Of a stretch of 64,000 nt of DNA, positions 1 through 64,000 are shown one piece after another (the first letter of the stretch is position 1; each line of letters opens with the position of its first letter). The notes below the pieces were generated by a model, which had not been told where the DNA came from, did no database searches, and saw only the letters and a list, made by a program, of their open reading frames with translations. The DNA comes from Myxococcota bacterium (GTDB lineage Bacteria > Myxococcota_A > UBA9160 > JAFDDA01), in assembly GCA_965228475.1 (NCBI GenBank), contig OZ245817.1, forward strand, positions 2,720,001 to 2,784,000. The letters run 5' to 3'. A program made the position numbers and the translations under genes.

Positions 1-1
1 C

Positions 2-490
2 CTGCCACTCGCGCAAGGTGGTCTGGAAGGTCGGCGGCGAGGCCGCGAGTTCCGGATGGCTGAAGTCCGCCGCGCCGTCGCGGAACTCGGCCTGGTAGGT
101 GTAGAAGAGCCCGCGGCCCGGCGTCCCCGGTGCCGCGGCGAACTGGGGGTGGAACGCGAGGTCGAGCAGACCCTGCTCGAAACCGAGCGCGATCGAGATG
201 CCGCGGTCGGGGAGGTCCAGGATCGGATCGGTCTCGATCCCGGCCTGGGTCATCACGTAGACGAACCCATCCTGGCCGACGAGGAAGGAACGCCCGCTGC
301 CATCGGGAACGCCGACGAGGGCGGTCGGATCGCCCGCACCGGCCGGGATCGTGCCGACCTCGGTGAGGACGACGCTCGGGCCGTCCGGGATCGGATCCGT
401 CGGCCCACAGGACACGGCGAGGGCCGCCATCAGGAGCGCAGCTCCCGCGCGCAGGGCGCGTCTCCGGTTCTTCGAGTTCGAGTTCCTCAC
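2..490 (-). CDS. PQQ-dependent glucose/sorbosone dehydrogenase-family lipoprotein, 5' part (runs off the window)
   Basis: Not in the ORF track; translated by hand from GTG 490: basic N-terminus, lipobox-like LAVS-C, then FEQGLLDLAFHPQF...LFYTYQ typical of GSDH/HHIP beta-propellers. Confidence 0.75.
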   Translation of the reverse strand, partial: MRNSNSKNRRRALRAGAALLMAALAVSCGPTDPIPDGPSVVLTEVGTIPAGAGDPTALVGVPDGSGRSFLVGQDGFVYVMTQAGIETDPILDLPDRGISIALGFEQGLLDLAFHPQFAAAPGTPGRGLFYTYQAEFRDGAADFSHPELAASPPTFQTTLREWQ

Positions 491-602
491 GAACGAAATC
501 CTCAGCAGGCGCAGGGCACAACGACAGCGGGGCCGACCGGGGCCGACCTGCTACGTGAGTGTCCCTGGGGGACGGTTTCGTGGCGAGAGAAGTGACCTGG
601 GG

Positions 603-1037
603 TCAGCGGAGGGGCTCGCCCCGGGCGTACAGAAATGTCTCTTTTTCTGATTGAATCCGGGAGGTTGCGGGGTCCAACCACATGCGCTGGACCACCACGA
701 CCAGATTCTCGTGCTCCGGGTGACCGGCATGGACCGCCCGGGCCAGGGCATCCGGCCGGACGAGGGTGCCGAGGACGCTGCGGCGCGCCCGAAAGTCCTG
801 GAGCGCCAGCCGCACCTCGCGGCCGAGGGTTTCCTCGTCGATGTGGGCCAGCCCGCGGTCCGTCGGGCGGAAGAGCGCCGCCAGGGACGTCTGATAGCTC
901 GTGTACATGGCGAAGCCGCCGAGCTTCCACGGGTTGGCATCGATCGCCACCACCACCCCGCGGTGGGCGAGCGGCCAGAGGGCCACCACCAGCACGACCG
1001 CCAGGTAGCGCCTCGCGCCCCTCACAGGAGATTCCAA
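603..1037 (-). CDS. Small membrane-anchored protein (144 aa), partner of the upstream HTTM protein
   Basis: N-terminal hydrophobic helix, PWKLGGFAMY motif; overlaps the end of the upstream gene. Confidence 0.7.
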   Translation of the reverse strand: MESPVRGARRYLAVVLVVALWPLAHRGVVVAIDANPWKLGGFAMYTSYQTSLAALFRPTDRGLAHIDEETLGREVRLALQDFRARRSVLGTLVRPDALARAVHAGHPEHENLVVVVQRMWLDPATSRIQSEKETFLYARGEPLR

Positions 1038-1996
1038 TCGGCCGGATGCCCCGGCACCGCCGAGCCGAGCGCCAGCAGCCCGTAGATCAGGAAGAGCGCG
1101 AACGCCGGGAAGAGGCGTGCGTTCCAGGGCCCGGGCAGGAAGAGCAGCAGCAGGTTCACGAAGAGCATGGCGAAGCCGAGCTCGAGGGCCGCGACCTGGA
1201 TCCCGACCATGAGGCCGATCGAGGCGAGCGCGCCGAGCACGCGCGTCCGCCGGGCGACGAGCAGCGCCGGCAAGGTCAGCTCCGCCATCCAGACCAGGTT
1301 CGAAGCCAGCGCGAACAGGGGCGCATCGACCCGATAGGGCCCGGCCCCCGTGGCCTTGCGATCGAGCCCCGAAAGGCGCGTGAGCTCCGCCTCGGGAAGC
1401 AGCCAGCGGAAGACGCGCCCGAAGCGCTCTTCCGTCCCCGCCATGAGCGCCAGGAACTCCCCCTGGAAGTAGGCCCCGTAGAAGAGCTTCTGGAGCCCGG
1501 TGTGGAACAGGACGAGCGCGGTCGTCCAGCGGAGGGCGGCGAGCGCGTGGGCCTCACCCTCCCCTTCGGAGTCGCGCGGGACGAGCGCCAGCAGCAGGAC
1601 GCAGACGAGCTCGAGGTAGAGATGGTTCGCGGTGTAGGGGAAGCGCCAGACGACCTGGGCGAGCACCGCGGGCAGTGCGATGCACGCCGGGAGGCTGCCC
1701 GCCCCCGCGCGGAGCGAGAGTCCGGCGGCCACGCACAGGGTCACGGCCGCAACGAGGAGCAGGAGGTCGCCCCGGGTCGAGAGTGCCAGCCAGAGCAGGC
1801 TGCGGACCGCGCCGTAGAAGAGGAGGAAGCGCTGGAAGTCCTGGATCCGGGCCCGGGCGTCGCCCGGCGGATCGGTCACCCAGGCCCAGGCCTTCGAAAG
1901 GAGCGAGGCCTCGCGGGGACCTTCGGCCGGCGCGCTTCGCCGGCCTCCGCGCGGCGCCTTCGACGACGCCTTCGACGACGGTTTCGGAGGGGACAC
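1022..1996 (-). CDS. HTTM-domain (SdpB/VKGC-like) polytopic membrane protein
   Basis: Multiple TM helices; YTANH, FHTGLQKL and AELTLPALL..RRTR motifs resemble HTTM. Confidence 0.65.
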   Translation of the reverse strand: MSPPKPSSKASSKAPRGGRRSAPAEGPREASLLSKAWAWVTDPPGDARARIQDFQRFLLFYGAVRSLLWLALSTRGDLLLLVAAVTLCVAAGLSLRAGAGSLPACIALPAVLAQVVWRFPYTANHLYLELVCVLLLALVPRDSEGEGEAHALAALRWTTALVLFHTGLQKLFYGAYFQGEFLALMAGTEERFGRVFRWLLPEAELTRLSGLDRKATGAGPYRVDAPLFALASNLVWMAELTLPALLVARRTRVLGALASIGLMVGIQVAALELGFAMLFVNLLLLFLPGPWNARLFPAFALFLIYGLLALGSAVPGHPADWNLL

Positions 1997-2002
1997 GGGC
2001 CC

Positions 2003-2008
2003 ATCTTA
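2003..2008 (-). promoter_or_regulatory. -10 box TAAGAT, 6 nt before GTG 1996
   Basis: TANNNT at leaderless spacing; no SD. Confidence 0.5.
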
Positions 2009-2073
2009 CCGTTCGGCGGCACTGGTGCGGCGCGTTATGATGCCGTGCCTCTCGTCGCCCGCCGGAGCCCGCC

Positions 2074-3060
2074 ATGCGTTCGTCCCGCCTCCTCCGCCCC
2101 CTCGCGCTGCTACTCCTCGTTCCGGCCTTCGCCCTCGGCGCCCTCGCCGTCGCGAACGTCCGCGCCGACGGCAGCCTCGCCTGGCGAAACGGGGGCCGCA
2201 CCCCGAGCCCCGCCCCGCTCGCCGAGCGCATCTCGCTCCGCGCCGTCACCTTCAACATCGCCGACGGCTACCTCTTCACGGGCAACCGGCCCGAGCGCAT
2301 GCGCGCCCTCGGTGCGCTGCTGACGGAGATCGACCCGGACGTCGTGGGGCTCCAGGAGGCCTTCATCGAGTCGGACCGGGAGGTCCTGCTCGATGCGCTC
2401 TCGGGCTCGCGCCTCGTCCACCACGTCCGTTTCCCCGGTGCCGTCGTCGGCAATGGGCTCTGGATCCTCTCGGCCCACCCGATCGAGGAGGCCTGGTTCC
2501 ACCGCTTCGAAAGCGACGGGTCCTGGTACCGCCTCACCGAAGGGGACTGGTGGGCCGGCAAGGGCGTCGGCCTCGCACGGCTTCGCCTGCCGAACGGGGC
2601 GCGGGTCGATTTCTACGACACCCATGCCGTCGCCGGACGCGGGAACGCGGCGAACGAGTGGATCCGCCAGGGGCAGATGGCCGAACTGGCGCGCTTCGTG
2701 CGGGAGTCCCGCACGCCGGGCGCCCCGGCCTTCGTCGTCGGCGACTTCAACACCCGCCCGGGCGCGGCCGACTACGAACTGGCCGTCCGGGAGGCCGGAC
2801 TCGTGCGCGCCATGAACGTGCCGTCCGAGATCGACCACGTCTTCGCCGTCGCCGACGACGCCTACGCCGTGCACGTCCGCGAAACCCACGAACTCACGGG
2901 GTCGACCCTCGGATCCGGCCCGCCGTTCTTCATCGCGCGCCCGCCGACGCCCCGGGAGCTCTGGTCCCTCGCCTTCGGCGACCCGGCACCGACGCCCCTG
3001 AGCGACCATCCGGGCTACCTGAGCGTCGTCGAGTTCCACCCCGCGCGCGAAGGCTCCTAG
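2074..3060 (+). CDS. Endonuclease/exonuclease/phosphatase-family protein, neutral sphingomyelinase-like, exported
   Basis: Signal peptide; TFNI, GLQEAF, GDWWAGKGVG, GDFN, IDHVF and LSDH motifs. Confidence 0.8.
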   Translation: MRSSRLLRPLALLLLVPAFALGALAVANVRADGSLAWRNGGRTPSPAPLAERISLRAVTFNIADGYLFTGNRPERMRALGALLTEIDPDVVGLQEAFIESDREVLLDALSGSRLVHHVRFPGAVVGNGLWILSAHPIEEAWFHRFESDGSWYRLTEGDWWAGKGVGLARLRLPNGARVDFYDTHAVAGRGNAANEWIRQGQMAELARFVRESRTPGAPAFVVGDFNTRPGAADYELAVREAGLVRAMNVPSEIDHVFAVADDAYAVHVRETHELTGSTLGSGPPFFIARPPTPRELWSLAFGDPAPTPLSDHPGYLSVVEFHPAREGS

Positions 3061-3065
3061 CCCGC

Positions 3066-4541
3066 ATGTCTTCCGCCGATGCCAGCGCGACGGGAGACAC
3101 CGCGCCGAAGCCCGCCGCGAAGGCCCTCCCCACCGGACTGCTCGTCTCCTACGCCTCGGCCCAGTTCGGCCTCTCGGCCATGAACACCCTGGTGAACACC
3201 CAGATCCCGTTCTTCTACGTCGACACGCTGAAGCTCCCCGCCGCGGCCTTCGGCCTCGTGATGCTGCTCGGAAAGCTCTGGGACGGCGTGACCGACCCGC
3301 TGATGGGTCACCTCACCGACAACACCCGCACGCGCTTCGGACGAAGGCGTCCCTACTTCCTCATCGGCGCCCCCCTGCTCGGCGTCTTCACCTTCCTGCT
3401 CTTCAGCCCGCCCGAGGGCCTCACGGGCGAAGCCGTCTTCCCGTGGCTCCTCGTCACCTTCCTCGGCGCCTTCACGGCGCGGACCGTCTTCGAAACGCCC
3501 TACCAGGCCATGGCCCCCGATCTGACGCCGGACTACGACCAGCGCACCCGCGTCGCGAGCTTCCGCGTCACGATCGGGAACGTCGGCGACATGATCGGGG
3601 CGATCGTCCCGATGATCCTCCTGGCGGCGATCGCCGCGCGCACGACATTCCGCATCAGCGGGGCCGCGATCGCCGTGATCATCGTCGTCACGGCCTTCGT
3701 GACGTTCTGGCGGGTCCGGGAGCGCACAGAGCTCGTCCCGAGGGAGCAGGTTCCGCTGCGCCAGAACCTCTGGCAGATCGTGACCTTCCCGGTGCGGAAC
3801 CGCCCGGCGCGGATCCTCATCGCGAGCTACGCCTGCGCCGTCTTCGCGACGACCCTCCCGACGGCGGTCTTCCGCTTCGTAAACAAGTACGTCTTCACCG
3901 CAACGGGGCTCGAGGGCACCTTCGCCGGCCCCTGGGTCGAGGCCATGGGGAAGTCCGCCTTCCTCGACCTCGGCGTCATCCTCGGCTACTTCGCCGGCGT
4001 CTTTCTCTCGGCGCCGCTCTGGACCCGCGCGCTCCGCCGCTACGACAAGAAGACCGGGTACCTCTTCGCCTTCGGCTACCTCGGCGTGGTCGTGATCGGC
4101 GTCTTCCTGATCCCGCGCGATCTGGGCTTCCTCTTCCCGATCCTGAACCTCTTCGTCGGCGCCGGCGCGCTCGGCCTCTGGATGCTGCCGGGCGCCATCG
4201 GCCCGGACGTCCAGGAGTGGGAGGAGCTCCACCACGGGCGGCGCCACGAAGGGGGCTTCTACGGCATCTGGATGCTGGTCCAGAAGACCGGCGGCGGCAT
4301 CGCACTGTTCGCCATGGGGTTCCTGCTCGACCAGATCGGCTTCGTCCCGGACCTGCCCCAGACCGACCAGACGATCTTCGGCCTGCGCATGCTCTACGGC
4401 GGGACGCCCTTGCTCGTCGTGAGCGTGGCGATCCTGATCTTCTCCCGGTATCCGCTGACGCGGGAGGTGTACGCCGACGTCCAGGTCGAGCTCGAGGCCA
4501 AGCGCCGCGAACGCAACGGCACGGACGCAGGCGACGCCTAG
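3066..4541 (+). CDS. MFS transporter, GPH/MFS_2 (MelB/Mfsd2-like) family
   Basis: WDGVTDPLMGHLTDNTRTRFGRRRPY and RHEGGFYG motifs; about 12 TM helices. Confidence 0.9.
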   Translation: MSSADASATGDTAPKPAAKALPTGLLVSYASAQFGLSAMNTLVNTQIPFFYVDTLKLPAAAFGLVMLLGKLWDGVTDPLMGHLTDNTRTRFGRRRPYFLIGAPLLGVFTFLLFSPPEGLTGEAVFPWLLVTFLGAFTARTVFETPYQAMAPDLTPDYDQRTRVASFRVTIGNVGDMIGAIVPMILLAAIAARTTFRISGAAIAVIIVVTAFVTFWRVRERTELVPREQVPLRQNLWQIVTFPVRNRPARILIASYACAVFATTLPTAVFRFVNKYVFTATGLEGTFAGPWVEAMGKSAFLDLGVILGYFAGVFLSAPLWTRALRRYDKKTGYLFAFGYLGVVVIGVFLIPRDLGFLFPILNLFVGAGALGLWMLPGAIGPDVQEWEELHHGRRHEGGFYGIWMLVQKTGGGIALFAMGFLLDQIGFVPDLPQTDQTIFGLRMLYGGTPLLVVSVAILIFSRYPLTREVYADVQVELEAKRRERNGTDAGDA

Positions 4542-5092
4542 CCCGGCGGGGCGAAGGCGACCACGCTGTAGGCCACGGCCGTCGCGCTCCCGACGTTGCG
4601 GTAGGAGTGACGCTGGTCGCCGCGGAAGGCCACGACGTCCCCGGGCTCCAGGCGGAAGCGCTCGCCGCTGGCCACGAGTTCGAGCGTGCCGCGCTCGCAG
4701 GTCAGGTACTCGCGCGTCCCCGGCGTGTGGGGAGTGCCGGTCATCTGCCCGCCGCGCGGGATCTCGAAGCGGTCGATCTCCATGCCGGGCACCGGATCCG
4801 GGAGGAGCGCCCGGACGCGCGCCGCCCCGCGCTTTCGGGTCGGGAGCGAAGCGGCGGGGTGGAGCTTCCCGCCCGAGCGCGGCGGCCCGATCAGCTCCTG
4901 CACCGAGACCTGGAGGGCCGCCGCGACCTTGATCAGGACGGCCAGCGTCGGGTTGGCCGAGCCGGACTCGAGGGTCGCCCAGGTCGGGCGGGGCACCTCG
5001 GCCAACCGGGCCACGCGTTCCTGGGTGAGCCCCCGTGCCTCCCGGAGGATGCGCAGGTTCTGGGCGAGATGGAGCGGGACGTCGGGTTGCAT
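4538..5092 (-). CDS. XRE-family HTH + cupin transcriptional regulator
   Basis: NLRILREARGLTQ...LESGSANPTL HTH; C-terminal cupin (PHTPGTRE, HSYRN). Confidence 0.9.
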   Translation of the reverse strand: MQPDVPLHLAQNLRILREARGLTQERVARLAEVPRPTWATLESGSANPTLAVLIKVAAALQVSVQELIGPPRSGGKLHPAASLPTRKRGAARVRALLPDPVPGMEIDRFEIPRGGQMTGTPHTPGTREYLTCERGTLELVASGERFRLEPGDVVAFRGDQRHSYRNVGSATAVAYSVVAFAPPG

Positions 5093-5212
5093 CCCGGGAG
5101 CATGACAGAGCGGAGTCGCCCTGGCGACATCGCTGTCGACTCATCGACGAAGCGCTCTCGCGCCGACGCGCGGGGCCTGAGGTAGCGTTCGACGGCGCCC
5201 GAGGAGGACTCC

Positions 5213-5824
5213 TTGATTCTCTACACCGCTCAGGCTCCGAACGGCCGGAAGGCCTCCATCGCCCTCGAAGAGCTCGGCATCCCCTACGAGACCGTGTGGG
5301 TCCGCACGGACCAGGGGGAACAGTTCGAGCCGGACTTTCTGGCCAAGAACCCGAACAACAAGATCCCCGTCCTCGACGACGACGGCTGGATCATCTGGGA
5401 GTCCGGCGCGATCCTTCTCCACCTCGGCGAGCGCCACGACCCCGAGGGCCGCATCCTCCCGAAGGATCCGAAGACCCGCATGGAGGCGATCCAGTATGCC
5501 TTCTTCCAGACCGGCGGCATCGGGCCCAACATGGGGCGCCTCGGCGCCGCCCTGCGGAAAGAGGGCGAGAAGAACGCGGAGATGATCGAGATCTTCTCGG
5601 CGGAGGTCGACCGGCTGATGGGCGTGATCGACACGATCCTCTCGGACGGCCGCGAGTACCTCGCCGGGCCCTACTCGATCGGCGACATCATGCACTACGG
5701 CTGGCTCTCGATCGCCTACGGGCTGAAGGCGCCCCAGGTGATGTCGCGCGAGCGCGTCGTCGCCTGGCTCGAGCGCATCGGAGAGCGCCCCGCCGTCCTG
5801 CGCGGCCTCGCGGTTCCGTCCTAG
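5213..5824 (+). CDS. Glutathione S-transferase family (YfcG-like)
   Basis: APNGRK, NPNNKIP and WESGAIL motifs; GAGGAGG SD before TTG. Confidence 0.9.
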   Translation: MILYTAQAPNGRKASIALEELGIPYETVWVRTDQGEQFEPDFLAKNPNNKIPVLDDDGWIIWESGAILLHLGERHDPEGRILPKDPKTRMEAIQYAFFQTGGIGPNMGRLGAALRKEGEKNAEMIEIFSAEVDRLMGVIDTILSDGREYLAGPYSIGDIMHYGWLSIAYGLKAPQVMSRERVVAWLERIGERPAVLRGLAVPS

Positions 5825-5877
5825 CCGAACGCACGATTCGAAAGGTGAGAGGCGCGGCGGGAGCGGCGCGGCTTGCG

Positions 5878-5886
5878 TGATACGTT
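5878..5886 (+). promoter_or_regulatory. Extended -10 box TGA-TACGTT, 6 nt before GTG 5893
   Basis: TGn + TANNNT at leaderless spacing. Confidence 0.55.
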
Positions 5887-5892
5887 CCCGCC

Positions 5893-6636
5893 GTGCCGAA
5901 GCCTCGTCGCGAAAAGGCCCGGCCGCCCCGCCGCTGGCTCCGCTTCCTCGCCGCCCTTCTCGCCCTGGGCCTCCTGTGGGCCTCGGCCGTGGCCGCCGTT
6001 CCGATCCTCTTCCTGCGCTTCGTGCCCCCGCCGGCCACGGCGTTCATGCTGCGCAGCCGAAGCGAGGACCCCGCGACCGGGCGCGCCTGCCCCCAGGTCC
6101 ACTACCGCTGGGTCGCCTTCGACGAGATCAGCCCCCACCTCGCCCTCGCGGTGCTGGTGGCCGAAGACCAGCGCTTCTTCGAGCACTACGGGTTCGACCT
6201 GAAGGCAATGGAGCGGGCCTTCCGGGAGAACCGCGGCAAGGGGCGCCGGCGCGGCGCCAGCACCCTCACGCAGCAGCTCGCCAAGAACCTCTTCCTCTAC
6301 CCGGAGGCGACCTACGTGCGGAAGCTCGCCGAGGCCTGGTTCGTGGGCTGGATCGAGCTGCTCTGGCCGAAACGAAGGATCCTGGAGACGTACCTGAACG
6401 TGGCCCAGTTCGGACCCTGCCGCTTCGGCGTCGGCGTGGCGGCGCCGGACTACTTCGCGCGGGCCCCCTCGAAGCTCGGGCGCCCGGAGGCGGCACTGCT
6501 CGCCGCGGTCCTGCCGAGCCCGGGCCGCATGCGCGCCCACGACCCGGGGCCCCACGCCAGCGAGCGGGCCGCCTTCATCCAAGGGCTGATGGGGAAGCAC
6601 GGAGGCCTGCGCAAGGCCGTCGCCGAGATTCGCTGA
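5893..6636 (+). CDS. mtgA: Monofunctional peptidoglycan transglycosylase (GT51)
   Basis: EDQRFFEHYGFD, GASTLTQQLAKNLFL, RKLAE and ILETYLN motifs; N-terminal TM anchor. Confidence 0.92.
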   Translation: MPKPRREKARPPRRWLRFLAALLALGLLWASAVAAVPILFLRFVPPPATAFMLRSRSEDPATGRACPQVHYRWVAFDEISPHLALAVLVAEDQRFFEHYGFDLKAMERAFRENRGKGRRRGASTLTQQLAKNLFLYPEATYVRKLAEAWFVGWIELLWPKRRILETYLNVAQFGPCRFGVGVAAPDYFARAPSKLGRPEAALLAAVLPSPGRMRAHDPGPHASERAAFIQGLMGKHGGLRKAVAEIR

Positions 6637-6643
6637 GCCGGCC

Positions 6644-8674
6644 CTAGCCGAGGCGGCGCGAGCGCTGCCGCAGCCGCGCCGCCAGGGGCAGCGCGAGGGC
6701 CACGATCAGGCCGAAGGCGCCCGCGGCCGACCCACAGGAAGCCGGCGCCGGTTCGCACCAGTCGCCGGTGCCGTCGTCGTCGGCATCGTCCTGGTGCGGG
6801 TTCCATTGCAACGGGCAGTTGTCCCGCTCGAAGGAGATGCCGTCGCGGTCGGCGTCCTCGGCCGCCTCGTGACAGACCAGCCCGCCATCGTCGCGGCCGC
6901 AGATCTGCAACCGGTCGGCCCCCGAGAGGTTCGCGAGCAGCAGGCTCGCACCGTGCTCCTCGGCGTCCCAGCCCTGGGCATCGAGGAAGTTCGTGTTGAC
7001 GGGGTAGTGATAGTCGACGAAGCCCGCGCCGGTCGAGCGGGCGCACACGATGCCCGCCGCATGGCGGCCGCAGACGTCGGCGCGCCCGTCGCGGTCGAAA
7101 TCGCCGAGGCGGATCGAGAGGAACCGGCCGCGCGCCGCCCAGCCCTCGAGGTCGGTGAAGCCGGGCGTGATCCATGCGGCCGAGGCCGCGAACCCGGACC
7201 CCGTCGAGATGGCGCAGCGCAGGCCGTCCGAGCCCCGCAGGCAGACGTCCGCAAGGCCGTCCCCGTCGAGATCGCCGAGCTCGAGGGTGGCTCCGTACTC
7301 GCTCCCGCCGTAGCCGCTGGCGTCGTCGAACTCGGCGGTGAAGCGCGCGGCCGCGGCGAACCCCGAACCGGTCGAGAGCGCGCAGTGCACGCCGTCGACC
7401 GAACGCCCGCAGACGTCGGCGAGGCCGTCGCCGTCGACGTCGCCCAGGCGGATGGAGCGATAGCGGCTCTCGGCGGCGGCGAACCCCGCGAAATCGGAGA
7501 AGTCGGCGCTGACGAACCCGGAGGGGAGGAATCCCGTCCCGTCCGAGAGCTCGCACACCCAGCCCGCGGCGCCCCGCGCGCACGCGTCGGCGCGGCCGTC
7601 GCCGTCGACGTCGCCGAGGCGGAAGGTCGTGGCCTCTGCCGCGCCGCCGAAGCCGGCCGCGTCCGAGAAGCCGGCGGACCACAGGGACGGGGTGCCCAGG
7701 GCCGCGCCGTCCGACAGCGCGCACATCACGCCGTCGGCGTGGCGGGCACAGACGTCGTCGTCCCCGTCCCCGTCGACGTCCCCGGCGCGCAGCGTTCCCG
7801 CGGCGTCCGGTGCGGCGAACCCCTCGGCATCCGAGAACCCACCCCAGGCCACGGCCGGGCCCGCCGTCAGGCCGCCTTCCATCCCCGAGATGGCGTCCCC
7901 CGGCACCCAGACGAAGGGCGTCCCCGGGAGGGCCTCGACGCCGAGCACGATGGCCTCGATCACGCGCTGGTGGTAGGTCGGATCCTCGTCGATCACGCGC
8001 TCGTGGAGGACGATGCCTCCGTTCTGGTCCGGACGCGCCACGATCTGGGCGACGTAGTCGTCGGCGCACTGCTGCGACGTCTTGCCCTGGCCGAAGCACG
8101 CCCAGTCCTGGGCGTTGATCTCGTACTTCCAGTTCGCCATCAGGAGATCGAACTCGCCGGTCGCCAGCAGCTCCTGCTGCATGGCGACGCTCCACTCGCC
8201 GTAGGGGACGCGCAAGAGGTGCATGCCGTCGCTCAGGAAGGGCGCGATGCGCTGGAAGACGAGCCGGACCTCCTCGGGCCCGACGGTGATGTCGTTGCTC
8301 CACCGCTGATGGGTCTCGGTGTGGTTCGCGATGCGGTGCCCGAGGGCCACCGCCTGGCCGAGGACCTCCGAGCCGTTCGGCATCGCCTCGATGAGATTGC
8401 CGTTCACGAAGAAGGTCGCGCGCACCCCGTGGTCGTGGAGGAACTGCGCGAGCGGCAGGGTCAGGGCCGCCGGGCCATCGTCGATCGTGAGGGAAAGGGT
8501 CCGCGGGGGAAGCGGAATGCCGCCGGGGTAGCCGCTGCCGTCGCTGCTGTAGTCGGCGATCGACTCCGGCAGGATGACGGCCCACGCCGGAACCACGGCG
8601 AGCAGCAGCGACATCGAGAGCAGGACGTGGATCGACGCACGAAGACGAATGGCGCACCTCCCCTCGCGTGCCAC
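6644..8674 (-). CDS. Secreted NodB-type polysaccharide deacetylase + FG-GAP/VCBS propeller + TSP3-like repeat + C-terminal anchor
   Basis: TIDDGP, HTETH, RVPYG, QDW and IVLH CE4 motifs; 5-6 GDxDGDGxxDxCxR repeats; DNCP...NPHQDDAD; start uncertain. Confidence 0.8.
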   Translation of the reverse strand: MAREGRCAIRLRASIHVLLSMSLLLAVVPAWAVILPESIADYSSDGSGYPGGIPLPPRTLSLTIDDGPAALTLPLAQFLHDHGVRATFFVNGNLIEAMPNGSEVLGQAVALGHRIANHTETHQRWSNDITVGPEEVRLVFQRIAPFLSDGMHLLRVPYGEWSVAMQQELLATGEFDLLMANWKYEINAQDWACFGQGKTSQQCADDYVAQIVARPDQNGGIVLHERVIDEDPTYHQRVIEAIVLGVEALPGTPFVWVPGDAISGMEGGLTAGPAVAWGGFSDAEGFAAPDAAGTLRAGDVDGDGDDDVCARHADGVMCALSDGAALGTPSLWSAGFSDAAGFGGAAEATTFRLGDVDGDGRADACARGAAGWVCELSDGTGFLPSGFVSADFSDFAGFAAAESRYRSIRLGDVDGDGLADVCGRSVDGVHCALSTGSGFAAAARFTAEFDDASGYGGSEYGATLELGDLDGDGLADVCLRGSDGLRCAISTGSGFAASAAWITPGFTDLEGWAARGRFLSIRLGDFDRDGRADVCGRHAAGIVCARSTGAGFVDYHYPVNTNFLDAQGWDAEEHGASLLLANLSGADRLQICGRDDGGLVCHEAAEDADRDGISFERDNCPLQWNPHQDDADDDGTGDWCEPAPASCGSAAGAFGLIVALALPLAARLRQRSRRLG

Positions 8675-8835
8675 CGGCCGAACGAACGCACAGACTAAAC
8701 CCGCTCTCGAGGAACGAGGCGGACTTTTTCGCAGAATCGAGCGGACTGAGGGTCTTCTCCGACACCCCGGCGAGAAACTGTTCGACGCGAAACTGCGTCG
8801 GCCACACCGGGGACGGAGCGTCGGCCGCTAGGCGA

Positions 8836-10446
8836 TCACGAGAGCTGGCGCTTCAGCACCTTTCCGGTGGGGTTTCGCGGAAGCGCGTCGAGAAACACGA
8901 TTTCACGCGGGACCTTGTAGCGGGCGAGGTTCTCCTTGACGTGGGCCTTGAGCGCCGCCTCGTCGGCCTGCGCGCCCTCCTTCAGGACGACGAAGCCCTT
9001 GAGTCGCTGTCCGAACTCGTCGTCCGGAACGCCGATCACCGCCGCCTCGACGACGTCGCCGTGGTCGGACAGCAGGTCCTCGACCTCGCGCGGGAAGACG
9101 TTCTCGCCCCCCGAGACGATCATGTCGTCGTCGCGTCCATCGACGAACAGGCGCCCGTCCTCGTCGAAGTGACCGACGTCGCCGCTCGACATCAGCCCGT
9201 CGATCACCTCCTTGTTGCCTCCGCCGGTGTAGCCCTCGAACTGGTTCCCGTTGGCGACGAAGATGCGGCCGGTCTGGCCCCGGGGCACTTCCTTGCCCTG
9301 GTCGTCGAGAATGCGGACGGTGACCCCGCGCGGCGGGCGGCCTGCCGTCCCCGGCGCGGCGCGCAGCTCGTCGGGCATGGCGATCGAGGCCTGGGCGACC
9401 TCGGTCGAGCCGTAGAAGTTGTAGATGTTGTCGCCGAAGGTATCCATCCAGCGCAGGGCGAGTTCGCCGGGAAGGGCCGAACCGCTGGCGCAGACCAGCT
9501 CCACCGAGGACGTGTCGTAGCGGTTGATGACGTCCGGCCCGAGCTCGAGGATGCGCTGCATCATCACGGGCACGACGGCCATGACCTCGGGGCGAAGCTC
9601 CTGGATCGCCGCGAGCGTCCCCTCCGGATCGAACTTCCTCCGCATGCAGATCGTGCTGCCGAGCTGGGCGCCGATCATCAGGTGGAAGCCGCCCCAGGAA
9701 TGGAAGGCCGGCGCCACGATCAGCGCGCGCGTCCCGGTGCGCAGGGGCATCCGCCCGAAGAGCCCGACGAGGCTGTCGATGCCCTGGGACTTCACGGTGC
9801 GCTGAGCGCCCTTGGGCGTGCCCGTCGTCCCGGAGGTCAGCACCGTCACGCGGCCCTGCTGGGGCGGCGCGTCGAGCGGGGAGTCGTCGTGCTGCGCGGC
9901 GAGTTCGGCCAGCGTCGGCTCTTCCGAGGCCGACGTCGAATGGGTGATGAAGCGCAGCAGGTGACTGGCGCCCTCCTCCACCATGGGCCGGAACTCCTCG
10001 TCGTAGAGGATGACCTGGGTGCCCTCCCGCTTGCAGACCTCCGCGAGCTGGGGCGCGGCGAAGCCCGTGTTCAGGAGCAGCGTGTTCGCACCGATCTTGT
10101 CCATCGCACATTGGGCCTGGACGAAGCCGCGGTGGTTCCGCGCGAACAGGCCCACGCCGTCGCCGGGCTTCACGCCGGCCTTCATGAGCGCGCGCGCGAT
10201 GGCGTTGGTCGAGCGGTCGAGCTCGCCGAAGGTGATGCTGCCCTCTTCGTCGATCACCGCCTCGCGGTCGGGCTCCCGCTGGGCCGCGGCATGGAACCCC
10301 GCGGCCGCGGTGGTGCCGTATTTGCGGACGGCCGGGCCGACGGTCCGCAGGAAGCTCGGGGACAGGAACCCCGAACCGCCGAGCACCTGAAACACCTCCG
10401 CTGCGCGGCGCAGCGGCCCACCCTGACCGGTCCCTCGTAGACTCAT
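8836..10446 (-). CDS. Acyl-CoA synthetase (AMP-binding, FadD-like)
   Basis: TSGTTGTPKG, YGSTE, SGDVG, GGENVFPREVE and PTGKV motifs. Confidence 0.92.
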   Translation of the reverse strand: MSLRGTGQGGPLRRAAEVFQVLGGSGFLSPSFLRTVGPAVRKYGTTAAAGFHAAAQREPDREAVIDEEGSITFGELDRSTNAIARALMKAGVKPGDGVGLFARNHRGFVQAQCAMDKIGANTLLLNTGFAAPQLAEVCKREGTQVILYDEEFRPMVEEGASHLLRFITHSTSASEEPTLAELAAQHDDSPLDAPPQQGRVTVLTSGTTGTPKGAQRTVKSQGIDSLVGLFGRMPLRTGTRALIVAPAFHSWGGFHLMIGAQLGSTICMRRKFDPEGTLAAIQELRPEVMAVVPVMMQRILELGPDVINRYDTSSVELVCASGSALPGELALRWMDTFGDNIYNFYGSTEVAQASIAMPDELRAAPGTAGRPPRGVTVRILDDQGKEVPRGQTGRIFVANGNQFEGYTGGGNKEVIDGLMSSGDVGHFDEDGRLFVDGRDDDMIVSGGENVFPREVEDLLSDHGDVVEAAVIGVPDDEFGQRLKGFVVLKEGAQADEAALKAHVKENLARYKVPREIVFLDALPRNPTGKVLKRQLS

Positions 10447-10545
10447 GCTGGTGTTTTACTTCAGGCCCGCCGTGGGGTCGAGCACGATCGGCCCGGCGCC
10501 CCCCGAACCGCCCCGAGCGAGTAGACTGGCGCTCCCGGAGGCCCC

Positions 10546-11676
10546 ATGGACCACCCCGTGATCTCGGCCGATTCCCACATCACCGAGCCCCCGAACACCT
10601 ACCTCGACTTCATCGATGCCCGCTGGAAGGACAAGGCCCCGCGCATGGAGGCCCTCGGCGCCATCGGGGACGCCTTCGTGATCGACGGGCTCCCGAAGCC
10701 CGTTCCCATGGGCCTCGTGGCGGCGGCGGGGAAGCCGGCCGAGGAGATCCGCATCACCGGGAGCCGCTTCGCAGACCTCCACCGCGGCGGCTGGGACCCG
10801 GAGGCCCGCATGGCCGACCAGGAGCGCGACGGCGTCGCCGCCGAGATCATCTACCCGACCGTGGGGATGGTGCTCTGCAACCACCGCGACTTCGACTACA
10901 AGCAGGCCTGCATGGAGGCCTACAACCGCTGGCTCGCCGAGTACTGCGCCGCGCACCCCGAGCGCCTGCTCGGCTGCGGTCAGACCGCCATGCGAAGCCC
11001 GGAGGACGGCATCCGGGATCTCGAGACGATCGCCGCCCTCGGACTGCGCGGCGTGATGATGCCGGGCGAGCCCGCCGTCGAGGACTACGACTCCCCCCGC
11101 TACGACGCCTTCTGGGAGAAGGCCATCGAGCTCGGCCTCCCGCTCTCCTTCCACATCCTGACCGGGGCGGACAACTTCAAGACGCGCGGCCCGAAGATGA
11201 ACGGCTTCCTTTCGATCATCCGCGGCTGCCAGGACATCATGGGGACGGTGATCCTCGGCGGCGTCTTCGAGCGCCACCCGGCCCTGCGCGTCGTCTGCGT
11301 CGAAGCCGATGCCGGCTGGGTACCCCACTACATGTACCGGATGGACCACGCCTACAAGCGTCACCGCAACTGGCTGCCCGCGGGTCAGGAGCTCTCGCGC
11401 CTGCCGAGCGAGTACTTCGCCGAGCACATCTACACGACCTTCCAGGACGACTGGGTCGCCTTCCAGAGCGCCGACATGATGAACTGGCGCCGCTTGCTCT
11501 GGGCGAACGACTTCCCCCACAGCGACTCGACGTGGCCCGACTCCCAGGCGATGCTCGCGGAGCACGGCCAACACCTCCGCCCCGAGCAGCGCCGCGCAAT
11601 CCTGTGCGACAACACCGCCGCGCTCTACGGCATCGACCCGGCCGCGCTCGCCACGCAGAAGGAAGGACACGCATGA
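10546..11676 (+). CDS. Amidohydrolase_2 family protein
   Basis: ADSHITEP, FHI and WANDFPHSDSTWP motifs; GGAGG SD. Confidence 0.9.
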   Translation: MDHPVISADSHITEPPNTYLDFIDARWKDKAPRMEALGAIGDAFVIDGLPKPVPMGLVAAAGKPAEEIRITGSRFADLHRGGWDPEARMADQERDGVAAEIIYPTVGMVLCNHRDFDYKQACMEAYNRWLAEYCAAHPERLLGCGQTAMRSPEDGIRDLETIAALGLRGVMMPGEPAVEDYDSPRYDAFWEKAIELGLPLSFHILTGADNFKTRGPKMNGFLSIIRGCQDIMGTVILGGVFERHPALRVVCVEADAGWVPHYMYRMDHAYKRHRNWLPAGQELSRLPSEYFAEHIYTTFQDDWVAFQSADMMNWRRLLWANDFPHSDSTWPDSQAMLAEHGQHLRPEQRRAILCDNTAALYGIDPAALATQKEGHA

Positions 11677-12275
11677 CCGCAGCCACCCCGGACGAAGCCA
11701 GCGCCCCCGCCGACGCGATCCCGCTCGGCACCCTCGCCCGGCGCGACGGCCTCGCGGCCCTGGGTCTTCTTTCGGCCTTCGCGGCCGCCGACGCCTGGCA
11801 CGCGGCGACAAGCCTCCGCATCGCCTCGCTCCTGACCACGCTGAACGGGATCGCCGCGGGCATCCTGCTCGGCGGCCTCGCCCATGAGTGGGGACACTTC
11901 GCCGGGGCGCGCTTCTCCGGGGCCGCCGCACCGACCAAGAAGGGCCGACTCTTCCAGTTCATCTTCGACTTCGATCTCCAGAAGAACTCCGAGCGCGCCT
12001 TCCGGGCCATGAGCTTCGGGGGGAACCTCGGCCACTGGGCCTTCGTGGCGCTCCTCGCCCTGGCCCTGCCCCTCGACACGCCGGGCCGCTGCGCCCTGCT
12101 CGCTTCGGCGTTCGGCGTGGCGCTGGCGGCGAGCGTGACCGAGTTCCCGATCCTGCAGCGGAGCTACGCGGGCGCCACGCCGGCCGAGAGCTTCCGCGGA
12201 CTCAGCGCCGCCAGCCTGAGCCGCGACCGCTGGATCGGCGCCGCGGCGGGCGTCGCCCTCTTCCTGATCCTCTAG
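11673..12275 (+). CDS. Membrane protein with an HExxH motif
   Basis: ATGA overlap with the amidohydrolase stop; several TM helices; LAHEWGHF. Confidence 0.7.
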   Translation: MTAATPDEASAPADAIPLGTLARRDGLAALGLLSAFAAADAWHAATSLRIASLLTTLNGIAAGILLGGLAHEWGHFAGARFSGAAAPTKKGRLFQFIFDFDLQKNSERAFRAMSFGGNLGHWAFVALLALALPLDTPGRCALLASAFGVALAASVTEFPILQRSYAGATPAESFRGLSAASLSRDRWIGAAAGVALFLIL

Positions 12276-13108
12276 GCGCGGCGGCGCTCTCGGGGCACGG
12301 CGGCCACGGCCAGGACCAGGAGCCACACCAGGGACGGCTCGGGCACGGCGCGGTAGACCCGGACCCAATCGACCGTCATGCGCGCCGCGCTCTCCTCGCG
12401 GGCGCCGAAGCCTCCGCTCGGTACGGTGTTGATCAGGCTGCTCTCGACCTCGGAGCTCAGGATCATGTACTGGGCGCGCTGGGAGATCGGCTGGTCCGAC
12501 GCGTCCCAGACGAGCGCGTCGTCCACGTAGAACCGCAGCACCGTCGGCGTCCACTCGAGCGCGAAGGTGTGGAAGCCCTCGGCCAGGGCGGGCATCGACG
12601 TCGGCTGCACGACGAACTGATGGTCCGCGCCGTAGCCGTCCCAGTGGAGCCCGCCGTTCCAGATCGGTTCGCTGCCCACGGTGGTGAAGAGGTCGAACTC
12701 GACGATGTCCATCTCGACCCCGGCCCGCTCCGGGTCGCCGATGAACTGTCCCATGTCCGGGCTTTGCAGCCAGAAGGCCGACCACATGCCCGGCATGTCG
12801 TCGAACTCGATGCGCGCCTCCCACCAGCCGTAGCGCTGCTCGAAGAGGCCCTGGGTCCCGATCATGCCGGTGTAGTGGACGCCGCCTTCGGTCCAGGTGT
12901 CGATCGTCAGGTGGCCGCCGCCCACCTGCACCGCCTCGGGGACGTTCACGGCGTCCCGGCGCGGCCCGGGCAGGCGCTGGCTCCAGATCGAGGCGTCGAG
13001 CGCCGTGCCGTCGAAGTCGTCGGCGAGGACGAGTTCGTAGCCCGCGGGCACCGCCCCCGCGGCGCGGGCGAATCCGACCAGGAGGAGCAGCAGGAGCACG
13101 CGGCGCAT
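12272..13108 (-). CDS. GH16 glycoside hydrolase with PEP-CTERM anchor
   Basis: Signal peptide; WSAFW and EMDIVE (ExDxxE) catalytic motif; C-terminal VPEP-TM-RERRR. Confidence 0.9.
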   Translation of the reverse strand: MRRVLLLLLLVGFARAAGAVPAGYELVLADDFDGTALDASIWSQRLPGPRRDAVNVPEAVQVGGGHLTIDTWTEGGVHYTGMIGTQGLFEQRYGWWEARIEFDDMPGMWSAFWLQSPDMGQFIGDPERAGVEMDIVEFDLFTTVGSEPIWNGGLHWDGYGADHQFVVQPTSMPALAEGFHTFALEWTPTVLRFYVDDALVWDASDQPISQRAQYMILSSEVESSLINTVPSGGFGAREESAARMTVDWVRVYRAVPEPSLVWLLVLAVAAVPRERRRA

Positions 13109-13169
13109 GCCGGGGAGTGTCCTCGAGGCGCCAGCGGGTGGCAAACGCGGGCGGGCCCGGGCGAGGCTA

Positions 13170-13898
13170 CTAGGCGGCGCCCGGGCGGCTCTCCACCATC
13201 AGGTCGTAGACCCGGCCGTGGGCATCGGAGCGGATCGCCTCGGCCATCATGCCGTCGCGGTCGCACTCCCGTGCCGCCGCGACCAGCCGCTCGAAGACCC
13301 GGATGAAGTTCGCGGAGTGCCGCGTCCGGACCTCGGTGCTCCAGAAGAGCTCCCCGGCATCCTCGCCCCGGAACACCAGGGCCATCATCAGCCGGCTGAA
13401 CGTCGAGTGGTCACCCTGCCCGATCTGCGCCCAGAGCTCGGCCGTCGCCTCGTTGGGGTTCGCATCCCCCTGGCTCGACATCCAGAGGAAGCCCGTGATC
13501 ACGCCGAGCTGGTTGGTCACCATGCGGGCGACCTCCATGAACGTATCCTGGCGCGCGTGCATCTCGTTCGCGGCGATGGCCCGGGCCTGGATCTCCGCCT
13601 GCTCCGCGCTCCGCTGCAGAGCCTCGTACTGCTTGCGGATGGCGAGGGTGTTCTCCGAGAGCTGCCGCTGCTGGAGGAAGAAGCCGATCACCAGCCAGAG
13701 GAACGCGAGCGGGGCGAAGGCACCTTCGAGGAACCCGCCGAGATCCGGCGCCGGCTGACGGGCGAAGTCGAGCCAGCCCACGACGTTCGCGATGTAGAGG
13801 AAGCCCAGCAGGATCCACACGAGCGTGACGCCGAGACCGAGGGAGAGCCGCCAGTCCCGCTCCTCTTCGCCCGAGACCTCGACGGCCCGTTCGCTCAT
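13170..13898 (-). CDS. Hypothetical membrane protein with a coiled coil
   Basis: Two TM helices; LGGFLEGAFAPLAFLWLVIGFFLQQ followed by a coiled coil. Confidence 0.75.
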   Translation of the reverse strand: MSERAVEVSGEEERDWRLSLGLGVTLVWILLGFLYIANVVGWLDFARQPAPDLGGFLEGAFAPLAFLWLVIGFFLQQRQLSENTLAIRKQYEALQRSAEQAEIQARAIAANEMHARQDTFMEVARMVTNQLGVITGFLWMSSQGDANPNEATAELWAQIGQGDHSTFSRLMMALVFRGEDAGELFWSTEVRTRHSANFIRVFERLVAAARECDRDGMMAEAIRSDAHGRVYDLMVESRPGAA

Positions 13899-13960
13899 CC
13901 GATCCTCCCGGCGCCGGCGCATCCGCAGACGCGTCGTGACGCGGAAGAACGCTAACGGGT

Positions 13961-15838
13961 TCAGTCGAGGATTCGCCAGACCGCCGAGGCGCAGAACACG
14001 GCGAGCAGGTCCTCGTCGACCCGGCCTCGCTCGGCCTCGGCGTGGAGGATGTCGAGGGCCCTCTCGCGGGGCAGCGCGCGCTTGTAGGGCCGGTCGGCGG
14101 CGGTGAGCGCGTCGTAGATGTCGGCGATCGTGAGCATCCGGGCTTCGATCGGGATTTCGCCCCCGGCCAGTCCGCGGGGGTAGCCCGAGCCGTCGAGCTT
14201 CTCGTGGTGCGCCGAGGCGATCGCGTCCACGCGCCCGAGGTCGCGCGTCCAGGGGATCTGCGCGAGGAAGCGGTGGGTGTAGAGCACGTGGGATTGGATG
14301 GCCTCGCGCTCCTCCTCCGTGAGGCTCCCGCGCTCGACGGAGAGGAAGGCGACGTCGGTCTCCTCGAGCAGCGAGACCATCTGGCCGTCGGCGCCCACGA
14401 GCCGGTGGCGCGCGACCTCGGCGAGCTCGGCCGGGGCCTCGTCGGGCAGCACCCGGGGCTCGTTCGCCCGGGCCACCGCGGCCTGGAAGCGCGAGAGCTT
14501 TTCCCTCTCGTTTTCGCGGACTTGCTCGAGGTTCTTCTCGAACAGCTCGAAGCCGGCCTCGCCGCACTCGAGCAGGTAGCGGGCGCGCTCCCGCTGAAGG
14601 TTCGTCTCGAGGATCTCCGCCGCCTGTTCGAAGCGCGCGGCCACCCGGACCTCGCGGTCGCGCGGGAGCTTGCGGTCCTTCCCGAGCACGGCCTCCGGGA
14701 CGAAGACCTTCCCGAAGTCGTGGAGCAGCGCCGCGTAGCGCAGCTCCCGAAGCGCCTCGCGTCCGAAGGAGAGCCCGCCGAAGACGCGGCTTCCGCTGCG
14801 GTCCACGCGCCGGGCGAGCTCGCAGGTCATGTCCGCGACCCGCGCAGAGTGGCCCGACGTCCCCGGATCGCGTTGGTCGATCGCCGAGACCGAGGCCCGG
14901 ATGAATCCTTCGAAGAGCGCCTCGATGTCCTGGCGCAGGCGCTGGTTGTCGAGGGCGACCGCGGCCTGGCCGCCGAGCGCGCGCGCGAGGCGTTCGTCGC
15001 GGTTGGTGTACGCCCCGGCCTTCGGGTTCAACAGCTGGAGGACGCCGACGGTCTCGCCCGTCGGTTCGACCATGGGCACGACCAGCACCGCTCCCGTCCG
15101 GTAGCCGTTGGCGACGTCGAAGCGCCGGTCGAAGCGGTACGGGGCGCCCTCCGGAATCGCGTAGGCATCGTCGATGCGAACGGTCTCCCCGGTCGTGGCG
15201 GCGTAGCCCGCGAAGCTCGCGCGATCGAGGGGGATCGCGAAGTCCGGCGGGTCGAGCCCGGGGAGCGAATCGTTCTGGGTGAGCCGGAAGCGCAGGCGAT
15301 CCTCGTCCACCAGGTAGAGGGTTCCGGCGTCGCTCGAGGTGATCCGCCGGGCCTCGCTCAGGATCTTCCCGAGCAGCTCCTCCGCCGCGCCGACCTTCAT
15401 CAGGGCCGCACCGATCTGGGCGAGGCTCTCGACGTCGCGGGCGGCGAGCTCGTGCCGCTTGCGGAGCTTCGCCATGGAGAGCTGGCTGCGCGCGTGAAGC
15501 AGCCCGGCTTCGATGCCCGCGTTCAGGACCTCGGCGTTGCTTCCAGCGGGGAGGACGAGGAAGAGGCGTCCCGCGGACCGAGCCAGGCGCTCTGCCGCGC
15601 CCCCCTCGGCCACCACCACGACGCCGGCCGGCAGGGCCTGGAGCCGCTCGCGGCCGGCGCCCTCGAGCAGGGTGTCGTCGAGCAGCAGCAGCGCGGCAGC
15701 GTCCTCCGCCGTGCGGATCTGGGCGAGCCGATCGATGACCTGCCAATCCGAGGCGGGCGACGCCTCGGCGGCCGAACCACCGCGGAGGACGTCGGCCCAC
15801 CGGGCGCTCGAGAAGATCTGGACGGACGGGCGCTCCAC
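13961..15838 (-). CDS. GAF + HD-GYP cyclic-dinucleotide phosphodiesterase
   Basis: GAF domain (YRTGAVLVVPM...GVLQLLN); HSARVA, LLHDFGK, HHEKLDGSGYP and ADIYDALT motifs; start uncertain. Confidence 0.88.
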   Translation of the reverse strand: MERPSVQIFSSARWADVLRGGSAAEASPASDWQVIDRLAQIRTAEDAAALLLLDDTLLEGAGRERLQALPAGVVVVAEGGAAERLARSAGRLFLVLPAGSNAEVLNAGIEAGLLHARSQLSMAKLRKRHELAARDVESLAQIGAALMKVGAAEELLGKILSEARRITSSDAGTLYLVDEDRLRFRLTQNDSLPGLDPPDFAIPLDRASFAGYAATTGETVRIDDAYAIPEGAPYRFDRRFDVANGYRTGAVLVVPMVEPTGETVGVLQLLNPKAGAYTNRDERLARALGGQAAVALDNQRLRQDIEALFEGFIRASVSAIDQRDPGTSGHSARVADMTCELARRVDRSGSRVFGGLSFGREALRELRYAALLHDFGKVFVPEAVLGKDRKLPRDREVRVAARFEQAAEILETNLQRERARYLLECGEAGFELFEKNLEQVRENEREKLSRFQAAVARANEPRVLPDEAPAELAEVARHRLVGADGQMVSLLEETDVAFLSVERGSLTEEEREAIQSHVLYTHRFLAQIPWTRDLGRVDAIASAHHEKLDGSGYPRGLAGGEIPIEARMLTIADIYDALTAADRPYKRALPRERALDILHAEAERGRVDEDLLAVFCASAVWRILD

Positions 15839-15943
15839 GGACGCTCTTTCGGCGAGACGGAGGCGGTGCCTGAGGCGCCCTGCCCGCTCCCAGCGGCGGC
15901 CTCGGCGCTTGTTCCGACCGTTGCGCCGTGAGAGCATCCCGCG

Positions 15944-16567
15944 ATGCGAAAGAGCCTGCTCTGGGGCATTCCCGGCCTCTTCTACCTGGCGTTCTGCCTC
16001 TGGTACACCGACCTCGGCGGGCCTCTCGAACCGGAAGAAATCGCGCAGTTCGCGAGCGAGTTCGAAGCCCTCGGGCGCAGCCCGGAGCAGGTCGCGAGCG
16101 TGCGGCGCTTCATGGAGGAGGACACGGGCCGCCAGTTCCTCATGCTGAACGCGCTCGAACTGGCGGCGAACCCCACGCCGCCGCCCGGGGCCGCGCCGGA
16201 CGCGAGCGCCGAGGACCTGATGGCCCACTACATGGAGCACATGTTCCGGGAACTCCTCAGGCGCGCGTGCCACCCGGTGGTGGCCGGCGACGCCGTCCAC
16301 CCGGCGATGGACCTCGTCGGCATCGAGAACGGGGAAGACTGGAGCCTCGGCGCCCTCATGCGTTACCGCAGCCGGAGGTCGCTGATGGAGATCATCACCA
16401 TGCCGGAGACCCTCGAGCGTCACGACTTCAAGATCGCCGCGCTCGAGAAGACCATCGCCTACCCCGTCGAGACGCGGGTCTACCTGGGCGACCTCCGGGT
16501 CCTGCTCGGCCTCGCGCTGCTCTCGGGAACGGCGCTGCTCGACCTCGCGACGAGCCGGCGCCGGTAG
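15944..16567 (+). CDS. Hypothetical protein, possibly DUF1330-like, with terminal TM segments
   Basis: Protein-like ORF; FLMLNAL and WSLGALMRYRSRR. Confidence 0.7.
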   Translation: MRKSLLWGIPGLFYLAFCLWYTDLGGPLEPEEIAQFASEFEALGRSPEQVASVRRFMEEDTGRQFLMLNALELAANPTPPPGAAPDASAEDLMAHYMEHMFRELLRRACHPVVAGDAVHPAMDLVGIENGEDWSLGALMRYRSRRSLMEIITMPETLERHDFKIAALEKTIAYPVETRVYLGDLRVLLGLALLSGTALLDLATSRRR

Positions 16568-16577
16568 CCCGGCCCCC

Positions 16578-16650
16578 AGGACGCCGGGCGTTCCCCGGGC
16601 CCTAGGACGCCGGGCGTTCCCCGATCTCTCAGGACGCCGGGCGTTCGCCG
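16578..16650. repeat. Three direct repeats of AGGACGCCGGGCGTTC(C/G)CCG, period 26-27 nt
   Basis: Copies at 16578, 16604 and 16631; the third is the 3' end of the carotenoid oxygenase gene. Confidence 0.9.
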
Positions 16651-18101
16651 GCGTGCCAGAACGCGTGGGTGCCGCTGGCGATGCGCTCGGGCAGCGCCAC
16701 CTTCGCGACCGGGCCGGCCTCGGGCTGGGCGGCGTCGAAGATCCAGCAGGCGGAGCGGTCGTTCGGGACGTCCATGGTGAAGGTCACCAGATACCCATCG
16801 TCTTCGGCCCGGCTCCCGAGCCGCGGCGCCATCGCCGTTTCGCTCGCGTAGACGCCCTCGGGAAGCCGCACGACGGTCTCCGCGCCGGTCTCGTAGTCGC
16901 GCTTGATGATGCCCTCGAAGCCGAACCAGCCCTCGGCGGGCAGCGCGTTGTAGCTGTAGCGGTGGCGGCGGCCGCCGTAGCGGCCGTTGATCATCCCGAA
17001 CTCCTGGATGCGATCCGACAGGCGCTCTTCCTTCGTTTCCCCGGTGGCGAGATTGAACCGCCAGCGGTGGGCCCGCGCCTGCATGGAGTAGAGGTCGAGA
17101 TAGCGGAAGAGGTTCTGCTCGAAGCTCCAGCCCGGCACCCGCTGCGGGGACGGATCCGCCTGGAAGAACCCGTCGAGCACGACCTCGTCCCCATCTTCGT
17201 AGGCGTTCACCCAGTGGAGGACGAACGTGGGCTCGGCCTCGAACCAGCGGATCTCGTCGCTCCCCCCGCGCCGCGGGATCACGCCGAAGCGGGTCGGGAG
17301 CTCCGGGTAGAAGCGCGTGACGTGGTGGCCGCCCGCGAGCGCCTTCGGGTCCCAGAACATCGGGCAGTCGTTCACGATGGCGAAGCGCTCGGTGAAGGCC
17401 ATGTCGTGGGGAAGGCGCGGGCCGGGCAGCGGGACGTCGACGTAGTGGGCGAGCTGGCCCCGGGCGTCGAGGACGCCGTAGTGCATGTACGGCGCCTCGG
17501 TGCCGTAGTTGAAGAAGAGCATCTCGCCCGAGACTTCGTCGATCTTCGGGTGCGCCGAGACCCCCTCGGCCGGGAACCGGCCGCCGAAGTCGGCCTTGCC
17601 GGCGGGCTCGAGGCTCCACGGATCGAAGGCGTAGAGGTCGCCGCAGAGCCAGAAACTCGTGAGCGCCTGGCCGGCGTGCACGACGACGTCCGTGCTCGAG
17701 GCGTCCTTCATGTTGGGCCGCGCACCGAGCGTGCAGCTCCGCCGGGCCAGGCTCAGGTTCTCGGCCGCCCCGGCGTAGAGGGCGTGGCCGGCTTCGCGCT
17801 CGGCGCGGAAGCCGTCGGTCGGCACGAACCGGCTGCGGTAGACCGCCTCCCCGTCCGCGAAGGAGATGGCGTGGAGCAGCCCGTCCCCATCGAACGGGTG
17901 ATAGCGCTCGAGAGACGGGAGGAGCGGGTTCTCGGTGTTGCGCAGGTAGCAGCCCGCGAGGTCGTCCGGGATCTCGCCTTCGACCTCGAGGTCCCAGGCG
18001 TCGTATTCCTTCGACTGGGGCCGCCAGGCGCCGGTCCGGTACGGGTGGGTGTCGCCCTCGGGCAGGCCCGAGTCGAAGTGTTGGTGGACCTGGACCTTCA
18101 C
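16629..18101 (-). CDS. Carotenoid/stilbene cleavage oxygenase (RPE65 family)
   Basis: HPFDGDG motif; four Fe-binding His (SAHPK, PHDM, LHWVNAYE, GTHAFW). Confidence 0.92.
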   Translation of the reverse strand: MKVQVHQHFDSGLPEGDTHPYRTGAWRPQSKEYDAWDLEVEGEIPDDLAGCYLRNTENPLLPSLERYHPFDGDGLLHAISFADGEAVYRSRFVPTDGFRAEREAGHALYAGAAENLSLARRSCTLGARPNMKDASSTDVVVHAGQALTSFWLCGDLYAFDPWSLEPAGKADFGGRFPAEGVSAHPKIDEVSGEMLFFNYGTEAPYMHYGVLDARGQLAHYVDVPLPGPRLPHDMAFTERFAIVNDCPMFWDPKALAGGHHVTRFYPELPTRFGVIPRRGGSDEIRWFEAEPTFVLHWVNAYEDGDEVVLDGFFQADPSPQRVPGWSFEQNLFRYLDLYSMQARAHRWRFNLATGETKEERLSDRIQEFGMINGRYGGRRHRYSYNALPAEGWFGFEGIIKRDYETGAETVVRLPEGVYASETAMAPRLGSRAEDDGYLVTFTMDVPNDRSACWIFDAAQPEAGPVAKVALPERIASGTHAFWHAGERPAS

Positions 18102-18149
18102 GGCTGCCTCCTGGCCCCGGCCGCGGCATGGGCGGCGGGCCCGGACAGC

Positions 18150-18701
18150 CTACAGGAACTTCCGGGCCATGCTGAGCACGTCGTCGAGGGCGGAGCCGTC
18201 GCCGTCGGCGTCGAGGAAGCCCGAGAGCGCCTCGAGGCCCGACCCGCCGGAGGCCGCCGGCGAAGCCGCCTGCGGGAACCCTCCCCCGCCGCGCTGTTGC
18301 TGCTTGCTCAGCGCCCCCATCGCCATGGCGGCGACCATCGGGAGCATCTTCTTCAGCACGTCGCTTTGGAGGCCGCTCTGTTGGGCCGCGCGGCCCGCGA
18401 CGTTCCGGCTGACGTCCTTGCTGCCGAAGACGTGGCCGAGGACGGCGTTACCATCCGCGCGGGTGGCCGCATCGCCGAGCACCTGCGGCTCGTCGACGTA
18501 GCGCTGATGCTGGCCCGACCGGAGGGCACCGAGCAGAGACTCGAGCCCTCCCGGCCGTGCCGCATTCTTCTGCAGACCTCGCCCGAGCCCGGGCAGCAGC
18601 GCTTCGATTCCGGTCTGGGCTTCGCGGCGCCCGAGCCCGAGGCTCTCGGCAACCTGACCCACGAGCTCCGGATTCCCCAGGATCGTTTCGGCGAGGTTCA
18701 T
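18150..18701 (-). CDS. DUF937 family protein
   Basis: GNAVLGHVFG, KKMLPMVA and FLDADGDGS..DD motifs. Confidence 0.85.
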   Translation of the reverse strand: MNLAETILGNPELVGQVAESLGLGRREAQTGIEALLPGLGRGLQKNAARPGGLESLLGALRSGQHQRYVDEPQVLGDAATRADGNAVLGHVFGSKDVSRNVAGRAAQQSGLQSDVLKKMLPMVAAMAMGALSKQQQRGGGGFPQAASPAASGGSGLEALSGFLDADGDGSALDDVLSMARKFL

Positions 18702-18704
18702 GAG

Positions 18705-19169
18705 TTATTCCGCCGCCGGAATGCGAAGCACCTGCCCCGGATAGATCTTGTCCGGGTCCGACAGCATCGGCTTGTTGGCTTCGAAGATGACGGGGTACTT
18801 CATCGCGTCGCCGTAGTGGGCCTTCGCGATCTTCGAGAGCGAATCGCCGCTCACGACCGTGTAGAAGGTCGCCTCGGGCTCCGGCGTCTCGACCGAGATG
18901 CGGTCGTCGACCTTCGCGATGCCCTTGGTGTTCCCGGCGATCAGGATCGCCTTCTCGCGGTCCGCCTGGCTCGCCACGCTGCCGTTCAGGACGGCGGTGT
19001 CGCCATTGACCTCGATCTTCAGCCCCTCGATCTCCAGCCCGTTCGCCGCGATCGCCTCGGCGATCGTGCCGCCGGCGGCTTCCTGCGCCTCGGCGCTCCC
19101 ACCCAGCAGATCGCCAGCCGCGCCTCGCAGCTTCTCACCGGCTTCCTTCACGAAATCGAACAGTCCCAT
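18705..19169 (-). CDS. kbp: BON-LysM potassium-binding protein
   Basis: MGLFDFVKEAGEKL, BON domain, LysM YTVVSGDSLSKIAK...DKIYPGQVLRIP. Confidence 0.9.
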   Translation of the reverse strand: MGLFDFVKEAGEKLRGAAGDLLGGSAEAQEAAGGTIAEAIAANGLEIEGLKIEVNGDTAVLNGSVASQADREKAILIAGNTKGIAKVDDRISVETPEPEATFYTVVSGDSLSKIAKAHYGDAMKYPVIFEANKPMLSDPDKIYPGQVLRIPAAE

Positions 19170-19452
19170 TCTTCCTCCTCGAAGTTCGGATCCGCCCAGG
19201 CCCGGCGACGTCGCTCGGACACGCGCTCGCCGCGCCGGGATCCGATTCCTCCAATGCAGGCTACCGCGGGTCGGTCACCGACGGGCCGCGAAAGCAGCCT
19301 GCTCCGTCGGAATCCGCCCGAGGAGCCCGGCCGGCCGTCGTTGCGCGTCCGTTTCCCATCGCCCGAACCCGGCATCCGTCCCTGCTAGGCTACGGCCCAT
19401 ACGGCCCCACAGAAACCCTTCAGTACGAGCCCGTTTCCGGCGATCCCGAGTC

Positions 19453-20802
19453 ATGGCCCAACCGAGCACTTCCCAGCAGACCCGACCCCGAGCCACGCCC
19501 GCCGCGGCGGATCTGCCGGACCTCGTCTCGGTCGTGATTCCCGCCGCGGACGAGGCCGAGAACGTCGGCCCGCTGCTCGAGCGGCTGCGCCCGGTGCTCG
19601 AGGCCGGCGCCAAGGCCCACGAGGTCATCATCATCGTCCCGCGCCCGGACGACCCGACCGGCGAGGCCGCTCGCAGCGCCGGCGCCTCGGTGATCGTGCA
19701 GAAGCGCCCGGGCTACGGCGGCGCTCTCAAGGAAGGCCTGCTCGCGGCCACCGGCGACTACGTCGTCACCATGGACGCGGACCACTCGCACCCGCCCGAG
19801 AAGGTCGCGGATCTGCTCGCCCACCGGGACGACGCGGACATGGTCGTCTGCTCGCGCTACGTCGGCGGCGCCGCGCCCGAGGCCAGCGGCTGGCGGAACT
19901 TCCTCTCCCGGGTGCTCAACCTGATCTACTCGCGCGCCCTGGCCACGCCCGTGCGCGACACCTCGAGCGGGTTCCGGATCTACCGCCGCCGCGCCCTCGA
20001 AGAGCTCGACCTCTGGGGCGAGAAGTACGACGTCCTCCAGGAGATCCTGGTGAAGATCCACTGCCGCGGCTGGCGGGTCACCGAGATCCCCTTCGACTAC
20101 CAGCCGCGCGCCGCCGGCGAATCTCACGCGCAGCCCGTCGCCTTCGCGCCGCACTTCCTCGCGACGCTCTTCCGCCTGTTCCCGATCCGCAACCACTTCA
20201 CGGCGGCGGACTACGACTCGCGCGCCCACGACAGCATCATCCCGCCCCAGCGCTACTGGCAGCGCAAGCGCTTCGAGATGGTGAACCGGCTCGCCGGATC
20301 GCGCGGGAAGCGCATCGACGTCGGCTGCGGCTCGAGCCGGATCATCCAGTCGAACCCGGGCTCGCTCGGGCTCGACATCGAGCAATCGAAGCTGCGCTTC
20401 CTGCGCGCGACGAACGCGCTGCTCGTGCGCGGCAGCGCCTACGACCTGCCCGTGCCCGACGAGAGCTTCGACGTTGCCGTGAGCTCCCAGGTGATCGAGC
20501 ACATCCCCTACGACCGGCGCCTGTTCACCGAGCTGAACCGCGTCCTGGTGCCCGGGGGCGTTCTCGTGATCGGCACGCCGGACTACGGGCGCGTCCAGTG
20601 GCGAACGATCGAGTGGCTCTACAAGGTCCTCATGCCGAACGGCTACGGCGACGACCACATCACCCACTACACGCGCCAGAGCCTGATCGAGGAGCTCGCC
20701 GCCGCGGGGTTCGCCACGGAGTCCTACGAGTACATTCTCGGCGGCGAACTCGTCGTGAAGGCGACCAAGCGCGAGGGGCTGCCCGCAGGGGCCCCCGCTT
20801 GA
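19453..20802 (+). CDS. GT2 (polyprenol-phosphate glycosyltransferase-like) fused to a class I SAM methyltransferase
   Basis: SVVIPA, GYGGAL, TMDAD.SH and DTSSGFR motifs; then DVGCGS and SQVIEH. Confidence 0.85.
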   Translation: MAQPSTSQQTRPRATPAAADLPDLVSVVIPAADEAENVGPLLERLRPVLEAGAKAHEVIIIVPRPDDPTGEAARSAGASVIVQKRPGYGGALKEGLLAATGDYVVTMDADHSHPPEKVADLLAHRDDADMVVCSRYVGGAAPEASGWRNFLSRVLNLIYSRALATPVRDTSSGFRIYRRRALEELDLWGEKYDVLQEILVKIHCRGWRVTEIPFDYQPRAAGESHAQPVAFAPHFLATLFRLFPIRNHFTAADYDSRAHDSIIPPQRYWQRKRFEMVNRLAGSRGKRIDVGCGSSRIIQSNPGSLGLDIEQSKLRFLRATNALLVRGSAYDLPVPDESFDVAVSSQVIEHIPYDRRLFTELNRVLVPGGVLVIGTPDYGRVQWRTIEWLYKVLMPNGYGDDHITHYTRQSLIEELAAAGFATESYEYILGGELVVKATKREGLPAGAPA

Positions 20803-22730
20803 CCCAACGACCGGGGCCGCCTGCCGCAAGGCTCGAGGCCCTCGACGGCTTGCTGGCCGCCGGCGTCTTCCTCCTCGCCATGGCCTGGTTCTCCCTCACC
20901 TGGACGGCGACCTTCGAGCCGCGCGACGAGGGCTACCTGCTCGCCCAGAGCCAGCGCGTCCTCGCGGGCGAACTGCCGCACCGCGACTTCACCGACGTCT
21001 ACGGCCCCGGCGCGCTCACCGTGACGGCAGCGCTGCTCGCCGCGGGCGAAGGCGACGTGCGCGGGGTCCGCATCGCGATCGCGGTATGGAAGGCGCTCGC
21101 GGTCGTCCTGGCATTCCTGCTCGCGCGGGGGCTCGTCGGCCGCCCGTGGGCCCTGCTCGGCGCGCTGGCCGCCGCCGCGTTCTGGGGCCGCCTCTCCTGG
21201 AACCTGAACACACCCTACGCCTCCCTCTACACCGTCCCGCTCCTGCTGCTCGCGGCCGCGGTCCTCGCGGCGGCGGAGTCTCGCGGCTCGGCGCGCGGAC
21301 GGTTCCTCGCCGGCGCCGTGGCCGGGAGTGCCGTGCTGTTCAAGCAGACCCTGGGGCTGATGGGCGCCTACGGCCTCGGGCTCGCGGTCGCGGCCGTCGC
21401 GCTGCTCGAGACGCGAGGTTCGGGTTCGACCTCGCGCGGCACTCCGGCGGTGCTCGGCCTGTGGGCCGTCGCCGCGATCGCACCGCTCGTTGCGGTCGCC
21501 GGATATCTCTCCGCGACGACCTACGCGGTGCACTTTCTCCCGCTCCATGCCTGGATGGCCTGCATCGCCGTCGGCGCGGCCCGGCGGGGGAACGGCCTCA
21601 CCGCCGGCGACCTCGTCGCCCGGCTCCTGCCCTATGGCCTGGGCCTCGCCGTCCTCCCCGGCCTGGCCGCGCTCTACTACGCGATGCAAGGCGCGCTCGG
21701 CGCCATGCTCCACGACATGTTCGTTCTTCCCCGGTCGCTCGTGAACTACGCCCTTCCCCTCGCTCTCCCGCCCTGGGGGGCGTTCGCCGTGCTCGCCGCG
21801 GGCGCCTGCGCGATTGCCGCGCCGCCGCTCGCGCTGCGCGGCACGCCGCGCGCCGCGGGCGTCGCCCTGTTCGCGGCCGCGGCTCTCGCCTGGGTCGGCT
21901 CGCAGCAGGTCTCCCTGGCCAGGATGCTCACGGTCGGGCCGGCGCTGTTCGAACCCGTCCAGCTCGCTCTCATTGCTGCGCTCGGACTCGCCGTGTTCGG
22001 CCCTTCGATCGGATCGGGCCGAGTTTCCCCGGCACTGCCCGCCCTCGTCTTCACGCATCTCCTGCTGTGCTTCCAAGGCTTCCCGCGTGGCGGCGTCGAC
22101 GTCTACCTGACCCAGGGGGCACAGATGCCGCTCCTGGCCGTCGCCCTCGGCACGGTCGGCGCGCGCCTGCCGACGACGCCGAGCCGGCGCCTGGGCGGCG
22201 TCGCACTCTCCCTGGTGTTGGTCTGGCTCGCCTTCCCCGCGGCCCAGGGCGTCGTCCAGACGGCGAGGGCACCGCTCGCGACCCGGGCCCTGGCACTCCC
22301 CGGCTTCGAGTCGGTCCACATGCCGACCCGGGTGCTGCGCGAGTTCGAGATCGACGATCTCGAACGGCTCGCCGCCGCCCTGGCGATCGCGGAGCCCGCC
22401 GACGCCCCCCTCGTCCACTTCCATCACGACCTCTCCCTGGCCTTCGCGAGCTCCCGGGAGGATCTCTTCGCGGACCGCCGCGCGCGGCTCTTCTGGGTCG
22501 CCTGGGACATGCTGCCCGCGTCCGAGATCGCGAAGCTCGAGGAGGACCGCATGATCGAGCGCCTCGCGGCGACGCCGGACGCGATCGTCGTCGACCGCCA
22601 CGGCGAGGGCACCGAGCGGCTGCGGCGCGCACTCCCGAAGTTCGCGACGTTCCTCGACGTCCACTATCAAGCCACCGCGCAGATGGGCCCCTACCGGACC
22701 CTCCGCCGCAAGCCGGAACCGACGCCTTGA
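20799..22730 (+). CDS. Polytopic GT-C-type (PMT/ArnT-like) glycosyltransferase
   Basis: DEG...LPHRDF..YGPG in the first loop, FKQ motif, many TM helices; TTGA overlap with the previous stop. Confidence 0.7.
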   Translation: MTQRPGPPAARLEALDGLLAAGVFLLAMAWFSLTWTATFEPRDEGYLLAQSQRVLAGELPHRDFTDVYGPGALTVTAALLAAGEGDVRGVRIAIAVWKALAVVLAFLLARGLVGRPWALLGALAAAAFWGRLSWNLNTPYASLYTVPLLLLAAAVLAAAESRGSARGRFLAGAVAGSAVLFKQTLGLMGAYGLGLAVAAVALLETRGSGSTSRGTPAVLGLWAVAAIAPLVAVAGYLSATTYAVHFLPLHAWMACIAVGAARRGNGLTAGDLVARLLPYGLGLAVLPGLAALYYAMQGALGAMLHDMFVLPRSLVNYALPLALPPWGAFAVLAAGACAIAAPPLALRGTPRAAGVALFAAAALAWVGSQQVSLARMLTVGPALFEPVQLALIAALGLAVFGPSIGSGRVSPALPALVFTHLLLCFQGFPRGGVDVYLTQGAQMPLLAVALGTVGARLPTTPSRRLGGVALSLVLVWLAFPAAQGVVQTARAPLATRALALPGFESVHMPTRVLREFEIDDLERLAAALAIAEPADAPLVHFHHDLSLAFASSREDLFADRRARLFWVAWDMLPASEIAKLEEDRMIERLAATPDAIVVDRHGEGTERLRRALPKFATFLDVHYQATAQMGPYRTLRRKPEPTP

Positions 22731-22732
22731 GC

Positions 22733-24070
22733 ATGAATCGAACGCAGCCCCGGGGCCGTGGGAGACGCGCCCTGCTCGGAGCCGTCACCGCGACGCTCCT
22801 CGCCTTCGCCCCCACGGCCTGCAGCCCCGGCCCGAGCGGGCCGCCGAACGTGCTGGTCGTCGTGCTCGACGCCGCACGCGCCGACCACTTCGGCACCTAC
22901 GGCTACGAGCGCGACACGACCCCTCACATCGACGCCTTCGCGCGCGACGCCGTCCGCTACGAGACGGCGATCGCCGAGAGCGCCTACACCTTCGCCTCGA
23001 CGGCGGCATTGATGACCGGCCTTCCCCCGGCCGAGACCGGCCTGCTGAGCCCCCAGCGCCTCGGCCCCGATCTGCGCCTGCTCGCGGAGGTCGCCGAAGC
23101 CGCGGGGCGGCTCGCGGTCGGCTACTCCGAGAACCCCTACATCACGCGCTACTTCGGCTTCGAGCAGGGCTTCACGCTGCTCGACGAGGCCGTCGCCGTC
23201 GGGCGCAAGAGCCAGCGCCCCGTCGACAGCCACGCGGGGATCGCGCGGCTCTTCACCCGCCTCGACTACGAACGCGACCGGCCCTTCTTCGCCTACGTCC
23301 ACCTGCTCCGGCCTCACAACCCCTACGCCCCTCCGGAGGGGTTCGCGGGCCGCTTCGGCTCCCGGGCGGACCGGCGCGTCGACGGGTCGACGGCGACGCT
23401 GCTCGCCCTCGACGAGGGCAAGCGCGAGCCGCAGCCCGGGCAGATGGAGAACATCATCGCGCTCTACGACGAGAACCTGGCCTACGGCGACGCGCTCTTC
23501 GGCGAGATCCTCGCGGGTCTGCGGGAACGCGGGCGCCTCGCGAACACCGTCGTCGTGCTGACCTCGGACCACGGCGAGGCCTTCCTCGAACACGGCCGCA
23601 TGCTCCACACCCACACCACCTACGACGAGATGATTCGCATCCCGCTGATCGTGCGGATCCCCGGAGGCGAGGGTGGCTCGGTCGACGCGCCCGTGCAGCT
23701 CGCGGACCTCGGGACGGCGCTCGCCCGCGTCCTCGGGAACGAACCCGGTTCGGCGGAAGCCCTCGGCGCCCTCGGGCGCGAGGGCGCCACGGTCTCCTTC
23801 ACCCTGCCCGGCACGGGCCATGCCGCGGCGCGCACGCGCGAACGCAAGCTCATCGCGCGCACCGAGACGCTCGAGCCGATGGGCTACTACGACCTCCTCC
23901 GCGACGCCGGAGAGCGCTCCCCGCTCGAGCTGGATGCGGCGGCGACCCCGCTCCTCCAGAGCCTCCAGCGCGGCCTCCCGCCCGAAGCACGCGCCGACGT
24001 CGTCTCGCCGACCGACGACGACGAAGCCCTGCGCGAGCGCCTCGAGGCCCTCGGTTACATCGACCCCTGA
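22733..24070 (+). CDS. Sulfatase-like (alkaline phosphatase superfamily) lipoprotein with Thr at the nucleophile position
   Basis: PNVLVVVLDAARADH, YTFASTAALMTG, PHNPY, TSDHGE and LEALGY motifs. Confidence 0.85.
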   Translation: MNRTQPRGRGRRALLGAVTATLLAFAPTACSPGPSGPPNVLVVVLDAARADHFGTYGYERDTTPHIDAFARDAVRYETAIAESAYTFASTAALMTGLPPAETGLLSPQRLGPDLRLLAEVAEAAGRLAVGYSENPYITRYFGFEQGFTLLDEAVAVGRKSQRPVDSHAGIARLFTRLDYERDRPFFAYVHLLRPHNPYAPPEGFAGRFGSRADRRVDGSTATLLALDEGKREPQPGQMENIIALYDENLAYGDALFGEILAGLRERGRLANTVVVLTSDHGEAFLEHGRMLHTHTTYDEMIRIPLIVRIPGGEGGSVDAPVQLADLGTALARVLGNEPGSAEALGALGREGATVSFTLPGTGHAAARTRERKLIARTETLEPMGYYDLLRDAGERSPLELDAAATPLLQSLQRGLPPEARADVVSPTDDDEALRERLEALGYIDP

Positions 24071-24105
24071 GCCGCCCCGCCGGCGGGCGCGTCCGGACGA
24101 TCCGC

Positions 24106-24111
24106 TAAGGT
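24106..24111 (+). promoter_or_regulatory. -10 box TAAGGT, 8 nt before GTG 24120
   Basis: TANNNT at leaderless spacing. Confidence 0.5.
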
Positions 24112-24119
24112 CGGACGCC

Positions 24120-24767
24120 GTGGATTCCCTGCAGCTCGAACCCGGAACGCGCGCGACGATCCTCGTCCACTACTACCGCGCGATGGTGGGCCGCGCCGAC
24201 ATCTGGCGCATGCGCATGGACACGACCACCCACTGGGCGATCGGCGCGACCGCCGCCGTGGCTTCCTTCGCGCTCGGGAACGCGGCGGTTCCCCACTACG
24301 TGGTGCACATCGCCTCCTTCCTGACGGTGATCTTCCTCCTGCTCGAGGCCCGGCGGCTGACCTTCTACCACCTGTGGCAGAGCCGCGTGCTCGACCTCGA
24401 GCGCACCCTCGTGGCGCCCGCCCTCGCCGACGAGACCACGACGGCCGCGGATCTCCCGAAGCTCGAGGACGAGCTCGGTCCCGAGCTCGGCACGACCATC
24501 CCGACCATGTCGATGGGCAAGGCGGCCGCGCGCCGGCTGCGCCGCGTGTACGTCTACCTGTTCGCGGTCCAGGGGCTGGCGTGGCTGATGAAGCTCGCGA
24601 CCCATCCCGAGCCGGCCCAGGACGCGGGCGCGCTGGTCGCCCGCGCTGGCATCGGCGCGGTACCGGGCGCCGTGACGCTGGGCCTGGGTGCAGTGGGACT
24701 CGCCTTCGCCGTGGGTCTCGCCGTCGCCCGCGGCGGCGTGAGCCGGCGCTCGGTTCAAAGCGCCTAG
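24120..24767 (+). CDS. DUF2270 family membrane protein
   Basis: HYYRA...WRMRMDTTTHWA and LEARR motifs. Confidence 0.8.
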   Translation: MDSLQLEPGTRATILVHYYRAMVGRADIWRMRMDTTTHWAIGATAAVASFALGNAAVPHYVVHIASFLTVIFLLLEARRLTFYHLWQSRVLDLERTLVAPALADETTTAADLPKLEDELGPELGTTIPTMSMGKAAARRLRRVYVYLFAVQGLAWLMKLATHPEPAQDAGALVARAGIGAVPGAVTLGLGAVGLAFAVGLAVARGGVSRRSVQSA

Positions 24768-24770
24768 GCC

Positions 24771-26804
24771 TCAGGGAAGCGCTTCGAAGCAGTCCTTCAC
24801 CAGGTGGAAGCGCCCTTCGAGCCGGAGATCGCGCGAGGACGCGCCCACGGCGATCCGATACTCCCCCGCCTCCGCACGCCAGCCCCGCTGCAGCTCGTCG
24901 AACCAGGCAAGGTCGCGGGCCCGGAGCCGGAACTCGACGCGGCGGCTCTCGCCCGCCACGAGCGTGCACTTCTCGAACCCGGCGAGCTCGCGAACCGGCC
25001 GGGGCACCACGCTCAGCTCGGGCCCGACGTAGAGCTGCGCCACCTCGGCCCCGTCCCGGCCCCCGACATTCGTCACGGTGAAGGAGATGCCGAGGCTCCC
25101 CTCCCCTTCCCACGACCCGGCATCGACCGCGAGATCCGCGTACTCGAACGCGGTGTAGGAGAGCCCGTGGCCGAACGGGAAGAGCGGCTCGATCTCCTCG
25201 CGGTCGAAGTGGCGGTAGCCGACGAAGACGTCCTCGTCGTAGTGCACGGTTCGCCCGACCCCGGGGAAGTTGCGCGGCGCCCGGTGGGCGGGCGAGTGAC
25301 GGAGCGTCTTCGGGAACGTCACCGGGAGCTTTCCGGAGGGATTCACGGCCCCGGTCAGGCCCGCTGCGATGGCGTGGCCCCCTTCCATGCCCGGGTACCA
25401 CGCCATGAGCACGGCCGGCACGGCGTCGAGCCACTCCATCTCGATCGGGCTCCCGGCGATGATCACGACGACCGTGTTCGGGTTCGCCGCCACGGTGCGG
25501 CGGATGAGCGCCTCCTGGCGCGCCGGGAGCGCCAGCCGGCGGCGGTCCATGACCTCGGAGTCGTGCCCGGGCCGGTGGCTCAAGCCGACGCACACGATCG
25601 CGAGGTCCGCCTCGGCGGGGTCCCGGACCAGCGCGGCCCGGCCGGCCAGGGCCTCGGCGATGCCCCGGCGCGGCGTGATCTCGTGCGGCGGCCAGACGCC
25701 GGAACTTCCGCCCCAGAGCGGCAGGCAGTTGCGCGCGTTCGCCTTCGGGCCGAGCACGGCCACCGTCTTCACGTTCGTCGGGTCGAGGGGCAGGAGATCG
25801 CCTTCGTTCTTCAGCAGGACGAGGCTCGCCTCCGCGACGTCGCGGGCCACGCGCTCGGTCTCGGGCGTCCCGAGGCGGCCCGGGCGCTTTCGCGGCGGTC
25901 CGTCGACGTGCCCCGTCAGGAACATCACCCGGACGAGGCCCTCGAGCGCAGCGTCGAGCTCCGCCTCGCCGAAGCGGCCCTCGGCGTGCTCCGCGGCGAG
26001 GGCGTCCGTGCGGTAGCGCGTGCCCTTGCCGGGCATCTCGAGGGAGAGCCCCGCCCGCAGGCAGGCTTCGCCGCTGCTCGTGCGGCGCACGGCGAACCAG
26101 TCCGAGACGGTGAAGCCCCGGAAGCCCCACTCTTCGCGCAGGATCTCGGTCAGCAGTTCCCGGTTCTCGCAGGCCGCGGTTCCGTTCACCGCGTTGTAGG
26201 CGGCCATCACCGACCACGCATCCGCCTCGCGCACCGCCGCCTCGAAGGCCGGGAGGTAGAGCTCGCGCAGCGCGCGCGGACTCACCCGCACGTCGTGCTT
26301 CATGCGCTCGCTCTCCTGATTGTTCGCGACGTAGTGCTTCACGCAGGCCGCGACGCCCTGGGATTGCACGCCCTCGATGAAGGGCACGGTCAGCCGCGCG
26401 TTCAGGTGCGGGTCCTCGGTCAGGTACTCGAAGGTCCGGCCGCCGAGCGGCGTGCGCAGGAGGTTCACCGCCGGGCCGAGGATCATCCGGCAACCCGCCG
26501 CGCGGGTCTCCTCGCCGAGCGCCTCCCCGTAGCGGCGCGCGAGGTCCCGGTCCCAGGTGGCCCCGAGGGCGATGCCCGACGGGAACGACGTCCCCCGGCG
26601 GCGCGCCGAGTGGAGCGCGACCCCGCGTGGGCCGTCGGTCATGCGGAAGGGGCGCAGCCCCAGGCGCGGCACCGCGCGCGTCTCCCAGAAGTTCCGGCCC
26701 GCACACAGCGAGAGCTTCTCTTCGACGGTCACCGCCGCGAGCAGTGCGGCGACGCGCTCCTCGAGCGGCAGGCTCTCGTCTCGGAAGTCGGCGGTCTCGG
26801 TCAT
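24771..26804 (-). CDS. GH3 beta-glucosidase
   Basis: TDGPRG, GGRTFEYLTEDP, KHYVAN, SDW nucleophile, PFGHGLSYT and Fn3-like tail. Confidence 0.95.
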   Translation of the reverse strand: MTETADFRDESLPLEERVAALLAAVTVEEKLSLCAGRNFWETRAVPRLGLRPFRMTDGPRGVALHSARRRGTSFPSGIALGATWDRDLARRYGEALGEETRAAGCRMILGPAVNLLRTPLGGRTFEYLTEDPHLNARLTVPFIEGVQSQGVAACVKHYVANNQESERMKHDVRVSPRALRELYLPAFEAAVREADAWSVMAAYNAVNGTAACENRELLTEILREEWGFRGFTVSDWFAVRRTSSGEACLRAGLSLEMPGKGTRYRTDALAAEHAEGRFGEAELDAALEGLVRVMFLTGHVDGPPRKRPGRLGTPETERVARDVAEASLVLLKNEGDLLPLDPTNVKTVAVLGPKANARNCLPLWGGSSGVWPPHEITPRRGIAEALAGRAALVRDPAEADLAIVCVGLSHRPGHDSEVMDRRRLALPARQEALIRRTVAANPNTVVVIIAGSPIEMEWLDAVPAVLMAWYPGMEGGHAIAAGLTGAVNPSGKLPVTFPKTLRHSPAHRAPRNFPGVGRTVHYDEDVFVGYRHFDREEIEPLFPFGHGLSYTAFEYADLAVDAGSWEGEGSLGISFTVTNVGGRDGAEVAQLYVGPELSVVPRPVRELAGFEKCTLVAGESRRVEFRLRARDLAWFDELQRGWRAEAGEYRIAVGASSRDLRLEGRFHLVKDCFEALP

Positions 26805-27862
26805 GGCGTGGTCTCTCCGTCCCAGCCCTGGTCCTCGAGGGCGTCGAAGGCGGCCTGGATCCGCTCGGCTTCGGGGTGCGCGGCGATGCGCTCGCGATAG
26901 ATCGCACGCTGCTGCTCGGCCACGAGCTTCGGCTGTTCGACCGTCGCCCACTGGCAGATCTCGGCCCAGAACCCGTCGACGATCTCGTGCCCGGCGATCG
27001 TGCCCCCGTCGAGGGTGTGGAAGTGGCAGTGCCGGATCTCGCCGAGCACGAGGCGCAGGGAGCGCACGTGGATCGCCTCGTCCCGGCGGATCCGGCGCAC
27101 GATCTCGGCCGCGCGCCCGGCGGCCGCCCGGTCTTCGCGGAAGAGGTCCGGGTCCATGAGCAGGGCCTCGGTCATCGAGAAGCCCCGCTCGGCCCGGAAC
27201 TCGATCAACAGCAGGTTCAGCAGGAAGTAGATCACCCGCATCGGGCCTTCCTGGATGTTCGGCCGCGCCCGCAGCGCTTCGTCCGGGCGGGCGATGTTGC
27301 CGGCGTCGGGCGGGTCGGGGAAGTCGGCGTCCGGGAAGACGAGATCGCGCAGGGCGAACCACATCGTGTCGTGGCCGCCGAGCCCCTTCGCCGGTTCGCC
27401 GCCTTCGTCGAGCCCGTGAGCCTTGAGCAACCCGGCGTGCAGATGGCCGAGGGCCATCTGCGAGACGTCCTCCACGACGACCGGCTGGAAGTCGGGGAAG
27501 CTCATCTCCGCGAGAACGCGTCCACGGGCTTCGATCTGGCCGGTGATCGTGAGCATGTTCCAGAAGCTCTGCCCGAGGCCCTCCAGGAGCAGGAGCTTCA
27601 TCTGCTCGGGGTTCGGATAGCGGATCCCCGCGAGCAGCCGGTTGTCGGCGGCCAGCGGCTCGCCACCGCGCGCGGCGAGCGCGGCTTCCCAGGCCTCGAG
27701 TGCGGGCTCGCGCAGGAGCGCGCGCGGCGGGACGTAGGCTCCCTCGGCATCGAAGCCTCCGTGCAGGCGCAGGCCGGCCTCCACGTGGGGCACGGCGAAC
27801 TCGTGGGAGCGCAGGAGTTCTTCTTCGCTGTAGCGGAGTTTGGCGGGGTCTCGGAGCTGCAC
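26801..27862 (-). CDS. Ferritin-like diiron protein of unknown function
   Basis: GQIEARG, DEGG...GHD, LIEFRAE and IRRDEAIH (DExxH) motifs; ATGA overlap with the GH3 gene. Confidence 0.6.
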   Translation of the reverse strand: MQLRDPAKLRYSEEELLRSHEFAVPHVEAGLRLHGGFDAEGAYVPPRALLREPALEAWEAALAARGGEPLAADNRLLAGIRYPNPEQMKLLLLEGLGQSFWNMLTITGQIEARGRVLAEMSFPDFQPVVVEDVSQMALGHLHAGLLKAHGLDEGGEPAKGLGGHDTMWFALRDLVFPDADFPDPPDAGNIARPDEALRARPNIQEGPMRVIYFLLNLLLIEFRAERGFSMTEALLMDPDLFREDRAAAGRAAEIVRRIRRDEAIHVRSLRLVLGEIRHCHFHTLDGGTIAGHEIVDGFWAEICQWATVEQPKLVAEQQRAIYRERIAAHPEAERIQAAFDALEDQGWDGETTP

Positions 27863-27915
27863 GGGGGGCCTCGGCGGCGAGACTACCACGGGCGCGCGTT
27901 CGGCTGGGGGCGGCG

Positions 27916-30888
27916 CTAGCGCTGCTGCGCGGCGGCGCGCAGCCGCTTCAGGATGTCCGGGCCACGCTCGTGGGCCGGAAGACGGGTGGCGAGCGGGATC
28001 GCCGCCCGGACGAGGGCGCCGCGGTCGGCGCTTCGCTGGCGGGTCAGCACGTCGAGGGCGCCCCAGGCCTTCGCCGGCTCGCCCGCCAGGGCCGCCACGC
28101 GGGCGCGGGCCAGGAGGTCGCGGGCCTCGCGGGTGGCGTCGAGCAACGCGTCGCTGATCGCGAGCCCTTCCCGGCCGAGGGCTTCTTCCCCGCTCGCGAT
28201 CCGCCAGGCGATGCGCGCGCGTTGCGCTTCCTCGTAGAGCAGGTGCGTCGGCTCGAGCCCAGCGAGGACCGGCTCGAGGGCCCGGAGCGCGGCCGGCTCG
28301 CCGGAACGTTCGTGGCCCCAGGCAGCGGTGAGCGCCCGCTCGGCCTCGGTGACCGCGCCGCCGGAATCGCCGCGCGTGGCGAGGAGCAGCCCCTGGCGGG
28401 CGTCGGCGCGGTCCGGCTGCAGCGCGAGGGCCCGCCGGAAGGCCACGGCGGCGGCTTCGGCGTTCCCGGCCTCGAGTTCGGCGAAGCCCTGCCCGACCGC
28501 GCCCGCCGCGCCCGGAACCTCCGCGAACAGGCGGCGGGCCCGCTCGAGCTGGTACGTCACGACGAGCCGGCGCGCGAGCGGTGCCGGTTCGTACGCGGCG
28601 ATCCGCCGCGGGAGCGGGTCGAGCTCGGCGAAGAACGGGTCCACCCAGTGGAAGTTGCCGGAGCCCCCGAAGGCGACCGAGGCCAGACGGTTGTGGTCGT
28701 CCGTGTTCACCGGCGCCCCGGCGGCCATGGCCCGCGCGCCTTCGGTGTCGAGGGCGAGGGCCGGGACGGCATCCTCGACCCGGTAGAGCCCCTCGGCCGC
28801 GAAGCTCTCCGGCGCCCTGCGGATCGCCTCCTCCACGTGGGACAGCACGTCCACGGGCTCGGTCGAGCCGACGAAGAGCAGCGCCGCGGGGACCGGCCGG
28901 TAGACCTCGAGGTTCGGGAAGACCTCGAGCAGCGTCGCGAGCAAGGTCCGCAGCAGGGGCTCGTTGATGAAGCCCACGCCGATCCACTGGGCGAAGACGC
29001 CGCCCGGCGCGAGGTGGTCGCGGACGAGCTCGAAGAACTCCCGGGTGTAGAGGTGCGACGCCCCCGAGGTCCACGGGTGCGAAGGCTGCGAGACGATGGC
29101 GTCGTAACGTTTGTCGGCGAGGGTGAGGGCGCCCCGGGCATCCCCGAGCTTCAGGCGGACGCGCTCCTGGTCGAGGGGCTCGCCGCCGTGGCGCGCAGGA
29201 ACCTTGCGGTTGGCGACGACGACCTCGGGCTCGAGCTCGATCACGTCCACGCGCGCGACGGAACTCGGAACGGCCCCGAGCGTCAGGCCGCCGCCGAGGC
29301 CCACGACGAGCATGTCCTCGGCCCCCGGCCGCGCCATGACCGGAAGCATCGAGAGCCAGCGCACCTCCGAGAAGCGCGTCGGCGGAAGCTCGGGCAGTTC
29401 GATGGCGGATTCCGGCAGGCCGTTGGTCGCCACGCGGTAGGTCGCACCGCTGCGGATCAGCGTCACCGTCGCCGAGCGTCCGACGCCGAGGTAGACGATC
29501 TCGCCCGGGAACGGCTGGCCCGTGAGCACCGAGTTGCGCAGGAGCTGCCAGGGCGGCTCCTGGGGGAGCAGGAGCACCGCCGCCATGCCTGCCGTCGCGA
29601 GGCCGGCGAGCGGTTTGCGGGACGGGCTCGCGAGCCAGGCCGTCGCCGCAGCCAGGCCGAAGTTCAGCGCGACGCCGAGCGCGAGCGTCCCCTCGAGCCC
29701 GAGCCCGGGGAGCAGCGCGAAGCCCGCGAGCACCGCCCCGAGGATCGAACCCACGGTGTTCCATGCGTAGACGCGGGCGCTCACCACCGCCGCGTCCTCG
29801 GCGCTCCCGGCGAAGAGCCGGACCGCGAAGGGGAAGGTCGCGCCGATGCAGAGGGTGAAGGGCAGCAGGTAGCCGCCCGCGAGGAGGATGCCCGGCGCCG
29901 GGTTGCGGGCCGTCGCGCCGAGGCTCGCGGCGAGGGTCGGGAGCTGGTCGGCCGCGGCGAAGGCGATCCACGCGAACACCCCCGTCCCGATCTGCGCGAG
30001 AGCGAAGCCGACCGCCGCGAAGGAACGCGAGCGGGCGAAGCGCGCCGCGATGGCGCTCCCGAGCGCGATCCCGAGCAGGAAGCTCGCGAGCATGGTCGCG
30101 AAGGCGTGGGTGCTGCCGCCGAGGATCTGGCCGAGGAGCCGCGTCCAGAGCACTTCGTAGGCGAAGGAGACGAAGCCCGAGAGCAGGATGACGGGCAGGA
30201 TCCAGTGGAAGCCGTGCTGCTTCGACTCGCTCACGTCGGTCGGCGGGCCCGCCACGCGTGCGAGCAGCGCAGCGGCGACGAAGACGAGCGCATTCGCCGC
30301 CGCCCCGAGCTGCACCGTCGCCCGCAGCCCGAACTCGGGCAGGAAGACGAAGGCGGCGAAGAGCGTCCCCGCGATCGCGCCCGCGGTGTTCACCGCGTAG
30401 AGCACCCCGACGCGCGGACCGATCTGTTCGTCCCGCGAGACGGCGTGCCGGGCCAGCAGCGGGAGCGTCGCGCCCATCAGCGCCGTACAGGGAACGAGCA
30501 CGAGGAAGGTCCCGAGCAGATGGAAGAGCGCGGTGGCGGTGCCGAGGGTCTCGGGCGGGGCTTCGAGCCCGCCGAGCAGCGAGAGATAGACGGCGGAGAC
30601 GGCCCGGATGCCGAAGGGCACGAGCAGCGCCCCCACGGCGATCAGCAGCTCGAGCACGCCGTAGGCCAGGACCGGCCGCTCGATGCGGGCGGCGAGGCGT
30701 CCGGCCACAGCCGCCCCGAGCGCGAGCCCGGCCATGTAGGCCGAGAGCACCGCGGCGATGGCCAGCTCCGAGGTCCCGAAAACGAAGGAGAACTCGCGCG
30801 ACCAGGCCGTCTGGTAGAGCAGCGCCGCGAAGCCGGAGAGAAAGAAGCAGGCGAGGAGCAGCGCGAATCGCGCCCGGTCGGAGTTCAT
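27916..30888 (-). CDS. Fused membrane (MFS-like)/spermidine-synthase-fold protein with a TPR-like tail
   Basis: FFLSGFAALLYQTAW, LYAVNTAGA, VVGLGGG, ELEPEV and LYTREFF motifs. Confidence 0.85.
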   Translation of the reverse strand: MNSDRARFALLLACFFLSGFAALLYQTAWSREFSFVFGTSELAIAAVLSAYMAGLALGAAVAGRLAARIERPVLAYGVLELLIAVGALLVPFGIRAVSAVYLSLLGGLEAPPETLGTATALFHLLGTFLVLVPCTALMGATLPLLARHAVSRDEQIGPRVGVLYAVNTAGAIAGTLFAAFVFLPEFGLRATVQLGAAANALVFVAAALLARVAGPPTDVSESKQHGFHWILPVILLSGFVSFAYEVLWTRLLGQILGGSTHAFATMLASFLLGIALGSAIAARFARSRSFAAVGFALAQIGTGVFAWIAFAAADQLPTLAASLGATARNPAPGILLAGGYLLPFTLCIGATFPFAVRLFAGSAEDAAVVSARVYAWNTVGSILGAVLAGFALLPGLGLEGTLALGVALNFGLAAATAWLASPSRKPLAGLATAGMAAVLLLPQEPPWQLLRNSVLTGQPFPGEIVYLGVGRSATVTLIRSGATYRVATNGLPESAIELPELPPTRFSEVRWLSMLPVMARPGAEDMLVVGLGGGLTLGAVPSSVARVDVIELEPEVVVANRKVPARHGGEPLDQERVRLKLGDARGALTLADKRYDAIVSQPSHPWTSGASHLYTREFFELVRDHLAPGGVFAQWIGVGFINEPLLRTLLATLLEVFPNLEVYRPVPAALLFVGSTEPVDVLSHVEEAIRRAPESFAAEGLYRVEDAVPALALDTEGARAMAAGAPVNTDDHNRLASVAFGGSGNFHWVDPFFAELDPLPRRIAAYEPAPLARRLVVTYQLERARRLFAEVPGAAGAVGQGFAELEAGNAEAAAVAFRRALALQPDRADARQGLLLATRGDSGGAVTEAERALTAAWGHERSGEPAALRALEPVLAGLEPTHLLYEEAQRARIAWRIASGEEALGREGLAISDALLDATREARDLLARARVAALAGEPAKAWGALDVLTRQRSADRGALVRAAIPLATRLPAHERGPDILKRLRAAAQQR

Positions 30889-30994
30889 CGCGCGGCGGGT
30901 CCAGTCCGTTCGTCCGAAGGGTTGCCGGACTCTACCAGACGACGGAAGCGGCCCGCGACGATGCGATCCCGCCCGGCGAGGCGCCCCGATGTCG

Positions 30995-31000
30995 TATCCT
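30995..31000 (+). promoter_or_regulatory. -10 box TATCCT, 7 nt before ATG 31008
   Basis: TANNNT at leaderless spacing. Confidence 0.55.
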
Positions 31001-31007
31001 CCCGGGG

Positions 31008-32225
31008 ATGCCGTACATCAGCGACCGCCGCGTCCACGATGCCGACGCCCACATCATGGAGACCCCGAACTGGCTGCGCGACTACGCGGACCCGGCCCTC
31101 CGGGACCGCATCGCCCCGCCCGGCTACGCGAACGAGCTCAAGCAGACCGGCGAGAGCGGTCGCCCGGCCGATCTCGACGCGGCCTTCGAGCGGCTCGCGG
31201 AGCGCCACCGCTCGGCCGAGTACCGCGCCGACGAGGCCGCCGAGATCATGGGCCGCAAGAACTTCGCCGCCACGGGCTCGTTCCTTCCGGAAGACCGCGG
31301 GCGCGCCATCGACCTCATGGGCGTCGCCAGCCAGCTCGTCTTCAACACGTTCCACAACCGGCGCCTGCACGACTGGGAGCACGGCGACGATCTCGACCTC
31401 GCCTACGGCGTGGCCCGGGCCCACAACCGCGGCATGCTCGAGTTCTGCGCCGCCGACCGCCGCATGCTCGCCACCTGCTACGTGCCGCTGGTCGACTTCG
31501 CGCGCGCGCGCGCCATGGCCGAAGCGTCCCTCGCGGAGGGCGCCGCGGCCCTGCTCGTGGCCTCGGGCTGCCCGAAGGGCCACTCGCCGAGCCATCGTTC
31601 GCTCGACCCGGTCTGGGCCCTGGCCGAGGAGGCCGGCATCCCCATCGTGTTCCACGTCGGCGGCACCGGCGATCTGATCGACCCGGCCTACTTCGAGAAC
31701 GGCCTGCCCGTCCCGCCGGACTTCCACGGCGGCGAGGAGAACTTCCGATCGGTCGACTACATGGGCATTCCCGGCCCGCCCATGCAGACGCTCGCCACGA
31801 TGATCTTCGACGGCGTCCTCGAACGGTTCCCGAACCTCCGCATCGGCGTGATCGAACAGGGCGCGATCTGGCTGCCGAGCTGGATGCGGCAGATGGAATC
31901 CGCGGTCGAGGCCTTCGGCCGCCACGAGGAGCGCCTCCAGCAGCTGTCGCTGCGGCCGAGCGAGTACGTGCGCCGCCAGGTCCGCGTGACGCCCTACCCC
32001 ACCGAGGACGTCGGCTGGATCACCGAGCAGGTCGGTCCCGAGATCTGCCTCTTCTCGACGGACTACCCCCACGTCGAGGGCGGCCGCCGCCCCTACGAAC
32101 GCTTCGATGCGAGCCTCGGCGATGCCGACGCCGCCGTTCGCGAGCGCTTCTACGCCGAGAACTTCATCGACCTGATGGGACGAGGGCTGCCGGCCGAGCT
32201 GGCCCAGGCCCCCGCCCCGAACTGA
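31008..32225 (+). CDS. Amidohydrolase_2 family protein
   Basis: DADAHIME, FHVG and FSTDYPHVEG motifs. Confidence 0.9.
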   Translation: MPYISDRRVHDADAHIMETPNWLRDYADPALRDRIAPPGYANELKQTGESGRPADLDAAFERLAERHRSAEYRADEAAEIMGRKNFAATGSFLPEDRGRAIDLMGVASQLVFNTFHNRRLHDWEHGDDLDLAYGVARAHNRGMLEFCAADRRMLATCYVPLVDFARARAMAEASLAEGAAALLVASGCPKGHSPSHRSLDPVWALAEEAGIPIVFHVGGTGDLIDPAYFENGLPVPPDFHGGEENFRSVDYMGIPGPPMQTLATMIFDGVLERFPNLRIGVIEQGAIWLPSWMRQMESAVEAFGRHEERLQQLSLRPSEYVRRQVRVTPYPTEDVGWITEQVGPEICLFSTDYPHVEGGRRPYERFDASLGDADAAVRERFYAENFIDLMGRGLPAELAQAPAPN

Positions 32226-32256
32226 ATCGAACCGAACACGAGACCAGGAGCCCGCG

Positions 32257-33444
32257 ATGGACCTTTCTTTCACCGACGAACAGCTCGCCTTCCGCGAGGA
32301 AGTCCGCGAGTTCATCCAGACGGCGATGCCGCCCGAGATCAAGCGCAAGGCCGATGCCGGCGCGAGCTTCTCCCAGGCCGAGAGCATGGAGTGGCACAAG
32401 ATCCTGTACGCCAAGGGCTGGGTCGCGCCGAACTGGCCGAAGGAGCTCGGCGGAACCGGCTGGGACACGGGCCAGCGCTTCATCTGGCAGGAAGAGACCG
32501 TCCAGGCCAATTGCCCCGAGCTCTCGCCCTTCGGTCTCACCATGGTCGGGCCGCTGATCATCCAGTACGGCACCGACGAGCAGAAGAAGCGCTTCCTGCC
32601 CCCGATCCTCTCGGGCGAAGAGGTCTGGTGCCAGGGCTACTCCGAGCCCAACGCGGGCTCGGACCTCGCGAACCTCCAGCTCCGCGCCGAGAAGGATGGC
32701 GACGACTACATCCTGAACGGCCAGAAGACCTGGACCACCTACGCCCAGTACGCCGATTGGATCTTCGTCCTGTGCCGCACGAGCACCGAGGGCAAGAAGC
32801 AGGAGGGCATCTCCTTCCTGCTCGCGGACGTGAAGAACACCCCCGGCATCACCGTGAAGCCCTTCCTCACGACGGGCGGCACCGATGCCTTCTCGGAGAC
32901 CTGGTTCCAGGACGCCCGCGTCCCCCAGGCGAACCGCGTCGGCCCGGAGAACGGGGGCTGGAGCATGGCCAAGGCCCTGCTCGGCCACGAGCGCACCGCC
33001 ATCGGCGGCGTCGCCGAGAGCGGACGCTGGCTCGGCCACGTGAAGCGGATCGCCAAGCAGACCCCGGTCGGCACGGGCACGCTCTTCGAGGATCCGGCCT
33101 TCCGCCGCCGCATCGCCGAACACGAGATGCGCTGGCGGGCCGTCTCCATGGCGAACCTGCGCAACCTGGCCTCGGCCCAGCTCGGCCACGCCCCCGGCGC
33201 GGAGAGCTCGATCCTCAAGATCGTGGGCACCGAGATCTACCAGGAGATGACCGAGCTCGCGATGGACGCCCTCGGTCACGGCGCCATGGGCTGGTTCGAC
33301 GCCCCGGAAGAGGCCATGGAGGAGCAGGAGCGCTGGGTCGCCAGCCAGTTCAACTACCTGCGTGCGGCCACGATCTACGGCGGATCGAACGAGATCCAGA
33401 AGAACATCATCTCGAAGCACATCCTGCGGCTTCCGACCCAGTAA
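32257..33444 (+). CDS. Acyl-CoA dehydrogenase (PimC-like subunit)
   Basis: WCQGYSEPNAGSDLA, NGQKTWT and IYGGSNEIQKNII motifs. Confidence 0.93.
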   Translation: MDLSFTDEQLAFREEVREFIQTAMPPEIKRKADAGASFSQAESMEWHKILYAKGWVAPNWPKELGGTGWDTGQRFIWQEETVQANCPELSPFGLTMVGPLIIQYGTDEQKKRFLPPILSGEEVWCQGYSEPNAGSDLANLQLRAEKDGDDYILNGQKTWTTYAQYADWIFVLCRTSTEGKKQEGISFLLADVKNTPGITVKPFLTTGGTDAFSETWFQDARVPQANRVGPENGGWSMAKALLGHERTAIGGVAESGRWLGHVKRIAKQTPVGTGTLFEDPAFRRRIAEHEMRWRAVSMANLRNLASAQLGHAPGAESSILKIVGTEIYQEMTELAMDALGHGAMGWFDAPEEAMEEQERWVASQFNYLRAATIYGGSNEIQKNIISKHILRLPTQ

Positions 33445-33454
33445 GGACGACCCG

Positions 33455-34603
33455 ATGAATTTCGATCTCACGGACGAGCAGCAGATGCTCGTGGATTCGG
33501 TGGCTCAGTTCGTCACGAACGAGTCGAACGCGGAACGCTTCCGCAAGCTGCGCGACGTCGAGCTCGGCTGGGACAAGGCCATGTGGGAGCGCATGGGCGA
33601 GTTCGGCTGGCTCGGCGTGCCCTTCCCCGAGGAGCAGGGCGGCTTCGGCGCGAGCTTCGTGGACCTGGCCCTCGTGCTCGAACAGCTCGGGCGCGGCCTC
33701 GTCCCCGAGCCGATCGTGCCTTCGGTCGTGCTGGCGGGCGGCCTGATCTCGCGGCTCGGAAACCCGGCCCAGGTGGAAGCCTTCCTCGCGCCCATGATCG
33801 AGGGGCGCGAAAGCCTGGCCTTCGCCTACGCGGAGCGGCAGAGCCGCTACGACCTCTCGGACTGCACGACCGCGGCGGAGAAGAGCGGCTCCGGCTGGAC
33901 GCTCCGCGGCGAGAAGGTCTGGGTGCTGAACGGCCACGCCGCCGATCGGATCGTCGTCCTGGCGCGCACGAGCGGCGGCCAGACGGATGCCGAGGGGCTC
34001 TCCCTGTTCGTCGTCGACGCGGATGCCGAGGGGCTCTCCCGCACGAACGTGCGCGGCATGGACGGCCAGCGAAGCGCCCTCCTCCGCTTCGAGGGCGTCG
34101 CGGTCGGCGAGGACCGGCTCCTCGGAAGTGAAGGCGGAGCCCGCCCGCACGTGGAATGGGCGATCGACCGCGGCGCCGCGGCGGCCTGCGCCGAGGGTCA
34201 GGGCGCGATCCAGGAGCTCTTCGAGCGCACCGTCGCCTACCTGAAGGAGCGCAAGCAGTTCGACGTCCCGATCGGGAGCTTCCAGGCGCTCCAGCACCGG
34301 GCCGCGGACATGTTCGCCGAGGTCGAGCTGTGCCGGAGCACGATGATCCTCGCCGCCATCCAGGCCGACGAAGAGGACGAGGACACGCGGCGCGCGGACG
34401 TCTCCGCCGCGAAGCTTCAGCTCTCCCGCGGCGGCTGGCACGTTGCGGAGAACGCGATCCAGCTCTTCGGCGGCATCGGCGTCACCGACGAGCAGGACGA
34501 GGGCCTCTATTTCAAGCGGCTCCGCGTCCTCCAGGGTCTCTACGGGGACGCGGACCACCACATCGATCGCTTCCAGTCGATCGAGAGCTTCGACGAGGCC
34601 TAG
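33455..34603 (+). CDS. Acyl-CoA dehydrogenase (PimD-like partner subunit)
   Basis: RKQFDVPIGSFQALQHR, QLFGGIG and LYGDADHH motifs. Confidence 0.92.
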   Translation: MNFDLTDEQQMLVDSVAQFVTNESNAERFRKLRDVELGWDKAMWERMGEFGWLGVPFPEEQGGFGASFVDLALVLEQLGRGLVPEPIVPSVVLAGGLISRLGNPAQVEAFLAPMIEGRESLAFAYAERQSRYDLSDCTTAAEKSGSGWTLRGEKVWVLNGHAADRIVVLARTSGGQTDAEGLSLFVVDADAEGLSRTNVRGMDGQRSALLRFEGVAVGEDRLLGSEGGARPHVEWAIDRGAAAACAEGQGAIQELFERTVAYLKERKQFDVPIGSFQALQHRAADMFAEVELCRSTMILAAIQADEEDEDTRRADVSAAKLQLSRGGWHVAENAIQLFGGIGVTDEQDEGLYFKRLRVLQGLYGDADHHIDRFQSIESFDEA

Positions 34604-34665
34604 TCGAAAGCTTCGACGCGGCGCGGTCGTTCGCTAGCTTGCGATTTCCATCAGGAGGAACGGTC

Positions 34666-34995
34666 ATGGCAGGGAGTTTCGAACTCAAGCGATCCAAGGA
34701 TCAGTTCATGTGGAACCTGAAGTCGGGGAACGGCCAGATCGTTCTCACGAGCGAGCGGTACAAGACCCGCCGCTCGGCCGAGGCCGGCATCGCGTCCGTG
34801 AAGAAGAACTGCAGCCGCGACGCTTGCTACGACCGCAAGACCACGGCGAGCGGGAAGTACCGCTTCAACCTGCTCTCGACCAACGGCCAGGTCGTCGGCT
34901 CGAGCCAGAACTACGCCTCGGCTTCCGGCCGCAACAACGGCATCGCCTCGGTGAAGAAGAACGCGCGAGGCGCCAAGGTCAAAGACCTGACCTGA
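34666..34995 (+). CDS. yegP: YegP/DUF1508 family protein
   Basis: Two repeats of LxSxNGQxVxxSxxY...GIASVKKN; AGGAGG SD. Confidence 0.9.
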   Translation: MAGSFELKRSKDQFMWNLKSGNGQIVLTSERYKTRRSAEAGIASVKKNCSRDACYDRKTTASGKYRFNLLSTNGQVVGSSQNYASASGRNNGIASVKKNARGAKVKDLT

Positions 34996-35116
34996 CTCCG
35001 GGAGCACCGGACTGCGACGGATCGGGCCGCCCCTGGGCGGCCTGGCCCGTCCCCCCGGCGTCGGCTTCCATCCGCCCACCGAGGAGTGGTAGGATGGCCA
35101 CGCTGGAGGTGTCTCC

Positions 35117-35791
35117 GTGGCGTCCTCGCGACCGACCGGCTTTCACGCCCTGCGCGCTCCCGCCGCCCTGCTCGGCGCGCTGCTCCTCGCCATCGCCAAC
35201 GCGGGCCCGGCCTGCGGCCCGATCCAGGGCATCCAGTTCCTCGAGCCCGCCTCCGAGATGCTCCACACCGCGGGCACGGCCGTCGCCGTCACGGGCCGCA
35301 CCGGCCCGGGCTTCGACCCCGCGACCACGCGCTTCTCGGTCGACGGCGTCGACCTCGTCGCCGCCCTGGGCCTCACGCCGCCCTTCACGGACGCCACGGG
35401 CGACGTCCTGATCGGGGCGACCCTCGTCTCGGTCTCGGGCTTCAGCTACGACCCGAGCGGCCCCGGAGAGATCCCCTTCGCCTTCACGCTCGATGGGCTC
35501 CCCGTCGGGACCCACCAGCTCGAGGCCTTCTCGGAGAAGCTCGCCACCGGAGCACCGACCACGAAGACCCGGGACCTGCGTGTGGTCGGCGGCTTCGAGG
35601 AGAAGCTCGCCACCACGACCTCCGCCGGCCTCGTCGGCGGCTCCGTCGCCACCGGAAGCGCGGGCGTGCTCGCCAATCAGTCCCTCGGTCAGGCCGTCGC
35701 CGCGCCGCCCGCCGCGCTCGCGGGGGGAGGCACCTTGCGATCGGGCCACGTCGAGGCCGTCGAAGAACGCATCTCCGCAGGAGGCCCATGA
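35117..35791 (+). CDS. Exported hypothetical protein, partner of the downstream fibre-like protein
   Basis: Signal/lipobox-like GPA-CGP; C-terminal GGS...SLGQ...LRSG motif; GGAGG SD. Confidence 0.7.
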   Translation: MASSRPTGFHALRAPAALLGALLLAIANAGPACGPIQGIQFLEPASEMLHTAGTAVAVTGRTGPGFDPATTRFSVDGVDLVAALGLTPPFTDATGDVLIGATLVSVSGFSYDPSGPGEIPFAFTLDGLPVGTHQLEAFSEKLATGAPTTKTRDLRVVGGFEEKLATTTSAGLVGGSVATGSAGVLANQSLGQAVAAPPAALAGGGTLRSGHVEAVEERISAGGP

Positions 35792-35794
35792 GCC

Positions 35795-38020
35795 ATGCGC
35801 CAGCCCCTCTCCTTCAGCGTCGCCTTCGCTCTGCTCTTCGCCGTGGGAACCTCCACGGCCGCGCCGCCCTCCGTGCCGGCACAGATCAGCTACCAGGGCG
35901 TCCTGCTCGACGACGTCGGTGTCGCGCGCACCGGCCCCGTCGATCTCACCGTGCGGATCTGGGACGGCCTTCTCGGAAGCGCCGTCCTCGTCTACAAGCA
36001 GGAGCTCTCGGGGGTGGCGCTCGAGCAGGGCGTGTTCTCGATCCAGCTCGGCCCCGCGGGCAGCGCCACGGACACGCCCACCGACCCGCTGACCACCGAC
36101 CTCGCCGCCGCCTTCACGGCGGACCTGACGGCGGCGCCGCAGCGCTTCATCGAGCTCACGGTCGACGGCGACACGGCCCAGACCCGGACCCAGATCCTCT
36201 CGGCACCGCTCGCCTTGCGTGCCCAGAGCGCAGAGACGGCGGATACCGCGACCTCCGCCACGACCGCCGCGACGGCGCTCAACGTGACGAGCGTGAACGG
36301 CCTCGATTCGACCGCCCTGAACGAGATCTTCGAGCACTTCCTCTTCGACGGAAGCAACCCCCCGAACGACGACCCGAGCGAGGGCACCGGCGACACCGAC
36401 GGCGACGGCCTCGCGAACTTCATCGACCCCGACAACGACGACGACGGCATCAGCGACGGCGCGGAACTCGCCCAGGGCACGGACATCAACCTCGTCACGC
36501 CCACCGTCACGGGCGTCAACCCCGCGGTCACCGACTTCGGTTTCGCCGAGACCGTCACCGTCTCGGGCACGAACTTCGAACCGGGCATGTCCGTCGCCTT
36601 CGGCACGCAGAACCCCACGCCGACGAACGTGTCCGGAACCAGCTTCGACGTCACCGTCGGCCCCCAGGCCCAGGGGTTCTTCCCGGACGTCACGGTCACG
36701 AGGACCAACGGCGAGAGCGACACGGCCTCGGGCCTCTTCGAGTTCTCGGGCTTCATGCCGACCGTGCTCACGGCGACCCCGGCCCTGGCCTTCGCCGACG
36801 AGACCGTCAACGTGAGCGTGACCGGGACGAACTTCGTGCCGGGCATCACCGTCACCTTCGGCACCGAGAATCCGGTGCCCTCGAACATCACGCCCACGAG
36901 CTTCGACGTCACCGTCGGGCCCCAGCCGATCGGGCTGGCCTCGATCACCGTGACGCGGCCGAACGGCGTGTCGGGCCTGGGACTCCACCTTTTCGACTTC
37001 CGCGACCCGCTCCAGGGGATCGACTTCCCGCACGGCTCGCCCGGGCCGGTCTCGAGCTTCGACGTCTCCACCGCGGGGATTTCGGTCGTCGGCGACCTGG
37101 TCGACGAGCTCCAGGACCAGACCTGGTCGACGAATGCCCTCATCGACCCGGTGGGGACCCTCGGCGCCTTCGACCTGGCCTTCGACCCGACCGACACGCT
37201 CGGCGGAATCGTGCTCCTCGACCTTCCGGGGGACTGCCGCGTCCAGGCCCGAAAGGATGCGAACGCGAACTTCAAGATCTTCGCCGGCGAGGGCGTGACC
37301 GTCGAAACGCTCACGGGGAGCTGTTCGATCACCTCACCGAGCGCCGACTACCTCGCCAACGGCGGCCTCGTGGGCGCGTACTCACGGGAAGGCAGCGACC
37401 TCGTGGTGATCGCCGACCGCGACAACGACACCGACTTCACGGATCCCGGCGACTACACCGTGGTCGACACCGGGCTGACCTCGGTCCTCGCGGAAGCCGC
37501 AGCCAGCCCGACGGGCCAGGTGGCGGTGGCCTACCGCGCGAACGCCGGCAGCGGCTTCTTCGGCCGCCTGCTCCATGACCGCAACGGCGACGGCGACTTC
37601 GACGATGCCGACGAGGACCTGACGCTGCCGACCACGAACAGCCTCGATTGCCTCGACGTCGCCTTCGACCCCTCGGGCCGGATCGGCGTCCTCTACCAAG
37701 AAGACCAGGCCAGCCACGCCACGCTGCTGCAGGATCGCAACGACGACGGCGACTTCGACGATGCAGGCGAGAACCAGACCTTCGGAACCGTGGGGGGTAC
37801 CCAGTGCGCCCTCACGAGCATCCCGACGGGCTTCGCCCTCGTCCACGACGCATCGGGCGTCTACTCGGTCCTCAAGGACCTCGATGATGACGGAGACTTC
37901 GACTCCCCCGGAGAGGGAGTGACGATCACGATGCCGGTCAGCACCAGCACCAACCTCGCCGCTGATGCCACGGGGCAGCTCTACATCGGGACGCCGACGT
38001 TCGTGAACCTGCGGCCCTAG
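35795..38020 (+). CDS. Secreted modular surface/fibre-like protein (YQG head domain, 2 IPT/TIG domains, Ca-binding Asp repeats)
   Basis: Signal peptide; ISYQGVL...GVFSIQLG...SAPLALRA; two GTNF.PG..V.FG..NP repeats; four DxxxDxDFxxxxE-like loops. Confidence 0.8.
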   Translation: MRQPLSFSVAFALLFAVGTSTAAPPSVPAQISYQGVLLDDVGVARTGPVDLTVRIWDGLLGSAVLVYKQELSGVALEQGVFSIQLGPAGSATDTPTDPLTTDLAAAFTADLTAAPQRFIELTVDGDTAQTRTQILSAPLALRAQSAETADTATSATTAATALNVTSVNGLDSTALNEIFEHFLFDGSNPPNDDPSEGTGDTDGDGLANFIDPDNDDDGISDGAELAQGTDINLVTPTVTGVNPAVTDFGFAETVTVSGTNFEPGMSVAFGTQNPTPTNVSGTSFDVTVGPQAQGFFPDVTVTRTNGESDTASGLFEFSGFMPTVLTATPALAFADETVNVSVTGTNFVPGITVTFGTENPVPSNITPTSFDVTVGPQPIGLASITVTRPNGVSGLGLHLFDFRDPLQGIDFPHGSPGPVSSFDVSTAGISVVGDLVDELQDQTWSTNALIDPVGTLGAFDLAFDPTDTLGGIVLLDLPGDCRVQARKDANANFKIFAGEGVTVETLTGSCSITSPSADYLANGGLVGAYSREGSDLVVIADRDNDTDFTDPGDYTVVDTGLTSVLAEAAASPTGQVAVAYRANAGSGFFGRLLHDRNGDGDFDDADEDLTLPTTNSLDCLDVAFDPSGRIGVLYQEDQASHATLLQDRNDDGDFDDAGENQTFGTVGGTQCALTSIPTGFALVHDASGVYSVLKDLDDDGDFDSPGEGVTITMPVSTSTNLAADATGQLYIGTPTFVNLRP

Positions 38021-38029
38021 GCCTGCGGA

Positions 38030-39355
<1,326 letters not shown>

Positions 39356-39446
39356 GGCATCTCCTCACGGGCCCGCACTGGGTCTCGGCCCGTGTCTCGA
39401 CGGTACGGGTTCGGCCGATGCGATGCCATTCCACCGGCCGGGCTGG

Positions 39447-39452
39447 TAGAGT
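39447..39452 (+). promoter_or_regulatory. -10 box TAGAGT, 8 nt before ATG 39461
   Basis: TGG-TAGAGT at leaderless spacing. Confidence 0.5.
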
Positions 39453-39460
39453 CCGCTCCC

Positions 39461-42406
39461 ATGATCGGCCTCGGAGACCCCCAGACGAGCGGCGTCGGCC
39501 GCCGACCGATGACCGCGAGTTTCGAGCCGTCCGGGCCCGAGAGTGAGACGATCGGCCTCGATGGCACGTGGCAGTTCCACCTGGCGCCGGGCCCCGGGGC
39601 TTTCCTCGGCACCCTCGACGAACCCGAACCCGACGCCTTCGTGCCCATCGAGGTTCCCGGCTGTTTCACGTGCCAGGGACACGCGGCGCCCCACTACACC
39701 AACGTCGTCATGCCCTGGCCGCTCGATCCGCCGGACGTTCCGGAGGAGAACCCGACCGGGATCTACCGGCGGACCTTCGAGGCCCGTGCCGGGGAGCGCG
39801 CTGCCTTTCTCGAGATCGGTGGAGCCGAATCCTTCGCCGCGGTCTGGCTGAACGGAACGTTCATCGGCTCCGGGAAGGACTCGCGGCTGCCCCAGGTCTT
39901 CGACGTCACCGCGGCCCTACGGGAGGGCGAGAACCGGCTCACCGTCGCCGTCGTCCGCTACTGCGACGGGAGCTGGCTCGAGGACCAGGACCACTGGTGG
40001 CAGGCGGGACTCCATCGCTCGGTGAAGCTCCACCTTCGCCCGAGGACGCGCCTCGGGGACGTCATCGTCGACGCCGGCCTCGCGGAGGATCTCGCGACCG
40101 GCACGCTGCGCGTGAAGACCTCGATCGAAGGCGTCCGCCCCGGCCTGACCGTGCACGCACGCCTCGCGGACGGCTCGGGCAACGAGCTCTGGCAGGCGGA
40201 CGGGCCGCTCCAGCCGTTCCTGCGCGAGAGCCCGCTGCAGGAGATGGCGATGGCGTACCTCTACCGGGGGCCCTTCGTCGAGCTCTCGGGGGAGATCGCG
40301 GGAGTCGCTCCGTGGTCCCACGAGGACCCCGTGCTCCATGAACTCCGCGTCGAGCTCCGCGACGAGAGCGGACTGCTCGAGTCGACGTCCGTGCGCGTCG
40401 GGTTCCGCCGGGTCGAGATCGTCGGCCGGGAGCTGCGGATCAACGGCCGCACCGTTCCGATCTACGGCGTGAACCGCCACGACCACCACCCGGAGCGTGG
40501 CAAGACGCTCACCCGGGAAGAGATCCGGCACGACCTCGTCACCCTGAAGCGCTTCGGTTTCAACGCCGTGCGCTGTGCCCACTACCCGAACGACCCGGCG
40601 CTCTACGAACTCTGCGACGAGCTCGGCCTCTACGTCGTCGACGAGGCCAACATCGAGAGCCACGCGCGGCTGAACTCGCTCTCCCACGATGCGCGCTGGC
40701 ACCCGGCGTTCTTCGAGCGCTTCACGCGCATGGTGCAGCGGGACCGGAATCACCCGTCGATCATCGGATGGTCCCTCGGGAACGAATCCGGCTACTCGGC
40801 CGTCCACGACGCCATGGCGGCCTGGGCGCGCCGGACGGACCCCTCCCGCTTCGTCCAGTACGAGGGGGCGAGCTTTCACACGAGCCTCGACGGCGGCGAA
40901 GCGGCGAGCGACGTCGTGTGCCCGATGTACGCCTCGGTCGAGGACATCGTCGCCTGGTCCGAACGCAACGCGACGCCGCGCCCGCTCATCCTCTGCGAGT
41001 ACTCCCATGCCATGGGCAACAGCAACGGCGGGCTGGCCGACTACTTCGAGGCCTTCGAGACGCGCGAAGGGCTCCAGGGCGGCTTCATCTGGGACTTCAA
41101 GGATCAGGGCCTGACCCTCGAACGCGACGGCCGCCGGTTCCACGGCTTCGGGGGCCACTTCGGCGACGAACCGAACGACGCGAACTTCTGCTGCAACGGC
41201 ATCTTCGGCCCGAACGCCGAACCCCGCCCGGCGGCCTTCGAACACCGACAGCTCGCGACCCCGGTCCGGGCGCACTGGGAAGACGCCGGGGCGGGCCGGG
41301 TCCGCATCGAGAACCGGCGATGCTTCTCGGACCTCTCGGACGTCGCGTGCCGCTACGAGGCGTCGATCGACGGCCGGGGCGTCGAGCACGGCCGCCTCGA
41401 GCTGCCTCGGGTCGGCCCCGGGGAATCCGAATCCGTGGACGTCCCGCTGAAGCCGCCGGACGCCCGGGGACGCGAGGCGCATCTCACCCTCTTCTTCGAG
41501 ACCGCCGCCGATGCCGCCTGGGCCCCGGCCGGGGAGACGCTCGGCGTCTCCCAGCTCGCCCTGCCCTGGCCCGCCGAAGCGAACGGAACGGCAGCGGACG
41601 GAGCATTGCCGCTCGGCTGGGCCGAGGGCGCGCCGACCCTCGCGGGCGAGCCGGTGCTCGCCGGACCGATCGCACCGTGTCTCTGGCGAGCCCCGGTCGA
41701 CAACGACGGCGTGAAGCAGGGCCCGCGCAGGACGGCGCCACAGACCTTCGACGGCTGGCTCGAGCACGGCCTCGACCGCCTCGCACCCGGCCCCGTCACG
41801 CGCAAGGGCGCGGAGGACCGGCACTGGGAGCACGCGGCCTGGATCGCGCCCGGCGCGAAGCTCGGCATCGACCACGAGCGAACGATCGAGCTGCGCGGCG
41901 ACCGCTTCGTCATCCACGAAACGATCGACGCGCCGGCCGAGTGGAGCGACCTGCCGCGCGTCGGCGTGACCTTCCGCCTCCCGGCGCGCTTCGACCGGCT
42001 CGCCTGGTTCGGGCTCGGCCCCCAGGAGACCTACCCGGACCGCGTGGCCGGCGCGCACCTCGGGATCTTCGAGCACGCGATCGGCCCGGACGACTCGCCC
42101 TACCTGGTCCCCCAGGAGTTCGGCGCCCACGCCGGGACGCGCTGGTTCCGCCTCACCGATGCCGACGGGCTCGGCATCGAGGTCCGGCTCCCCGAGCCCC
42201 TGCAGTTCTCCGCGACCCGGTTCTCCGCCGATACGCTCTGGCGAGCCGGCGACGTCGCCTCCCTCACGCCCGACCCCGACATCACCGTCCACCTCGACGC
42301 GGCCCACCGCGGCGTCGGGACCGGCGCCTGCGGCCCCGACACCACGCACCTCGTCGCGGGCGGCCGCTTCCGCTTCACCTGGGAGCTCCTGCCCCTGCGG
42401 CCCTGA
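39461..42406 (+). CDS. lacZ: GH2 beta-galactosidase (LacZ-like)
   Basis: GVNRHD, NAVRCAHYP, WSLGNES, CEYSHAMGNS and GGFIWD motifs; alternative start at 39509. Confidence 0.9.
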   Translation: MIGLGDPQTSGVGRRPMTASFEPSGPESETIGLDGTWQFHLAPGPGAFLGTLDEPEPDAFVPIEVPGCFTCQGHAAPHYTNVVMPWPLDPPDVPEENPTGIYRRTFEARAGERAAFLEIGGAESFAAVWLNGTFIGSGKDSRLPQVFDVTAALREGENRLTVAVVRYCDGSWLEDQDHWWQAGLHRSVKLHLRPRTRLGDVIVDAGLAEDLATGTLRVKTSIEGVRPGLTVHARLADGSGNELWQADGPLQPFLRESPLQEMAMAYLYRGPFVELSGEIAGVAPWSHEDPVLHELRVELRDESGLLESTSVRVGFRRVEIVGRELRINGRTVPIYGVNRHDHHPERGKTLTREEIRHDLVTLKRFGFNAVRCAHYPNDPALYELCDELGLYVVDEANIESHARLNSLSHDARWHPAFFERFTRMVQRDRNHPSIIGWSLGNESGYSAVHDAMAAWARRTDPSRFVQYEGASFHTSLDGGEAASDVVCPMYASVEDIVAWSERNATPRPLILCEYSHAMGNSNGGLADYFEAFETREGLQGGFIWDFKDQGLTLERDGRRFHGFGGHFGDEPNDANFCCNGIFGPNAEPRPAAFEHRQLATPVRAHWEDAGAGRVRIENRRCFSDLSDVACRYEASIDGRGVEHGRLELPRVGPGESESVDVPLKPPDARGREAHLTLFFETAADAAWAPAGETLGVSQLALPWPAEANGTAADGALPLGWAEGAPTLAGEPVLAGPIAPCLWRAPVDNDGVKQGPRRTAPQTFDGWLEHGLDRLAPGPVTRKGAEDRHWEHAAWIAPGAKLGIDHERTIELRGDRFVIHETIDAPAEWSDLPRVGVTFRLPARFDRLAWFGLGPQETYPDRVAGAHLGIFEHAIGPDDSPYLVPQEFGAHAGTRWFRLTDADGLGIEVRLPEPLQFSATRFSADTLWRAGDVASLTPDPDITVHLDAAHRGVGTGACGPDTTHLVAGGRFRFTWELLPLRP

Positions 42407-42425
42407 CGGCCTGCGGCGGGTTCCG

Positions 42426-42431
42426 TAGCTT
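42426..42431 (+). promoter_or_regulatory. -10 box TAGCTT, 8 nt before ATG 42440
   Basis: TANNNT at leaderless spacing. Confidence 0.5.
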
Positions 42432-42439
42432 CCGCGGCC

Positions 42440-43285
42440 ATGGGCATGCGTCGGTTCGATCGGAAGTTCGGCGCGGACTTCATCCGCGAGCTCCCGGAGG
42501 CCCCGGCCGTCTACCTCTTCAAGGACGAGGACGGCTCGGTCCTCTACGCCGGCAAGGCCAAGAACGTCCGCAAGCGGCTCTCGGGCTATCGAACGACGAG
42601 CCGCCGCAAGGCCCACCGCAAGATGCGGACCCTGGTCCGGGAGGCCCACGCTCTCGAGATCCGCGTCCAGCCGAGCGAGCGCGATGCGCTGCTCCTCGAA
42701 AACGAGCTGATCCGCACCCTGCGCCCGCCCTACAACGTCGACGGAGCCTACGACTTCCTCTACCCCGCGATCGGCGTGGGCTTCGACGAGGGTCAGCTGC
42801 GCCTGTGCTTCACGAGCCAGCCCGACGCCTTCGCGAGCCTCGCTCTGCGCTGGCACGGAAGCTTCCGCCCGCGGCTGCGCGCGCGCGAGGGCTTCGACGC
42901 CCTGGTTTCGCTGCTCGGACGGATCGGTCACCTGGAGCCGCGGACGCGCCTCCCCGAGGCGCCGCGGCTGCGCGGCTCGCGCCTGGTCGCCGTCCGGCGC
43001 GTCCCCCCGGAGATGGCCCCACCGATCGATGCCTTCTTCGCCGGGGAGTCCGACGCGGTGCTGGCCGACCTCTTCGGCCGGCTTCTCGAGCGCACCGCCG
43101 CGCGACAGGACGCCGCGGAGGTCCAGGAGGCGCTCGATCTCCTGCGGCGCTTCTTCCACCGGGACGCGGAGCGGCTGCGCCGCGCCCAGCTCGCGATCGG
43201 GCGATCGCCGGGCTTCGTCCCGAGCCCCGAGCGGGATGCGCTGTTCATCGCCGCGCGGTTCGAGGCTGCGGGCGATCCCGACTAG
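42440..43285 (+). CDS. GIY-YIG nuclease (UvrC N-terminal/Cho-like)
   Basis: LPEAPAVYLF...LYAGKAKNVRKRL...ALLLENELI...PPYN. Confidence 0.85.
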   Translation: MGMRRFDRKFGADFIRELPEAPAVYLFKDEDGSVLYAGKAKNVRKRLSGYRTTSRRKAHRKMRTLVREAHALEIRVQPSERDALLLENELIRTLRPPYNVDGAYDFLYPAIGVGFDEGQLRLCFTSQPDAFASLALRWHGSFRPRLRAREGFDALVSLLGRIGHLEPRTRLPEAPRLRGSRLVAVRRVPPEMAPPIDAFFAGESDAVLADLFGRLLERTAARQDAAEVQEALDLLRRFFHRDAERLRRAQLAIGRSPGFVPSPERDALFIAARFEAAGDPD

Positions 43286-44127
43286 AGCGTTCCGAACGCC
43301 TTGCTCAGCAGGAAGTCGACCCAGCGGTCCGGCAGGCGGGCGAGCCAGGCCTGTCCGGTGGCGTCGGTGCCGACCCGATAGCGGGTCTTCGGCCGGCGGG
43401 CCGAGAGCGCATGGTGCACGGCCTTCGCGACCTTCTCGACCGGAGCCGCGCTCGCGGATCGCTCGTCGACGAGCCCCTGCACCTTTTCGATCGCACCGCC
43501 ATAGAGCTCATGGGCGCGCTCCGGGAGCTTCTCGATGATCTCGTCCGCGGCCGACTTCGACTTCTCCCAGATCGGCGTCTGGATCGCACCCGGCTGCACG
43601 ATCGAAACCGAGAGCTTCCAGGGCAGGAGTTCCCGACGGAGGGCGTCCCCCACCGCTTCGATCGCGTACTTCGAGGCGCAGTAGGCCCCGGTGAAGGGCG
43701 TCGAGAGGTAACCGCTCGAGGAGCCCACGAAGACGATGCGGCCGTTCGCGCGGCGGAGCAGCGGGAGACAGGCACGCGTCACCGCGAGCTGGCCGACGAC
43801 GTTCACCTCGAGCTGGCGCCGCAGGTCTTCGCTCTCGAGGAACTCGAGCGGGCCGGCCACGGCGATGCCGGCGTTGTTGACCAGGCCGGCCAGGCCCTCG
43901 CCCGCGAGCTCGCGCTCGAGACCCGCAACGGTCTCCGCGATCTGGGCTTCGTCGAGCACGTCGAGCCGGACGGGCGTCACGCGGCCGCCGCTCGCCGAGC
44001 GAAGCGCCTCGGCATCGGTGTCGCGCCGGACGCCTGCGAACACCCGAAAGCCCCGCTCGGCCAGGTCGAGGGCGCAGGCACGCCCGATGCCCGTCGAGGC
44101 GCCCGTGATCAGGATCGAATCGTTCAT
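43282..44127 (-). CDS. Short-chain dehydrogenase/reductase (RDH/17beta-HSD-like)
   Basis: TGASTGIG, LVNNAG and YCASK motifs. Confidence 0.92.
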   Translation of the reverse strand: MNDSILITGASTGIGRACALDLAERGFRVFAGVRRDTDAEALRSASGGRVTPVRLDVLDEAQIAETVAGLERELAGEGLAGLVNNAGIAVAGPLEFLESEDLRRQLEVNVVGQLAVTRACLPLLRRANGRIVFVGSSSGYLSTPFTGAYCASKYAIEAVGDALRRELLPWKLSVSIVQPGAIQTPIWEKSKSAADEIIEKLPERAHELYGGAIEKVQGLVDERSASAAPVEKVAKAVHHALSARRPKTRYRVGTDATGQAWLARLPDRWVDFLLSKAFGTL

Positions 44128-44134
44128 GGCGCCG

Positions 44135-44140
44135 ACACTA
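44135..44140 (-). promoter_or_regulatory. -10 box TAGTGT, 7 nt before ATG 44127
   Basis: TANNNT at leaderless spacing. Confidence 0.5.
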
Positions 44141-44239
44141 GCCCAGCGCCGGAAGTGAGCCCTCGCGGGCCGCTTCCCGAAACACGACCGGCGGGCCACC
44201 CGGAAGTGGCCCGCCGGCAGGGTCACGCGAAGCGCGGCA

Positions 44240-44443
44240 CTAGGCCGCGTAGCTCCGCTTCGCCTGGATCTTGCCGTTGCGCCCCTTGATCTTGAGCACG
44301 CCGCCGGCCCGCTTGGCCAGGGAGCGGCCGCGACGCACGGCGACGTCCTTCTTCTTGTGGGTGCTCTCGGGGCTCTTCTTGCCCTCGCGCTGCACCATCC
44401 AACCGTCTTGCGAGCTGCGAACGACGAACGACTTCATGGCCAT
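44240..44443 (-). CDS. DUF2188 family small basic protein
   Basis: DGWMVQREG...AVRRGR...KIKGRNGKIQAKRSY; GAGGAG SD. Confidence 0.85.
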   Translation of the reverse strand: MAMKSFVVRSSQDGWMVQREGKKSPESTHKKKDVAVRRGRSLAKRAGGVLKIKGRNGKIQAKRSYAA

Positions 44444-44658
44444 GTTCTTCTCTCCTCGTGGCTCCCGTCCTGTGGTCCCCAAAAACGGAGAGGGTGGAGC
44501 CGCGGGGGTCCGATCGGTCGACGCGCGAACGGCCTGTAGCGTCTCGCACACTGCAATCTGCGGACGTGATCGAACGCGCAGCCGGCCGGTGTTCGCGGTC
44601 ACCCGATGGCGGGCGGGCTCGTCCGATCTCCAGGGAAACCGACGAGGACTCCACTCCC

Positions 44659-45993
44659 ATGCTGGACCGGAATCGCAGGCGCGGTTGCCACCCGCGGCGC
44701 CTCGCGACGCTCGGAGCCCTCGGCTCCGGCCTGTTCGCGTTCGCACTCGGAACCGCCACCGCCTCGGAACCCGCGAGCGCCACCGATCTCGAAGCGTCCG
44801 CCGCGCTCGTCGAGCTCGCGCCCGCCCATGCCGCGCTCGAGGCCCTCGCGCCCATCGTCGACGGCTCGCCGCGCGCGGTGGAGCTCACGATCGACTCCCC
44901 CGAGAGCGGCGAGATCTTCAGCGGAGAGCCCATCGCGTCCTTTCGAGGCTCGCTCTCGGCGCTCGGACAGACGGGGCGCGTGGACGCGATCGTGGTGATC
45001 GACACGTCCGCCTCGACGGGGCGCCGCGCGGAGCCCCGTGATGCGGTCCGCGCCCGGCATCGCGGGCGCTTCGCTCCGCGCACCGCGCCGGCGTCGATCC
45101 TCGAACAGGAGATCCGCTCGGTCGAGCGCATGCTCGCCGACGTCGACCCGGGAAAGACCCGGCTCGGCATCGTGACCTTCGCCGGGGACGACCCTCGGAG
45201 TCCCGAACCGGCCTCCCCCATTCGCGTCGAAGTGCCCCTCACCGCGCGCCTCGAGACGCTCGACGCCGGGCTCCAGCGCGTGGCGGCACGCGGCGCGGCC
45301 GGACAGACCGACATGGCCGGTGCCCTCGACCGGGCCGTGGCCGAGCTGCTCGGTCGCGGGAGCTCCGAGCCGTCCGAGGGGGCGAGCAAGGTCGTCGTCT
45401 TCCTCACCGACGGCACCCCGACCCTGCCCCACGCGGATACGCGCGAGAACGAGCGCGAGGTCTTCGCCGCCGCAGAGCGCGCGGCCGCCGCCGGCATCCG
45501 GGTCTTCTCCTTCGCCATCGGCCCCGAGGCCATCGGACGCCCGATCGCCGCCGCCGAGATGGCCCGACGAACGGGGGGAGCCTTCACCCCCGTCCGCAAG
45601 CCCGCGGAGCTCACCCAGGCCGTCACACGGCGTGTCGAGTTCGCGGGCGTCGGAGGAAGGCTCGAGATCCGCAACACCACCAACCGCGAGGCCGCACAGG
45701 ACCTCGAGATCGCCGAAGGGGAGTTCTCGGGCCGGATCGCGCTGCGAACCGGAAAGAACGAGATCTTCGTGCGCGCGCGCGCCGGACGCCGGAGCGTGGA
45801 GCTCCGGCGAGCGGTCCACTATGCGCCGGGCGAGGTGAAGGTCTTCCGGCCCTCGACGTGGTTCGGCGGGCCCGTCCCGAACCCGCCGACGAAGGCGGAG
45901 CTCGACGTCACGCTCGGCCAGCGCCGGGAGCTCGACTTCCAGGTCGGTGAACCGACGACACTTCGCGGTGAGCCGGCGAAGCTTCGGCGCTAG
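44659..45993 (+). CDS. Exported von Willebrand factor A domain protein
   Basis: MIDAS DTSAS, TDMAGAL and FLTDG; C-terminal Ig-like GKNEI strand. Confidence 0.85.
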   Translation: MLDRNRRRGCHPRRLATLGALGSGLFAFALGTATASEPASATDLEASAALVELAPAHAALEALAPIVDGSPRAVELTIDSPESGEIFSGEPIASFRGSLSALGQTGRVDAIVVIDTSASTGRRAEPRDAVRARHRGRFAPRTAPASILEQEIRSVERMLADVDPGKTRLGIVTFAGDDPRSPEPASPIRVEVPLTARLETLDAGLQRVAARGAAGQTDMAGALDRAVAELLGRGSSEPSEGASKVVVFLTDGTPTLPHADTRENEREVFAAAERAAAAGIRVFSFAIGPEAIGRPIAAAEMARRTGGAFTPVRKPAELTQAVTRRVEFAGVGGRLEIRNTTNREAAQDLEIAEGEFSGRIALRTGKNEIFVRARAGRRSVELRRAVHYAPGEVKVFRPSTWFGGPVPNPPTKAELDVTLGQRRELDFQVGEPTTLRGEPAKLRR

Positions 45994-46997
45994 CCCTCGC
46001 CCTGGAGCGCCTCGACCGCCTGGGCCGCATCCGCCCGCACGAGCTCGATCTGCTCCGCTCCGAGCCCGAGCGCGTTGGCCGCATGTTCGAGGGTCTTCTC
46101 GCTGCTGCGATCCACGCCCGTGTGGCTCCGGATGCAATCGCGCTCCATCTCGGAGAGCTCCTCGAGGCGGTCGTTCTCCTTGGGGAGGACGCCGAAGCCG
46201 AGCCCGTGGGCGAGGTCGTCCGCGAGGCAGACGGTGGCCGCCAGGGGATGAGGCTCGCCCTTGAGGATGACCTGATGGTGCGCCGCGAGGACGGTCCGAA
46301 GCTCCTCGGGCAGCTCCCAGTGTTCGGCCATCAGCTCGGCCGCGCGCTCGTGGACGCGGTCCACCGCCGGCCAGATGGCGATCAGGTCCGGCGGCTTCGC
46401 CCGCGGCCCCTTGCGGTCCGAGAGCGCGAGCAGCGTGCCGGCGATCCCGACGTCGTGGAGGAGGCCCGCCATGAACGCGTACTCGCCCTCGACTTCGGTG
46501 TGCTTGCAGACCGCCTTGCTGATGTGGGCCGTCGCCGTCGCGTGCCGGCGCAGGAACTCCATGGTGTCGGTGTAGTCCTCGGACTTGAACACCTTCATGT
46601 TCATCGAGATCTCCATCACGAGATCACGCAGGGTCTTGATCCCGAGGCGCATCAGCGCGTCGTGGAGCGACTCGATGCGGGCCGCGCCCGCGTAGACCGG
46701 CGACTGCACGAGCTTCAGGATCCGGCCGGCGATGAAGCCGTCCTTCTCGAGGAGTGAAACGACGTCTTGGATTTCGACCTCGGGACGCCGTGCGAGCTCC
46801 ATCAGCTCGAGCGCGACCGCCGGCAGCGTCGGGGGCCGGTAGTCCGGCGCCTCGAGACAGGCGAGGAGCTTCGCGACCATCGCCTCCTCGTCGAGCAGAA
46901 CGTCGTCGGTGAAGGCGATCGTGGCCTTCCCCTCGCCGTATCCCTCCTCGCCTTTTCGCTTCCCGAGACGCTTCTTTTTCCGCGGAAGAATGCCCAT
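45990..46997 (-). CDS. Stand-alone HDOD-domain protein
   Basis: PTLPAVA, ILKLVQSPVY, ALMRLG, GLLHDVG, W.LP and HH motifs. Confidence 0.9.
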   Translation of the reverse strand: MGILPRKKKRLGKRKGEEGYGEGKATIAFTDDVLLDEEAMVAKLLACLEAPDYRPPTLPAVALELMELARRPEVEIQDVVSLLEKDGFIAGRILKLVQSPVYAGAARIESLHDALMRLGIKTLRDLVMEISMNMKVFKSEDYTDTMEFLRRHATATAHISKAVCKHTEVEGEYAFMAGLLHDVGIAGTLLALSDRKGPRAKPPDLIAIWPAVDRVHERAAELMAEHWELPEELRTVLAAHHQVILKGEPHPLAATVCLADDLAHGLGFGVLPKENDRLEELSEMERDCIRSHTGVDRSSEKTLEHAANALGLGAEQIELVRADAAQAVEALQGEG

Positions 46998-47225
46998 CCC
47001 GAACGGATCGGGTGGGGTGGCGCCGCTCTTGAGGCTGCGACGCGCGCGCCGTCCGGCCGATGACCCCGGGGGCGCCCGCAGCGCGGGATTCCGCCGACGC
47101 GAACTCGGGGTTCGCCGACGGTCCCTCCGGGGTTTCCCGGAACGTCGTTTTTGGAGACGGAAGCGTTGCGTTCCCGACCCAGATCGGGCCTAATCCGTTT
47201 GCCCGGCCGCTGGCCCGGACGAGGA

Positions 47226-47921
47226 GTGATCGACGTGCGACGCCAGCCCCCGGCCTTCGCCCCGAACACGGCATCGAGACCCGCGAAGATCCCGCTTGGC
47301 ATCTTCGTGCTTTCGCTCCTTCTCGCGAGCGGCTTCCCCGTCGGCGGAGCGCGGGCCGACGGTGCCGCCGCGAGCGAAACCGACCTTCGCATCGAGCGAC
47401 CGGCCAAGCTCGAGCAGGTGCGCCACGCGCTCCGCGTGGAAGGCCGCCGCCTCGCCCCGGACGAGCGCAGAGAGATCGCGGAGATCATCGTCGCGGTCGC
47501 GAAGCGCAACGGACTCTCGGCCTGGACCCTGCTCGCGCTGATCCAACAGGAGAGCCGCTTCGACCCGAAGGCGCGCGGCCCCCGCGGCGCCCTCGGGTTG
47601 ATGCAGGTCCGCCCCTTCGTCGCCGCCGACGTGGCGCGCCGCCACCAGCTGCCGTGGACCGGGCCGGAAACGCTCTTCGAGCCCGTCGCCAACGTGCGAA
47701 TCGGAATGATCTACCTCGTCGAGCAGCTCGAACGCTTCGGCACCGTCGAACGGGCCCTCGCGGCGTACAACATGGGGCCGACCCGCCTCTCGCGGCGGCT
47801 CGCCGCCGGGCGCAACCAGCGGGGCCCGTACGTCCGGAAGGTGCTCTCGAAGGCGGAGCACCTCGCGCAGCAGACCCCGCCGAGCGACGCCCCGGACATC
47901 CGGCACGCCGCCGGCGGCTGA
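47226..47921 (+). CDS. Lytic transglycosylase (SLT domain)
   Basis: QESRFDP, GALGLMQ and ALAAYNMG motifs; GAGGA directly before GTG; start uncertain. Confidence 0.88.
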   Translation: MIDVRRQPPAFAPNTASRPAKIPLGIFVLSLLLASGFPVGGARADGAAASETDLRIERPAKLEQVRHALRVEGRRLAPDERREIAEIIVAVAKRNGLSAWTLLALIQQESRFDPKARGPRGALGLMQVRPFVAADVARRHQLPWTGPETLFEPVANVRIGMIYLVEQLERFGTVERALAAYNMGPTRLSRRLAAGRNQRGPYVRKVLSKAEHLAQQTPPSDAPDIRHAAGG

Positions 47922-47984
47922 GACCCGCCCCACCGCGCCTCGAACGCTGGACCGACGCCCACCGCGCCGACCTTTCCGGTCCGG

Positions 47985-47990
47985 TATCTT
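47985..47990 (+). promoter_or_regulatory. -10 box TATCTT, 8 nt before ATG 47999
   Basis: TANNNT at leaderless spacing. Confidence 0.55.
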
Positions 47991-47998
47991 GCGCGGCG

Positions 47999-49576
47999 AT
48001 GGCGCCCGGAGACGACGCAACCGCGCAATGGACGGGACGCCAGCGCGCCGCGTGGAACGCGGGGGGCGTCCTCGTCGCCCGCGCGATCCTCCTCGCGATC
48101 GGCTTCTTCCTCGTCCCGTTCATGATCGAGAAGATGGGGAAGGAAGAGTACGGGCTCTTCCAGTTCACCCAGACGTTCCTCGTCTACCTGCCACTGCTCA
48201 CGCTCTCCGCCGGCACGGGCCTGAACCGCTTCCTCACGAACGCGCTCGCGCGCGACGAGCCGGGTCTCGTCGCGCGAACGCTCGCCACCGGGGCCTGGGT
48301 GCTCTCCGCGGCCGCCCTGGCCCTCGGCGGCGCGGGCGCCCTGCTCGCCTGGTCCCTGCCGGAGATCTGGCCTTCCCTCGGCGAGGGCGCGGGGCGCGCC
48401 CGCCAGCTGCTGTTCCTGCTGAGCGCCGGGCTCGCGATCCAGACCGTCGCGGGCGTCTTCCGCGCCGTGCTCTTCGCCCACGAGCGGCTCGGCGAAGCGA
48501 ACCTCCTCTCGGCGGTCTCGAACGTCGTCCGCGCGGCGGTGATCGTGGTCGCCTTCCAGAGCTTCGGCGGCTCGCTCCTCTGGGTCGGCGTGGCGACGCT
48601 CCTCGGGATCCTCGTCGAAAGCGCCGTCGAGGCCCTCTTCGCCCGCAAGCTCCTGCCGGGCGTCTCGATCTCCTGGCGTGAACGGGACGCCGCCGCGAGC
48701 CGCGAGCTGCTCTCCTTCAGCGCGCTCGCCACCTTCGGCGGCTTCACGAACGCACTCCTCCTCTCGAGCGACAACCTCTTGATCCAGGCCGTCTTCGGCT
48801 CGGCGGGGCCCGAGCGCATCGCCGTGTTCAGCGTCGCCGCCATGTGGGACCCGATGCTCCGCGGCTTCTTGATGCAGCTCACGGCCATCGTCGTGCCCCG
48901 GATGACGCAGATGGCCGCGCGCGAAGACCTCGGCGCCCTGCGCGACCTGACGAACCTCTCGGTGCGCTACGCGACCGCCCTGGTCGCGGGCCCCTGCATC
49001 GTGTTCGGCCTCTACGCGGATGCGTTCCTCGGCCTCTGGCTCGGAGCCACGCTTTCCCCGGACGACCTCGCGACCGCCGCCCGGGTGCTGCGCTGGATCC
49101 TGGTGACGATCGTCCTGCAGATGTCGATGAACTCGACCTACGGCGTGTTCTATGCGACGGGGCACCTGACGGCACCGATCGTCGTCTCCCTGCTCGTGGC
49201 GCTCGCCAAGATCGGACTGAGCCTCGCCCTCGCGGGCCCCCTGGGCTTCGGCCTCCCCGGCATCGCCATGGCCACCGCCGTCTGTGTCGGGGTCTCGCAG
49301 ATCCTCGTCCGCCCGTGGCTCCTGTGGCGCGAGATCGCGCTCTCGCCCGGGTGCCTGCTGGCCACCGGCCTCGCGCCCGGGGCGGCCGCCGGGGCCGTGG
49401 TCCTCGCCGCGGGCTCCTGGCTCGTCGGCGCCCTCCCGCCCACGGGGATCGTGGGCCTGGCGGCCAGCGCGGCCGGCCTCGGCCTCGCCTACGCCCTGCT
49501 CTGCTGGCTCTGGGTCGTCCTGCCCGAGGACCGCAGGCGCGTCCAGGACGCCCTGGGCCGGGCCCTGCGGGGCTGA
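47999..49576 (+). CDS. Wzx-like oligosaccharide flippase (MOP superfamily)
   Basis: PFMIEKMGKEEYG, ELLSFS, SDNLLI and FLGLWLG motifs; about 14 TM helices. Confidence 0.85.
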   Translation: MAPGDDATAQWTGRQRAAWNAGGVLVARAILLAIGFFLVPFMIEKMGKEEYGLFQFTQTFLVYLPLLTLSAGTGLNRFLTNALARDEPGLVARTLATGAWVLSAAALALGGAGALLAWSLPEIWPSLGEGAGRARQLLFLLSAGLAIQTVAGVFRAVLFAHERLGEANLLSAVSNVVRAAVIVVAFQSFGGSLLWVGVATLLGILVESAVEALFARKLLPGVSISWRERDAAASRELLSFSALATFGGFTNALLLSSDNLLIQAVFGSAGPERIAVFSVAAMWDPMLRGFLMQLTAIVVPRMTQMAAREDLGALRDLTNLSVRYATALVAGPCIVFGLYADAFLGLWLGATLSPDDLATAARVLRWILVTIVLQMSMNSTYGVFYATGHLTAPIVVSLLVALAKIGLSLALAGPLGFGLPGIAMATAVCVGVSQILVRPWLLWREIALSPGCLLATGLAPGAAAGAVVLAAGSWLVGALPPTGIVGLAASAAGLGLAYALLCWLWVVLPEDRRRVQDALGRALRG

Positions 49577-49694
49577 CCGGCAGCCCGCCGGCAAGACCTC
49601 GGAACACCGGCAGTTCGGGCCGCAAACCGCTGACACAACGGCCGGCCGGCCACCACTCATCTCCAGCCACCCGTCATGGTTGGAGGTTCACCCC

Positions 49695-50717
49695 TTGGAA
49701 CCCGTCGCCCGGCCGACCGTCAGCATCGTCACCTCGCTCTACAACAAGGCCAGCTACATCGCCGCAGCGGCCAAGAGCGTCCTGGCCCAGGACTTCGATT
49801 CCTTCGAGTGGGTGATCGTCGACGACGGTTCGACGGACGGCTCCGCAGATCGCCTGCCCGACGACCCGCGCATCCGCGTGATCCGCCAGGAGAACGCCGG
49901 CATGGCCGCGGCCGTGAACCGCGCCGTTGCCGAGGCCCGCGGCGAGTTCGTGACCTTCCTCGACGCCGACGACGCCCTCCTGCCCGGGAAGCTCTCGAAG
50001 CAGGTGGCGATCGCCCGGGCCCATCCCGACGCCGACTGGGTGCTCTCGGGCTTCCAGAGCCGCTCCGCCGACGGCGTTCGCACCCGCCTTCCGCTCGGCG
50101 ACGACGTCCCGGCCGGAACCGTGCGCGCCTTCGACGACGCCCACGTCGCCCTCGAGCTCGGCGGCCAGCGGCTCGATGCGCTCCTGCTCCGCCGCGAGGA
50201 CTTCGACGTCGTCGGCGGCCTGATCCACGAGGCCACCCCCTTCGACCACGCCCACTTCTTCGCCCGCCTCTTCCTCGCCCGCCCGCACTGCGTCGTGCAC
50301 CAGGGGGCGGTGAGTCTCTACGACCTCGAGGTTCCGGGAAGCCTCTACAAGCAGGCCATGAAGCGGGTCGAGGGCTGCCGGATGATCTCCGAGCTTCACC
50401 GCGCGCTCGCTCGCCGGTACCCCCACCACCGACGGTCCCTCCTGCGCCAGGCCGAGCGGAGCTTCTGCCAGTACGCGCGCGGCATGGCCCTGAACGGGCA
50501 TCGTGCGACCGCGCTGCTCGAACTCGGCCTGCGTTACCGGGGCGTGCGTCGGGCGCCGTTCCTCGCGGCCCTCGGACGGGTCCTGACGCCGGAGCTTCTC
50601 GCCGATGCGCTGAAGGCTTCGATGACCCTCCTCCGGGGCCTCTCGGTGGGCGAGCCGGCAGCCGCCCGCCCGATCCCGGCGACGGCGGCCGCGGCGCCCG
50701 CGCAGCTCGGCGCCTAG
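49695..50717 (+). CDS. Glycosyltransferase family 2
   Basis: SLYNKA, VDDGSTD, QENAG and FLDADD motifs; GGAGG SD before TTG. Confidence 0.9.
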   Translation: MEPVARPTVSIVTSLYNKASYIAAAAKSVLAQDFDSFEWVIVDDGSTDGSADRLPDDPRIRVIRQENAGMAAAVNRAVAEARGEFVTFLDADDALLPGKLSKQVAIARAHPDADWVLSGFQSRSADGVRTRLPLGDDVPAGTVRAFDDAHVALELGGQRLDALLLRREDFDVVGGLIHEATPFDHAHFFARLFLARPHCVVHQGAVSLYDLEVPGSLYKQAMKRVEGCRMISELHRALARRYPHHRRSLLRQAERSFCQYARGMALNGHRATALLELGLRYRGVRRAPFLAALGRVLTPELLADALKASMTLLRGLSVGEPAAARPIPATAAAAPAQLGA

Positions 50718-50778
50718 CGCGCCCGCTTCGGGCCCGGCCCGCCGGAGTTCGTGTCGCCGGGCCTTCGCGCCGGCCCGC

Positions 50779-50784
50779 TAAGCT
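50779..50784 (+). promoter_or_regulatory. -10 box TAAGCT, 6 nt before ATG 50791
   Basis: TANNNT at leaderless spacing. Confidence 0.55.
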
Positions 50785-50790
50785 CCCGCC

Positions 50791-51852
50791 ATGGCGAACG
50801 ACCCCTCGCGAGACGCGGCCCTCGCGCGCGCCGAGACCCTCCCGGCCTCCGCCTACCGCGACGCCTCCGCCTTCGAGGCGGAGCGGCGCGAGGTCTTCGG
50901 CCGCTCCTGGCTACTCGCCGCCCACGCGGACGAGCTCGCGGAGCCCGGCGCCACCGTTGCGGAGCGCCTGGCCGGCTGGCCGATCTTCCTCCGGCGCGGA
51001 CGGGACGGCGTGCTGCGAGGCTTCCACGACGTCTGCCGCCACCGCGCCGGCCCGATCGTCGGCATGCCCGAAGGGGACGTCGCGAAGACCTGCACCGTCC
51101 CGAAGCTCCGCTGCCGGTACCACGGCTGGATCTACGGCGAGGACGGCGGGCTCGAGCGCACGCCGGACTTCGGCGCGGCCGAGGACTTCGAGCCGAGTGC
51201 GCTCGCCCTGGCCCCGCTCCGCGTCGCCTGCTGGCGCGGCTTCGTCTTCGTCTCCTTCGACGCGGAGGGCCCCGAACTCGCCGAATCGCTCGGGCGGCTC
51301 CCCGAGCTCACGGAGCGGCTCGACCTCGAGCGCTTCCGGTTCCACTCGCGCAGCGCGCACCGGCTCGCGTGCAACTGGAAGACCTACGTCGAGAACTACC
51401 TCGAGGGCTATCACATCCCCTACGTCCACCCGCGCCTGCACCGCGAGATCGACGTGAAGGGGTACGAGATCGAGGCGGGGCGAAGCGTCGTCACCCACCA
51501 TGCGCCGGCGCGCGCGCGCGTCGCGGAACCCGTCTACGACGGCCTCTGGGCGTGGCTCTTCCCGAACGTCGCCTTCAACGTCTACGGGGAGGGGCTCTCG
51601 GTCGAACGCATGGTGCCCGTCTCACCGAGCGAGATGCGCATCGAGTACCTCTTCCTGTTCGCCGACGGGGCCGACCCGGAGGCGGCCCTCGCCATGTGCG
51701 CCGAGGTCACGGACGAAGACCGCCGAATCTGCGAAGCCGTCCAGCGGAACCTCGAGGCCGGGGTCTACGACCGGGGACGTCTCTCGCCCCGCCACGAGGC
51801 GGGCGTCTTCTACTTCCAGTCCCGGTTGCGCGAAGCGCTCGCCCGCGACTGA
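50791..51852 (+). CDS. Rieske non-heme iron oxygenase alpha subunit (choline monooxygenase-like)
   Basis: CRHR...CRYHGW Rieske motif; NWK..ENYLEGYHIPYVH. Confidence 0.9.
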   Translation: MANDPSRDAALARAETLPASAYRDASAFEAERREVFGRSWLLAAHADELAEPGATVAERLAGWPIFLRRGRDGVLRGFHDVCRHRAGPIVGMPEGDVAKTCTVPKLRCRYHGWIYGEDGGLERTPDFGAAEDFEPSALALAPLRVACWRGFVFVSFDAEGPELAESLGRLPELTERLDLERFRFHSRSAHRLACNWKTYVENYLEGYHIPYVHPRLHREIDVKGYEIEAGRSVVTHHAPARARVAEPVYDGLWAWLFPNVAFNVYGEGLSVERMVPVSPSEMRIEYLFLFADGADPEAALAMCAEVTDEDRRICEAVQRNLEAGVYDRGRLSPRHEAGVFYFQSRLREALARD

Positions 51853-51903
51853 GGGCGAACGCGCCGGGCCCGCCCGCCGAGCCCGTGCGCCCGCCGGTTC
51901 GGC

Positions 51904-51909
51904 TACCGT
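51904..51909 (+). promoter_or_regulatory. -10 box TACCGT, 7 nt before GTG 51917
   Basis: TANNNT at leaderless spacing. Confidence 0.5.
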
Positions 51910-51916
51910 CCGGGCC

Positions 51917-52711
51917 GTGACCGAACCCACCGACTTCCGAGAACGCTTCGGGCCCTGGGCCGTCGTGACCGGCGCCGCCCAGGGCGTGGGGCTCGCCTAC
52001 GCCGAGGAGGCGCTCACGCGGGGGCTTCGCGTCCTGCTCGTCGACCGCGACCCGAAGGTCGAAGACGTCGCCCACGGTCTCGGTGCCGAAGCCCGCGCCC
52101 TCGTCGCGGACCTCGCGGATCCGGCCTGGATCGATCGGCTGGCCGAAGCCACCGCCGGGCTCGAGGTCGGCCTGGCCGTCGCGAACGCGGGCGTGAGCTT
52201 CGTCGGACGCTTTCTCGACATGCCGGCGGCCCGCCGCGACGCGATCCTGCGCGTGAACTGCGACGCCACCGTGCACATGGCCGAGTGGGCGCTCCCGCCC
52301 ATGGTGGCGCGCGGGCGGGGCGCCTTCATCGTGACGAGTTCGGGGTCCGCCCTCGCCGGCACCGCGGGCGTCGCCCTCTACAGCGCGACCAAGGCCTTCG
52401 TCTTGAATCTGGCGGAAGCCCTCGGGTACGAACTCCGGGAGACCGGGGTCGTCACCCAGGCGGTCGTCGCGCCGAGCATGAGTACGCCCGCCTTCGGCGA
52501 AAGCGGCGCGGACCCCGAGCGCATGGTGACGCCGGCCGTCGACCCGCGCGACGTGGTCCGCGGCGCCCTCGACGCCCTGGGCGAGGGCACCTGCTGGCTC
52601 GCCGACCCCGGGCTCGAGTTCATGGCCGGCCTCGACCGGCGGAAGTCCGCCGATCTGATTTCCGCTGCAACGATGGGGATGTACCCGAAGGTCTTCGAGC
52701 AGGACTCGTAG
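51917..52711 (+). CDS. Short-chain dehydrogenase/reductase
   Basis: GPWAVVTGAAQGVG, NAG and YSATK motifs. Confidence 0.9.
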   Translation: MTEPTDFRERFGPWAVVTGAAQGVGLAYAEEALTRGLRVLLVDRDPKVEDVAHGLGAEARALVADLADPAWIDRLAEATAGLEVGLAVANAGVSFVGRFLDMPAARRDAILRVNCDATVHMAEWALPPMVARGRGAFIVTSSGSALAGTAGVALYSATKAFVLNLAEALGYELRETGVVTQAVVAPSMSTPAFGESGADPERMVTPAVDPRDVVRGALDALGEGTCWLADPGLEFMAGLDRRKSADLISAATMGMYPKVFEQDS

Positions 52712-52729
52712 GGCCCACGGCCCCGGCCT

Positions 52730-52781
52730 TCAGCGCCGCCGCGGCCCTCAGCGCCGCCGCGGCCCTCAGCGCCGCCGCGGC
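52730..52781. repeat. 18-bp tandem repeat TCAGCGCCGCCGCGGCCC, about 3 copies
   Basis: Copies at 52730, 52748 and 52766; the last is the stop-codon end of the methyltransferase gene. Confidence 0.9.
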
Positions 52782-53815
52782 GCCAGGCACTGGTGGGTGA
52801 CGTACCACTCCCGGCCCTCGTCGAAGCCGAACAGCTCCGCACAGCCCATGAAGAAGAGCCGCCAGCGCCCGAGCCAGCGCCGCGCCTCCGGCCCGTAGGT
52901 CTCGCGGAAGACGGGCTCGAGGCGGGCCGCCGCCGCATCGAGACGGGCCAGCCAGGCGTTCGAGGTCTTCTCGTAGTGGCGCCCGTCGACGGACCAGCGC
53001 TCCTCGACGGCGAGGTGCTCGTCGAACCGCGAGAGCAGATCCTCGGAGGGCATCATCCCGCCGGTGAAGAAGTGCCGGGCCATCCAGTCGCTCTCGTCGC
53101 GAATCTCGTAGGGATAGGCCGAGCGCGCGTGACAGAAGTGGTGGACGAAGAGCCGCCCCTCGGGCTCGAGCCAGCCGGCGATGCGCTCGAGCAGGCGCGG
53201 CCAGTTCCGCATGTGCTCGAACATCTCGACCGAGACGATGCGGTCGAAGACGCCCGCGCCCCCGAACGTGTTCATGTCCGCAGTCAGGACCTCGACCTCG
53301 ACGCCCCGGCGCGCCGCCTCCTCGAGGATGTGCTCGCGCTGCGGCTTCGAGTTCGAGACCGCCGTGACGCGGCAGCCGGGCATCTTCTCGGCGCAATAGA
53401 GCGAGAAGGAGCCCCAGCCGCAGCCGAGGTCGAGCACCCGCATGCCGTCGGCGACGCCGGCGCGCTCGAGCGTGCGCGCGAGCATGGCTTCCTCGGCGGC
53501 CGCGAGATCGCCCTGCCCCGGCTCGAACCAGGAGCCGCTGTACTTCAGGCGCGGTCCGAGCACCTCGCGGAAGAAGGCCGGCGGCACCTCGTAGTGCTGG
53601 GCGTTGGCGTGGTCGGGCACGAGCGCGATCGGGCTCGCCGGGAGCGTCGCGACGAAGCGGTCCGTCTCGGCCGCGCCCTCGCGGGCCGCCCGCTCGGCGC
53701 GGCCGGCCACCATGTGGCGAACGCCGGCGCGCAGGGCCGCGTCCGGCAGCCAGCCGTGCTCGGCGGCGTGGATCAGGGAAGGAAGCAGCGGTCGGACGAG
53801 GCGGTCTGCGATCAC
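52766..53815 (-). CDS. CFA-synthase/CNMT-like SAM-dependent methyltransferase
   Basis: ANAQHYEVP, LDLGCGWG, SVEMFEHMRN and FFTGG.MPS motifs. Confidence 0.88.
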   Translation of the reverse strand: MIADRLVRPLLPSLIHAAEHGWLPDAALRAGVRHMVAGRAERAAREGAAETDRFVATLPASPIALVPDHANAQHYEVPPAFFREVLGPRLKYSGSWFEPGQGDLAAAEEAMLARTLERAGVADGMRVLDLGCGWGSFSLYCAEKMPGCRVTAVSNSKPQREHILEEAARRGVEVEVLTADMNTFGGAGVFDRIVSVEMFEHMRNWPRLLERIAGWLEPEGRLFVHHFCHARSAYPYEIRDESDWMARHFFTGGMMPSEDLLSRFDEHLAVEERWSVDGRHYEKTSNAWLARLDAAAARLEPVFRETYGPEARRWLGRWRLFFMGCAELFGFDEGREWYVTHQCLAPRRR

Positions 53816-53865
53816 GGAGAACCCTCCGCTCCGTAGCAAAGCCCGTGCTGGCGGATTGGCAAGCG

Positions 53866-54195
53866 CTAGGCCGCTTCGAAGAAGCGGCGCAGGAGCGCGG
53901 TCAGCTCCTCGTCGGTCCCGTAGACCTCTTCGACGCGCTCGCTGTGGACCAGGGCGTTCACCGTCCGTTTGAGGAGCTTCTTCAGGGAGTTCGCCTCGAT
54001 GGCGGCGGCGGTGAGCTCGGCCACCAGGGCGGCGATGTTGCCGTCCTCGACCTCGATGATCTCCTTGGCCCGAAGCGCCTGGACCGCCTCGTCGAGGGCC
54101 GCGGAGACCGTCTTCTCGAACTCCGTCGGCTCCTGGGGCTCCTCCTCCGGCAGCCCCAGCAGGGCCTTCAGCGGGAACTCGGAATCTTCGCTCAA
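53866..54195 (-). CDS. Small acidic hypothetical protein
   Basis: Helical, protein-like sequence from TTG 54195; G-rich SD. Confidence 0.65.
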   Translation of the reverse strand: MSEDSEFPLKALLGLPEEEPQEPTEFEKTVSAALDEAVQALRAKEIIEVEDGNIAALVAELTAAAIEANSLKKLLKRTVNALVHSERVEEVYGTDEELTALLRRFFEAA

Positions 54196-54265
54196 CGGAT
54201 CACCCCCTCGGCCACCACAGTAGGTGCATCCCGCCCCTGGAGCCAGCTTTCCCCGGCGAAGCGCT

Positions 54266-54880
54266 TCAGTGGGCCGCCGGCGCGGGCTCGAGCATCGACT
54301 CGAGGAACGCCCGGGTCTCGGCCGCGTCCCAGGGCACGGGGCCGCCGCCGTAGGCGACGATCCGCCCGGCGGCGTCGGCCACGAAGGCCGCCGGAATCCC
54401 GGTGATGCCGAGCGCCTGGAAGTTCGCCTTCTGCGAATCGAGGTACGGGCGGAGGTGGTGGAGCCCTCGGCCCGCGAGGTAGCGAGCCGGCACCTCGATG
54501 CCGCCGTCGTCGATCGAGAGCGCGACGACGGGCATGCGGCCCGCGAAGGCCGCCGCGAGACGGTCGAGCTTCGGCATCTCCTTCGCGCAGACGCCGCACC
54601 AGGTCGCCCAGAGCACGACCAGGACCGGCCGCCCCTGGAACTCGACGAGCCCCCGCTCGAGCACCGTCCCGTCGTCCTGGAGCTCTTCGAGGACGTAGCT
54701 CGGCAGCTCGGCGCCGGGCGGCACCGCGCGCAGCGGTTTCGGGGCGCGCGCGGAACCGGCGAAGCTCGCCGCGGCGAGGAAGCCGCCCACCACGACGAGG
54801 AGCGTGGCACTGCGGCGCCAGGGGAAGCGCTGGCGCGTGGGCGGGGGATCCGGCCTGGCGGTCGAGTGAGCGGAAGTCAT
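54266..54880 (-). CDS. TlpA/ResA-family thiol-disulfide oxidoreductase
   Basis: N-terminal anchor; WATWCGVC..EMP and GIP motifs. Confidence 0.9.
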   Translation of the reverse strand: MTSAHSTARPDPPPTRQRFPWRRSATLLVVVGGFLAAASFAGSARAPKPLRAVPPGAELPSYVLEELQDDGTVLERGLVEFQGRPVLVVLWATWCGVCAKEMPKLDRLAAAFAGRMPVVALSIDDGGIEVPARYLAGRGLHHLRPYLDSQKANFQALGITGIPAAFVADAAGRIVAYGGGPVPWDAAETRAFLESMLEPAPAAH

Positions 54881-54935
54881 GGACCGCCAGAGCCTACTGA
54901 AACCCTGCGCGCGGATCGAAAGCGGGCGGAGCGGG

Positions 54936-55745
54936 TCAGCCCCGGCCCGCGCCCTTCCCGCCGAGGGCCCCCTCGACGAAGGCGTGGCTCGTCAGCGCTT
55001 CGGCGAAGAACCCGTGGCTCCCGGCGTCGAGCAGCTCGCGCCCGGCGGCGACGACCGCCGCCTGGGCCGCCTTCGCGATCGCGCCGCCCGTGGAGATCCG
55101 CGTCACCCCGGCTTCGAAGAGCTCCGCGATCGACGGCCCGCCCGGCAGGATCAGGCCGTTCAACGGGAGGTCCACGGCGGCTCGGACGGAACGGAAGTCG
55201 TCGAGGCTCCGCAGCCCGGGCGCGTAGAGGACGTCGGCGCCCGCCTCCTGGTAGGCCTCGAGGCGCGCGATCGTGTCGGCCAGGTCCGGGTTGCCGCGGA
55301 TGTGGTTCTCGGCGCGCGCCGTCAGCACGAGCGGCGCGGCGTGCGCACGGTTCACCTCGACCGCCGCCCGGATGTGCTCGGCGGCGCGCTCGGGCTCGTA
55401 GAGTTCGCTGCCGCTCCAGTCTTCGATCGAGCATCCGGCGAGCCCGGTCTCGAGCGCGGCGCGGAGGGTCTCCGCCGCATCCTTGGCCTCGTCCCCGAAG
55501 CCGTGCTCGAGGTCCGCACTCACCGGGAGCGGCGTCGCGCCGACGATCTCCTCGGCGTGGCCGAGCGCCTCCTCCCGTGTCATGTCTCCGTCGAGCCGCC
55601 CGAGCGCGTTGGCGTAGCCGGAGCTCGTCGTCGCGAGCGCCGGGAAGCCGAGCGCGGCCAGGATCTTCGCGGAGCCGCGATCCCAGGGGTTCGGCATGAT
55701 GAAGGGGGCTTCGTGAAGGGCGCGGAAGACGTCTCGGGATTCCAT
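54936..55745 (-). CDS. Isocitrate lyase/PEP-mutase superfamily protein
   Basis: PNPWD, ATTSSG, SADLEHGFG, SIED, ARAE and AGADVLYAPG motifs. Confidence 0.9.
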   Translation of the reverse strand: MESRDVFRALHEAPFIMPNPWDRGSAKILAALGFPALATTSSGYANALGRLDGDMTREEALGHAEEIVGATPLPVSADLEHGFGDEAKDAAETLRAALETGLAGCSIEDWSGSELYEPERAAEHIRAAVEVNRAHAAPLVLTARAENHIRGNPDLADTIARLEAYQEAGADVLYAPGLRSLDDFRSVRAAVDLPLNGLILPGGPSIAELFEAGVTRISTGGAIAKAAQAAVVAAGRELLDAGSHGFFAEALTSHAFVEGALGGKGAGRG

Positions 55746-55867
55746 GGCGGGCTCTCCGGGGCACGGTGTGGGAACGGAGCGGAGAGTCGCGCAGAATCGA
55801 TCGCGCGACTGGCTCCAATCGGACGTGGATCTCGCGGGCCAATCGTGGAGCCGTCGGCTCGCGGCGG

Positions 55868-56551
55868 CTACATGACCTCGTGCTTGCGAAAGGCGTCGAC
55901 CACGCTGCCGCCCGCCTCGATCTCCTCGCGCACCTTCTCCTCCCGGCGCGCCTTCGCGAGCGCGCGCTGGAGGATCTCCTCCTCCGCCTCGTGGGGAATG
56001 ATGCAGACGCCGTCGTCGTCGCCGAAGACGAGGTCGCCGGGCCGCACGCGCACGCCCCCCACCCGGATCGAGCAGCGGAAGTCGACCACGTTGTGGCGGC
56101 CCTGGAGGCCGTAGGCGTAGGCGCCCCGCGCGAAGACCGGGATGTCGACGGCCCGGATGCCGCGGACGTCGCGGACGTTGGCGTTCAGCACGATCCCCGC
56201 CGCGCCGCGCTTCGCGATGCGCAGGGTCAGCATGTCGCCGAGGCGCGCCGCGTAGGTCGGGCAACCCGTCGCGATGTAGACCTCCCCCGGCGCGAGGTCC
56301 TCGATCGACTCGAACATCAGTCCGAAGGGCTTGGCATCGAAGCGGCCGGGGGCGCCGTGGGGCAAGGGCGGATCGTCCTGCACGGGCATGGCGCGGCCGA
56401 TCATCACACGGCCGCCGGTGAGGGTTCCGATCTCGTGGGGCAGCATCGGCTTGCGGAAGCCGAGCTGTTCCATGACGTCGCTCACCGGGCAGGTCGAGAG
56501 CTCGGCCCGCATGAGCGCGAAGAGCTCCTCGTCCGTCTTCGGGTGGGTCAC
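55868..56551 (-). CDS. RraA/HMG-aldolase family protein
   Basis: SDVM, GRAMP, LGDML, VRD and V.PGDLVFGDDDGV motifs. Confidence 0.88.
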   Translation of the reverse strand: MTHPKTDEELFALMRAELSTCPVSDVMEQLGFRKPMLPHEIGTLTGGRVMIGRAMPVQDDPPLPHGAPGRFDAKPFGLMFESIEDLAPGEVYIATGCPTYAARLGDMLTLRIAKRGAAGIVLNANVRDVRGIRAVDIPVFARGAYAYGLQGRHNVVDFRCSIRVGGVRVRPGDLVFGDDDGVCIIPHEAEEEILQRALAKARREEKVREEIEAGGSVVDAFRKHEVM

Positions 56552-56554
56552 GCG

Positions 56555-57424
56555 CTAGGCCGCCGGCGTCATGCGCAGCGGCTTGCGCACGCGGTTGTGG
56601 CCGTGGCGATCCTCGCCGGCCACGAGCACCGAGGCGTAGCGGTCGAGATCGAGCTCCTCGCCGAAGTGCTGAAAGGAATCCCGCCCGGGATACACCTGCA
56701 CCTCCGCGGGCACGAAGCGCGTCGCCCAGCCGAAGCGGACCGAGGACTTGCTCGTGTTCGGATGGGAGCCGTGCAGGCAGCGCGACGTGAAGACGAAGAA
56801 CTGCCCGGCCTTCACCTCCATGTGGACCGTGCCGTCCTCGTCCGCCTCCCAGTTCGGATCGAGCTTCAGGCGGTCCCAGTCGTAGCCGTAGAAGCCGACG
56901 CCGGCGTCGGGCTCGAAGGGGATGTTGCGCTTCTCGTCGAAGTACCACGTGCGGTGCGTGCCGGGCTTCAGTTTGAAGCAGCCGTTCTCGCGCGTGGCGT
57001 CCGTCATCGCGATCCAGGCCGTGAGTTCCCAGGGCTCCGCGCGCCCGGGGGGCGGCACGAGCTTCTCGGTGCCCTCGAACTCGACGAAGCTCTGGGCCTG
57101 GTGCCAGTCCGTGCCGGCGTTGCCCGGGTACTTCGGGAACCACTCGGTGCGCCAGCACAGGACGTCGGGGCCGAGGATGCTCGTCAGCCGGTCCACCAGG
57201 CGCGGGTGGCTGATCATCTCGTCGAGGGCCGGGACGTCGAGATGACGGTCGTAGTTCAGCCGGCTCTTCGGGAACGGCGCGTCGTCCTTGCGCAGAAGGT
57301 CGACCCGGAGCCGGGACCAGATCCGCTTCATCTCCTCCGGCTCGTAGAGGGTGAAGGGGCCGGCGAAGCCGTTCGCGTGGAAGGCCTCCTTCTCGGCGTC
57401 GGAAAGGTGGAATCGCTCACTCAT
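56555..57424 (-). CDS. SyrB2/BarB-type carrier-protein-dependent Fe(II)/2OG halogenase
   Basis: NYDRHLD, CWRTEWFPKYPG and GTDWHQA (HxA replaces HxD/E); KAGQF and LHGS motifs; collinear with SyrB2 as I recall it. Confidence 0.92.
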   Translation of the reverse strand: MSERFHLSDAEKEAFHANGFAGPFTLYEPEEMKRIWSRLRVDLLRKDDAPFPKSRLNYDRHLDVPALDEMISHPRLVDRLTSILGPDVLCWRTEWFPKYPGNAGTDWHQAQSFVEFEGTEKLVPPPGRAEPWELTAWIAMTDATRENGCFKLKPGTHRTWYFDEKRNIPFEPDAGVGFYGYDWDRLKLDPNWEADEDGTVHMEVKAGQFFVFTSRCLHGSHPNTSKSSVRFGWATRFVPAEVQVYPGRDSFQHFGEELDLDRYASVLVAGEDRHGHNRVRKPLRMTPAA

Positions 57425-59243
57425 GGGAGGCTCCCGTTTCGCCCTGCTGATCGAGGATCGCCCGCGCGATCCCCTCGGCCGACGAGGTTTCTTCTTCGAA
57501 GAAGAGCCGCGGGTCGAGTACGACGCCGGCCTCCGCTTCCAACTGTTCGAGCACCTCGACGAGGTTCAGCGAGTTGCCGCCGACGTCGAGAAAGAGCCCC
57601 TCCGGGCCGATCCCCTCGACCCCGATCACCCGCTGGTAGATCCCGAGGACCGTCGCCGTCGTCCGGCGGAGCTCGGCCTCGGCGGCTTCGTCGCCGCCCC
57701 CGACGCGGCCCTCGAGGATCACGGTGAGGAGCTTGCGGTCCGTCTTGCCCGAAGAGAGCTGGGGGAACTCCCCGAGGATCTCGATGTGGCGGGGGATCAT
57801 GTAGGCCGGCAGCTCCTCGGCGAGCCGCTGCGCGATCCGTTCGCGCGGGACCTGGTGCCCCGGGTCGAGCAGGACGCCCGCCGCGAGGATCTTGCCTTCG
57901 TAGGCGGACTCGAGCGCCACGACCTCGGCCGCATGGACGTGGGGAACGCTGCAGATCACGCGCTGGATCTCGTTCGTGTGAACCCGGTAGCCGCCGAGGT
58001 TGACCTCGGCGTCGCGCCGTCCCTGGTAGAGCAGGCTCCCGTCCTCGAGCCAGGTGCAGACGTCTCCGGTGCGGTAGCAGCGCACGCCCTCGAACTCGAC
58101 GAGACGTGCGGCGGTCTCCTCGGGGAGCTTCCAGTAGCCGTCCATGACCTGGCTCCCGGCGAGCAGCAGCTCGCCCGGACGGCCCGCGGTCTCGATGCGC
58201 TGCCCCTCGTCATCCACGAGGAAGGCCTCGACGTGGCGGAAGGGCTTCCCGATCGGATAGAGCGCCTCGCGCCCCGGCTCGCGCTCGCGGATCGGGTGGG
58301 CGGTGGCGGCGCAGGTCACCTCGGTCGGACCGTAGGCGTTCAGCACGGTCACGTGCTCGTTCTTGGCGAGCCAGCGCTGCACGGTCTTGACGTCGGGAAC
58401 GTCGGTCCCGGTGAGGATCGTCCGGAGATGCGGGAGGGGCGCGGAATCGAAGACCCGGGCCTGGGCGACGAGCCCGAGCATCCGGCCCCAGGCCGAGAAA
58501 TGGGTCACGTCGTTCGCGCGGATCGTCTCGAACAGGAGGTCCGGGAAGACGACGTCGTCGTGGAGGTGGACCGTCGCGCCCTCCGAGAGAGGGAAGAGCA
58601 TGTCCATGAGGAACACGTCGAAGTGGAGCGGCGAGAAGCTCGCGCAGACGGCGCCCTCGCGGACGTCGTAGAACTCGCGCGTTCCCTCGAAGAAGTCGGG
58701 GAGACTGCCGTGGCGGATCACGACGCCCTTGGGCCGGCCCGTCGACCCGGAGGTGTAGATGCAGTAGGCCGGCGCCGCCGGATCGAAGGAGCCGTCGTCG
58801 GCCGGGCGCCCTGCGGAGGCCGGCGCCTCCTGCGCCCGCTCGAGCACCGCCGCGAGGTCTGCCTCGGCCAGGATCGGCGCCTCCGCGGGGAGCGCCTCGG
58901 CCACGCGCTCCCGCAGGCTCTCCTCGGTCACGACCACCGCGGGGGCGATCTCCTCGAGGATGTAGGCGAGGCGGGCCTCCGGCATGCGCGGGTCGAGGGG
59001 CACGTGGACCGCCCCGGCTTCGAAGGTGCCCAGGATCGCCGCCACGGTGACCGCCCGCCGGTTCGAGAGCAGGACGACCCGGTCGCCGTGCCGGCAGCCG
59101 AGCGCGAGGAGCCGTTCGGCGAAGGCGGCACTGAAGCGGTCGAGCGTGGCGTAGTCGATGCGGACGTTTCCGTCCGCGAGGGCACAGCGTTCGGGATGCG
59201 CCTCGGCCGTACTCTGGATCGACTGCAGCAGGGGGGTCCGCAT
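57417..59243 (-). CDS. Stand-alone NRPS adenylation-thiolation didomain (SyrB1-like architecture)
   Basis: YTSGSTGRPKG (A3), FD (A4), NAYGPTE (A5), YRTGD (A7), LPAYMIP (A9), SGKTDR (A10); PCP motif FLDVGGNSL. Confidence 0.92.
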   Translation of the reverse strand: MRTPLLQSIQSTAEAHPERCALADGNVRIDYATLDRFSAAFAERLLALGCRHGDRVVLLSNRRAVTVAAILGTFEAGAVHVPLDPRMPEARLAYILEEIAPAVVVTEESLRERVAEALPAEAPILAEADLAAVLERAQEAPASAGRPADDGSFDPAAPAYCIYTSGSTGRPKGVVIRHGSLPDFFEGTREFYDVREGAVCASFSPLHFDVFLMDMLFPLSEGATVHLHDDVVFPDLLFETIRANDVTHFSAWGRMLGLVAQARVFDSAPLPHLRTILTGTDVPDVKTVQRWLAKNEHVTVLNAYGPTEVTCAATAHPIREREPGREALYPIGKPFRHVEAFLVDDEGQRIETAGRPGELLLAGSQVMDGYWKLPEETAARLVEFEGVRCYRTGDVCTWLEDGSLLYQGRRDAEVNLGGYRVHTNEIQRVICSVPHVHAAEVVALESAYEGKILAAGVLLDPGHQVPRERIAQRLAEELPAYMIPRHIEILGEFPQLSSGKTDRKLLTVILEGRVGGGDEAAEAELRRTTATVLGIYQRVIGVEGIGPEGLFLDVGGNSLNLVEVLEQLEAEAGVVLDPRLFFEEETSSAEGIARAILDQQGETGASHE

Positions 59244-59273
59244 CGGCTCGTGCCCTCGTCGTGGCGTCGGCCC

Positions 59274-59303
59274 AAAGTACCACCGGCGTCGGGCGCGCGG
59301 CAA
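59274..59303 (-). promoter_or_regulatory. Putative sigma70 promoter of the halogenase operon: TTGCCG-18 nt-TACTTT with extended TGG
   Basis: Read on the minus strand, about 30 nt upstream of ATG 59243. Confidence 0.5.
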
Positions 59304-59442
59304 TCGCGACGCCGCGTGACGGCCCTGCGCGAGGCCCGCAACTCGGACGCAGAAAACACCGCCCGGACTCCCGTTCCCGGGCCGCGGCGCAGGGGCGCGC
59401 TAGCCTCGCGCCCGCGACGCCATCCATGGAGGCTGCGCCCAC

Positions 59443-59907
59443 GTGGAACGCCCGATCACGGGATTCGACCTCGACGAAGCGGGTCACTGGCGCGCCCAGC
59501 TCTCGTGCGGCCACCGCCAGCACGTCCGTCACCACCCGCCGTTCTCCGACCGCGGCTGGGTGCTGACCGAGGCCGGGCGCGGGTCGCGCCTCGCGACGCC
59601 GCTCGATTGCCCGAACTGCGACCGGAGTGAGCTTCCAGAAGAAGCCTCGGCCTACCGGGAGACGAAGCTCTTCACGCCCGAATCCGTTCCGAAGGGGCTC
59701 CTCGCCGAGCACTCGACGAAGGCCGGGGTCTGGGGCCGGATCCACGTCCGGGCGGGCACCGTCGAGTACTTCGTGGCCGGCGAGAACCCCCGCCACGAGA
59801 CCCTCACGCCGGGACGGCCGGGCGTGATCTGCCCGGAGGTCGAGCACCGGGTGGCACCGGGCGCTTCGAGCGAGTTCTTCGTCGAATTCCTGCGCGTCGC
59901 GGAGTAG
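59443..59907 (+). CDS. DUF3565 + TehB N-terminal/DUF1971 cupin fusion
   Basis: LSCGHRQHVRH.PP...CPNCD, then HSTKAGVWG..IHV cupin; GGAGG SD. Confidence 0.8.
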   Translation: MERPITGFDLDEAGHWRAQLSCGHRQHVRHHPPFSDRGWVLTEAGRGSRLATPLDCPNCDRSELPEEASAYRETKLFTPESVPKGLLAEHSTKAGVWGRIHVRAGTVEYFVAGENPRHETLTPGRPGVICPEVEHRVAPGASSEFFVEFLRVAE

Positions 59908-60007
59908 CTCCGCGTCCCGTTTCCGGCCTGGAGCGGCCCCTGGAAGGGCCGACGCGGCCCGGTGTATCCTGATGCGAAGCCGGCACCCTGCCCCACCGGA
60001 GTCCGCC

Positions 60008-61384
60008 ATGCGCCCTGCTTCGTCCCGGTTCCGCCCCTTCCAACGCCGCCACGCCCCGGCCCTCGTCTTCGCCGTGGCTCTCGTCGCGCTCCCGGCGACG
60101 GCGGGGTACGTGATCTTCGGCAGCGGGGGCTTCGGCTCGAAGTGGGACGATCCCGTCCACGGCACGCCGGCCACGGTCACCTGGGGGTTCATGACGCCCG
60201 GGACGACCGTCGACCCGATGCACGACATCGCCGCGGAGGTCATCGGAGGGAGCGACGTCGCCTCCCTGCGCGCGACCTACGACGGAACCTACGGCGCGGG
60301 CGCCTTCGATGCCGCGCTCGGCCGCGCCTTCGCGACCTGGTCGACCCTCGCCGGGATCACCTTCGTCGGCCCGGTGGCGGACGGGGGCGGCGCCGTCGGC
60401 GCGGCGGGCGCGACGACCCCCGACATCCGCGTCGGGGCCTTCGCGCCGGTGCCGGGCTCCGGCTTCTCCTTCGTGGCCGGCGTCGGCTTCGGCCCGCCCG
60501 GCAACGACCTGCTCTTCCCCGACGCCCTGGCCGGCGACATCCTGTTGAACTCCGCGCAGACCTTCATCGAGCCGGTCGGCGCCGAGGGCGACCCGATCGG
60601 CATGCCCGGCAACGATCTCGAGAACCTCTTCCTCCACGAGCTCGGCCACGCGGCCATGGGTCTCGGCCACCCGGCCGAGGGCGTCGGCGACGTCATGTAC
60701 GTCGGCTTCGACTGCTGCGACCTGATCAACCGGGAACCCTCCCACGACGACATCACCGCCGCCCGCAGCGTCTACGGACTCTCGGCGACGCCGGCCTGCA
60801 GCGACGGCTTCGACGACGACGGCGACGGCCTCTACGACCTCGCCGACTCCGGCTGTGCGAGCGCGGCGGACACGAGCGAGCGCGGCCCCGGCCTCGCCTG
60901 CGACGACGGCATCGACGACGACCTCGACACGATCGCGGACTTCCCGAACGATCCGGGCTGCCTCTCCCGCACGGACCCGGACGAGACCGACCCGAACCTT
61001 CCGTGCGACGACGGCATCGACAACGACTCGGACGGCCTCATCGACGCGGGCTTCGACCCCGCCTGCTCGAGCGGGAACCCGGCCGTGCCGGACCCGACCG
61101 TCGGCGTCGAAGCGTCGGCCTGCCAGGACGGCTTCGACAACGACGTCGACGGCAAGAAGGACTTCGACGGCGGCCAATCGATCCACGGCGCCTGCGGGGG
61201 CGGCTCCTGCCCGCCCGGCGTGAGCGACACGGATCTCGACGGCGTCGCCGACCCGGACCCGGAGTGCGTGGACCGGGCCTGGGCGACGAAGGAGAAGGCC
61301 TCCTGCGGCCTCGGCTTCGAGGTCCTCGTGCTGATCTCGCCGTTGCTCTGGCTGCGCGGGCGGCGCCTGCGCCGAGAGCGCTGA
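60008..61384 (+). CDS. Secreted matrixin-like metzincin protease with CxDGxDxDxD repeats and a CGLG-TM-Arg tail
   Basis: HELGHAAMGLGH, Met-turn DVMY, four CxDGxD(D/N)D repeats, C-terminal SCGLGFEV...RGRRLRR. Confidence 0.85.
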   Translation: MRPASSRFRPFQRRHAPALVFAVALVALPATAGYVIFGSGGFGSKWDDPVHGTPATVTWGFMTPGTTVDPMHDIAAEVIGGSDVASLRATYDGTYGAGAFDAALGRAFATWSTLAGITFVGPVADGGGAVGAAGATTPDIRVGAFAPVPGSGFSFVAGVGFGPPGNDLLFPDALAGDILLNSAQTFIEPVGAEGDPIGMPGNDLENLFLHELGHAAMGLGHPAEGVGDVMYVGFDCCDLINREPSHDDITAARSVYGLSATPACSDGFDDDGDGLYDLADSGCASAADTSERGPGLACDDGIDDDLDTIADFPNDPGCLSRTDPDETDPNLPCDDGIDNDSDGLIDAGFDPACSSGNPAVPDPTVGVEASACQDGFDNDVDGKKDFDGGQSIHGACGGGSCPPGVSDTDLDGVADPDPECVDRAWATKEKASCGLGFEVLVLISPLLWLRGRRLRRER

Positions 61385-61481
61385 GCCCCGCCCGGCGGAC
61401 GACCCGCGCCGAGTTCGACCGCGACGGGCCGCGGCCGGCCCTGGCGGCACGCTCCCGGCGGATCCCCCCGACGAAAGTCGA

Positions 61482-61487
61482 TAGGCT
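61482..61487 (+). promoter_or_regulatory. -10 box TAGGCT, 6 nt before ATG 61494
   Basis: TANNNT at leaderless spacing. Confidence 0.55.
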
Positions 61488-61493
61488 CCGGGC

Positions 61494-64000
61494 ATGACGC
61501 TCCAGGTCGCCCTGCGCCACGAGACGCACTACCGCTACGACCGGCCGGTCGTGCTCGGGCCCCAGACGATCCGGCTGCGCCCGGCCCCGCACTGCCGGAC
61601 CCCGATTCGCGCCTACTCGCTTCGCGTCACGCCGGAGGCGCACTTCCTGAACTGGCAGCAGGATCCGCAGGGGAACTTCCTCGCCCGGGTCGTCTTCCCG
61701 GATCCGACCCGCGAGTTCCGCGTCGACGTCGATCTCGTCGCGGAGATGTCGGTGATCAACCCGTTCGACTTTTTCCTCGAAGAAGACGCGCGGGAGGTTC
61801 CCTTCGTCTACGAGCCGGCGCTCGCCAAGGAGCTCGAGCCGTTTCTCGTGCCCGAACCGGCCGGCCCCGCGCTGCGCGAGTGGCTGACCGGCGTATCGCG
61901 CGCGGCGACCCCCACCATCGACTTCCTCGTGGGCCTGAACCAGCGGCTCGAGCAGGAGATCCAGTACGTGATCCGCCTCGAGCCCGGCGTGCAGACGCCG
62001 GAGGAGACGCTCGGCCTGGCTCGCGGCTCCTGCCGGGACAGCGCCTGGCTGCTGGTCCAGATCCTCCGCCAGCTCGGCATCGCTGCGCGCTTCGCCTCGG
62101 GCTACCTGATCCAGCTGAAGCCGGACACCGAGAGCCTCGACGGGCCGAGCGGTGCCGAGTCCGACTTCACCGACCTGCACGCCTGGACCGAGGCATACCT
62201 GCCGGGCGCGGGCTGGGTCGGCCTCGACCCGACCTCGGGCCTGCTCGCGGGAGAGGGACACATTCCGCTGGCGTGCAGCCCGAGCCCGCAGTCGGCCGCG
62301 CCCGTGAGCGGCCTCGTCGGCACGGCGGAGGTCGAATTCGGCCATCGCATGTCGGTGGAGCGGGTGCGCGAGTCGCCGCGGGTCACCCTGCCCTACGACG
62401 AGGCCACGTGGCAGGCGATCGACGGCCTGGGCGAGGCCGTCGACCGTCAGCTCCGCGGGGACGATACGCGGCTCACCATGGGCGGCGAACCGACCTTCGT
62501 GAGCATCGACGACTTCGAAGCCCCCGAGTGGAACACCGATGCCCAGGGGCCGACCAAGCGCGCGCTCGCGGAGGACCTGATCCGCCGGCTGCGCGAGCGC
62601 TTCGCTCCGAGCGGCATCCTCCACTACGGGCAGGGCAAGTGGTACCCGGGCGAGCCACTCCCTCGCTGGTCCTTCTCGCTGCTCTGGCGGGAAGACGACG
62701 TGCCGCTCTGGCGGGATGCCTCGCGCATCGCGCGGGAGGCCCGGGATCACGCCCCGGATGCCGTCGCCGCCGAGCGCTTCCTGCGCGCCCTCGCCGAGCG
62801 GCTCGACGTGGACCCGGCGCATGCGGTGCCGGCCTTCGAGGACGCGCTCGCCAGCCTGGCCGCCGAAGCGCGGCTCCCGGAGAACGTCGACGCCCTGCAT
62901 CCACAGGCCGAGGAGCTCGAAACGGGTGAGGGCCGCGCCCGGCTGGCGCGGACGCTCTCGCGCGGCCTCGGCAACCCGCGCGGGTTCGTCCTCCCGGTGC
63001 AGGCCTGGAACGCCAAGAACGGCCGCCGCCGCTGGTACTCGGAGAAGTGGAGCTTCCGGCGCGGCTCGCTGTTCCTGGTCGAAGGCGATTCACCGCTCGG
63101 ATTCCGGCTTCCCCTCGACTCCCTCCCCTTCCTCGACCCGCTCGAGTACCCGCACGTCGTTCCGGTCGACCCGACGCTCCCGCGAGGCCCGCTCGGCCGG
63201 CCCTCGCCGCGCCGCCAGCCCTTCCTTTCCCGCGAGCGGGACGAACGCGCGGCGGGCGCTTCCGCGTACGCGGGTGAGATCGCGAGCACGGCCGTCCGGA
63301 CGGCGGTCTCCGTCGAGCCGAGGGACGGGAGACTCTGCGTGTTCCTCCCGCCCCTCGAGACCGCGGACGACTTCGTGGACCTCGTCGCAGCCATCGAAGA
63401 CGTCTGCGCCGAACAGGACACGGCCGTCCACCTCGAGGGCTATCGCCCGCCGGCGGACCCGCGCCTGCGAATGCTCCAGGTCTCGCCGGACCCGGGCGTG
63501 ATCGAGGTGAACGTCCAGCCGAGCTCGAGCTGGAGGGAACTCGTCGACGTCACGACCACGGTCTACGAGGAAGCGCGGGCGGCCCGCCTCGGCACCGAGA
63601 AGTTCATGCTCGACGGCCGCCACACGGGCACCGGGGGCGGGAACCACTTCGTGCTCGGCGGCGCGACACCGGCGGACAGCCCCTTCCTTCGGCGGCCGGA
63701 CCTGCTGCGCAGCCTCGTCGCGTTCTGGCTGAACCACCCTTCGCTCTCGTACCTGTTCTCGGGCCTGTTCATTGGCCCGACCAGCCAGGCACCCCGCGTC
63801 GACGAAGCGCGCCAGGATGCCCTGTACGAGCTCGAACTCGCCTTCCGGCAGATTCCGGAGCGCGGCGAGGGGGAGTGCCCGCCGTGGCTCGTCGATCGCA
63901 TCCTCCGCAACCTGCTCGTCGATACGACGGGCAACACGCACCGCGCGGAGTTCTGCATCGACAAGCTCTACTCGCCGGACTCGGCGAGCGGACGCCAGGG
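61494..64000 (+). CDS. Transglutaminase-like + DUF2126 putative amidoligase protein, partial
   Basis: Translated by hand: HETHYRYD, GSCRDSAW, DLHAWTEAYLPGAGWVGLDPT, GGEPTF, PDPGVIEVN, TGGGNH and HRAEFCIDKL motifs. Confidence 0.9.
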   Translation, partial: MTLQVALRHETHYRYDRPVVLGPQTIRLRPAPHCRTPIRAYSLRVTPEAHFLNWQQDPQGNFLARVVFPDPTREFRVDVDLVAEMSVINPFDFFLEEDAREVPFVYEPALAKELEPFLVPEPAGPALREWLTGVSRAATPTIDFLVGLNQRLEQEIQYVIRLEPGVQTPEETLGLARGSCRDSAWLLVQILRQLGIAARFASGYLIQLKPDTESLDGPSGAESDFTDLHAWTEAYLPGAGWVGLDPTSGLLAGEGHIPLACSPSPQSAAPVSGLVGTAEVEFGHRMSVERVRESPRVTLPYDEATWQAIDGLGEAVDRQLRGDDTRLTMGGEPTFVSIDDFEAPEWNTDAQGPTKRALAEDLIRRLRERFAPSGILHYGQGKWYPGEPLPRWSFSLLWREDDVPLWRDASRIAREARDHAPDAVAAERFLRALAERLDVDPAHAVPAFEDALASLAAEARLPENVDALHPQAEELETGEGRARLARTLSRGLGNPRGFVLPVQAWNAKNGRRRWYSEKWSFRRGSLFLVEGDSPLGFRLPLDSLPFLDPLEYPHVVPVDPTLPRGPLGRPSPRRQPFLSRERDERAAGASAYAGEIASTAVRTAVSVEPRDGRLCVFLPPLETADDFVDLVAAIEDVCAEQDTAVHLEGYRPPADPRLRMLQVSPDPGVIEVNVQPSSSWRELVDVTTTVYEEARAARLGTEKFMLDGRHTGTGGGNHFVLGGATPADSPFLRRPDLLRSLVAFWLNHPSLSYLFSGLFIGPTSQAPRVDEARQDALYELELAFRQIPERGEGECPPWLVDRILRNLLVDTTGNTHRAEFCIDKLYSPDSASGRQ

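Follow-up and report, generated by a model that had tools for sequence, protein, structure and literature searches.

The window, a stretch of 64 kb, carries on its minus strand three packed genes, recognised from the listing of its open reading frames, which encode a fused adenylation–thiolation (A-T) loader, a chlorinase and an RraA-like protein (Table 1). The tight linkage reported in an earlier note on this DNA was borne out by the coordinates: the stop of the A-T gene overlaps the start of the chlorinase gene by 8 nt, and 3 nt separate the chlorinase gene from that of the RraA-like protein. The plausible promoter that the same note had placed in front of the genes was not recovered, as a sigma-70 scan of positions 54000-60200 gave 0 sites, which is weak evidence at 70% GC. 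The leader of the A-T gene contains a terminator-like hairpin at 59382-59361, had no match in Rfam and showed no gain in folding stability over shuffled sequences (z = 1.18). A fourth co-directional gene, overlooked earlier, begins 122 nt downstream of the RraA gene, and no terminator-like site was found in this gap. The nearest solved structure to its product, a member of the PEP_mutase/isocitrate-lyase superfamily, is 4lsb, an uncharacterised “lyase/mutase”. Homologues of 56-63% identity were present in two of the four relatives searched and at none of 60 related RraA loci, and it is uncertain whether this gene belongs to the same unit as the trio.

Table 1. Features of the minus-strand gene group, in window positions
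Feature	Position	Strand	Remarks
A-T loader	57417..59243	-	608 aa, fused adenylation-thiolation; likely ATG at 59243, preceded by GAGGG
A-T longest ORF	57417-59303	-	TTG start at 59303
Chlorinase	56555..57424	-	289 aa; carrier-dependent Fe(II)/2-oxoglutarate aliphatic type (SyrB2/CytC3/BarB)
RraA / HMG-CHA-aldolase-like	55868..56551	-	227 aa, GTG start; distinct chlorinase-linked subfamily
PEP_mutase/isocitrate-lyase superfamily gene	54936..55745	-	PF13714 3.7e-69
A-T leader / divergent intergenic region	59244..59442	-	upstream of A-T gene

The loader matched the Pfam families AMP-binding (1.5e-78), AMP-binding_C and PP-binding, and its adenylation domain scored 348 bits against NCBIfam TIGR01733 (cut-off 317.4), the didomain supplying the halogenase with both a cognate adenylation enzyme and an adjacent phosphopantetheinyl carrier. 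It shares 56-66% identity with the stand-alone A proteins found in other RraA-linked clusters, with 5 of 165 family-invariant columns changed in the A domain, and its GGNSL carrier serine motif is shared with the free-standing carrier proteins of these relatives. The fusion itself is unique to the window, a PP-binding domain occurring in none of 95 other homologues. An Sfp-type phosphopantetheinyl transferase (PPTase) is encoded in the genome. With the A protein of a barbamide locus the A domain shares 48% identity, and it has retained the Asp and Lys by which the α-amino and carboxyl groups are bound. Its ten pocket residues, at positions that we take from GrsA-PheA, are identical in nine of the ten RraA-linked A proteins compared, that of the window included, and differ from the barbamide-locus protein of Moorena producens at four of the ten positions, one of them a Ser, each time with the bulkier residue on the window side. 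The sequence strongly indicates that the A domain adenylates an α-amino acid and loads it onto its own carrier domain, and we infer a Val-, Leu- or Ile-like substrate, with Val slightly favoured.

The chlorinase scored 399.7 bits against the “chlorinating enzyme” family TIGR01762 (cut-off 226.3), matched Pfam PhyH at 1.5e-31 and was, in a genome-wide profile search, the only gene of this type. SyrB2 (PDB 2FCT, 1.9e-76) and CytC3 (1e-73) were the nearest solved structures, and the two chlorinases of the barbamide locus were 61-63% identical. The halide signature claimed for it held up in the alignment, where its H-Q-A falls on the H-x-A of SyrB2, and the distal His and the Arg-containing RxxxxxR stretch are also kept; we take the H-x-A to stand in place of the H-x-D/E iron ligand and the Arg to be the one that binds 2OG. 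As judged by this likeness, it is strongly indicated that the enzyme, being of the SyrB2/BarB type, would chlorinate an unactivated side-chain carbon of a tethered amino acid. It is also the most deviant protein of the trio, with 14 of 134 family-invariant columns changed and a lineage-specific deletion of a 10-residue loop, changes that could mean an altered or weakened function. The nearest relative, a chlorinase of 83% identity, has the same deletion, which indicates that the short variant has been maintained across lineages.

The third protein belongs to Pfam PF03737 (1e-29; 104.2 bits against a cut-off of 24.5), and its profile matched the structures 5x15, 5ir2, 3k4i and 3noj, the last at 4.6e-17. 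The G-D and R-D motifs, whose roles are presumably those of the family, are invariant in the subfamily and align with those of 3NOJ; the subfamily has in addition a conserved N-terminal part of about 75 residues and invariant motifs of its own. The window protein is the best conserved of the trio, none of 75 family-invariant columns being changed. It falls outside the HMG/CHA aldolase equivalogs (75.5 against 304.5 for TIGR02798, LigK/PcmE; 83.2 against 179 for PRK09262), and since these scores lie far below the curated cut-offs of characterised aldolases, the designation “enolate-forming lyase” is drawn from the motifs only; the protein may nevertheless work like an HMG/CHA aldolase. The RraA that regulates RNase E was considered and rejected, the scores being 44.1 against 136 (PRK09372) and 22.2 against 241 (TIGR02998), and that regulator having about 160 aa against 227 here. 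Near-identical copies at two loci without a chlorinase lie beside an amino-acid permease, an IlvE-type transaminase and an FAA-hydrolase, and a sister subfamily of about 47% identity is found in an acid-catabolic operon with transporter, SDR and cupin genes; these contexts point to free 2-oxo acids as the substrates.

The association of this RraA subtype with the chlorinase was followed from both sides. In the halogenase-first search, the subtype, here 64-71% identical to the window protein, lay just downstream of the chlorinase at all nine of the closest non-cyanobacterial loci (chlorinase at least 61% identical) and near it at none of 24 more distant ones; in the RraA-first search, limited to loci with at least 1300 bp of upstream flank, a chlorinase was found within 3.5 kb at 38 of 42 loci. 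The idea that the RraA gene might not be conserved beside homologous A-T/halogenase pairs thus failed. The pairing occurs in Alpha-, Beta- and Gammaproteobacteria, in MAGs labelled Acidobacteriota, in Entotheonella and in the window genome, the RraA copies in other phyla being 64-72% identical to that of the window; B. pseudomallei, B. oklahomensis, B. plantarii, B. gladioli and B. glumae are the Burkholderia names among the homologues. Among the metagenome loci, many are soil sequences that are nearly identical to one another and do not count as independent cases. A tree of the A protein and chlorinase together gave a single RraA-linked clade (SH-aLRT 100); in this tree the window stands on a long branch in an unresolved basal polytomy, and in the soil clade, too, the RraA gene directly follows that of the chlorinase. 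The window has the core by which we define this cluster family, namely a BarD-like A protein with the family pocket, a BarB-like chlorinase and the RraA subtype, all in one orientation. A literature search found no paper describing the pairing, and the description of the trio as part of an unrecognised pathway stands. Gene order is silent on whether the RraA-like enzyme acts before or after the chlorinase.

The relatives differ from the window in what surrounds this core. One or two BarC-like thioesterases are present at all 30 other loci that have chlorinase, RraA and both flanks; among all 33 RraA loci with both flanks there are three without a thioesterase, and these also lack the chlorinase. 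Most related loci also carry an IlvE-type transaminase (388 bits against an equivalog cut-off of 279) and a truncated isopropylmalate synthase, the catalytic part of 2-isopropylmalate synthase (608 against 532); further accessory genes encode a PanE-type reductase and an NtaA/DmoA monooxygenase, and in the Burkholderia form of the cluster DmpF/DmpG-like genes and a LysE exporter are present as well. At six of nine genome loci the RraA gene lies next to that of the IlvE paralogue, and a clustered transaminase is missing from the window and from three of the nine. Beside the trio, the thioesterase, the IlvE paralogue, the truncated isopropylmalate synthase or DmpFG and the NtaA-type monooxygenase are absent, and elsewhere in the genome their homologues are housekeeping-like only, among them an IlvE of 46% identity. 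The earlier statement that the window has no thioesterase or C domain was correct, all PF00668 and PF00975 matches lying elsewhere in the genome; the only PF00975 match above cut-off is a PKS domain, tblastn with both cluster thioesterases found no stand-alone thioesterase in the genome, and no dedicated type II thioesterase of the kind found in free chloro-amino-acid cassettes was seen in window or genome. As the barbamide outgroup has a thioesterase too, its absence here is a derived loss.

The RraA subtype was found in none of 40 relatives and in none of 400 sampled genomes of the phylum, and no homologues of the neighbouring window genes were present at 86 related loci. The GC3 of the trio (0.93-0.96) is like that of host genes, a codon usage that argues for long residence without decay. 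Because of this absence from relatives, the host-like codons, the unique A-T fusion and the loop deletion, we regard the trio as acquired horizontally long ago and reduced afterwards, and what was kept suggests which genes form the indispensable core.

The reading that we prefer, with a probability of roughly 55%, is that the trio, acquired by horizontal transfer and since reduced, is the core of a pathway that is widespread, seemingly undescribed and based on a branched-chain amino acid, and in which the RraA-like protein is not the release catalyst. The A-T protein would adenylate the amino acid and load the carrier, and the chlorinase would act on the tethered side chain. The chloro-amino acid would then be released, by the BarC-like thioesterases in the relatives and by some host hydrolase here, and transaminated to the chloro-2-oxo acid, by the dedicated IlvE paralogue in the relatives and by the housekeeping IlvE in the window genome. 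The RraA-type enzyme, which would use a divalent metal to form the C3 enolate of 2-oxo acids, would act last, on the free chloro-2-oxo acid, as is suggested by the thioesterase, IlvE and isopropylmalate synthase genes of the relatives. For this step we favour a reaction in which chloride departs from the C–Cl carbon, through either an intramolecular alkylation, which would give a cyclopropyl 2-oxo acid, or the elimination of HCl; the halogenation would then be cryptic. Almost equally likely is an aldol or retro-aldol reaction in which the chlorine is retained. The bolder proposition that the RraA fold is a new halide-displacing enzyme, in which the C3 enolate of a chlorinated branched-chain 2-oxo acid, held on a divalent metal, expels chloride to leave a cyclopropyl or unsaturated 2-oxo acid, and that loader, chlorinase and RraA form the minimal sufficient unit retained by the window genome, is doubtful; if true, halide displacement followed by transamination would yield a strained or vinyl-type amino-acid antimetabolite.

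The trio might be a non-productive remnant that releases no product after losing thioesterases, transaminase, synthase and monooxygenase, since the accessory genes of essentially all relatives are missing and the chlorinase has diverged the most; this is unlikely, as the three reading frames are intact with their catalytic motifs, the RraA-like protein is unchanged at the invariant columns, the codon usage is fully host-like and the short chlorinase recurs in its nearest relative. It is distinctly unlikely that the RraA-like enzyme works upstream, building with a transaminase a non-proteinogenic (e.g., 4-hydroxy or 4-substituted) amino acid by pyruvate aldol addition before loading and chlorination. 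Such a combination of aldolase and transaminase is known from monatin and 4-hydroxyisoleucine, and would suit the frequent adjacency of RraA and IlvE paralogue, the altered pocket with its Ser and the DmpF/DmpG-like genes of the Burkholderia form, which could supply the aldehyde; the strict link, however, is that of RraA with the chlorinase rather than with the transaminase, which is not clustered at several loci, and the accessory genes are paralogues of ordinary enzymes of branched-chain 2-oxo acids.

The model of the earlier note, in which the RraA-like protein itself cleaves or off-loads the chlorinated aminoacyl-S-carrier by retro-aldol or decarboxylase-type chemistry, so that a self-sufficient trio yields a small organochlorine, was attractive because no thioesterase, SyrC/CmaE-type transferase or condensation domain is found near the trio, because the RraA gene adjoins that of the chlorinase here and in the soil clade, and because the RraA-like protein is the best conserved of the three. 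It now appears quite improbable: RraA does not replace the thioesterase in the other loci, which all retain one or two, the same subtype stands beside a permease and a transaminase without carrier or chlorinase, retro-aldol cleavage requires a 4-hydroxyl that the chlorinase does not supply, and no member of the RraA family is known to us to act on a thioester. A small organochlorine formed by retro-aldol cleavage is in itself possible. The proposed genome search for trans-acting NRPS, thioesterase and PPTase did turn up such partners and no link between them and the trio. A single NRPS-PKS at 2.092-2.104 Mb has the order C-A[monooxygenase insert]-T, then KS-AT-KR-DH-ACP-TE, and with its thioesterase domain and the Sfp-type PPTase it could take over the chlorinated amino acid in trans and release a chlorinated hybrid product, as halogenated aminoacyl groups are known to be loaded in trans in the case of syringomycin and coronatine; the two loci are about 675 kb apart, neither has a SyrC/CmaE-type shuttle nearby, no related RraA cluster adjoins an NRPS/PKS and the trio is foreign to the phylum, which together make this outcome highly improbable.

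Carrier-dependent radical halogenases are few, and each one characterised has brought new chemistry to light, with cyclopropanes, alkynes and trichloromethyl groups among the examples; a distinct RraA-fold subfamily is now tied to one of them across several groups, and the trio points to a chlorine-dependent amino-acid chemistry still undescribed. It offers a concrete way into what may be a new role for enzymatic chlorination in the metabolism of amino acids and 2-oxo acids, and would assign a function to many proteins whose annotation at present goes no further than “RraA family” or “HMG aldolase”.

Among known systems, the closest named relatives of the trio belong to the barbamide cassette BarA/BarB1/BarB2/BarC/BarD of Moorena producens, one of whose chlorinases carries the name BarB1 in its source. 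The two systems share their logic, a carrier-tethered aliphatic amino acid being chlorinated by an Fe/2OG enzyme, and in barbamide leucine is trichlorinated; its BarC-like thioesterase shares 46-49% identity with the thioesterases of the RraA clusters. The barbamide cassette, however, has no RraA gene, has two tandem chlorinases and feeds an NRPS/PKS line, whereas the window has a single chlorinase, its A and T domains are fused, a thioesterase is missing and the pocket is different. Cassettes of the SyrB1/SyrB2, CytC1-C4 and Thr1-Thr4 type combine A, T and halogenase, with or without a thioesterase, to make chloro-amino acids. SyrB1 is an A-T didomain like the window loader, and the relatives, in their A/T/halogenase/thioesterase form, correspond to the cassettes for free chloro-amino acids; these pathways are not known to include an RraA-type enzyme, an IlvE paralogue or a truncated isopropylmalate synthase, and the window in turn lacks the transferase or thioesterase that they use. 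The HMG/CHA aldolase-oxaloacetate decarboxylases (LigK/ProA/GalC; 3NOJ) share the Pfam family of the window RraA, and a metal-bound 2-oxo-acid enolate is the expected common chemistry, although they serve aromatic catabolism and the context here is biosynthetic and halogenase-linked. A functional analogy of the RraA reaction with the cryptic halogenation of CmaA/CmaB/CmaC is possible: in coronamic acid and similar routes, a γ or δ chloride installed on a branched-chain amino acid in its tethered state is expelled by a carbanion that the enzyme stabilises. CmaC, however, has an unrelated fold and works on a thioester, whereas the candidate of the window has the RraA fold and probably acts on a free 2-oxo acid.

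The window corresponds to positions 2,720,001-2,784,000 of a single contig of 5.0 Mb with about 70% GC. The domain calls that an earlier note had made for the three minus-strand genes from the sequence alone were borne out by Pfam and NCBIfam, and its spacing (an 8-nt overlap between the A-T and chlorinase genes, and a 3-nt gap from there to the RraA gene) was right. The A-T protein carries AMP-binding, AMP-binding_C and PP-binding domains (Pfam) and scores above the cut-off of TIGR01733 (NCBIfam), with a GGNSL serine motif in its carrier domain that is common to the free-standing carriers of its relatives. The second protein was recognized by the NCBIfam model TIGR01762, "chlorinating enzyme" (399.7 bits vs. 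a cut-off of 226.3), and matched the solved structures of SyrB2 (1.9e-76) and CytC3 (1e-73); its H-Q-A falls where SyrB2 has H-x-A, and it retains the distal His. The third protein matched PF03737 (1e-29, Pfam).

Coordinates of the trio, its surroundings and the compared clusters (window positions unless a locus or genome is named; G000, host genome; G603, a genome with the Burkholderia-form cluster; L-numbers, loci compared with the window)
Feature	Location	Strand	Evidence or content
A-T didomain	57417-59243	-	ATG at 59243 with GAGGG upstream; longest ORF extends to TTG at 59303
PhyH-fold protein (chlorinase), 289 aa	56555-57424	-	ORF, Pfam, NCBIfam
RraA-like protein, 227 aa	55868-56551	-	ORF, PF03737
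PEP-mutase/isocitrate-lyase-superfamily gene	54936-55745	-	122 nt downstream of RraA gene, co-directional
Terminator-like hairpin and T-run	59361-59382	-	leader, about 120 nt upstream of A-T start
Secreted-looking protein	59972-61384	+	weak matrixin (M10) match; acidic double-disulfide repeats (NF033662)
Only NRPS-PKS of host genome	G000:C1:2092052-2103616 (L103 4052-15616)		C-A-T module, then KS-AT-KR-DH-ACP-TE, Sfp-type PPTase, GDSL-like hydrolase
Burkholderia-form cluster	L107 9796-18967 (G603); L033 6055-16043		A, T, chlorinase, thioesterase, RraA, (IlvE paralogue), thioesterase, DmpF-like, DmpG-like
RraA locus without chlorinase	L068 6537-12216		

An absence of RraA beside homologous A-T/halogenase pairs had been named in the earlier note as grounds for abandoning its proposal. 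A halogenase-first scan of species-representative genomes, from which 33 loci were obtained, revealed instead an RraA homologue (64-71% identical) about 0.8 kb downstream in all nine of the closest non-cyanobacterial loci (chlorinase 61-71% identical), which by record title belong to Arenibaculum, Breoghania (two), Sulfurifustis, Roseobacter, Rhodobacter, a Stellaceae MAG, an alphaproteobacterial MAG and a Burkholderia-labelled MAG. No RraA homologue was found in the two Moorena barbamide-type loci or in the 22 more distant loci of the same scan. An RraA-first scan of metagenomes added 52 further loci, and RraA locus counts refer to the total of 60 loci whose RraA homologue reaches an identity of 55% or more. 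Where at least 1300 bp of upstream flank was available, a chlorinase lay on the same strand at most 3.5 kb away in 38 of 42 RraA loci; at least one thioesterase was present in 30 of the 33 with both flanks, and the exceptions (L067, L068 and L075) also had no chlorinase. The soil loci are often near-identical, so that these RraA-first counts overstate independence, and the non-circular test of linkage is the halogenase-first result. In a concatenated A+chlorinase tree (quick search; midpoint root, placed between the barbamide pair and the remainder), all RraA-linked pairs fell into one clade with an SH-aLRT of 100. The RraA-chlorinase partnership is conserved across phyla. A full-text literature search, whose scope was papers open without subscription so that a prior description is possible, returned no paper in which a halogenase is connected with RraA, HMG aldolase or "demethylmenaquinone methyltransferase", and no description of such a cluster; passages of PMC10849952 make no mention of the pairing.

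The gene order in the nine closest loci is A, T, chlorinase, thioesterase, RraA, class IV transaminase (in six of nine), second thioesterase, HMGL-type synthase and LLM monooxygenase (the last two in eight of nine). In one of the compared loci, L009, NCBIfam identified the transaminase as an IlvE equivalog (388 bits vs. 279), the HMGL gene as the catalytic part of 2-isopropylmalate synthase without the regulatory domain (608 vs. 532, profile positions 3-384 of 516), the LLM gene as a member of the NtaA/DmoA family, and a neighbouring reductase as a PanE-type 2-dehydropantoate reductase. The soil clade is arranged as transaminase-A-T-chlorinase-RraA-thioesterase-synthase, followed by a GNAT gene, a second AMP-ligase and an alpha/beta hydrolase, while the Burkholderia form carries genes for a DmpF/DmpG-like aldehyde dehydrogenase and 4-hydroxy-2-oxo-acid aldolase in place of the synthase and monooxygenase, and ends in a small cupin and a LysE-type exporter (G603) or in a PPTase and a 3-hydroxyisobutyrate-dehydrogenase-like gene (L033). 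Close homologues of the Burkholderia-form proteins are found, by source name, in B. pseudomallei, B. oklahomensis, B. plantarii, B. gladioli and B. glumae. By their family assignments, the accessory enzymes are all predicted to act on branched-chain amino acids or on the corresponding 2-oxo acids.

Bactobolin contains a chlorinated hydroxy-valine, according to PMC3529544 and PMC6963729, and one A-protein homologue bears the name "BarD [Burkholderia pseudomallei]". A link to bactobolin was rejected on the evidence of G603: its 92% identical BarD orthologue belongs to an RraA-type cluster, flanks of about 17 kb and 21 kb on the two sides showed no NRPS/PKS, and this cluster contains the only chlorinase of the genome. 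A second conserved halogenase cluster was also observed (L014-L034, e.g., L018 and L023; Acidobacteriota, Actinomycetota, Myxococcota and Eremiobacterota by locus title), in which a carrier and a chlorinase (52-56% identical) occur without RraA; an A-domain gene precedes the pair by about 6 kb, and a second A-domain gene follows it after about 5 kb.

The RraA protein of the window is a family member at the Pfam level only: its scores fall far below the HMG/CHA aldolase equivalog cut-offs (75.5 vs. 304.5 and 83.2 vs. 179) and below that of the RNase E regulator (44.1 vs. 136). A profile of its subfamily matched the PDB entries 5x15, 5ir2 and 3k4i, and the HMG/CHA aldolase 3noj (4.6e-17). The G-D and R-D motifs, which we take to bind the metal and the 2-oxo acid, align with these structures and are invariant throughout the subfamily, which is further set apart by about 75 additional N-terminal residues and invariant stretches of its own. 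In L068 and L075, an RraA near-identical to the soil-clade copies and nested among them has no chlorinase beside it: an amino-acid permease gene lies on one side, and genes for an IlvE-type transaminase, an FAA-hydrolase-family protein and a YbaK-like protein on the other. This arrangement looks like a module for the uptake or catabolism of the same type of amino acid. The sister subfamily (RraA about 47% identical) occurs on a Paracoccus plasmid in a regulator/tricarboxylate-transporter/SDR/cupin operon. Together with the accessory-gene set, the chlorinase-free copy and the sister operon argue that RraA would take its substrate as a free acid, in all likelihood the 2-oxo product of a transamination, and not as a carrier-bound thioester; the earlier note's idea that RraA cleaves or off-loads the carrier-bound intermediate is thus disfavored.

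Searches of 40 relatives sharing genus, family or order with the host (E <= 1e-20) and of 400 genomes sampled from the phylum (E <= 1e-40) turned up no copy of this RraA subtype, and six neighbouring window genes had no homologue in 86 related loci, the trio alone being shared; both are evidence that the trio is foreign to the host lineage. Its GC3 of 0.93-0.96 is at the level of the host genes, which is evidence for a long residence. The fusion of A and T is peculiar to the window, a PP-binding domain being present in 0 of 95 other homologues (E <= 1e-100; best identity 66%). Searches of the host genome with the cluster proteins (tblastn) detected no thioesterase, the sole PF00975 match over the cut-off being a PKS domain; the other accessory genes are not beside the trio, and a transaminase (46% identical) and a synthase (51%) elsewhere are probably housekeeping genes. 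As a thioesterase is present in the barbamide outgroup and in all other loci of the ingroup, its absence from the window is most simply a loss. The window copy is nested with weak support in a quick RraA tree and lies in a basal polytomy in the A+chlorinase tree; this leaves the lineage nested or basal, and the argument for loss rests on parsimony with the outgroup. A permissive tblastn of the 122-nt and 199-nt intergenic regions for remnants of lost genes returned only noise.

The host genome has one chlorinase and four PP-binding hits. The search of the remaining genome proposed in the earlier note located one NRPS-PKS with a TE, its NRPS A domain interrupted by a luciferase-like (LLM) monooxygenase domain; no evidence tying this locus, 675 kb away, to the trio was found. 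The search for a PPTase succeeded, and the Sfp-type enzyme beside the NRPS-PKS can explain the priming of the trio's carrier domain.

The window chlorinase lacks, at about residues 172-176, a loop of 10 residues that SyrB2, CytC3 and all nine relatives in the alignment possess (five residues shorter in two of the nine), and has N-A shortly before the iron-binding His, vs. D-E in the others. Of 134 chlorinase columns invariant in 35 relatives, 14 are changed in the window copy; the corresponding counts are 5 of 165 for the A domain and 0 of 75 for RraA. Within the protein collection, the chlorinase closest to that of the window is P0217 (83% identical, 289 aa), which shares the deletion and one of the two N-A substitutions; P0217 and two further close relatives of the trio proteins, P0002 and P0003, are 78-83% identical to the window proteins. 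The shared length and deletion, and the nearest RraA proteins (82% and 78% identical), show that there is a small lineage with this form. The window copy is a reduced, somewhat deviant member of an interesting family.

The PEP-mutase-family gene was missing from the earlier note's list. A scan of the gap between it and the RraA gene found no terminator-like site. Its nearest solved relative is the uncharacterised "lyase/mutase" 4lsb (8.4e-60), and no homologue was present in any of the 60 related RraA loci. Homologues 56-63% identical were found in two of four relatives searched; these two have no neighbour in common with the window, hence no island borders followed from synteny. Each cluster variant has a different metal-dependent 2-oxo-acid C-C enzyme at the end where the window has this gene, which may or may not be coincidence. 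A sigma-70-like promoter scan around the trio gave no sites, weak evidence at about 70% GC, and the number of terminator-like hairpins, including the one in the leader, is within chance (2 vs. 1.9 expected); the leader RNA had no Rfam match and a fold stability not above that of shuffles. The trio region is unchanged in contigs of two sequencing runs, which are silent on expression. Run X4, labelled marine metagenome, contains contigs 97-99% identical to 57766-58202 (A-T gene) and 59994-61302 (neighbouring gene), which places a close relative of the host organism in that sample, and also a more distant (about 86%) RraA fragment. Inside 60790-61160, within the gene for the secreted-looking protein, the aligned contigs showed many joints and repeats.

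The A protein is 48% identical to that of the barbamide locus and retains the Asp and Lys that recognition of an alpha-amino acid would require. Ten pocket positions, presumably equivalent to those of GrsA-PheA, were located by motif anchors; their residues are identical in nine of ten RraA-linked A proteins compared (the window included), the remaining one differing at one position, and three Burkholderia A proteins, judged by eye, have the same anchor residues. The barbamide-locus A protein of Moorena producens (L012) differs from them at four pocket positions, each bulkier in the RraA-linked proteins, an indication that the substrate is a related aliphatic compound of somewhat smaller size. 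The pocket residues and the IlvE/LeuA/PanE-type paralogues in the clusters would slightly favour valine over leucine or isoleucine.

The sequence shows one tight unit that combines an adenylating/carrier protein for amino acids, an iron site of the halogenase type and an RraA-fold protein whose family motifs are intact. We infer that a Val/Leu/Ile-type aminoacyl-S-carrier would be chlorinated, that the chlorinated amino acid would be released from the carrier and transaminated to a chloro-2-oxo acid, and that the RraA enzyme might then carry out metal-enolate chemistry on this acid. We slightly prefer displacement or elimination of chloride as its reaction, since RraA is linked to the chlorinase more closely than the other accessory genes are. 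Aldol or retro-aldol chemistry is a live alternative, as is a role for RraA upstream of the loader. A third live reading concerns this host, in which the reduced trio may be non-productive. The loader and the chlorinase are ordinary members of the SyrB/CytC/Bar class; what is new is the presence of RraA as a conserved partner, together with the surrounding tool-kit for branched-chain 2-oxo acids.
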